A stretch of 32,000 nt of DNA from Candidatus Calditenuaceae archaeon HR02 (GTDB taxonomy: Archaea > Thermoproteota > Nitrososphaeria_A > Caldarchaeales > Calditenuaceae): contig BEHE01000006.1 of NCBI GenBank assembly GCA_002898395.1, positions 61,122 through 93,121 on the forward strand. Direction: 5' to 3'. The notes below the pieces were generated by a model. That model did not search any database, was not told where the DNA came from, and was given only the letters and a program-made list of their open reading frames with translations. Shown here in pieces: positions 1 to 32,000 of the stretch. The number at the start of each line of letters is the position of its first letter. Position 1 is the first letter of the stretch. The position numbers were made by a program, and so were the translations under genes.

Positions 1-1
1 G

Positions 2-1570
2 CTCTCGGCAGGCGGATACCAGCTCACCGAGCCATTCAGTGGTGGGGGCGCCGTAACCCTCCGCGACCAGCCAATCGTGAGATACAGCTATACGATCATA
101 CTTGACGGCGCGGTGATCGGAGAGGGCGAGTTAACACCCACGCACGGGGCATCCAGCACTGTTAGGCCAAACTCCCACACCGTCTCGGCTCGCGCGTTGT
201 CTCTAGACGAGAAGCCAGTCGCAGGAGTCATTAAAATATTCTATGGAGGCGAGACCTTGGGAACCGTAGACATCGCACGCGAGGGAGGCCGGATTGAGGG
301 CCTGGCCAAGCTATCCTACAGGTACTCCTTCACCTACATGGGGGTCGAGGTTGCATCAGGCAACCTAGAAGCCGAGGCTGTCGGGGCGGGTGATCTCTTC
401 ATAAGGGCTGGAGTCGCCGATGTCCATGCGAAGATACTAGATAACGCAGGGGAGAACCCACTCGCCGGCGCGGTAGCCACACTCACAGTAGCATCCTACA
501 AACAAGACTCCCTGACGGATGGGGAGGGGCTCGTATCCTTCCCAGACGCACCCCTCACCACAGGCACAATCACGATACACTATCAGGGCGTGAAGGTCTA
601 CTCAGCGCCTATCACCTACTCCCCCGAGCAGAGGAGTGTTGAGATACGGAATACAGGCGTCTACACCATGACATTCAGGATACTCGACGGCGAAGGCGAC
701 CCGCTGGCAGGCGCGGAGTTCAAGCTAAAAGTCGGGACACTATCAGTTGCGGAGACGCTTAGGGAGGGCGGCGAGCTCACTCTGAAGCTCATTCCCAACG
801 GGACGCTCTCACTATCGGTTAACTACATGGGTGTGGGCGTCTATACAGGCTCCCACCGCCCCATCATGAATGGTGAGCTGGTGGAGATTGTCGCTAAGGT
901 CTACAGGCTCCAGGTCGAGGTGTATGCGGTGGGGATGGAGGGGAGGGAGCTGCTGAGGGGCGCCCAGCTCCTATTTGAGAGGGAGGAGAGGAGGCTCGCG
1001 GAGGCCAGCATGGACAGTGGGACAGCTACACTGAGGCTCCCAGCCGGAGACTACACCATCCGAGTCAACTATAAGGGGGTGCCCGTGGCCGACAGACTCA
1101 TATCACTAACCGGCACGCAGAAGGTGGTCATAGATGCCGCCGTATACGAGTTTGCCGTAAAGATCTTTGGACTAGACGGCAATCCCGCAGCGAACCTCAC
1201 GGTCAAGCTTCTAAGGGAGGGCTCAGAAGAGCCGATAGAAGAGCTTAAGACAAACAGCGAGGGCGCCGCATCCATGGTAATCCCCGGCGGCCTGTACAAC
1301 ATAGTATACGGGGACGGAGGAGCCACAAACACTGTGAGGATTCCGGTCAAGTCTGCGTCGAGCCAAACTCTCCTATACGGTGAAGCACGCTCCAACAGTC
1401 TCTATCCACTCATCGCGGCTCCAGCACTAGTTGCATTATCTATATATGGACTACTAAACTCCTTCAGGGTAAAGCATAGGGCAAGACAACCCAGCACACA
1501 GCCCAGAGAGAGGAGAGGAGCATCGGAATGGGTTCGGAGGAGCAGGGAAAAATTGAGAAAGAACGTCTAA
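2..1570 (+). CDS. Cell-surface protein, C-terminal portion (5' end lies upstream of the window): tandem beta-sandwich (CarboxypepD_reg/PEGA-like) repeats plus a C-terminal membrane anchor
   Basis: The frame of tracked ORF 77..1570 stays open back to base 2 (LSAGGYQLTEPFSGGGAVTLRDQPIV...), so the GTG at 77 is probably internal. At least four ~85-aa repeats share ILD..G.PLAGA...L.V followed by G.Y.I.V.Y.GV.V (KILDNAGENPLAGAVATLTV, RILDGEGDPLAGAEFKLKV, KIFGLDGNPAANLTVKLL; LPAGDYTIRVNYKGVPV). The C-terminus is a hydrophobic helix (LYPLIAAPALVALSIYGLL) followed by a basic tail. Confidence 0.6.
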   Translation, partial: LSAGGYQLTEPFSGGGAVTLRDQPIVRYSYTIILDGAVIGEGELTPTHGASSTVRPNSHTVSARALSLDEKPVAGVIKIFYGGETLGTVDIAREGGRIEGLAKLSYRYSFTYMGVEVASGNLEAEAVGAGDLFIRAGVADVHAKILDNAGENPLAGAVATLTVASYKQDSLTDGEGLVSFPDAPLTTGTITIHYQGVKVYSAPITYSPEQRSVEIRNTGVYTMTFRILDGEGDPLAGAEFKLKVGTLSVAETLREGGELTLKLIPNGTLSLSVNYMGVGVYTGSHRPIMNGELVEIVAKVYRLQVEVYAVGMEGRELLRGAQLLFEREERRLAEASMDSGTATLRLPAGDYTIRVNYKGVPVADRLISLTGTQKVVIDAAVYEFAVKIFGLDGNPAANLTVKLLREGSEEPIEELKTNSEGAASMVIPGGLYNIVYGDGGATNTVRIPVKSASSQTLLYGEARSNSLYPLIAAPALVALSIYGLLNSFRVKHRARQPSTQPRERRGASEWVRRSREKLRKNV

Positions 1571-2109
1571 GCCGCGGCCGACGGCTAGCCAGGTCGCTCA
1601 TACCGCTCATCCTCGCTGTGGGGCTCGCGCTTTTAGGCTACCTCCTTTTGGGAGCATTGATGAGAACCGATACACCTTTAGTTGTCGTCCCGACCGGGAG
1701 CATGCGTCCCACAATAGAGGTGGGGGACATTCTCCTAATCCAGGGCGTGAAGCCTGATGAGATAGCCGCAGACCCTGTCCACGGAGATGTTATAGTCTTC
1801 TGGCAGCCGGGAGGTAACGTGAGAATAGTTCACAGGGCGATAGGGAAGACAGATTATGGCGTAATCACGAAGGGCGACGCAAACGCTTACCCAGACTTCT
1901 TCTCACCAGTCCCCTACAGCTTGATCGTTGGAAAGTGGACGGGGGTCAAGATACCGGCTTGGACAGGAGTAGGCTACATAGCCCTCATACTTAGGGGCGA
2001 GCTCTACCCACCACTCGGCCAGATAATCTGGATCACAATAATCCTCGCCAACATACTCCTGATAGCTAGGGAGGTATTTTCCTCTCCAAAGAGTAAAGCC
2101 TCTCCCTGA
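1528..2109 (+). CDS. Signal peptidase I, archaeal/Sec11 type (S26B)
   Basis: An N-terminal TM helix (LIPLILAVGLALLGYLLLGAL) is followed by the catalytic-Ser box VVPTGSMRPTIEVGDILL, then GDVIVF, RIVHRAI and ITKGDAN boxes and a C-terminal TM helix. The ATG at 1528 overlaps the preceding CDS by 43 nt. Confidence 0.8.
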   Translation: MGSEEQGKIEKERLSRGRRLARSLIPLILAVGLALLGYLLLGALMRTDTPLVVVPTGSMRPTIEVGDILLIQGVKPDEIAADPVHGDVIVFWQPGGNVRIVHRAIGKTDYGVITKGDANAYPDFFSPVPYSLIVGKWTGVKIPAWTGVGYIALILRGELYPPLGQIIWITIILANILLIAREVFSSPKSKASP

Positions 2110-2743
2110 CGGCTCCGACCAGCTGCCCCAGCCTGCCACCGCCCGCAAGCCTGGCTGAGTCTTCTATGAAGACTCGGGCCTCTGAGAGGAGTCTGAGGGC
2201 CTCGTCACGCCTATTCATGCCGAGGAAGGGCTCAACCCTAGAGAGCCTCACAGCAGCCTCTACCAAGAGGGCGGCGGAGCGAGAATAGGGCCTCGCAGGA
2301 GCAGGCCTATACTTGAGGGACTGGGGGGAGGCGCGGACTTGAAGCCAGACATCACCACGCACAACCTCATCAACTAGGAACTCGGAGACAGCCGACGCCT
2401 CGCACAGGACCGGCACACCCAACACCTCACCCAAACCAAAGCTCATAGGCACAACACTAAGGTCGAGTGCAGCCTCGACGATATACTCAGGAGAAGCAAT
2501 ATTCACCGCGCCACGCCCCGTCCTCAAGATGTTCCGCGCAGTCTGAGACTCGACATGAGGCTTCAGAAGGAACGCAAGGGACCTAGAGACGACCCTGCAC
2601 CCCATCGCCGAGGCATGTGGAGAACCATCCTCGTTAAAGGTAGTAACCACAACCTCGTAGTGAACACCCTCCTCAAAGCCCAGCACATCAAAGAGGTTCG
2701 ACGGATGCGCAATAACCCAGCCAGACACACTCAGACCGTCCAA
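2066..2743 (-). CDS. DUF447-like FMN-binding split-barrel protein (function unknown)
   Basis: This lies within tracked ORF 2066..2836. The conserved-looking core begins LGFEEGVHYEVVVTTFNEDGSPHASAMG, which matches my memory of the DUF447 N-terminal signature (E.IVTT ... N.APMG). The first 30-50 tracked residues look non-coding. TTG 2743 or GTG 2686 are plausible starts, and there is a TATA-like CTTTATCT on the minus strand at 2776-2783. The 3' end overlaps the convergent signal peptidase gene by 44 nt. Confidence 0.45.
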   Translation of the reverse strand: MDGLSVSGWVIAHPSNLFDVLGFEEGVHYEVVVTTFNEDGSPHASAMGCRVVSRSLAFLLKPHVESQTARNILRTGRGAVNIASPEYIVEAALDLSVVPMSFGLGEVLGVPVLCEASAVSEFLVDEVVRGDVWLQVRASPQSLKYRPAPARPYSRSAALLVEAAVRLSRVEPFLGMNRRDEALRLLSEARVFIEDSARLAGGGRLGQLVGAVRERLYSLERKIPP

Positions 2744-3061
2744 GCCCGAGTACCACCTCGAAAAAGCAGCTGAGCAGATAAAGCTACACAACAATTTAAG
2801 TGAGAGTTGTCGTATGGATATGCGGTTTGGTGACAAGCGTATCCTACACCACGGCTCTATCCGTAGCGAGCCTCAGGAACGTGGTTACGGTGATGGTCTC
2901 TCCCCAAGCCCGAGGATTTGGTGGATGAACAGGGTCTATAACGAATACTTCAACGAGAGGCTTACACCCGTTTGACCATGGCCATAAACACACCTAGTGA
3001 GGGGCTCCTAGAAATATATTTCATATCATAGCGTATCTAGGGCTGACGGTGTAGTAGTCTC

Positions 3062-4064
3062 TTGCATAAGTTGAGGGCTGGAGTCGTCGGGGTAGGTTCT
3101 TTCGGCGCCCTCCACGCAAGAGCATATTTTGAAAACCCTTCAACAGAGCTGGTGGCCGTAGCCGACATAGACTAGGCAAGGGCTGGAGGGGTAGCAATGC
3201 GATACGGTGCAAAATCCTACACCGATTATGAGGAGATGTATAGGTCTGAGAGGCTGGACTTGGTATCTGTGGCCACCCCAGATAACCTCCACGTCGACCC
3301 AGCTGTGAAAGCCACTGAGTCAGGCACTCATGTCTTGGTGGGGAAGCCTATAGCGATGATTCTCGAGGATGCAGATCGGATAATCGCTTCAGTGGCGAGG
3401 AATAATGTAAAGCTCATGGTCAACTTTATACTTCGATTCGACCCACGTTGCAGAGTTGCTTACGAGTTTGTCTCTTCGGGCTGTATCGGGGATGTGATGA
3501 CCATGCAGGATGGGCGTACAACGCTCCTGGAGACAGCTAGAAAATATGGGAAGTTCTCTAATCTTCTCTACGATGTTATCATTCACGAAATAGACATGTT
3601 CAATCTAATGTCCCAGTCGGAGCCGTGTCAAGCCTACTGTGTCAGGGTTAGAAGGGCGTGTAGAGAGCTGGGTGTTGACGACCCATACCTTGGGATACTC
3701 AGACATACAAATGGCGCTGCGGCTTCGTTCGAGACGAGCTGGATTCTTCCCACATCAAGCCTCTACTGGCTTGATGCAAGGCTACACATAGTAGGGACCG
3801 CCGGGGCCATATACATCGATCTTCAATCCCACGGCCTGGAGGTTGTGGAGGATGTGAAACTCTTAAAGACCCGACCTTTCTAACTGGCCCGTGGTTGGTG
3901 GAGGGCTTATGGGTAATCTTAGGGAGTCGATAAACCATTTCGTTGACTGCGTGGCTGGAGATAAAGAGCCTTGGCCGGGTGGTGCCGATGCTAGGGAGGC
4001 TTTGGCTGTTGTGCCTGCATTATTAGAGTCGGCTGAGTCGGAGATGCCGGTAGCACCGGGTTAG
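3062..4064 (+). pseudogene. Gfo/Idh/MocA-family NAD(P)-dependent oxidoreductase, disrupted (one TAG plus a frameshift)
   Basis: In the same frame as tracked ORF 3197..3883 but upstream of it: (TTG 3062) HKLRAGVVGVGSFGALHARAYFENPSTELVAVADID-TAG(3173..3175)-ARAGGVAMRYGAKSYTDYEEMY...LVSVATPDNLHVDPAVKATESGTHVLVGKP. This is the Rossmann GxGxxG plus the family EKP-like box. That frame stops at 3883. The family-typical C-terminus (GNLRESINHFVDCVAGDKEPWPGGADAREALAVVPALLESAESEMPV) continues in another frame to TAG 4062..4064, so a frameshift lies at about 3865-3885. Confidence 0.75.
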
Positions 4065-4072
4065 ATGAGACC

Positions 4073-5062
4073 ATGAGCCTCGAAGAGATCAGTAATGTGA
4101 TACGCAGTCTGACGGGTGGAGAGATTTTGGGGCTGAAACCCCTCAGCGGCGGCGTATCCTGCATGGTCTATCTAGTCTCCACGTCGAGAGGGAGGTGGGT
4201 GGTGAAGAAGGCTCTTCCCAGACTTATGGTCCAGGATGAGTGAGTTGCCGATGTTAACAGGATCTTCCGGGAGTCTGCCTGTCTTAAAGCCATCAGAGAG
4301 CTGGTGGATGAGGACGCGGCTCCCAAGGTTTTCCTAGAGGATAGGCAGCACTACATGTTTGTGATGGAATATGGTGAGGGTGGTGTTACTTGGAAGGAGA
4401 TGCTTATGAAGGGGAGGGTAGAGCCATCGACAACCTACCGTGTCGCACACATATTGGCTAAACTTCACACCAACAGCCGTGGACTGGAGTGGGTGAGAGA
4501 AGAATTCTCAGAGGCCACCAACTTTCACCAGCTGAGGATAGATCCATACATCCTGCATACATTGAGAAAACACCCTGATATCGCTGGCCAGCTCCATGAG
4601 ATAGCGGATATCCTTCAGACGAGAAAGATGTGTCTGGTCCACGGTGATTATAGCCCGAAGAATATTCTCCATCTGTCCGACGGTAGGCTCTGGGTTCTAG
4701 ACTGCGAGCCGGCCCACTACGGTCATCCATCCTTCGATATAGCCTTCTGCGCCAACCATCTACTCCTCAAGTCTATCCACTTCAACGATCCTGTATATCT
4801 GCGGGAGGCGAGGAGGCTCTGGACAGAGTATTGGCGTGGCGTGGACTTGGATGGAAAAAGTGTGCTGGAGAGGGAGGCAGCTATGATTCTCTCAGCCTTG
4901 ATGTTAGCGCGTGTTGACGGCAAATCGCCGGTTGAGTATCTATCCGAGGAGAATAGGGCTAGAACCCGCCTCCTAGCTAAGAAGATCATAAGGGATAGGG
5001 TGGATAGCTTCGAAGAGCTTAGCAGTAGGGTTGAGGAGGAGATAAGATGTGAGAATATCTGA
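4073..5062 (+). pseudogene. MtnK-like (methylthioribose-kinase / APH-fold) kinase with one in-frame TGA
   Basis: From ATG 4073: MSLEEISNVIRSLTGGEILGLKPLSGGVSCMVYLVSTSRGRWVVKKALPRLMVQDE-TGA(4241..4243)-VADVNRIFRESACL... This runs in the same frame into tracked ORF 4304..5062. Motifs are VVKKALP, catalytic LVHGDYSPKNIL (HGDxxxxN) and VLDCEPAHYGHPSFDIAF. By eye it is collinear with Bacillus MtnK as I recall it ([26 protein letters not shown] ... LIHGDLHTGSIF ... VIDPEFAFYGPIGFDVG). Confidence 0.7.
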
Positions 5063-6335
5063 CGTCAAAGCCATCGAGGTTCTAGGCTCGCGTGGATTCC
5101 CCACAGTTGAGGCGGCTGTATGGATAGAAGATAGATATGTAGGCTCGGCGATTGCCCCGGCTGGCGCCTCCAAAGGAAGCCATGAGGCCTTTGAGCTGCG
5201 GGATGGGGAGAGGCGCTGGATGGGCCGTGGTGTCAGGAAGGCGGTACATAACGTCAATACTGTAATCCGGAAGGCCTTGATAGGTGTTGAGGCTGAGCAT
5301 GTGGATGATGTGTTGCTGAGCCTTGACGATAGCGGGAACAAATCTAAACTCGGGGCCAACGCAGTACTGGCGGTATCTCTGGCCTCGGCTAGAGCTGCTG
5401 CAAATTACAAGGGGATACCATTATACCGTTATATCCAAGGACTTACAGGGGCTAAGCCAGTTATCCCAACTCCTATGGTTAACATGATAAGTGGTGGCCA
5501 TCACGCTGCTTGGAATCTAGACCTCCAAGACCTCTTGATAATACCCCTCAAAGCTGAAAACTTCAGCCAGGCATTGGAGTATGTGGGCCTGGTATATCAC
5601 ACCCTTAAAAGGACCCTTGCGGAGAGGGGCTATTCAACACTGCTGGCTGATGAGGGAGGGTTTAGCCCCAGATGTAGAAGCCATGAGGAGGCCTTCGAGT
5701 TACTCCTCACCTCCATCGAGGAGTCTGGGTTTAAGCCTGGCCACGACATCGGCGTAGCGGTAGATGTTGCCGCAACCCACCTCTACAGCGCGGGTTTCTA
5801 TAACCTGCGCCTCGAAAACCTGCGCCTCAGTCCTGGGGAGATGGTTGACTACATTACCCGACTATGCGAGAGATATCCAATCATATCTGTAGAAGACGGA
5901 TGCTCTGAAGACGACTGGGACGGGTGGAGAAATCTCACAAAGAGGCTGGGCGGAAGAGTCCAGCTGCTGGGAGACGACCCTTTCACGACAGATGTCAAAA
6001 GGATAAGGAGGGGTGTTGAAGAGGGCGTGGCCAACTCAGTTCTTATCAAGCCCAACCAGGTGGGAACGCTGAGAGAGACTCTAGAGGCCGTGAAATACTG
6101 CTTTAAGGTTGGATATACGCCGGTTGTGTCAGCTAGGTCGGGAGATACGGAGGACAGCTTCATTTCAGACCTTGCCGTAGGTGCCGGCGTAACACAGATA
6201 AAAATAGGCTCTATTGCCAGATCAGAGAGGACATCAAAATATAATAGGCTGCTCCGGATCGAGGATGAGCTATCGGGGGCGGCGGAGTACCTAGCTGTGA
6301 AGTCGATGAGACTCCCCCGCCACCCGATTGGATAG
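5049..6335 (+). CDS. Enolase-family protein, divergent paralogue
   Basis: GTG 5049 overlaps the kinase 3' end by 14 nt. Enolase signatures present: SRGFPTVEA, APAGASKGSHEAFELRD, KLGANAVLAVSLA, ADEGGFSP, SVEDGCSEDDWDGW, LLGDDPF, LIKPNQVGT, QIKIGSIARSERTSKYNRLLRIEDEL. Deviations: QDLLI in place of QEFMI, and SARSGDTED in place of SHRSGETED. Confidence 0.85.
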   Translation: MRISDVKAIEVLGSRGFPTVEAAVWIEDRYVGSAIAPAGASKGSHEAFELRDGERRWMGRGVRKAVHNVNTVIRKALIGVEAEHVDDVLLSLDDSGNKSKLGANAVLAVSLASARAAANYKGIPLYRYIQGLTGAKPVIPTPMVNMISGGHHAAWNLDLQDLLIIPLKAENFSQALEYVGLVYHTLKRTLAERGYSTLLADEGGFSPRCRSHEEAFELLLTSIEESGFKPGHDIGVAVDVAATHLYSAGFYNLRLENLRLSPGEMVDYITRLCERYPIISVEDGCSEDDWDGWRNLTKRLGGRVQLLGDDPFTTDVKRIRRGVEEGVANSVLIKPNQVGTLRETLEAVKYCFKVGYTPVVSARSGDTEDSFISDLAVGAGVTQIKIGSIARSERTSKYNRLLRIEDELSGAAEYLAVKSMRLPRHPIG

Positions 6336-6337
6336 GA

Positions 6338-6354
6338 CGCCGACCGCCTCGGCG
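6338..6354 (+). terminator. GC hairpin immediately after the enolase-like stop codon
   Basis: CGCCGA-ccgcc-TCGGCG (6-bp stem, 5-nt loop) starts 3 nt after TAG 6333..6335 and is followed by only a weak T tract (tattt). Archaeal termination usually depends on T runs, so this is tentative. Confidence 0.25.
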
Positions 6355-6634
6355 CGTATTTCTACGATGGAACATCCCTCTACTTTCCTTTCCGACCTAC
6401 TAGGGCGGCCACCCTTAGTCTTCTATTGTGGGGTGGCGGGAGGGAGGGTTGGGCTTTGAGGCGGCTCGCGCAAGCCGACGGATGTGTGGGCGGGACGGTA
6501 TATGTCTGAGGGTTTCAATTATTAGTGATAGTGGGCTGGTGGGAAAGGCAAATACACATTCATCAAGCTTCTAGTGAAACTTGAGTTGGACGATTCAGGT
6601 GACAGGATAGAGTATAGGCCACTCTGATACAAGC

Positions 6635-6642
6635 ATTTAATA
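6635..6642 (+). promoter_or_regulatory. TATA-like box for the 6666 CDS (leaderless geometry)
   Basis: ATTTAATA is centred ~27 nt upstream of GTG 6666. This is the classical archaeal TATA-to-start distance for leaderless mRNAs. Confidence 0.5.
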
Positions 6643-6665
6643 GACACCGCCGACTACTAGGGAGC

Positions 6666-6968
6666 GTGGAAGCCAACCAGCGGGTCTACCACGTCACCAG
6701 CGGCGCCCAAGACCTCGAGAGAATACTCCTATCAGACGATACAGCCTCTAGAGCCAACATCGTCCTGAAGGACGCTAAACTACTCCTCGGCCGCGAGGGC
6801 TACTACATCAGGATAGTTGGGACTGAGGAGCAGCTGAGAAGGGTGGACGAGCTGCTAAGGGAGAAGGCGAGGCTCGTGGTGGGCGAGGAACTTGGCCAGG
6901 TCATCGCAAAGATGAGGGAGGAGGACGAGCGAGCACTTTCAGGCTTTGGGGGAATCTTCACGGAATAG
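6666..6968 (+). CDS. Small (100 aa) hypothetical protein with an acidic C-terminal tail resembling ribosomal stalk proteins
   Basis: Tracked ORF with GTG start and a correctly spaced TATA box. The central part is a charged helical region (EEQLRRVDELLREKARLVVGEELGQVIAKMREEDE). The tail ALSGFGGIFTE resembles the aP1/P1-P2 stalk C-termini. Confidence 0.5.
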   Translation: MEANQRVYHVTSGAQDLERILLSDDTASRANIVLKDAKLLLGREGYYIRIVGTEEQLRRVDELLREKARLVVGEELGQVIAKMREEDERALSGFGGIFTE

Positions 6969-7023
6969 CCAAACCCTCAAAGATAAATCCAGCAGTCCAC
7001 ACAAACAATATATGCGGGGGCAA

Positions 7024-7153
7024 GCGGGGGTGGCCGAGCCAGGTCAAAGGCGGCGGCCTCAAGAACCCACCAAACAGGAAGAGGGAGCCGCTCCCGTAGG
7101 CCAGAGAAAAGTTGGGGCGGATGGGTTCGTGGGTTCGAATCCCACCCCCCGCA
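7024..7153 (+). tRNA. tRNA-Leu(CAA), class II, with two introns
   Basis: Structure: GCGGGGG-TG-GCC-GAGCCAGGTCAAA-GGC-G-GCGGC-CTCAAGA. The anticodon CAA is at 7060-7062. The 3' anticodon-stem strand GCCGC is at 7087-7091, which implies a ~22-nt intron after position 37 (about 7064-7085). The variable arm TCCCGTAGG / GGGTTC is split by a second ~22-nt insert (about 7101-7122). The T arm is GTGGG-TTCGAAT-CCCAC, and the 3' acceptor strand is CCCCCGC plus discriminator A. Spliced length is ~86 nt. Confidence 0.85.
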
Positions 7154-7157
7154 CATC

Positions 7158-7166
7158 TTTATTTTT
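7158..7166 (+). terminator. T-run terminator after tRNA-Leu
   Basis: TTTATTTTT begins 5 nt after the discriminator base. This is the typical archaeal oligo-T termination signal. Confidence 0.5.
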
Positions 7167-7266
7167 CTAGGGGTAGTTGGGAGGGTATTGTGGCTTGGTT
7201 GTAAGCGTGAAGCTAGGTTTGGAGGGGAAAAGAGGGGGGAGGGGTTGGTATTAGTCCTCCTTCTTC

Positions 7267-7696
7267 TGAGATATTCTTCTAGCCTTATCATTTTTCTATC
7301 AATGGTGAAGCCAACAGTCTCGTAGAACCTCTTATTAAAGCTCATGCATATCCTGACGTAATATTCGTCTTTCCTTCTTTTGCATAGTTTGCCTGTCTTT
7401 GGACCTCTTAATGGATTGCCAGCTAGAATGTGTTTCTTCGGCTCGTTTGTAGTTGACTCAATACCTACTTTCCTCTAGAGATATAGGACATGTGTCAGCA
7501 ACGCATAGTCAGTGTTGTCCACGAATATTTGACCATTTGTAGAAACACATCCCTCGCTGTCAAAGAACCCTCTCAGAAACACTGCAATGCATCTCTCACA
7601 GTGCTCAACGAATGTCTTGGACTTAACCCGGACCACCCATCTTCCTTCTTTATTTAGCCTTGGTATCGGCGGTTCTCTACCGAGGACGTTTGCCAT
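7267..7696 (-). pseudogene. Decayed LAGLIDADG endonuclease gene (paralogue of 30856..31728)
   Basis: Two minus-strand fragments are collinear with the C-terminal ~160 residues of the 30856..31452 protein. They are MANVLGREPPIPRLNKEGRWVVRV...CERCIAVFLRGFFDSEGCV...DNTDYALLTHVLYL-stop (7475..7696) and MSFNKRFYETVGFTIDRKMIRLEEYL (inside 6977..7345). The first LAGLIDADG motif and the HTH are missing, there is an internal deletion and a break between the pieces, and the stop codon is lost so the frame runs on into the tRNA. Confidence 0.6.
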
Positions 7697-7812
7697 TCTC
7701 CTGTTAAGCTGAGACGATTGGGGCGGGGCGACCCGTGTTTACCTGCCTTCATTTGAGCTGGCTGAAACTCTCTCCCTCACCTATTCATAGAAATGGGGAA
7801 AACCGCAGGTAA

Positions 7813-7854
7813 ATACTAATGCGTAAAATTTTATGCATTAGAATACATTAGTAT
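7813..7854. promoter_or_regulatory. Candidate operator: 26-nt near-perfect palindrome plus a third half-site, upstream of the molybdoenzyme operon
   Basis: CTAATGCgTAAAATTTTAtGCATTAG (7816-7841) is palindromic apart from one mismatched pair. The half-site recurs as ATACTAATG (7813-7821) and CATTAGTAT (7846-7854). The centre lies ~80 nt upstream of ATG 7908. Confidence 0.4.
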
Positions 7855-7868
7855 ACTTTTGCAGATTC

Positions 7869-7880
7869 ATAAATAAATTT
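7869..7880 (+). promoter_or_regulatory. TATA-like box of the molybdoenzyme operon
   Basis: ATAAATAAATTT is centred ~34 nt upstream of ATG 7908, which is consistent with a very short 5' UTR. Confidence 0.45.
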
Positions 7881-7907
7881 CTCTCAGCTTCCATTTAAAT
7901 TGAATTC

Positions 7908-10346
7908 ATGTCCGGTGTTAGTCGCAGAGATTTCGTAAAGGTAGCTATCGCTACAGCGGCGGCCGGAACAATAGGCACCCTTGTATCAGTGCCGCGTGGG
8001 GTGCTCCTTCAGCTACAAACCGATGTATTGCACGCTGAATCGGGGTATAGGTTTGTCCAGGATAGTTGGGTGGCGAGCACTTGTCTCCAGTGCCCAGCCG
8101 GCTGCGGCATAGCTGTACGAGTTGTTGGGGATAGGGTGGTGAAGATAGAGGGTAACCCACTCCACCCTATAAATAGGGGCTCCATATGCCCCAAGGCCCA
8201 CTATGGGCTCCAGATACTCTATGATCCTGACAGGGTTAGGGGCCCGCTTATCAGGGTGGGGGAGAGGGGCTCGCATGGGTTCAGGGAGGCTAGCTGGGGG
8301 GAGGCCCTGAGTCTTGTCGCTTCTAGGCTCCTTGAACTGAGAAAGGCCGGCACGCCTGAGAGGTTTGTCTGGCTAGACGGCAGGGTTAGAGGGAATATGG
8401 GCGACTTCATCACGAGATTCACCACCGCTTATGGGACACCCAACCGGATAGGCCATAGCAGCATCTGCTCCGACGGCGCCGTGATAGCCCACTACCTCAC
8501 ACAGGGAGTTAAGCACTACCTCGCATACGACTGGCAGAACACAAACTATCTCCTACTATTCGGCGCCTCCTTCCTAGAGGCATGGCGCCCTACAACGAGG
8601 CTTCTTAGAAGCTATGGACACATCAGGGGCGAGAGGCCTATCAGGGCCAAGATAGTCGTCGCAGAGGTGAGATACTCAACTACCGCCGTCAAAGCGGACG
8701 AGTGGCTGAGGATAAGGCCAGGGACAGATGGCGCACTTGCTCTCGGCATAGCCCACGTGATTGTTAGGGACAGGCTGTATGACAAGGAGTTTGTCGAAAA
8801 CTACACCTACGGCTTCGAGGAATTCTCTGAACTGCTACTATCTAAATATGGCGTGGATTGGGCTGAAAAAATCACAGGTGTTCCGGCAGAGACGATTGAG
8901 AGAGTCGCACGCGAATTCGCGACCACGAGGCCCGCCATAGCAGCTGGCCAAAGAGGAGCCATGATGCAGCCCAACGGTGTCTTCAACTATATGGCTATAC
9001 ACTCGCTGAACGCGTTGGTCGGAAGCATCGGTAAAAAAGGTGGAGTGCTTGTCCAGAAGTCGCCGCCGTTCAAACCATGGCCTCCCCTCGAGCTTGACGA
9101 GGTCGCAAAGGCAGGGTTAAGCAACACGAGGATAGACTACGCCGGGACAGAGAAGTATCCATTCGCAAAGAATGTTTACCAGCAGGTCCCAGAATCGATA
9201 CTCGAGGAAAAACCCTACCCTGTTGAGGTGCTGATGACATACTACACCAACCCAGTGTTCTCTTCACCCAACATGAGTATGTGGCAGAAAGCTTTGGAGA
9301 AGGTGCCGTTCATAGTAAGCACATCACCCTTTATGGATGAGACTACATCCATCTACGCAGACGTCGTCCTCCCAGACCACACCTATCTGGAGCGGTTTAT
9401 GGATGACGTCATCTACCCGAGCCTAGGCTATCCGGTGGCCTCCATCCGCCAGCCAGTAGTCAAGCCGCTCTACAATACGATGAACACTGGAGACGTCATA
9501 ATTCAGCTTGCCAGACGTATCGGCGGAGTAGTTTCCGCTGCATTCCCATGGGATACCTTCGAGGAGGCGATAAGATACAGGTGGAGTGGTGTATGGGAGA
9601 GTGGGAGAGGCAAGGTTGGCCCAATACGCTTGAACCGAATGAGCAGCTTCGAGGAGTTCTGGTCCAACGTCCTCAAGTACGGTTTCTGGGCCGAGCCACC
9701 CTATGTTTTTGAAGATTATGAACACGAGCTTCGAACAAGGACCAAGAAGTTTGAGTTCTACTCCACGATGCTTGAAGAAAAGCTGCAGGCTCTGGCGGAG
9801 AAGCTCTCAGAGAAGGAGGGAATCCAATTTGAAGAGGCATTTGAGAAGGTTTTAAACAGTCTGAACATCAAGGCGAGGGGCAAGGAAGTCTTCCTACCGC
9901 ACTTCGAGGAGCCGGAGTTTGTGGGCAGCCCAGCCGAGTACCCCCTCATCCTAGCCACCTACAAGTCAATCATGCACGCTGAGGGGAGAGGCACCAATAG
10001 CCCATGGGCCTTGGCCAGCTGGGGGCCACACGTCAGGATGGGCTGGAGGAACTGGGTCGAGATACATCCACTCGCGGCGGAGAAGCTCGGCATCAAGGAC
10101 GGCGACGCGGTCGTCGTCGAGTCGCCCGCCGGCCGCCTAGTAACCGTGGCGAAGATACGTCAAACATCGTCGCCCGAAGTGGTTGTTATGCCCTTTGGAA
10201 TAGGCAGGTCGGCCTATGGCAGATGGGCCTCTAGGACAGGCAAGAATGTGAACGAGATACTTGCAGAGAGGCGGGAGATGCTCTCGGGCTCGGCCGGTTT
10301 CACATCTACCCGTGTGAGGGTCTTCAAGGTTGGAGGTGGTGCCTGA
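7908..10346 (+). CDS. Molybdopterin (bis-MGD) oxidoreductase catalytic subunit, Psr/Phs/Sre/Ttr-like, Tat-exported
   Basis: Twin-arginine signal MSGVSRRDFVKVAIATAAAG. N-terminal [4Fe-4S] motif CLQCPAGCGIAVRV...GSICPKA (C-x2-C-x3-C-x27-C). 812 aa, followed by FeS and NrfD-type subunits. The substrate cannot be assigned from sequence alone. Confidence 0.9.
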   Translation: MSGVSRRDFVKVAIATAAAGTIGTLVSVPRGVLLQLQTDVLHAESGYRFVQDSWVASTCLQCPAGCGIAVRVVGDRVVKIEGNPLHPINRGSICPKAHYGLQILYDPDRVRGPLIRVGERGSHGFREASWGEALSLVASRLLELRKAGTPERFVWLDGRVRGNMGDFITRFTTAYGTPNRIGHSSICSDGAVIAHYLTQGVKHYLAYDWQNTNYLLLFGASFLEAWRPTTRLLRSYGHIRGERPIRAKIVVAEVRYSTTAVKADEWLRIRPGTDGALALGIAHVIVRDRLYDKEFVENYTYGFEEFSELLLSKYGVDWAEKITGVPAETIERVAREFATTRPAIAAGQRGAMMQPNGVFNYMAIHSLNALVGSIGKKGGVLVQKSPPFKPWPPLELDEVAKAGLSNTRIDYAGTEKYPFAKNVYQQVPESILEEKPYPVEVLMTYYTNPVFSSPNMSMWQKALEKVPFIVSTSPFMDETTSIYADVVLPDHTYLERFMDDVIYPSLGYPVASIRQPVVKPLYNTMNTGDVIIQLARRIGGVVSAAFPWDTFEEAIRYRWSGVWESGRGKVGPIRLNRMSSFEEFWSNVLKYGFWAEPPYVFEDYEHELRTRTKKFEFYSTMLEEKLQALAEKLSEKEGIQFEEAFEKVLNSLNIKARGKEVFLPHFEEPEFVGSPAEYPLILATYKSIMHAEGRGTNSPWALASWGPHVRMGWRNWVEIHPLAAEKLGIKDGDAVVVESPAGRLVTVAKIRQTSSPEVVVMPFGIGRSAYGRWASRTGKNVNEILAERREMLSGSAGFTSTRVRVFKVGGGA

Positions 10347-11161
10347 TGGTTAGGTGGGGCATGGCTATCGATTTGGACAAATGCACGGCATGCCAAGCCT
10401 GCGTAGTGGCCTGTAAGGCTGAGAACAACGTGCCTATAGGAAGCGAGGCCGACCAGCTCAACGGCAGACAGATCGCGTGGATGGACCTAGTCGTGAAGGA
10501 CGTGGAAGGGGGGACGGTTATGCTTCCGAGGCCTTGCATGCACTGCGACAATCCGCCATGTGTACAGGTATGCCCGGTCGGAGCCACATACCAACGCGGA
10601 GATGGAATCGTCACCCAAGACTATAGCCGGTGCATAGGCTGTAGGCTCTGCATGGTGGCATGTCCCTACGGGGTCAGATATTTCAACTGGCGTGAGCCGT
10701 CGTGGCCCGACACATTCACAGAATACCTAAACCCGAGCGTCCCGGTTAGACCTGCAGGAGTCGTAGAAAAGTGTACATTCTGCGTCCATAGGATAGAGAG
10801 GCTCAGAAATGACATATCCACGGGAAATATACCGCCTGCCGTCGCTAAGGCTGTGCGGGGTGAAGCCGATATGGAGAAGAAGATGAGCAAAGCCATCGAC
10901 ACTCTTATGCGTAGACTCGTCACAAAGAGTGATGAGGTTGATGAGGCTGAGCCTGAAGAGATGTGGAGCGACTTCGACTTCAGGGAACTTAACTACCTGC
11001 CGTCATGTGTAAGGTCATGCACAGGAAGAGCCATCATCTTCGGAGACCTAGAGGACCCGGAGAGCCTTGTCTCGCAGATGGCCAGGAGCAAGAGAGCTTT
11101 CAGGCTCTTTGAAGAGTTTGGGACGGAGCCTAAGGTTATTTATCTGCAGGAGGGGAGGTAA
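10346..11161 (+). CDS. 4x[4Fe-4S] electron-transfer subunit (PsrB/NrfC-like) with a 74-residue insertion
   Basis: Four Cys groups: CTACQACVVAC, CMHCDNPPCVQVCP, CIGCRLCMVACP, and CTFC...CVRSC followed by IIFGDLEDPES. The ATG overlaps the upstream stop (TGATG). Confidence 0.9.
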   Translation: MVRWGMAIDLDKCTACQACVVACKAENNVPIGSEADQLNGRQIAWMDLVVKDVEGGTVMLPRPCMHCDNPPCVQVCPVGATYQRGDGIVTQDYSRCIGCRLCMVACPYGVRYFNWREPSWPDTFTEYLNPSVPVRPAGVVEKCTFCVHRIERLRNDISTGNIPPAVAKAVRGEADMEKKMSKAIDTLMRRLVTKSDEVDEAEPEEMWSDFDFRELNYLPSCVRSCTGRAIIFGDLEDPESLVSQMARSKRAFRLFEEFGTEPKVIYLQEGR

Positions 11162-12700
11162 ATGTCGGAGCAGCGGGAGAAATACTATACCACCGGCGTC
11201 TTCAGCGGGACAACATTCCTGACACTGGGCGTCCTATTGACTATTATCGGGCTCGCGGTATATTCGTGGCTCCAGCAGCTCTCCATCGGGCTCGGCGTTA
11301 CGGGGCTCAACAGGCCCGCGGTCTGGGGAATATACATGGCGAACTTTGTCTTCTTTATCAGCATAAGCATGTCGGGAACCTTCATCTCAGCCGTTATGAG
11401 GCTGCTCAACCTCGAGTGGGGCAAGCCTATAACACGAGTCGCAGAAGTAATCACCGTCGCGAGCTTGGTGATGGCGGCTCTAAACATACTGTTCGACGTG
11501 GGACAGCCCTTCCGAGCCCTCATCTACATCCCATTGTTCGGAAGGATACAGTCGCCCGTGGGATGGGATGTGATAGTCCTGCTCTTCTACCTCCTCACAT
11601 CGCTCGGATATCTCCACATTAGCCTGATACCCGATGCTGCAGTGTTATCGGAGCGTGAGACAAGGCTCTCATGGCTCTACAGGCTCCTGCGGTATGATTG
11701 GAGCGGCGCCGAGCACCAAGTCCACCTCCTAGAATCGGCGCTCAAGATACTGGCCGTGGTGACTATTCCCATTGCCGTGATGATGCACACTGTTACAGGA
11801 TGGATATTCGGCGGCATGAAAGCTGTTCCAACGTGGAACGACGCGCTCTTCGGCCCCTACTTCATAATAGGGGCGCTACTTTCAGGACTCTCTCTCATCA
11901 TAATCACAGCGGCCGTCATCAGAGAGCGCTACAGGCTCCAAGAAATAATGTCTGAAAAAGCCTTCACAAACCTAGGCAAAATCTTGGTCGTCTTCCTCTT
12001 GGGCTATCTATACTTCTTCCTGGCAGAAAACTTCACCGTCAGGTATGCGGCCGCCGCCGAGGATTTCCACGTCTCAGAGTTTTTGTGGACGGGACCCTAC
12101 AGCCCGTTTACGTGGTATATCCTCGTCTCGCTTGTGGTTCCCAGCATAGTCCTCCTCATCCCCTCTCTGAGGTCTTACAGGACAGTAGTTGCTATGGCGG
12201 GTGTTGTCCTCCCTGCTATGTGGGTTAAAAGAGTCCTGATCGTCGTACCAGGCCTCTTAAACCAGACTAGACTTCCGACGGTCCAGGGCCCTGTCGCCGA
12301 CTACGCCCCCACTCATGTTGAGCTCCTGCTCACCGCAGGCTCATTCGCGGGACTTGCCCTCGTGCTGCTGCTCTTCACGAAGCTCTTCCCGACCTTCCCG
12401 GTATGGGAGATTTTCGGCCATACGAAGACTAGGGAGGAGCCTGCCTCAAGGATATCGCTGAGGGCCGTCTTCACGGGGTGGATGTCGGGGATATCAGTCT
12501 CGTCGGCCTTTGTGTTTGCATGGGCTGTCGCGACTTTGACGCTGGGTGAGAAGGCAGCCACGTCCTACTCTGTGAAACTGATGCCGACTTCTGTAGAAGT
12601 TCTCGTCACGCCAGAGCTCGTCACCTCATCGATGATCAACCTTCTCAGCGTAGTGGTGCTCGCCGGGATTCTAGCAATACTACTTGTGAGGGAAGGCTGA
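11162..12700 (+). CDS. NrfD/PsrC-type integral membrane quinol-interacting subunit (long form, 512 aa)
   Basis: The start directly follows the B-subunit stop codon. The protein is hydrophobic throughout, with many predicted helices (VWGIYMANFVFFISISMSGTFISAV, GWDVIVLLFYLLTSLGYL, FGPYFIIGALLSGLSLIIITAAV ...). Its position as third gene of an A-B-C molybdoenzyme operon supports the call. Confidence 0.8.
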   Translation: MSEQREKYYTTGVFSGTTFLTLGVLLTIIGLAVYSWLQQLSIGLGVTGLNRPAVWGIYMANFVFFISISMSGTFISAVMRLLNLEWGKPITRVAEVITVASLVMAALNILFDVGQPFRALIYIPLFGRIQSPVGWDVIVLLFYLLTSLGYLHISLIPDAAVLSERETRLSWLYRLLRYDWSGAEHQVHLLESALKILAVVTIPIAVMMHTVTGWIFGGMKAVPTWNDALFGPYFIIGALLSGLSLIIITAAVIRERYRLQEIMSEKAFTNLGKILVVFLLGYLYFFLAENFTVRYAAAAEDFHVSEFLWTGPYSPFTWYILVSLVVPSIVLLIPSLRSYRTVVAMAGVVLPAMWVKRVLIVVPGLLNQTRLPTVQGPVADYAPTHVELLLTAGSFAGLALVLLLFTKLFPTFPVWEIFGHTKTREEPASRISLRAVFTGWMSGISVSSAFVFAWAVATLTLGEKAATSYSVKLMPTSVEVLVTPELVTSSMINLLSVVVLAGILAILLVREG

Positions 12701-12763
12701 GGAGAGGCAGCGGTTCCTTAGCAGCAGGAAGGGTTTTTAGCCCGTAGGACATCTCACCGGCAG

Positions 12764-14092
12764 ATGAGAAGTTTGGGTGACCTGAGGGGCTATTTTGACG
12801 TGGTTGTTGTTGGTGGGGGTGCCGTTGGTGTTTTCACCGCGCTTGACCTCGCGCTTCGAGGTGTCTCTGTGTTGTTGCTGGAGAGGGGAAGGCTCTGCTC
12901 CGGGACTTCGGGGAGGAGTCATGGGATGCTCCACAGCGGGGCGAGGTACGCTACTACTGACCCGGAGGCGGCTCGGGAGTGTATCAGGGAGAACAGGATA
13001 ATCTCTGAGATGGCTCCACACTGTGTCAGGGACACCGGCGGCATCTTCGTCTCCGTGAGGAGAGCGGAGGAGGACTACCACCAGGAACTGGCCTCAGCAT
13101 GTCTGAGGGCGGGTATTCCCGTGAGGGACCTTGATGTTGGGACACTTAAGGCGCTGGAGCCCCATGTGAGTCCTGATGCCAGGAGCGCGGCCCTTGTCCC
13201 GGACAAGGTGGTTTATGCGAGAGAGCTGGTCGCTTCTACGGCGCTTCTCGCGGTTTCGAGGGGTGCAAGCATCGTTGAGGAGGCGCGGGTCTGCGGTATC
13301 AAGGTGGAGGGGGGCGAGGTCGTGGGCATTGAGGCGCTCTCAGACGGTGAGTTGTTTAGGGTTGGGTGCAAGGGTGTTGTCAACGCTGCTGGGCCCTGGT
13401 GTGGCAGGGTTGCGGAGCTGGCCGGCGTCCGGGTCGGGGTCCTCCCTGCCGCGGGAGTGATGGGCGTCACATACGCAAACCTGACGCGCCACATAATCAA
13501 CAGGATGAGGCCTCCTAGCGACGGCGACATAATCGTCCCCTATGGCCCCGGCGTCACGATCTCTGGTACGACGGCGGTACTCGTCGAAGACCCAGATAGA
13601 GTCGAGGTTGGAGATGAGGATGCTAGGGTTATACTGCAGGAGTGCGGCGAGGTTATCCCCGCTCTGCGGAGGCTCGGGTTCTCGAGACTCTACGCCTCTG
13701 TCAGGCCCCTTGTCTCACCCGGTGAGGGTTCAGTTGGGGTAAGGGAGATTACACGGAGCTTCGAGGTCATAGACCACTCTGGGGACGGGGCTCGGGGGCT
13801 TGTGACGGCGCTTGGAGGGAAGCTGACGACTGCGAGGCTGGAGGCTGAAAGGGCCGCGGACCTCATCGCGCCGCACATAGGTGCTTCGAGGGGGAGCTTC
13901 ACCGAGAAGGTGAGGCTAGACCTGCTGGGCGAGGATGACTTGAGGGAGCTGGCCGACCGGCTGGGGTCTGGGGAGCTGGGTGGAAGGCTTGCAACCATCC
14001 TAAGAGAAGCCTTAGACACAATCGATGCCGAGAGGTATCGGGGCCTACTTCTCCCACTCAAGTTCGCCTCGATGATGGGTGCATCCTCATGA
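12764..14092 (+). CDS. FAD-dependent glycerol-3-phosphate dehydrogenase-like oxidoreductase (GlpA/GlpD family)
   Basis: N-terminal dinucleotide fold DVVVVGGGAVGVFTALDLALRG, followed by LLERGRLCSGTSGRSHGMLHSGARY, which is typical of GlpA/GlpD-type enzymes. 442 aa. Confidence 0.7.
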   Translation: MRSLGDLRGYFDVVVVGGGAVGVFTALDLALRGVSVLLLERGRLCSGTSGRSHGMLHSGARYATTDPEAARECIRENRIISEMAPHCVRDTGGIFVSVRRAEEDYHQELASACLRAGIPVRDLDVGTLKALEPHVSPDARSAALVPDKVVYARELVASTALLAVSRGASIVEEARVCGIKVEGGEVVGIEALSDGELFRVGCKGVVNAAGPWCGRVAELAGVRVGVLPAAGVMGVTYANLTRHIINRMRPPSDGDIIVPYGPGVTISGTTAVLVEDPDRVEVGDEDARVILQECGEVIPALRRLGFSRLYASVRPLVSPGEGSVGVREITRSFEVIDHSGDGARGLVTALGGKLTTARLEAERAADLIAPHIGASRGSFTEKVRLDLLGEDDLRELADRLGSGELGGRLATILREALDTIDAERYRGLLLPLKFASMMGASS

Positions 14093-14562
14093 GGCTTGAG
14101 GGCGTGCTGAGAGTCGGGGCGCCGCCAGAGCTATGCCTGGAAAGGCTCAGAGACCCTTCATGGCTTAGGGGATGTCTGCCCAACCTCACCTCCCTCGAGC
14201 AGACCGATGAAGGCGAGTTCACGGCGGTCTTCCACCTAGACCTCTCGGAGATAGCGAGGGTCGCGGACTATCTTGCACGAATTAGGGTCGAGATGAGGTT
14301 CACCTATATGGGCGCGGGCCCGGCCCAGGTGGTCTTGAGGGGTGTGGGGAGGGTCGTCGGAGCACGCGTCATCATCACAATCTCGGTGGATGTACAGCCA
14401 GCCGATGGTGGTGGAAGCCTTCTTAGATGGAGCTCCGACTTGGAGCTGGGAATCATCGAGAGGCTGCTCGGAGGAGAGACGGTTAGAAGAGTTGCGGAGA
14501 AGCAGGTTGGAGCCCTGACCAACTGTCTGAGAGAAGTGCTCGGCGGAGGCCCGAGAGACTGA
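14089..14562 (+). CDS. CoxG/SRPBCC-fold protein
   Basis: 157 aa. Its ATG overlaps the upstream stop (ATGA), indicating translational coupling. The N-terminus LEGVLRVGAPPELCLERLRDPSWLRGCLPNLTSLEQTDEGEFTAVF resembles CoxG (COG3427)-type proteins as I recall them. Confidence 0.5.
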   Translation: MRLEGVLRVGAPPELCLERLRDPSWLRGCLPNLTSLEQTDEGEFTAVFHLDLSEIARVADYLARIRVEMRFTYMGAGPAQVVLRGVGRVVGARVIITISVDVQPADGGGSLLRWSSDLELGIIERLLGGETVRRVAEKQVGALTNCLREVLGGGPRD

Positions 14563-14760
14563 ACACTCTCCCAGGCCAGAGCACCTACTCTGTGAAGGTT
14601 TTTGTGTGGGGCGGCCACGCTATTCGCGGTAGCAACTATCCTATTCTCTTCATGATTGATTTTTAGGATCAGGGATAACAACTCGCATAGCTTTTTGGCG
14701 AATAGTGCTGATGGGTTTTGACTGGTTAGGTTTTTAGGCGTCGCTTCTTGTCTGCGGTGT

Positions 14761-15627
14761 TTGGGTTTGAGGGTTTATAATCCCTATGTGGGGTGGGTTG
14801 AGCATCCTGATAGGCCGTCGAGGATTGTGAGTCTGTGCCCCTCAGTTACGGAGACTCTGTTTATGCTTGGTGTGGGTGGGAGGGTTGTGGGTGTTTCGAG
14901 CTGGTGCCACAGGCCCCGTGAGGCTCTAGAGAGACCGAAGGTGGGCAGCTATACTGAAATCGTCAGGGATAAGATAATGGGGCTCGAGCCCGAGCTAGTA
15001 TTTACGACGGTTGGTGCTCAGCGTAGAGTCCTCGAGGAGCTGTTAGCCCTAGGCTATCCGACGTACCCGGTGCCGCTGCCCAAGGATGTCTATGCCATCT
15101 TGTCGATGGTGGTTGAGGTGGGCGGGATGGTTGGGGAGCCTGAGAATGCATTGAGGCTGGCTGACAGGCTTGCAGGCCGCCTGGATGAGCTGAGGGCCTT
15201 AGGTAGCGGCGGTGAAGCGCCCAGGGTATACGTCGAGATTGACCTAGGAGGGCCGACGGTGCCAGCCTACTTCAACCACATCAACTCTGCATTCCACTTG
15301 GCGGGGATAGCTAACATATTCGGCGACTCTCCGCGCGAATACTTGTATGGAATGAGTGTGGGAGACTATCCCGTGCTGGATGTAGTCGGCGAGCTGGTGA
15401 AGAGAGACCCAGACGTGATTATCTACGAGTCGAAGAGCTTCCACCCATCACCGGATGAGGGTCTAAGAATGATGAAGATGAGGGGGCTGGAGAGGTTGAG
15501 GGCCGTCAAGACAGGTAATGTTCTGACACTCCCAGCCGATACGCTTGCACATTATGGCCCCTCCTTCCTAGAGGAGGCCGTGAAAGTCTGTGATAGAGTC
15601 TGGGATATGTTTGTTCGTCGGTCTTGA
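14761..15627 (+). CDS. TroA/BtuF-like (cluster A, class 8) substrate-binding protein, orphan
   Basis: RIVSLCPSVTETLFMLGVGGRVVGVSSWC and later DPDVIIYES, GPSFLEE are typical of Fe-siderophore/cobalamin binding proteins. There is no signal peptide or lipobox after the TTG start, and no permease or ATPase genes nearby. Confidence 0.65.
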   Translation: MGLRVYNPYVGWVEHPDRPSRIVSLCPSVTETLFMLGVGGRVVGVSSWCHRPREALERPKVGSYTEIVRDKIMGLEPELVFTTVGAQRRVLEELLALGYPTYPVPLPKDVYAILSMVVEVGGMVGEPENALRLADRLAGRLDELRALGSGGEAPRVYVEIDLGGPTVPAYFNHINSAFHLAGIANIFGDSPREYLYGMSVGDYPVLDVVGELVKRDPDVIIYESKSFHPSPDEGLRMMKMRGLERLRAVKTGNVLTLPADTLAHYGPSFLEEAVKVCDRVWDMFVRRS

Positions 15628-15736
15628 CCCGCCGGCTTCCACTATCCACGGGAACCTTCCTTGCGAGGGTTTAGGGGCGGAGGGTTTTTGGCTGGGATGA
15701 GTGTATCATTTGCTGGTGTGTGGTGTGGAGAGCTGG

Positions 15737-17056
15737 ATGGGGTATAGTGGCTTTCTCTTGGAGATGATTAGGGCTGCGGGGGTGGAGATTGGTGATGAGA
15801 TCGTGGTGGAGAGACCCGATGGTTCGAGCTTCCGCGGCCTTCTCATGTTCAAGGGCGAGCTCTCTGCAGAGAACATAGTAGTCATCAAGCTGGGCAATGG
15901 CTATAATGTGGGCGTCGCGGTCGACCCCTCCTGTAGGATTAGGAGGGTTGCGCCCGGCAGGAAGCCAGCCTTCGTGAGGCCGCCTCCACCCCCTCCGAGG
16001 GAGGGGCTTCCGCGCGTCAAGATCATCGGGACCGGCGGGACGATCGCGAGCCGCGTAGACTATAGGACAGGCGCGGTCAGGCCGGCGATCTCGTCGGAGG
16101 ACCTGGTCTCACTCGTCCCCGAGCTCTCCGAGATAGCCACGGTCGACGCCGAGGTCCTGTTATCCGTGTATAGCGAGGACTTGACTGTCCGGGAGTGGGG
16201 AATGATTGCAGAGGCCGTGTGGAGAGTCTTGGAGAAGAGGGAGTTCAGCGGCGTAATCCTTACACACGGGACCGACACGATGCACTATACGTCGGCCGCC
16301 CTGAGCTTTGCCTTGCAGAGGCCGCCGGTCCCTGTGATACTCGTCGGCTCGCAGAGGAGCAGCGACAGACCCTCAAGCGACGCGGCTCTAAACCTGATAG
16401 GGGCTACGTGGGCCGCGGCCCGCGCACCCTTCGCCGAGGTCGTGGTGGCGATGCATGCTGGGCACTCAGACGATGCCATCGCATTCCACAGGGGGACGAG
16501 GGTGGTGAAGATGCACACCAGCAGCAGGAGCGCGTTCAAGAGTGTCAACGCCTCGCCATTAGCAGTCCTCCGGGGTCAGGACCTCACCGTCCTCGACGAG
16601 TATAATCCGCGGGGCGGCGACGGGTTCAGCTATGAGCCAGGGTTCAGCGATAGGGCCGCGCTGGTCAAGTTCTACCCCGGGATGAGCCCCGAGATCCTAG
16701 AGTACCTCGCGGAGCGGGGCATGCGGGGGGTGGTTATCGAAGGGACTGGGCTTGGGCATGTGGCCCGATCATGGATACCGGTTGTCAAGGCGCTTGTGGA
16801 CTCGGGCTTCTTTGTGGGAATGGCCTCCCAGTGCAGGTTTGGGAGGGTGAACATGAGGGTCTACAACACGGGCCGCGACCTCTTGAGGGCTGGGGTCGTC
16901 GAGCTTGGAGACCTCCTACCAGAGGTGGCGCTGGTCAAGCTCATGTGGGTCCTCTACAGGGCTCAGAGCCTCCCCGATGTCTCCAAGATGATGATTACGC
17001 CGGTGGCTCGGGAGCTGGGCGCGAGGATGCTCCCCGAGGGGGTTGAGCCGGCTTGA
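15737..17056 (+). CDS. gatD: Glutamyl-tRNA(Gln) amidotransferase subunit D
   Basis: Asparaginase-type boxes KIIGTGGTIAS and ILTHGTDTM, preceded by the GatD-specific N-terminal domain (IGDEIVVERPDGSSFRGLLMF). ATG 15737 is preferred over the tracked alternative start at 15701. It sits directly upstream of gatE. Confidence 0.9.
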   Translation: MGYSGFLLEMIRAAGVEIGDEIVVERPDGSSFRGLLMFKGELSAENIVVIKLGNGYNVGVAVDPSCRIRRVAPGRKPAFVRPPPPPPREGLPRVKIIGTGGTIASRVDYRTGAVRPAISSEDLVSLVPELSEIATVDAEVLLSVYSEDLTVREWGMIAEAVWRVLEKREFSGVILTHGTDTMHYTSAALSFALQRPPVPVILVGSQRSSDRPSSDAALNLIGATWAAARAPFAEVVVAMHAGHSDDAIAFHRGTRVVKMHTSSRSAFKSVNASPLAVLRGQDLTVLDEYNPRGGDGFSYEPGFSDRAALVKFYPGMSPEILEYLAERGMRGVVIEGTGLGHVARSWIPVVKALVDSGFFVGMASQCRFGRVNMRVYNTGRDLLRAGVVELGDLLPEVALVKLMWVLYRAQSLPDVSKMMITPVARELGARMLPEGVEPA

Positions 17057-18939
17057 GCATCTACGAGGAGCTCGGCCTCAAGGTCGGCCTCGAGGTCCAC
17101 AGGCAGCTCGACACCAGGAGAAAGCTCTTCTGCGGATGCAGCGCCTCGCCATCCGAGGGTAGCGGGCCAAGGCTCAGGATCACGCGCTACTTGAGGGAGA
17201 CCCAGAGCGAGCTGGGGGAGGTTGACCAGGCCGCCAGGTTCGAGTCGAGGAGGATGAGGAGGATCGTCTACGAGTTCTCCCCAGCCTCCTCATGCCTCGT
17301 AGAGCTCGACGAGGAGCCACCCCACCCACTAAACGAGGAGGCCGTCAGGATAGCCCTGACCGTAGCGCTTATGTTGAAGGCTAGGCCCGTGGACGAGGTC
17401 CACGTTATGAGGAAGATCGTGATAGATGGCAGCAACACCTCTGGGTTCCAGAGGACATGTATGGTGGCTCTGGGAGGGGAGCTGTCCGTCGACGGCCTGA
17501 GGGTGCCTATCCAGACCATCACTTTAGAGGAGGACGCCGCCAGGATCGTCAGGTCGGACGCCGATGAGGTTGTCTACGACCTCTCGAGGCTGGGTATCCC
17601 GCTCATCGAGGTCTCGACGGCGCCTGTCCTCAACTCACCCTCGGAGGTGACCAGGACGGCCGAGGCGATCGGGAGGGCGTTGAGGGCGACGCGGGGAGTC
17701 AAGCGCGGCCTCGGGAGCGTGAGACAGGACCTAAACATCTCCATCAAAGGAAGCGGGTTGATGGAGGTGAAGGGTGTCCAAGAGCTCGAGTTGATACCGA
17801 GGGTCGTGGAGTACGAGGTGAGGAGGCTGAGACACCTCCTCATACTGATTGAGGAGCTGAGGTCCAGGGGGGTTAGGCCGGAGGCCGTGGAGTCCCAGCC
17901 GATAGTGGATCTCACAGGCGTCTTCGAGGGCAGCAGTAGCCGCGTGATTAGGCGGAAGATAGGAGAGGGAGGCGTGGTCCTCGGCCTCAGGCTCCCAGGC
18001 TTCGCGGGCCTCCTGAAGGGCGAGGGGGACGTCAGGCTTGGGAGGGAGCTCTCCGAATACGCGAAGGCGTGGGGCGGTGTGGAGGGGATCTTCCACTCAG
18101 ACGAGCTTCCAGGCTACGGCATAGGCGAGGAGGAGGTCAGAGCGGTTAGGGAGACGCTGGGCGCGGGCGAGAGAGACGCCTTCGTCCTCGTTGCTGGCCG
18201 CGAGCAAAAGGCGCGCGAGGCCTTGGAGGCTGTGAGGAGCAGGGCGGCTCAAGCGGTCTACCAGATACCTGACGAGACCCGCGCAGCCCTAGCCGATGGC
18301 ACGACCTGCTACATGAGGCCCCGACCAGGCTCGGCGAGGATGTATCCCGAGACCGACATCCCACCCTTCCCAGTCTCCAGAGAACTCATCGAGGAGATTG
18401 AGAGGAGCCTCCCACCACCGCTGGAAAGCGTGGCTGCCTCGCTTATGAAGAGGTTTGGGCTGAGCTCTCAGCTTGCGTGGGAGGTGATTGACTCCGAGAT
18501 GCTCGAGGAGTTCGAGGAGATCGTGAGGCTCGGCGTCTCTCCCAGCGTAGTAGCCAGCATCCTGACTGAGGGGCTTAAGCAGCTGAGGAGGGAGGGCGCC
18601 CCAGTCGAGAACCTGACCCCAGCCCACATCAGGGGCTACTTCGCCCTTGTCAGCCGCGGAGCCACGGCCAAGGAGTCCGCCCTCCCAGTCCTCGCAGAGC
18701 TCGCCAAGAACCCCAGCCTAACCGCCGAGGAGGCCGTCGAGAGGCTTGGGCTCAAGGCCCCACCCCTAGAGGAGGTAGTGGCCTTCATTGAGGAGCTCGT
18801 GGGGGCCGTGCCTCAGGATGAGAGGAGGTCAGCGGCGGGCAGACTTATGGGAGAATTGATGAAGAGATACCGCGGGAGAGTTGACGGAGCCCTCCTCAAC
18901 AAGCTCCTTATGGAGAGGCTGGGCGCCCAGAGGCCTTAG
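17053..18939 (+). CDS. gatE: Glutamyl-tRNA(Gln) amidotransferase subunit E
   Basis: GatB/E signature GLKVGLEVHRQL, ITLEEDAAR, LMEVKGVQ, RMYPETDIPP, and a C-terminal YqeY-like tail. 628 aa. The start overlaps the gatD stop. Confidence 0.9.
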   Translation: MSIYEELGLKVGLEVHRQLDTRRKLFCGCSASPSEGSGPRLRITRYLRETQSELGEVDQAARFESRRMRRIVYEFSPASSCLVELDEEPPHPLNEEAVRIALTVALMLKARPVDEVHVMRKIVIDGSNTSGFQRTCMVALGGELSVDGLRVPIQTITLEEDAARIVRSDADEVVYDLSRLGIPLIEVSTAPVLNSPSEVTRTAEAIGRALRATRGVKRGLGSVRQDLNISIKGSGLMEVKGVQELELIPRVVEYEVRRLRHLLILIEELRSRGVRPEAVESQPIVDLTGVFEGSSSRVIRRKIGEGGVVLGLRLPGFAGLLKGEGDVRLGRELSEYAKAWGGVEGIFHSDELPGYGIGEEEVRAVRETLGAGERDAFVLVAGREQKAREALEAVRSRAAQAVYQIPDETRAALADGTTCYMRPRPGSARMYPETDIPPFPVSRELIEEIERSLPPPLESVAASLMKRFGLSSQLAWEVIDSEMLEEFEEIVRLGVSPSVVASILTEGLKQLRREGAPVENLTPAHIRGYFALVSRGATAKESALPVLAELAKNPSLTAEEAVERLGLKAPPLEEVVAFIEELVGAVPQDERRSAAGRLMGELMKRYRGRVDGALLNKLLMERLGAQRP

Positions 18940-20015
18940 ACCTCATCCACGCCCCCGCCACCGGCGACCCGAAGGGCGGTGTAGACTGCGAGTAGCGCTG
19001 TGGGGGCTGCCAGCTCTGTCGGAAGCGTCATCGCCGGCGCCAGGTCCACGACTAGGTCAGCCACCCTGTAGACTCCCTTGGGTATCCCTTCACGGGCCCC
19101 GAAGAGGAAGTTGACACGCCTGGCAGACCTATAGAGCTCTGAGAGCCGCTCCGAGGCCCTCGAGAGCTCCACGCCCTCAGGCTCAAAGACTATTATGGGC
19201 TCACCCCTCCGCGCCCTCACCAGCTGGTAGAGGTCCTGGACGAGAACCTCGACGCGCCTTGGCCTCCTAGCGTATGCGCGGCTCTGAACCTCAAGCCTAC
19301 TCTCCTGCCCCTCCAGTATGCCAAGGATGAACTCAGCAAGAGACCTGGCCTCCACGGGTTCCGCCGGAGCCACCACGACCTCGCCCACCTCGAAAGCCTG
19401 GACAGCCCTCCCGATCCTTGCACCCATCTCCCTACACGACTTAGGAGGTCCAATATACGGCATCTGAACCACGCTAATCTTGCTGAAGAAGCCCCAGGCC
19501 TCCCTCTTCCCAGGCCCCATCTTCACCCACTCCCGACCACCCTCATAGACCGAGAGATACGCGGCGTCGTCTATGATCTCGACGCGAACGACCATGTCCG
19601 GGTGGTCCAAGTCGACTAGTGAAGAGTACTCGCGTTGTATGGCTGCGCCTACTGCGACGTTTACGTCCAGGCTTGTGAAGCTGTGGCGCCCCCGCCTCAC
19701 AGTCCTGACGGCGAAGGACTTCCCGCTGTCGAGCCTGCCTCGGGCCGCCCGGACCGCGGCCTCCGCAATATCCTCCAAGCTAGCCGCCTTCGCAGAGGCC
19801 ACCACCCTGTAGGCGCTCTCGGACTCCAAGACCTCTGAGAGTATCCGTTGGTAGAGGCTATCCGGATCACTGCACCGCACCACCCCCACGAGCCCCACGT
19901 ATCCTCCAGGCCTAACCACCACCTCGGCCCCAGGGTCCAGCTCAGCTATCCTCGAGGCGCAGACCTCCTCAAGCCCCAGCGGAGTCTTAACCAGTATCTC
20001 CAAGACCAGCCCCAA
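18936..20015 (-). CDS. THUMP-domain protein fused to a SPOUT-like domain (predicted RNA methyltransferase)
   Basis: THUMP-type segment: SFAVRTVRRGRHSFTSLDVNVAVGAAIQREYSSLVDLDHPDMVVRVEIIDDAAYLSV. The C-terminal ~170 aa end with FLFGAREGIPKGVYRVADLVVDL....TLPTELAAPTALLAVYTAL, which resembles the SPOUT knot region. This second assignment is tentative. Confidence 0.6.
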   Translation of the reverse strand: MGLVLEILVKTPLGLEEVCASRIAELDPGAEVVVRPGGYVGLVGVVRCSDPDSLYQRILSEVLESESAYRVVASAKAASLEDIAEAAVRAARGRLDSGKSFAVRTVRRGRHSFTSLDVNVAVGAAIQREYSSLVDLDHPDMVVRVEIIDDAAYLSVYEGGREWVKMGPGKREAWGFFSKISVVQMPYIGPPKSCREMGARIGRAVQAFEVGEVVVAPAEPVEARSLAEFILGILEGQESRLEVQSRAYARRPRRVEVLVQDLYQLVRARRGEPIIVFEPEGVELSRASERLSELYRSARRVNFLFGAREGIPKGVYRVADLVVDLAPAMTLPTELAAPTALLAVYTALRVAGGGGVDEV

Positions 20016-21708
20016 GCCTCCTCAAGCCAATAATCCTAGCCCTAACCTCTCTGAAGTATATGCGCTCCTTCTGAACTGTCTTCTCGAGGATCTTGGCTGC
20101 TGAGTAGAGCTGGGCTGGGTCTCCGTGGGCGAGGAAGTTGATGAGGAGAGGGTAGGCCCGGACCCTGAACTCCCTCTCACCCCACCCCCTCTCCACGCAG
20201 AGCCTCACCAATCCCTCGACACCTTCACTGAAGCTCTCGAGACTCGGAGCTCTACATCCACAGCTGAAGTCCTTTGCGAAGAAGAAGACGTAGTCAAAGG
20301 GCATCGAGTCTACCTGAAGGGCGTGAAATGTTGTCTGATAGGCCTTGAGATATGGTTGTGGCGAGGCCGCGATGAACCCGAATCCCGCCTCCCTCAAGGC
20401 CTTGAAGAAGGCCGCGACAACGGAGGCGTCCTTGCTGTTGAACGTGGAGACTAGGAGGCCTGAGGGCTTGAGGACCCTGCTGCACTCCGAGAAGACCTCC
20501 TTCAGCCCCTCACAGTAGTCTTGGAGCGTCGATCCCCTAGCCCTGTTTATCACGACCTCACCCTCCTTCGGCGAGGATCCCCCAAATATCCAGAGGAAAT
20601 AGTCTGAGAGCTCAGCATAGTTAACATTGTCGCCGTAGGGCGGGTCTGTTATGACAGCGTCTACCGTGCTTGGGGGGATTGGGAGCCTCCTTGCATCCTG
20701 GTTCAGGACCATGTAGGTGCAACCCCTCGACAAATCCTCGAAAGAGTTGGCCTCACGAGAATACTCGCCTATGTAGGAGTTCGAGTAGCTCTTGCCGCGC
20801 ACTACTGCGCGGGCCCTATTCAGAAACTGCCTCCAGACATTCACCTCAACATGTCTCGGGTAGATCCAATAGGCGTGCATCGCCCAGCCCTCGAGAATCC
20901 TGCCTCTCAAGTGGCTCATCTTCGAGGCCCACTTCAACGTGCTGCTGAGCGTGAAGAGGAGGAAGGACCTGACAGGACCGAGGCTCCCGGCGGCACAGAC
21001 CTCCTCCACCGCCTCCCTAATCTTGAGGACAATGTAGAGGTTCCGCGGGGTGTAGAGCTCGTCGAAGAATCTTAGGCCTCGCTTAAGGAGGTCTCGGGTC
21101 TTGTCACCGTACGGTATCCTAACCCTCTCGAACTTGGGTGGGCTTGGGGGCGGCGGGAGGTCGCCGGGCTCTGGCCTCTTCTCTCCCCGCGCACCACAAG
21201 CTGGGCAGCTATAGAAGGCCCTAATCGGCTCCCCACCTTCCGATAAGAACTCGGTCCAGTGTACCTGGGCCCCACCGCCGCAGGAGAGGCAGCGGATATA
21301 GTAGAGCCTCCGGGCCAGCGGTTCGACCCTCTCCCCGAGCAGCTCTAAAGCCCTCTCATACAGCCCCAAGTCTAGATGCGCGACCTCGTGCCTCATTATG
21401 AGTGCGGCTAGGGGGTTGATGTCAACAGCTATCACCCTCCTCCGCTCCGCGAGGCCCTCTACGAGGACGACGCCTCCACCGGCGAAGGGGTCGAGTATCA
21501 GGTCGCCGGGGCTAGTGAATTGCTGGATTAGTGTTTTGAAGAGCTTCCAGGGCCTCCTAGCCCAGAACTTGTGCATTGTGTAGACTGGTGTGTGGGCTGT
21601 GGCTTGGAGTGTTCCGAGCCCCTTGATCTTGTATGCGAGGCCGGGAGGTGAGTGGGGATCGATGACGGGCTGCTGTGCGTCGAGTCTTGTGCCGCTCCCC
21701 TCCAGCAC
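19987..21708 (-). CDS. N6/N4-type (DPPY) methyltransferase with internal Zn-ribbon, COG1743/DUF1156-like
   Basis: The AdoMet-binding region comes first (HKFWARRPWKLFKTLIQQFTSPGDLILDPFAGGGVV), then a CxxC...CxxC ribbon (CLSCGGGAQVHWTEF...YSCPACGARG), then the catalytic ITDPPYGDNVNY. The 3' end overlaps the THUMP gene by 29 nt. Confidence 0.8.
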   Translation of the reverse strand: MLEGSGTRLDAQQPVIDPHSPPGLAYKIKGLGTLQATAHTPVYTMHKFWARRPWKLFKTLIQQFTSPGDLILDPFAGGGVVLVEGLAERRRVIAVDINPLAALIMRHEVAHLDLGLYERALELLGERVEPLARRLYYIRCLSCGGGAQVHWTEFLSEGGEPIRAFYSCPACGARGEKRPEPGDLPPPPSPPKFERVRIPYGDKTRDLLKRGLRFFDELYTPRNLYIVLKIREAVEEVCAAGSLGPVRSFLLFTLSSTLKWASKMSHLRGRILEGWAMHAYWIYPRHVEVNVWRQFLNRARAVVRGKSYSNSYIGEYSREANSFEDLSRGCTYMVLNQDARRLPIPPSTVDAVITDPPYGDNVNYAELSDYFLWIFGGSSPKEGEVVINRARGSTLQDYCEGLKEVFSECSRVLKPSGLLVSTFNSKDASVVAAFFKALREAGFGFIAASPQPYLKAYQTTFHALQVDSMPFDYVFFFAKDFSCGCRAPSLESFSEGVEGLVRLCVERGWGEREFRVRAYPLLINFLAHGDPAQLYSAAKILEKTVQKERIYFREVRARIIGLRRLGAGLGDTG

Positions 21709-21733
21709 TACTCACCCCCACCCAGGAGACCCC

Positions 21734-22621
21734 CTAGGGGCTCACCCTCTCGACGCCCTCCCGCATCTTCTCGGCGTCCTCCCTCACCGCCGAGTTCTCA
21801 AGCCGCGCAGGGCCTTGGGAACGCATCCTATGCGCCACGGCGGCCATCGCTAGCGCCAGCGCATAGGCTCTGTCACCAGTCTCAAGTAGGCCGACGAGGT
21901 AGGCTCCGCCCACTACGTCGCCGGCGCCCACCGTGTCCACAACCTTTTCAGCCCTCACCAAGCCCCTCAAGACCACGCCACCCCCACAGACCCATATGCC
22001 GTGTGAGGCTGAGGAGGCCACTACATCGCAGCCAAGCGTCTCAGATGCCTTGACGACAGCTTCGCGCGGTGTGGAGTATCCGAGGGCTCTATACTCCTCC
22101 TCGGAGAACCTCAAGACACTTACGCCCCTGAACTGTTCGAGGCTTATCGGCCTTAGGGACACGCTGTTGTCCGGACCTAGGACCCTCATCATCCCCTGCG
22201 GGTCCAGCGTAACTATCCTAAACCTCTCCACAGCAGCCGCAACCAGCTCTGCGGAGACCTCCCCCGCGACTGGGCCGAGGTAGATGGCGTCTGCTTCTAG
22301 CTCCAGCTGCTCCACGCTTATCTCCGCGCACCTCGCCGGGACCCACATCCTTCGGCCGCCGTCAAGCCTCTCAATCCTGAAGCGAGTGGTCACATGACCC
22401 TCTAGCACCCTAACGTGGGACGTGTCCACGCCGAGCTCCCTGAGCCTGTCTAGGAGCCAGAGACCATCGGAACCGATGGCGGAGACCACCAACGCTCTGT
22501 GTCCGAGCGAGGAGATCGTTAGGCCGGCGTAGGTTGGGACGCCGCCGGGCGAGACTCTCCCGCCCCCGTGCCAGACCACCTCGTCCACCACTACATGACC
22601 CACAACCCCAATCCGCAGCAC
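21734..22621 (-). CDS. PfkB-family carbohydrate/nucleoside kinase
   Basis: N-terminal GVVGHVVVDEV...GGVPTYAGLTISSLG and the C-terminal PfkB signature DTVGAGDVVGGAYLVGL. It ends 25 nt upstream of the methyltransferase start. Confidence 0.8.
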   Translation of the reverse strand: MLRIGVVGHVVVDEVVWHGGGRVSPGGVPTYAGLTISSLGHRALVVSAIGSDGLWLLDRLRELGVDTSHVRVLEGHVTTRFRIERLDGGRRMWVPARCAEISVEQLELEADAIYLGPVAGEVSAELVAAAVERFRIVTLDPQGMMRVLGPDNSVSLRPISLEQFRGVSVLRFSEEEYRALGYSTPREAVVKASETLGCDVVASSASHGIWVCGGGVVLRGLVRAEKVVDTVGAGDVVGGAYLVGLLETGDRAYALALAMAAVAHRMRSQGPARLENSAVREDAEKMREGVERVSP

Positions 22622-22773
22622 AGAGACTCAACAACCCATGCCCACAAAACAAGATAAAACTCTATAGACGGGCTGGAATAAAACTGTCTTAAACCTAACT
22701 ATTCCAGATCCTCTATTCCTGTGGTTATGTATCTCTTCTCAGGGTTATTTTTTCTCGGCTTTTTTCTGAGCGC

Positions 22774-23545
22774 TCATCTCGGCATCATAAGGGATAGCAG
22801 TGTACTGAACCACCTTGTAGGCATGTTGATCAAAAGGGCTGGGAACGACAGGTATCCTTGCAGGTACCTCTTACTGACTCCCCTGAACTTCATCAAGAAC
22901 GGCCTTAGAAACGATTGTCTGTTCTCGCAGTGGTTGATGTGGACGATCTCTTCAGCATACCTTTCAGAGTGCCTTATCCTCAAATGAGATATGCCGATTG
23001 AATCGAGTCTATCGTATGCCTTGTACTAGTCTGTTATAACTATGCAGTCCCCAGAAGCGATAGAGGATATCTCGTGAACTGCCTTCTCCATGTCATTCAT
23101 CACGACGAACTCCATCACTCCATCTAGCCTCCTGACTAGGTTCATAACAGGAGGCCTATCACCATCATATTTTCGCCTTCCCCTAACAGATAATTCCCTC
23201 CTAGGATCATCGCCTTTAACGCCCTTATCCCCCACGCTCACGTATCCCTCGTAAGCCTCGCATAAACCCCCAGCCTAATCCCGCCCACCCTCTTAGCTAG
23301 CTCCCGCACCTCCCTCACGAAATTTAGGACCAACTCAAAGTCCCTACCAGGCCCCCTAGATATCTGGTTATCTCCATTGAGAGTATGATGTAGAACATCT
23401 CCTCCAGGCTAATCCTATATTTAGAGAGTATCGTGTCTGTTAAATCGTTGAACTTCCTGTTACATAATGTGCACTCGTATACTTGGTATCAGTTCCTGTC
23501 CTTTTACACACACCTTAGACCATCCCTGAACCTTATCCGCCTGAG
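22774..23545 (-). mobile_element. IS1595-family transposase remnant (multiple disruptions)
   Basis: Minus-strand pieces: a Zn-ribbon N-terminus (CVCKRTGTDTK / YECTLCNRKFNDLTDTIL, ~23460-23520), GDRPPVMNLVRRLDGVMEFVVMNDMEKAVHEISSIASGDCIVITD-TAG(23026..23028)-YKAYDRLDSIGISHLRIRHSERYAEEIVHINHCENRQSFLRPFLMKFRGVSKRYLQGYLSF. The last segment is the ISXO2-like DDE C-terminus. There are frameshifts in the N-terminal part. Confidence 0.65.
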
Positions 23546-23655
23546 TTGAGGCACCTCTCCCTATCGGGAAGGAATACCGACCTGACCGCATCAGGGTCCA
23601 CGACGAATATACCGGGAAGAAGACATATTAATCTCCTCTGAGACCGAGATGAGCG

Positions 23656-24117
23656 ATGCTCGAAGAGCTTGTAAAGCGGTTAGAGGGTGCATCGAAGGAT
23701 TTAAAGCGGGTTTTCGGCGAGTCCTTTACTGGCTTGCTACTTTTTGGAAGCCATCCTAGAGGCGAGTCTTCTGAGGAAAGCGATATCGATGTTCTTGTGG
23801 TTGTGAGGGGGATCAGGGGTTTAAGGATTAGAGGAGAGATTTACAGCGTCCTGGCCAAACATGTTGGAAAACCGCTTACACTAATTGTCGTGGATTTGAC
23901 AGATCTCTTGAGAGACGACCTAGAAATTACGCCGCTGTTGCTTAATGCACTCTATGACGGTATCACAGTATATGATGAATTTGGAGTGCTTGAAAAGTTG
24001 AAGTCGAAGGTTACCGAACTAGTCAAGAAAGCTGGTCTCGTAAGATACAAGACGCCTGACGGAAAATATGGCTGGAAGAGGTCTGATGGTAAACCTATCG
24101 AGGCCGTAGAAGTTTGA
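23656..24117 (+). CDS. mntA: Minimal nucleotidyltransferase (MNT) antitoxin-type protein
   Basis: GSHPRGESSEESDIDVLVVV (GSxxRGxxxxxSDxDxxV). A TATA-like CATATTAATC lies ~29 nt upstream. The stop overlaps the HEPN gene start. Confidence 0.8.
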   Translation: MLEELVKRLEGASKDLKRVFGESFTGLLLFGSHPRGESSEESDIDVLVVVRGIRGLRIRGEIYSVLAKHVGKPLTLIVVDLTDLLRDDLEITPLLLNALYDGITVYDEFGVLEKLKSKVTELVKKAGLVRYKTPDGKYGWKRSDGKPIEAVEV

Positions 24118-24548
24118 GGTTTAACCCAAGAAACGAGTCGTCTTACAAAGCAAAGCTTGCTGTTCGGTATCTGGAGGAGGCCGAGGAGGCTTTTAAGCGG
24201 AGGAATTATAGAGAGGTGGTGGCTTCATCCCAGCTCAGCGCTGAGAACTCCGCGAAAGCGGTCATAGCATTGTTTAGGACCTCAAGCTGGAGTCACGACC
24301 CATCATACGAGTTACTTGAAGTCTTATCGATGCGGCCCTCAGATCTGAGGAAGTTAGCTGAAGAGCTCGCTGAGATTACCAGACGGCTTGCACCAGAACA
24401 TGGGAGGGCAACGTATGGTGAGCCCTTGAGAGGTCTTACACCTTGGGATATATATGATGAGGAAAACGCTTCTGAAGCGCTTTTGAGTGCTAGGAAAGCC
24501 AAAGAGATAGTGGAGATAATACTTGGGAGGTTAGGGGCGTCTTTATAG
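24114..24548 (+). CDS. hepT: HEPN-domain toxin-type protein
   Basis: Helical 144-aa protein with the R-x4-H motif (RLAPEH). The TTG start overlaps the MNT stop by 4 nt, which is the canonical MNT-HEPN gene order. Confidence 0.7.
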   Translation: MRFNPRNESSYKAKLAVRYLEEAEEAFKRRNYREVVASSQLSAENSAKAVIALFRTSSWSHDPSYELLEVLSMRPSDLRKLAEELAEITRRLAPEHGRATYGEPLRGLTPWDIYDEENASEALLSARKAKEIVEIILGRLGASL

Positions 24549-24603
24549 TATGTTGAAAAATGTGGCTCCTGCCTGCAGGCCTGCAAATCGTATTCAGTAG
24601 GTT

Positions 24604-25430
24604 GATGCGTTGTGGCTTAATTCATAGGTTCCTTTAGATTCCCGAGCCTAGTCTCCGGCATCGTCTGGGCGCTTTTCGGGTTTTGATGGCGTTCTCTTAT
24701 AAAGAGTAAGGTCTATGGCCTGCCGTTACTTCCCTTTATCGATGAGCTCCTACTTGGGGAGGGTTGATGAGAGGCTGATAAGGAGGGGTGAGATAATACT
24801 GGACCTTAGGTTCGTTAAGAGTTACTCTGATGAGCTTAGGGAGTTGAATTATGGTAAGAGGGTTAGGCCATACAGGATAATCATTAGCTTCATCATATTC
24901 CTAGCTGTTCTTGGTATGTTTTCTCTGTTGGGTTTAGGCAGCTGGAGGGGTTCACTATAGCCCTTAGGAAGATATTCCCAATACTTCCCAGCATAGACTA
25001 TTCATGGATTAGGGGGAGGATGATGAGGCTAGGTATCGATCTAAGCCCCCTAAAGGCACTGAGAGATTCTAGAGGGCCTGTAGTTGTAGTCTTGGATTCT
25101 ACTGGTGTTAGGGCATGTAGGGCTGGTTCTTGGCTTGAGAGGAAGTATGGTAAGAGGAGGAGGTATGTGAAGGTCCACTTCTCTGTAGACGCCAAGACCG
25201 GAGAGATATTGGACTTGGATGTGACTAGGGACGACGTTCACGACTCGGAGATGACCATGAAGATGGTGGAGAATTCAATGAAGTCTAGGAAGGTCTCAAG
25301 AGTGGTAGCCGATGGAACGTACGACTCGATCAGGTTGTACAGATATCTGGAGAGCATGGATATAGAGCAAGTGATCAAGACGAGAAGGGAAGCGAGGGCG
25401 GATAGAGGGCCTCCCTCTAGGATGCACATT
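24604..25430 (+). mobile_element. IS5-family-like element, left end plus N-terminal two thirds of the DDE transposase (frameshifted, truncated)
   Basis: Terminal 20-mer GATGCGTTGTGGCTTAATTC at 24604-24623. The transposase reads SYLGRVDERLIRRGEIILDLRFVKSYSDELRELNYGKRVRPY... (24715..), shifts frame near 24925-24932 to FRQLEGFTIALRKIFPILPSIDYSWIRGR, then continues VVVLDSTG ... VVADGTYDS ... IKTRREARADRGPPSR. Family similarity stops at ~25430, and the third catalytic (E) region is absent here. Confidence 0.6.
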
Positions 25431-25922
25431 CTTTTAGATAGGATAGATTTAATGCTTGAGAGAAAAGATGCATTGGGTGTAATAACTTATGATTATGAGG
25501 GAAAGAAAGACGCCTTGTATAGAGGACTGCTGGACGAGTTGAGGGAGGAAGGTTCACTCATGTGGCCTGATATGAGAAGGCGCAAGAGAAGGAATATCGT
25601 GGATACGATTCACTTTCTCCAAAATCACCTTTCGTACGGTCTTCAATTAGCGGGCATAGTAATCTATCAACTTAGAGGAAAATACGAATCCCCAAATAAA
25701 GTGGGGATTTCCTTGTCTCTAATTGAGAAAATATTTGACAAAACCCAGAAACAGGTAGTTATATAACGTGGGGCCTTAAAGTGTTACCATCTATGGATTG
25801 AGGAGCGGCTGGGAGAGGACGTCGTTACGAACACCTATCTTGGTCGCTATGGGCGGTCCACCAGTCGCAACTATTAATATGTAGAGTTAATATTTAGCCT
25901 CAGCGAGGCAATAGGGAGAGGG

Positions 25923-26324
25923 CTATAATATTTCGCTTATGCTAGTTACCTTAATCATTTTTCTCGCTTTATCCCTTAATTCAGCATCTTCTGTTACTAG
26001 GGCTAAGCCATTATCTTTAGCCAAGACTACATAGGATGCGTCATAGGCTGTAATCCCTAATTTACCTGCTGTTTCTAGGATCTCATGTTCGTGAGAATGA
26101 GGACTTAGCACGTTCACAACATCTATAATGTCTCTTAGCACATCAACGATTTTGCGTGCCTCCTCAGCGTTAATGCTACCTATCAAGAACGCCTCCTTCC
26201 ATATTGCATTAACCACTTCGTAGATCGTTAACCAGTGGATGTAGTTGTTATTAAGGGGCTTTAGCTTCCTAAGCTTTAACAAAAGTAGTAATGATGATGC
26301 GTCAAAAAGAAGAACATCCCCCAA
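25923..26324 (-). CDS. vapC: PIN-domain ribonuclease toxin
   Basis: LLFDASSLLLLL (first acidic residue), ITAYDASYVVLA, LVTEDAELRDKA. 133 aa. It lies 7 nt downstream of a small antitoxin-like gene. Confidence 0.85.
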   Translation of the reverse strand: MGDVLLFDASSLLLLLKLRKLKPLNNNYIHWLTIYEVVNAIWKEAFLIGSINAEEARKIVDVLRDIIDVVNVLSPHSHEHEILETAGKLGITAYDASYVVLAKDNGLALVTEDAELRDKARKMIKVTSISEIL

Positions 26325-26331
26325 TCAATAG

Positions 26332-26562
26332 TCACCTAGATTTCCTGTCCTCCCGAATCATTTGGGTTATTCTATTAATGTCGAGCTTATCGAGAGCGAT
26401 GCCGAGATTCTCAAGCTTCTTCTCTAGCTCCTCAAGCTTACGTCTCCTAACTTCCTCTTCTAGCGCATGCCTAAGCACCTCAGAGACCTTTACACCGAGC
26501 CGCTGCGCCTCTTCTTTCAACTTTTTCTGGACTTTTGTGGAAATAGTTACGTACTTAACCAA
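26332..26562 (-). CDS. vapB: VapB-type antitoxin (RHH/CopG-like N-terminus plus coiled tail)
   Basis: 76 aa with TTG start. VTISTKVQKKLKEEAQRLGVKVSEVLRHALEEE fits a beta-strand/helix-helix DNA-binding fold. It sits directly upstream of vapC. Confidence 0.65.
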   Translation of the reverse strand: MVKYVTISTKVQKKLKEEAQRLGVKVSEVLRHALEEEVRRRKLEELEKKLENLGIALDKLDINRITQMIREDRKSR

Positions 26563-26628
26563 GCCGGCGCCCTATTTGGTAGTAATAGTATGTAGTAAAT
26601 AAAGGTTTACACGGGCTAATTGATGGTG

Positions 26629-26705
26629 CCCGGGTAAGCGTCTCTAACCACCCCCGCTTTTTACCGCATGATAGTAGATTGCGAATAGGTTTAGGTTCTT
26701 TATTC
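26629..26705. repeat. Left copy of an ~80-nt inverted repeat (partner at 30246..30334)
   Basis: The reverse complement GAATAAAGAACCTAAACCT-ATTCGCAATCTACTATCATGCGGTAAAAAGCGGGGGTGGTTAGAGACGCTTACCCGGG aligns with 30246-30334. By manual count, 18 of 19 and 45 of 58 aligned positions are identical. The partner carries a 12-nt insertion. Confidence 0.65.
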
Positions 26706-26921
26706 TTTGCGTGTGGTTCCTCGCGCTTAATTTGCTGTGGAATACCTCTGTCCTCTCTTTAGGTACCTGAAGAACCTCTCGACTCTATTCCTCATCCCGA
26801 GTCTCTGGTGCTCGTACTCCAGTCCTAGCCTCTCCAATGCCCATATATACCGAGAACCCCTAATCCACTATTATCTTAGGCCTGTTCAGGCATTTTCCTA
26901 TTCCTAGTCCTTCTTTAGGAA

Positions 26922-27345
26922 GATGCCTTGTGGCTTAATTCTCTAGCTCGATGCCCTCTTCTCCTGCTGGTGGTACTTTGTCTTGGTTTTATACCGCGTT
27001 CAGTAGGAGGTTGTATATGTATGCCTTCTGTACCATCTCTACCTTCATCCATCTTTGGCTTATTGGATAGTACTTCCTCCCCGAATATGGATTTGAATAC
27101 AGATATTGCAGTTTCTGCCACCGAGATGAGAGAAAGAAAAAATAGGGGGAGGGTTTTCGTTTGCTTCTCCCGTTTTCCGAGCTCATCCCTCTTCACTGGC
27201 GCTTTCCTCGCTTCGCCAGCAACCTCCTCCTTCTGCGAGCCCTTCCAGACCTGTCCCTTAGGCAGGGGAAATACCCGATCCCCTGTCGCCCGGTTGGGTC
27301 TCACGGACCGGGCGAGCCTGGCTCTACGGCACGTCCTCGGAGGAA
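26922..27345 (-). mobile_element. IS5-family-like element, right end plus C-terminal third of the transposase (frameshifted)
   Basis: Terminal 20-mer GATGCCTTGTGGCTTAATTC at 26922-26941 matches the 24604 end at 19 of 20 positions, oriented as an inverted right end of a minus-strand copy. Minus-strand frames give LPPRTCRRARLARSVR..., SSRW / VAETAISVFKSIFGEEVLS (the E-containing DDE box) and the ISQRWMKVEMVQKAYIYNLLLNAV-stop tail. Confidence 0.5.
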
Positions 27346-27544
27346 GGTTCATTAATACCCTCTCCCAGGTCTCCTCGGCCATGCCTTGGGTCCGGGGAGG
27401 TGCGGGGAGAGGTTACCTCCCCTCCCTCCTCCGAAACCCCAGGCCCTGGCTCGGGGGTCTGGGAGAGAGTTTTTGTCAGCGCCGGCGTCAGCGCGTCGAC
27501 AGCCTCCTTGTATGCCTTGATACTCCTTCCGAGGTAAGTGTCTA

Positions 27545-28227
27545 GGTAGTGGAATCCGAGCATCACCAACGCGCTCTTCGCGAGGTTCCACACGGCAACG
27601 TGATCCCTGTCGTCGTTGTAACCGCATTTAGGGCACTGGAGCCTGTTCCATTTTCCCCTTCGTACCCCATCAGCGTCAGGAACTTAATGCATATCGAGCT
27701 GGTGTAGTTCGGCGGGACCACCAGAAGTTTCCGGCCCTCTCCGCGACTGCCCTGGTCCTCCTCAGGATCTTCGCGACTGGCCAGGTGTTGAAGATGTAAG
27801 CCTTCTCCGGATCCTTTGACCTAAGTTTTTCCCTGAGCCGCTCAGGATCTAGGTCCTCTATCACGACCGCGTGGCCCCTAGCCATGAACCTCTTAACCAG
27901 CGCGACTGATTTGTTGACCCAGTCGTTGTCAAGGTTCTTGGCGTACCTTAGCCACGACGTGGCTGGTCTTCCATACACTTTCATCGACCTCCTGTTAACC
28001 TTTCTCACGAAGAGGAGCTTGCCCGTGCTCCTCCACATCCTCCTAGTCCTCATCAAGTGGAGCAGCAGTCTCACCTCGAATAGCGCGACGATAACGTCGT
28101 CAACGTTGACGTCCACGACCGTCAGAACCAGCAGCCCTTTCCTCGCGTACTTCCGCAGCAACCTCGTCCTCAGATCGGCCCCGGAACCCGTCGATTCTCC
28201 TCGATAGTGCGAACTCTTTTCGGACAA
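27545..28227 (-). pseudogene. tnpB: TnpB (IS200/IS605 OrfB) remnant, N-terminally truncated and frameshifted
   Basis: Tracked ORF 27676..28227 contains LTVVDVNVDD (RuvC-I region), WLRYAKNLDNDWVNKSVALVKRFMARGHAVVIEDL (RuvC-II Glu). Shifted frames give VVPPNYTSSIC and KWNRLQCPKCGYNDDRDHVAVWNLAKSA (zinc finger plus RuvC-III). No tnpA is present. Confidence 0.65.
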
Positions 28228-28342
28228 ATTGGGTCACTTTGCGGCGCCGACAACCCCGCCGTCCGCAACCCTCCCTTATATCGTCTTCAATATGTACCCT
28301 ACTCTCTCGCTTAAGTAAAGCCTCCGGAACGCGTTCTAAGGT

Positions 28343-29005
28343 ATGGGAAGGGCCGGGAGGCCCCTTCAGACAGACGTGGACCCGCTCCGGGAGCTGGAGA
28401 GGTCCGTGAGGGCCGAGGGTAGTCATCTAGTGGTTGGCCACGAGATCCTCTTAAAGGAGAGTTTCAGGGTGCTGAGGTTGAAGCAGATAACCGAGAGGTT
28501 CCCATCCCTCCTAGTGAGGTTCCGCTCGGACCATAACCCGTGGATCGAGGATGCATCGCTGCTCCTGAGGAAGGAGATAGTCCTACTGACCGTGAGGGTT
28601 AGGGCTAGTGCCTCGGTCCTTGTTGAAGCGAAGGACGTCTCCCTCGAACTCATGATGATGCTGAGCAGGCGCGGCTTCCTGCCCAGCTGGTGGAACGAAA
28701 ATGCGGTGACGCTCAAACTGAGTGCAAAAGGAAGGGAGCGGATCGGAGATCTGGTGTTGGCTGTGAGGAAAGCCCTTCGCGGCTTGCTGAAGAGGGCCGA
28801 GATGTGCAAGAAGGAGCTGGAACGCAAGGTGGACGGGCTTGTGAGGAACGTGATGGGTCTTGACGGCGCCAGGCTCGTGACCGTTCGGACGGCTTCGTTG
28901 GTCGTGGAGATGCTCCTCTCGAGCGTCTATCCGGAGATTGTGGCTTACCTAGTCTTTGCGGTGGAGCCGAAATACGAGAAGGCGCATATGCGACGCAGTC
29001 CTTGA
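28343..29005 (+). CDS. Hypothetical protein (no recognisable family)
   Basis: Tracked ORF with GC-rich, host-like composition. GTG 28430 (MVGHEILLKESFRV...) is a plausible alternative start that avoids overlap with the TnpB debris. The 3' end overlaps the next ORF by 50 nt in a different frame. Confidence 0.35.
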   Translation: MGRAGRPLQTDVDPLRELERSVRAEGSHLVVGHEILLKESFRVLRLKQITERFPSLLVRFRSDHNPWIEDASLLLRKEIVLLTVRVRASASVLVEAKDVSLELMMMLSRRGFLPSWWNENAVTLKLSAKGRERIGDLVLAVRKALRGLLKRAEMCKKELERKVDGLVRNVMGLDGARLVTVRTASLVVEMLLSSVYPEIVAYLVFAVEPKYEKAHMRRSP

Positions 29006-29561
29006 TAGACTGGGAATTAGTGACGCGGTATTAGCGAGGGTAATGCACGACGCCTGGACCTTCGGCCTGATCAGGATGTCGCAACAGGGAATAGTCCTGA
29101 CGCATCTCGGCAGGACGCTCCAGTCGCTACTACAGAGTCTTTTGGAGTCCAGGACGCCCGTGCCGGAGTCCACGGATCAGATCTGGATGTACATGATACA
29201 TAACGTCGTTTGCTATGCCATCCTGAAGTTTCCGAAAAAGCTCTCTAAGATCAGCCAGAGGATGAGGGATAACCCGCAGGGCCTAGAGAGGGTCAAGAGG
29301 ATGGTGGAGGAGAACGTGACGTTCGCCGACATACTTGCCTGCTTCACTGTCTACATCGGGTTAGAACTTCCGGAATGGCTGAGGGAAGAGACGCTGTCGA
29401 AGCTGGAGGACCTCGGGATGATGTCGTGGAGGGGGAAGATCAGGCCCTTCGGGAAGGCGCTCGCTATGTGCTTCCTCGACTACCTCAAGGACTCAAGTAT
29501 AATAAACGAGGACAGGATGCCCACGCTGTCGGAGTGGTCGAGAATGCTTGGTCTGAGCTGA
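28956..29561 (+). CDS. Hypothetical protein with winged-helix-like segments
   Basis: AVLDRLGISDAVLARVMHDAWTFGLIRMSQQGIVLTHLGRTL and LSKLEDLGMMSWRGKIRPFGKAL look like wHTH recognition-helix/wing units. The start is uncertain (TTG 28956 or ATG 29043). It may be the frameshifted continuation of 28343..29005. Confidence 0.4.
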   Translation: MRWSRNTRRRICDAVLDRLGISDAVLARVMHDAWTFGLIRMSQQGIVLTHLGRTLQSLLQSLLESRTPVPESTDQIWMYMIHNVVCYAILKFPKKLSKISQRMRDNPQGLERVKRMVEENVTFADILACFTVYIGLELPEWLREETLSKLEDLGMMSWRGKIRPFGKALAMCFLDYLKDSSIINEDRMPTLSEWSRMLGLS

Positions 29562-30245
29562 GCAATATTTTTCGACATGCGTAATCCAATCGCTCATCTT
29601 GCAATAGTGTACTAACCTCAAGTTTTTCAGATTGACGGAAAGCCTTGAAGGTCGAGGGATTATAATACGACGTTTTCAGGAAGAGGAAGAGCTCTAGGCT
29701 CATGCCTGCATAGATTGCAATCTAACGTCGAATACAACCATAGGCCCGTGTGGCTAACACGACTCCACGAGGCTCATGGATCTGGTCTACAGGCTATGAT
29801 AAGCTCGGCCTCAGAAGGGATTAATATCTTCTAATGCACATGTTGATAGTATTCGGATAAGGGGTGTATTTAAAGGCCAGGATGTAGTGGCTGTTTGTAT
29901 GGATGTTGTTGCGTTGGTCTCCAGCTGTTTTAGGCGTAATAAAAAAGGCCGCGAAGTTAAGATGCTTGCCGTCATAGATTACATGTTCCACGGCAGCTTT
30001 AGGAGGGGCCTCTAAGATACCTAGCATAGCTGTTGAGCCCATAAGCAAGTCTACTGTACACGAGCCGGCTGAGAAGGCATCCTCTATAGTAGCAATTGCC
30101 TCCTAGATAAATCTTGAACAAGCCAAAAACCATAGTTAATGAGGCCCCTGGTATAGGTGGGCACTAGAGACTAAGATTAGAGTAAGAGTACGAGAGGCTC
30201 GGTATGAGAAGTAGAACCATATAAGTGTGAGGAATTACAAGCAGG

Positions 30246-30334
30246 GAATAGAGAACCTAAACCTCTTCCCGAACCTATTCGCCATGTACTATCACGCGAT
30301 GAGGAGTGGGGGCGGGTAGAGATGCTTATCTGGG
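30246..30334. repeat. Right copy of the ~80-nt inverted repeat (partner at 26629..26705)
   Basis: GAATAGAGAACCTAAACCT[CTTCCCGAACCT]ATTCGCCATGTACTATCACGCGATGAGGAGTGGGGGCGGGTAGAGATGCTTATCTGGG. See 26629..26705. It ends 60 nt upstream of the 5S rRNA gene. Confidence 0.65.
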
Positions 30335-30362
30335 ACTTATCCCCAGCGGTAGGTGGAAGGGC

Positions 30363-30370
30363 TTAAATAA
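30363..30370 (+). promoter_or_regulatory. TATA box of the 5S rRNA gene
   Basis: TTAAATAA is centred ~27 nt upstream of the predicted 5S 5' end (30394). Confidence 0.55.
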
Positions 30371-30393
30371 CGGTCTAGAGATGCCATCATCCG

Positions 30394-30522
30394 AGGCCGT
30401 TGCCGGTCATAGGGTAGGGGAAACACCCGGTCCCATTCCGAACCCGGAAGTTAAGCCCTACCCGCCCGGCGAGTAGTGCTTTGCGGGAGCGGGCGCGAAA
30501 GCCGGGTGCTGGCAACGGCCTC
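30394..30522 (+). rRNA. 5S ribosomal RNA (unlinked from 16S/23S)
   Basis: Helix I: GAGGCCGTTGCC (30394-30405) pairs perfectly with GGCAACGGCCTC (30511-30522). The conserved core is ACACCCGGTCCCATTCCGAACCCGGAAGTTAAGCC. Confidence 0.9.
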
Positions 30523-30650
30523 CTCATCAGCCCAGTGGCTTTGGAGGCCGGTGATTGATACTAAAGTTACCATATGGTATGGTAGAACCATTTTGAGAAG
30601 AAAGACTAATAAGGATAGCCGTAAGACTGATTGTTTGATTGAGTAACCGT

Positions 30651-30750
30651 GCCGGGGTGCCCTAGCCCGGTAGGGGGGCGGACTAGTATGGCCCAAACTG
30701 CTAATCTGCTGGGCGACGAGCCCGCGAGGGTTCAAATCTCTCCCCAGGGC
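30651..30750 (+). tRNA. tRNA-Ser(GCU), class II, with a non-canonical 15-nt intron and an imperfect acceptor stem (possibly a pseudo-tRNA)
   Basis: Structure: GCCGGGG-TG-CCC-TAGCCCGGTA-GGG. The anticodon stem is GCGGA (30678-30682) / TCTGC (30705-30709). The loop is CTGCTAA with GCT at 30700-30702. A 15-nt insert (30683-30697) lies between the 5' stem strand and the loop. The variable arm is GGGC-GACGA-GCCC and the T arm is GAGGG-TTCAAAT-CTCTC. The 3' acceptor strand reads CCCAGGG(C) instead of CCCCGGC. Confidence 0.65.
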
Positions 30751-30855
30751 TCGTATCTATATTTCTAGATTGGTGAGGGGTGTTGGTTTGATTATAGGTA
30801 AGTGGAAAAATGAAGGGGGGAGGAAAAGAGAGGGGGGTTGGTATTAGTCCTCTTC

Positions 30856-31728
30856 TCATGAGATATCTTCTAGCCTTCTCCTCTTTCTATCAATGGTGAA
30901 GCCGACATTCTCGTAGAACCTCTTATTAAAGCTCATGCGTATCATGACGTAATATTTGTCTTTCCTTCTTTTGTATAGTTTACCTGTATTCGGAGCTCTC
31001 AACGGTGTACCAGCTTGTAGCTGTAGTTTTGGCTCGTCTGAAGTCGTCTCAATACCAATCTTCTTCAGGAGATATATCACATATTTGAGTAACGCATGGT
31101 CGGTATTATACACGATTATGGTGCCGTCTTTATGGACGCTTGCCTCGCTATCAAAGAATCCTCTCAGAAACATTGTGATGCATCGCTCGCAGTATTCAAT
31201 GTATGGTATGATCTTATCGATGCCGATTGGATTCTTGAGCAGTTCATAGAGAGTCCTAGACTGAACTAGTACGACCCATCTACCATATTTATTTAGCCTT
31301 GGATTCAGTGGTTCTCTTCCCAGGACATTCGCCACCCTCCTGCCTAATTCTTCGTCGAACTCTCTGTCCTTAACCTCTAACACTATGTAGCATTCCCTGT
31401 ATCCACACCGTGGCTTGCTTCTCTGATAAGCATATCCATCACCAGCCACCACTCCAATGACATATGCCAGGTCTTCTGATGGCTTCAGGAATTCTATCGA
31501 CGGTATCCTTATACCATTGCATACGCTATGTATTCATCTGCACCAGAAGCTACAGTGAGACTCACTGATAATAACACTATATCTTAGCTTTATCTCATTG
31601 ATTATCTCCCTATATGATAGTCCTTTTCCTCGAAACTCTAAGACATCCTCATAGATCCTTATCCTCAGCTCTCTGGGACGATAACTTCCCCTTCTCTTCC
31701 CCACTATTTCCTCGCCCCTACCACTCAT
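30856..31728 (-). pseudogene. HTH + double-motif LAGLIDADG homing-endonuclease-like gene, interrupted by one in-frame TGA (31534..31536)
   Basis: Tracked ORFs 31534..31728 (MSGRGEEIVGKRRGSYRPRELRIRIYEDVLEFRGKGLSYREIINEI...) and 30856..31452 are in the same frame. The sequence between them reads ...SFWCR-TGA-IHSVCNGIRIPSIEFLKPSEDLAYVIGVVAGDGYAY... The two motifs are LAYVIGVVAGDGYA and FLRGFFDSEASV. The composition is AT-rich. Confidence 0.7.
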
Positions 31729-31729
31729 T

Positions 31730-32000
31730 CTACACCACCTTTCTGAATGCTAGGGTGTATTCGTGCCATAGGTCGTGGCTGTGTCCCTTTATTGTGTGGT
31801 ATCTGGCTAGGCCGGTGTTGGATAGCTTGAACCTCAATGTCTCTACGTGTTTAAACCCGATAATCTCTGCCAGCTCTATTGTCAGGCTTACTAGGTCTCT
31901 TGATAGCTTGTGTAGCTTGTTGTTCCTGAAGTTCTTTAGGACTATTACTGCTAGGTCTCTGTTATTGTTGGTTCTGTTTAGGCATAGGTACATCGAGGCC
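31730..32000 (-). CDS. Hypothetical protein, 5' end possibly beyond the window; tightly coupled to the LAGLIDADG gene
   Basis: Tracked ORF 31730..31993. The frame stays open to base 32000. Its TAG stop lies 1 nt before the ATG of the HTH-LAGLIDADG frame. The composition is AT-rich like its neighbour. No family was recognised. Confidence 0.35.
   Translation of the reverse strand, partial: ASMYLCLNRTNNNRDLAVIVLKNFRNNKLHKLSRDLVSLTIELAEIIGFKHVETLRFKLSNTGLARYHTIKGHSHDLWHEYTLAFRKVV

Follow-up and report, generated by a model that had tools for sequence, protein, structure and literature searches.

A tRNA-adjoining family of HTH-LAGLIDADG endonuclease genes in Nitrososphaerota, probably a free-standing mobile cassette

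Two Endonuclease Pseudogenes Behind tRNA Genes

The analysed DNA, hereafter the window, is a stretch of 32,000 nucleotides from the aigarchaeon Candidatus Calditenuaceae archaeon HR02, in which two related LAGLIDADG endonuclease genes, copy A and copy B, adjoin the 3' ends of a tRNA-Leu gene and a tRNA-Ser(GCU)-like sequence, respectively (Table 1). Copy B was originally predicted as a 291-codon minus-strand frame (31728-30856) encoding an HTH-like N-terminus and a double-motif LAGLIDADG core. Both motifs were found in the translation, and the LAGLIDADG profile search that had been proposed with the prediction gave a clear match of the protein to Pfam LAGLIDADG_3 (PF14528; E 1.4e-14, 54.5 bits against a cutoff of 22.5), but the frame is interrupted. 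At codon 65, an in-frame TGA (31534-31536) separates the HTH-coding part from the nuclease core, and the conserved C-terminal tail was lost through a frameshift near 30860-30870; the C-terminus reads RLEDIS*, and the copy A counterpart RLEEYLRRRRTNTNP. A 198-aa ORF of copy B (30856-31452) shares 99% identity with HRbin02_00793.

Table 1. Positions of the two endonuclease gene copies, the adjoining tRNA genes and neighbouring features in the window.
Feature	Position	Strand	Evidence or remark
tRNA-Leu with intron, intact, abutted by copy A	7024..7153	+	Rfam 42.9 bits; ARAGORN, introns allowed; 7/7 acceptor pairs
Copy A, decayed cassette remnant (tail and codons ~125-290)	7154..7716	-	Nucleotide alignment; tblastn; reading frames
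Remaining enlarged spacer, copy A to oxidoreductase gene	7717..7907	.	Only the last ~90 nt align with the HR01 cassette-free allele
tRNA-Ser(GCU)-like, abutted by copy B	30651..30750	+	Rfam 19.9 bits; manual reading; alignment to other tRNA-Ser
Copy B cassette tail, stop codon to tRNA 3' end	30751..30855	-	Alignment with copy A; frame analysis; GC
Copy B, HTH + double-LAGLIDADG endonuclease pseudogene	30856..31728	-	Translation; Pfam
Copy B N-terminal part, three-helix HTH (residues ~18-64)	31534..31728	-	P0003 model; weak Pfam HTH matches; ORF list
Upstream neighbour ORF, P0121-like (113 aa in a relative)	31730..32000	-	Outside the cassette; 91.6% nucleotide identity to L181

The 105-nt tail of copy B had been described as an AT-rich spacer. 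It is AT-rich, but not non-coding throughout: it consists of former coding sequence (RTNTNP...) and a T-rich stretch adjoining the tRNA, and frame analysis showed that GGGGTTGGTATTAGTCCTC belongs to the former coding sequence, reading RRTNTNP. The cassettes are also AT-richer than their surroundings, as was noticed from the start, with a GC content of 0.429 for copy B (30751-31729) and 0.442 for copy A (7154-7716) versus 0.546 for the whole window and 0.569 for positions 1-22500. On the upstream side of copy B, the nucleotide identity of the neighbouring ORF to the ENA contig L181 ends exactly at the ORF stop codon, and a different gene, with no cassette, follows the counterpart of this ORF in that relative. 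Since the homology stops at 31729, the 5' boundary of the copy B cassette was placed at about this position, in agreement with the boundary given in the original prediction.

Copy A has lost its 5' part and contains one in-frame stop and a 48-nt deletion. It shares ~79% nucleotide identity with copy B and, by tblastn, 61% amino acid identity over residues 125-282, in agreement with the original prediction of a second, partial copy behind tRNA-Leu in the same convergent orientation. The predicted start of the similarity within a few nucleotides of the last tRNA base was borne out as well, as the alignment of the two copies, each convergent to its tRNA, extends to a point 1-4 nt from the tRNA end. 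Their flanks are unrelated and they have only the cassette in common; they are thus not the product of one segmental duplication, which answers an objection raised beforehand against two separate loci. Both copies in the window are dead, i.e., pseudogenes, a point beyond the scope of the prediction.

A comparison with a cassette-free allele, which had also been proposed, could be made at the copy A locus. In the relative HR01 (locus L182), tRNA-Leu and the orthologous oxidoreductase gene are present without a cassette and are separated by a spacer of 235 nt, versus 754 nt in the window. The HR01 locus is the cassette-free allele of the copy A locus, at which the cassette is therefore polymorphic for presence and absence.

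The two adjoining tRNAs differ in quality. The tRNA-Leu is sound by each of the measures listed in Table 1. The tRNA-Ser(GCU)-like sequence does read as a tRNA-Ser(GCU) whose anticodon loop is interrupted by a 15-nt intron and whose variable arm is long, but its soundness is questionable: only five of the seven acceptor pairs form, its Rfam score lies under the gathering score of 29, and it was not called by ARAGORN with introns allowed, which recovered only the tRNA-Leu in the window (with default settings, zero tRNAs were found there). Its detection relied on Rfam at a relaxed threshold and on manual reading, and this tRNA-like sequence may be defective or mis-assembled. Its poor acceptor stem might conceivably stem from co-conversion by a donor tRNA, but this would not be a general feature of the family, as the acceptor stems of almost all other targeted tRNAs are perfect.

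The Protein Family and Its Placement at tRNA Genes

The family comprises ~400 protein clusters (at 50% identity), nearly all of them from Nitrososphaerota, and several copies per genome are common; this size and phylum-wide range had not been part of the prediction. LAGLIDADG_3 was matched by all 46 of the 46 members searched (best E 1.6e-22), and LAGLIDADG was the sole enzyme domain found with Pfam. HTH profiles (HTH_33, HTH_32, and HTH_21) were matched weakly, always below the Pfam curated cutoffs, and 10 of the 46 members also gave a weak match to the WhiA LAGLIDADG-like profile. An intact homologue, P0003, is 63% identical to the window protein and yielded an AlphaFold model (pLDDT 90.2) with HTH helices at residues 20-35, 40-51, and 57-64 and LAGLIDADG helices at 86-96 and 182-196, each followed by beta sheets, i.e., a predicted single-chain pseudo-dimer with two LAGLIDADG motifs (alpha-beta-beta-alpha-beta-beta-alpha).

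When this model was compared to the PDB with Foldseek, the top 35 matches were I-DmoI chains, except for PI-PfuI at rank 14, and the modelled fold is closest to that of I-DmoI (E ~1e-9, TM 0.72-0.76 on target), consistent with the I-DmoI-like architecture that had been proposed. Both are archaeal, and the acidic catalytic residues that close each LAGLIDADG helix are conserved: G96-D97 in motif 1 (..AGDG) and D193-S194 in motif 2 (..FDSEG) are invariant across members, and E195 is found in at least 90% of them. The family differs from I-DmoI by an additional N-terminal HTH of ~65 residues, by an identity of only 17-20%, and by its location without intron or intein, beside the presumed target gene (the tRNA) rather than within it. 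LAGLIDADG matches from DPANN genomes (L051-L058) were rejected as family members, as they have 23-31% identity, cover the nuclease core only and have no adjoining tRNA.

For intact pairs, including copies within one genome, dN/dS ranged from 0.10 to 0.38, indicating purifying selection, while stops or frameshifts were found in ~15 of the 46 copies (about one third). Selected intact copies thus occur side by side with degenerate ones, the pattern of invasion followed by decay.

The original prediction that the gene targets the 3' flanks of tRNA genes was examined at 46 informative loci, adjacency being defined as a convergent tRNA within 500 nt downstream of the gene. Such a tRNA was found at the 3' end of the cassette gene at 31 loci with ARAGORN, 34 when Rfam was added, and 39 when T-arm or tRNA-like evidence was also counted, whereas ~0.36 loci would be expected by chance (binomial P ~1e-54); the prediction is thus supported. 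The distance between the tRNA and the end of the protein match is mostly 70-120 nt, and some cassette ORFs read through to give antisense T-arm peptides. Almost all of the tRNAs concerned are intact and form 7/7 acceptor pairs. The types are Asp, Val, Ser, Pro, Gln, Leu, Arg, Cys, Thr, Ala, Gly, and Tyr; at least 14 isoacceptor types are reached when tRNA-His, adjoining a marginal partial relative outside the 46 loci (L059), and a tRNA-Lys-like fragment (L017) are counted. No tRNA adjoins L002, L003, L004, L007, L040, or L060; L060 borders on a TBP gene.

Copies within a genome cluster together although they adjoin different tRNAs: tRNA-Ser, -Pro, and -Val in SKYB24, and tRNA-Val, -Leu, -Pro, and -Thr in BF2_8, where a further copy is followed by the tRNA-Lys-like fragment. 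In both genomes, the similarity between copies ends 0-1 nt from the discriminator base. In several species of soil Nitrososphaerales, the gene occurs at syntenic tRNA-Cys and tRNA-Ser loci, a placement that is compatible with long vertical retention too.

The 3'-end profiles of targeted and non-targeted tRNAs showed no clear difference, in a comparison blurred by ARAGORN ends that vary by 1-3 nt. None of 120 metagenome loci carrying the 3'-end sequence of the window tRNA-Leu contained a cassette, most of these loci being from unrelated organisms and none related to the window locus, and the tRNA-Leu 3'-end sequence alone thus does not attract the cassette. Targeting is independent of tRNA identity, which is likewise an observation that goes further than the prediction.

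Extent of the Element and Alternative Explanations

The units common to copies within one genome are only ~1-1.4 kb long. No conserved neighbour family, integrase, or transposase was found within 6 kb on either side of 60 loci, the only shared context being local synteny between related genomes, and an exact-seed search at 31 loci gave no convincing att-like direct repeat of the tRNA 3' part upstream of the gene. Terminal inverted or direct repeats at the cassette ends, as analysed for L006, L017, and copy B, fell within the distribution obtained from shuffled sequences. Given that integrase, conserved neighbour, terminal repeat, and att duplication are all lacking, the unit is taken to be a single-gene cassette of ~1-1.4 kb, with a distal (5') boundary that differs between sublineages by a leader of 0 to ~470 nt. 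At 50 Nitrososphaerota loci, no intron or intein context was detected; the gene lies in intergenic DNA, on the strand opposite to the adjoining tRNA, and the family was therefore classified as free-standing. The first of the two options originally considered, a free-standing cassette, thus agrees with our data, while the second, the edge of a larger integrative element running past the end of the window, is not supported.

Taken together, the best explanation is a cassette whose niche is the position directly behind the final base of tRNA genes of any identity, in convergent orientation, the window copies being degraded examples. We consider it probable that this is a free-standing, single-gene mobile cassette encoding an I-DmoI-type HTH-LAGLIDADG homing endonuclease that targets the 3' ends of tRNA genes, with a mode of cleavage and copying that we infer. 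Three other readings were weighed against it.

The att sites classically used by archaeal integrative elements are tRNA genes (Krupovic et al. 2019, PMC6563490). The cassettes resemble SSV- and pNOB8-type elements in their position on the 3' side of archaeal tRNA genes, their foreign composition, and their patchy distribution. The LAGLIDADG gene could then merely ride along, close to the tRNA, at the margin of a larger element that attaches to tRNA genes by means of a tyrosine integrase encoded elsewhere in it, the copy B element extending past 32000. Such an element would fit the AT-richness that persists to the end of the window (GC 0.458 for 31730-32000), the co-oriented ORF that abuts the start of the copy B gene, and the other mobile-element genes present in the window (MNT/HEPN, DDE transposase, and PIN). 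However, the loci have zero neighbour families in common, and neither an integrase gene nor an attL/attR repeat was found, the one upstream repeat considered as attR (L011) being rejected since it resembles another intron-containing tRNA. The cassette carries no tyrosine recombinase, att duplication, or cargo and measures ~1 kb, compared with 5-100 kb for SSV- and pNOB8-type elements, and within-genome copies have no longer unit in common. Moreover, the homology of the upstream ORF to L181 gives way to a different gene past 31729, and LAGLIDADG genes are not mentioned in the thaumarchaeal integrated-element survey (PMC6563490). We regard this reading as very improbable.

In joining a LAGLIDADG scaffold to an HTH, and in being encoded chromosomally outside introns, the family is also reminiscent of WhiA, a bacterial protein with a C-terminal HTH and non-catalytic LAGLIDADG domains, encoded by a single-copy, vertically inherited gene. 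It is conceivable that the family is a domesticated cellular protein with an analogous, tRNA-linked function (regulation, termination, or genome maintenance) that was spread by ordinary duplication, and the purifying selection, the syntenic retention at tRNA-Cys and tRNA-Ser in soil Nitrososphaerales, the weak WhiA profile matches of some members, and the intact state of the target tRNAs all agree with this. In contrast to WhiA, the HTH of the family is N-terminal, the catalytic acidic residues are kept in both motifs, and the genes are multi-copy, patchily distributed, and often decayed, with about one third of the copies, both window copies among them, being pseudogenes. Copy number is variable, and the orthologous HR01 site is empty. 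At the syntenic loci L048 and L050, the flanks are 74-83% identical and the gene less than 70%; the gene thus diverges far faster than its surroundings. The base composition is foreign-looking, and the duplicated unit leaves out the tRNA itself. Domestication is, therefore, very unlikely to account for the family.

A somewhat better, still unfavourable, case can be made for a new cut-and-paste or copy-in transposon, in which the LAGLIDADG nuclease and a transposase-type HTH would themselves carry out site-specific insertion at the 3' termini of tRNA genes, with no need for an occupied allele as template for homologous repair. This would be in keeping with the placement of junctions at unrelated tRNA loci, 0-1 nt away from the discriminator base, with the spread within a genome to tRNAs of differing identity, and with the L017 cassette that carries along a tRNA-Lys-like 3' fragment; the N-terminal HTH also resembles those of IS630/IS3/IS481-type transposases (HTH_33, HTH_32, HTH_21). 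However, these HTH matches all lie under the curated cutoffs, the 5' boundary varies, and the hallmarks of IS-type transposons were not found: terminal inverted repeats and target-site duplications did not exceed chance, and no DDE, serine, or tyrosine transposase was detected in the cassettes. To our knowledge, no LAGLIDADG enzyme catalyses strand transfer. A transposon of this kind is, in our opinion, unlikely.

Proposed Mode of Spread and Significance

For a free-standing homing cassette, the following scenario can be proposed. The enzyme would bind DNA across the tRNA 3' end (T-arm and acceptor strand) and the native downstream flank, and would cut cassette-free alleles, and repair of the double-strand break off a cassette-bearing template would copy the cassette in. 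Insertion just past the discriminator base would keep the tRNA intact, destroy the recognition site, and provide the tRNA with an AT/T-rich 3' flank. Occasional ectopic events, perhaps via short homology among tRNA 3' ends, may carry the cassette to further tRNA loci of that genome, and copies would decay after fixation, the stage that both window copies may have reached.

That the cassette joins the tRNA 3' end so precisely is consistent with cleavage of a cassette-free allele at or near the insertion point, although it is no proof of it. At unrelated tRNA loci, which offer no flanking homology on the distal side, homologous repair alone does not account for precise junctions. A homology-independent, HTH-guided route might serve there, and we tentatively raise the possibility, which we hold to be somewhat doubtful, that the family represents an unrecognised class of mobile elements of Nitrososphaerota, whose HTH-LAGLIDADG protein recognises tRNA 3' termini in general (T-arm and acceptor-end DNA) and drives insertion after the discriminator base. 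If true, this would be the first known case of a prokaryotic DNA element directed at tRNA genes as a class, and a niche analogue of the eukaryotic elements that target Pol III genes. Among the latter, the Ty3 and Dictyostelium TRE retrotransposons are targeted via the transcription machinery. They likewise use the flanks of tRNA genes in general, independent of tRNA identity, as a safe harbour, but the family described here consists of DNA cassettes that encode a LAGLIDADG nuclease, and the resemblance is one of niche only.

In the textbook view, LAGLIDADG genes of archaea reside in rRNA introns and inteins. A parallel in lifestyle is SegB of phage T4, a free-standing GIY-YIG endonuclease encoded in the phage tRNA gene cluster and known for "intronless homing", the free-standing T4 enzymes spreading by cleavage of genomes that lack the gene. 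Both are stand-alone, intergenic, tRNA-associated endonuclease genes beside conserved genes, and spread of the cassette may be of the SegB kind. In contrast to the phage-borne GIY-YIG enzyme, the tRNA-end family is of the LAGLIDADG type, resides in a cellular archaeal chromosome, and has many copies at many tRNA genes with a nucleotide-precise 3'-end junction. No description of an HTH-LAGLIDADG cassette at tRNA 3' ends was found in the literature searched, and the family is apparently undescribed.

The findings point to a free-standing LAGLIDADG lineage that, throughout an entire phylum, has settled at the 3' ends of many different tRNA genes. For annotation, ORFs adjoining tRNA genes in these phyla and labelled "LAGLIDADG family homing endonuclease" or "intein-encoded endonuclease-like" should be treated as mobile cassettes, and often as pseudogenes. 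If confirmed as mobile, the family would represent a new homing-endonuclease strategy, in which the gene resides beside a conserved RNA gene instead of inside it. It would also be a source of thermostable meganucleases with an accessory HTH, whose natural targets are readable from genomic junctions. Such mobility would help to explain assembly breaks and AT-rich islets by the tRNA genes of aigarchaea and thaumarchaea, and could contribute to the rearrangement and disruption of tRNA genes in thermophilic archaea.

The cassette copies of the window and their neighbours

Translation of the minus strand recovered the 291-codon frame of the original prediction and the motifs quoted for it. This frame (copy B) is interrupted at codon 65, a TGA (31534-31536), and was thus split by the ORF finder into a 64-aa and a 198-aa piece, the latter being 99% identical to HRbin02_00793 of Ca. 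Calditenuaceae archaeon HR02. The repaired translation matched Pfam LAGLIDADG_3 above the curated cutoff (E 1.4e-14), as well as the parts of several NCBIfam models that correspond to intein endonucleases, which corroborates the predicted nuclease. The second predicted copy (copy A) was also found; it lacks the first ~124 codons, contains an in-frame stop and has a further 48 nt deleted. As proposed for copy B, both cassette copies are AT-richer than the surrounding DNA (GC of 0.43-0.44 versus 0.55-0.57), and both are at a decay stage.

Copy B has a frameshift at its C-terminus, where it ends in RLEDIS*, and the +1 frame goes on with ...HEKRTNTNPP; the C-terminal region of copy A is read in a single frame (RLEEYLRRRRTNTNPSP). 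These readings show that GGGGTTGGTATTAGTCCTC, previously taken for a conserved spacer, is former coding sequence.

Features of the window discussed in the text
Feature	Position	Strand	Remarks
tRNA-Leu	7024-7153	+	Intron-containing, sound; beside copy A
Copy A	7154-7716	-	~79% identical to copy B
Nucleotidyltransferase/HEPN pair	23656-24548		In AT-rich island
DDE_Tnp_1 transposase	25020-25766		In AT-rich island
PIN-domain gene	25923-26324		In AT-rich island
5S rRNA gene	30399-30517		133 nt upstream of tRNA-Ser(GCU)-like gene
tRNA-Ser(GCU)-like gene	30651-30750		15-nt intron, long variable arm; beside copy B
Copy B frame	31728-30856	-	291 codons, with the predicted motifs
Upstream ORF of copy B, P0121-like	31730-32000+		Ends 1 nt before cassette; no Pfam hit

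The gene beside copy B, proposed to be a tRNA-Ser, reads as tRNA-Ser(GCU) but scored only 19.9 bits, under the Rfam gathering score, was not called by ARAGORN, and forms five of seven acceptor pairs (two mismatches), with a G-U pair in the T-stem. The gene may be damaged, a pseudo-tRNA or chimeric, or the sequence may be mis-assembled. The tRNA-Leu and its positional orthologue in the related aigarchaeon HR01 (locus L182, 522-656) have acceptor and T-arm in common; their introns differ both in sequence and in where they are inserted, and the anticodon loops seem to differ as well, which points to probable tRNA intron turnover between close relatives.

Elsewhere in the window, an AT-rich island (22500-27000, GC 0.46) probably represents a further islet of mobile or defence genes. 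An inverted duplicate of ~170 nt (~78% identical; 26580-26790, minus strand, and 30180-30400, plus strand) flanks a 3.5-kb segment whose ORFs have no Pfam match. Its right copy lies immediately 5' of the 5S rRNA gene, and the repeated sequence could be an unannotated RNA, or else a promoter or leader that was duplicated.

The protein family and its tRNA association

More than 200 homologues of 290-430 aa, several per genome, were retrieved by a word-indexed search, nearly all from MAGs of Nitrososphaerota and from metagenomes of hot springs or soil. When all 50%-identity representatives were scanned with HMMER, 422 clusters matched at E<=1e-10, 69 of them at E<=1e-30. The catalytic residues are conserved in the family alignments, GDG of motif 1 being invariant and DSEG of motif 2 invariant or nearly so. 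The AlphaFold model of an intact homologue, P0003 (pLDDT 90.2), has three helices forming an N-terminal domain ahead of a double-LAGLIDADG core, with I-DmoI chains and PI-PfuI as the closest PDB structures; the N-terminal domain of the family gave weak, sub-threshold matches to the transposase-type HTH profiles HTH_33, HTH_32, and HTH_21. Purifying selection acts on intact copies (dN/dS 0.10-0.38), and about a third of the copies are disrupted. Unlike this family, more distant DPANN LAGLIDADG proteins have neither an HTH nor a tRNA neighbour.

The proposed association with tRNA genes was borne out in other copies. Fifty of 59 loci fetched from GTDB representative genomes belong to Nitrososphaerota, and 46 of these were informative, four being too short downstream. 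An opposite-strand tRNA was detected within 500 nt of the gene end in 31 of the 46 (ARAGORN, introns allowed); Rfam added three, and an antisense T-arm motif marked five further loci (L001, L019, L021, L033, and L046), with L001 also showing a tRNA-like structure in Rfam. Given how densely other tRNAs occur in these loci, about 0.36 tRNA-adjacent cases would be expected by chance (P about 1e-54). The adjoining tRNAs are of many identities and nearly all have perfect acceptor stems; insertion thus leaves them undamaged. The cassette stop codon lies from ~100 nt inside the tRNA to ~160 nt away, and some ORFs run into the antisense tRNA, acquiring GFEP or DLNP tails. P0001 (contig L060), which is related to copy B at 77% identity, adjoins a TBP gene and no tRNA, showing mobility and a tRNA association that is not absolute.

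The ENA contig of this closest intact relative begins in Nextera adapter sequence (L060, 1-50), an assembly artefact. Many family members are at contig ends, as expected because a repeated element breaks assemblies. Contig L023 carries two copies ~1.5 kb apart (6967-7619 and 8424-8993), one adjoining tRNA-Pro and the other partial, with no tRNA detected. In soil Nitrososphaerales, the cassette occurs in several species at syntenic tRNA-Ser(GCU) and tRNA-Cys(GCA) genes (L032/L046/L047/L048/L050 and L034/L036/L041/L042/L049), where flanks are 74-88% identical and the cassette is far more diverged or decayed.

Boundaries, spread and origin of the cassette

Copies from the same genome cluster together despite different tRNA neighbours, at tRNAs Ser, Pro, and Val in SKYB24, and at Val, Leu, Pro, and Thr in BF2_8, where one more is followed by a tRNA-Lys-like 3' fragment. 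At the nucleotide level, the cassette tail of the BF2/JZ lineage (...CACGATAATAATGTACAAGGT) ends 0-1 nt from the discriminator base of six different tRNAs, and the tail likewise reaches the tRNA end in the SKYB24 lineage and in both window copies. The distal limit of the common sequence varies among lineages, lying 0 to ~470 nt upstream of the conserved N-terminus. At the cassette ends, neither inverted nor direct repeats scored above shuffled controls. This pattern indicates a cassette that moves as a one-gene unit.

In L017, a tRNA-Lys(UUU)-like 3' fragment (8327-8375, anticodon arm to 3' end) directly follows the cassette stop codon, ~225 nt before a complete tRNA-Arg, suggesting that the cassette is able to take along part of the tRNA that it targeted before. 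A hairpin, CGTGGTGGGG...CCCCACCACG, lies in the GC-rich leader or N-terminal extension of one sublineage (L006, about 640-700; L017, about 7320-7380), with a compensated variant, GGGTGGGGG...CCCCCACCC, in L016 (about 9930-9990); this hairpin may represent a structured element, of RNA or DNA, or plain coding sequence.

P0121 (113 aa; ENA contig L181, 1401-1742) is 88% identical to the upstream ORF of copy B. Nucleotide homology between the window and L181 (91.6%) stops at 31729, just past the stop codon of this ORF, and a different gene begins in L181 right at the P0121 stop codon. Copy B therefore spans 30751-31728/9, in agreement with the coordinates first assigned. With the P0121-like ORF, tblastn also gave a weak match on the opposite strand (E 6e-4), immediately upstream of the L028/L029 LAGLIDADG genes. 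For copy A, a cassette-free counterpart was found in HR01, where the orthologue (88% amino-acid identity) of the oxidoreductase gene beside copy A is preceded by a tRNA-Leu whose 3' end is almost the same (94% over 34 nt). The spacer between them measures 235 nt, with no LAGLIDADG remnant, versus 754 nt in the window, and this locus is a cassette-free allele of the site.

The evidence best fits a free-standing homing-endonuclease cassette aimed at tRNA-gene 3' ends, the first of two options in the original prediction. The other, the edge of a larger integrative element, here taken as an integrase island, is not supported by the family loci, around which no conserved neighbour gene, integrase, transposase, or att-like tRNA repeat was found. 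A segmental duplication could have produced the two window copies, but sequence comparison of their flanks revealed no relatedness beyond the cassette limits. A domesticated WhiA-like regulator likewise fails at least one direct test.

For the homing-endonuclease cassette, the enzyme would cut cassette-free tRNA ends and repair would copy the cassette into the cut site, new tRNA loci being seeded without flanking homology. A transposition-like insertion route guided by the HTH may instead account for this seeding.

No description of such a tRNA-3'-end LAGLIDADG arrangement was found in the literature searched, including full-text term searches of a survey of thaumarchaeal mobile elements and of papers on the Caldiarchaeum genome and on Caldarchaeales MAGs. 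To our knowledge, the tRNA-gene 3' terminus as a class is not a niche described for prokaryotic DNA elements. The LAGLIDADG homing endonuclease is the known part of this system; its distinct part is a free-standing, HTH-fused form specialised for that terminus as a class.
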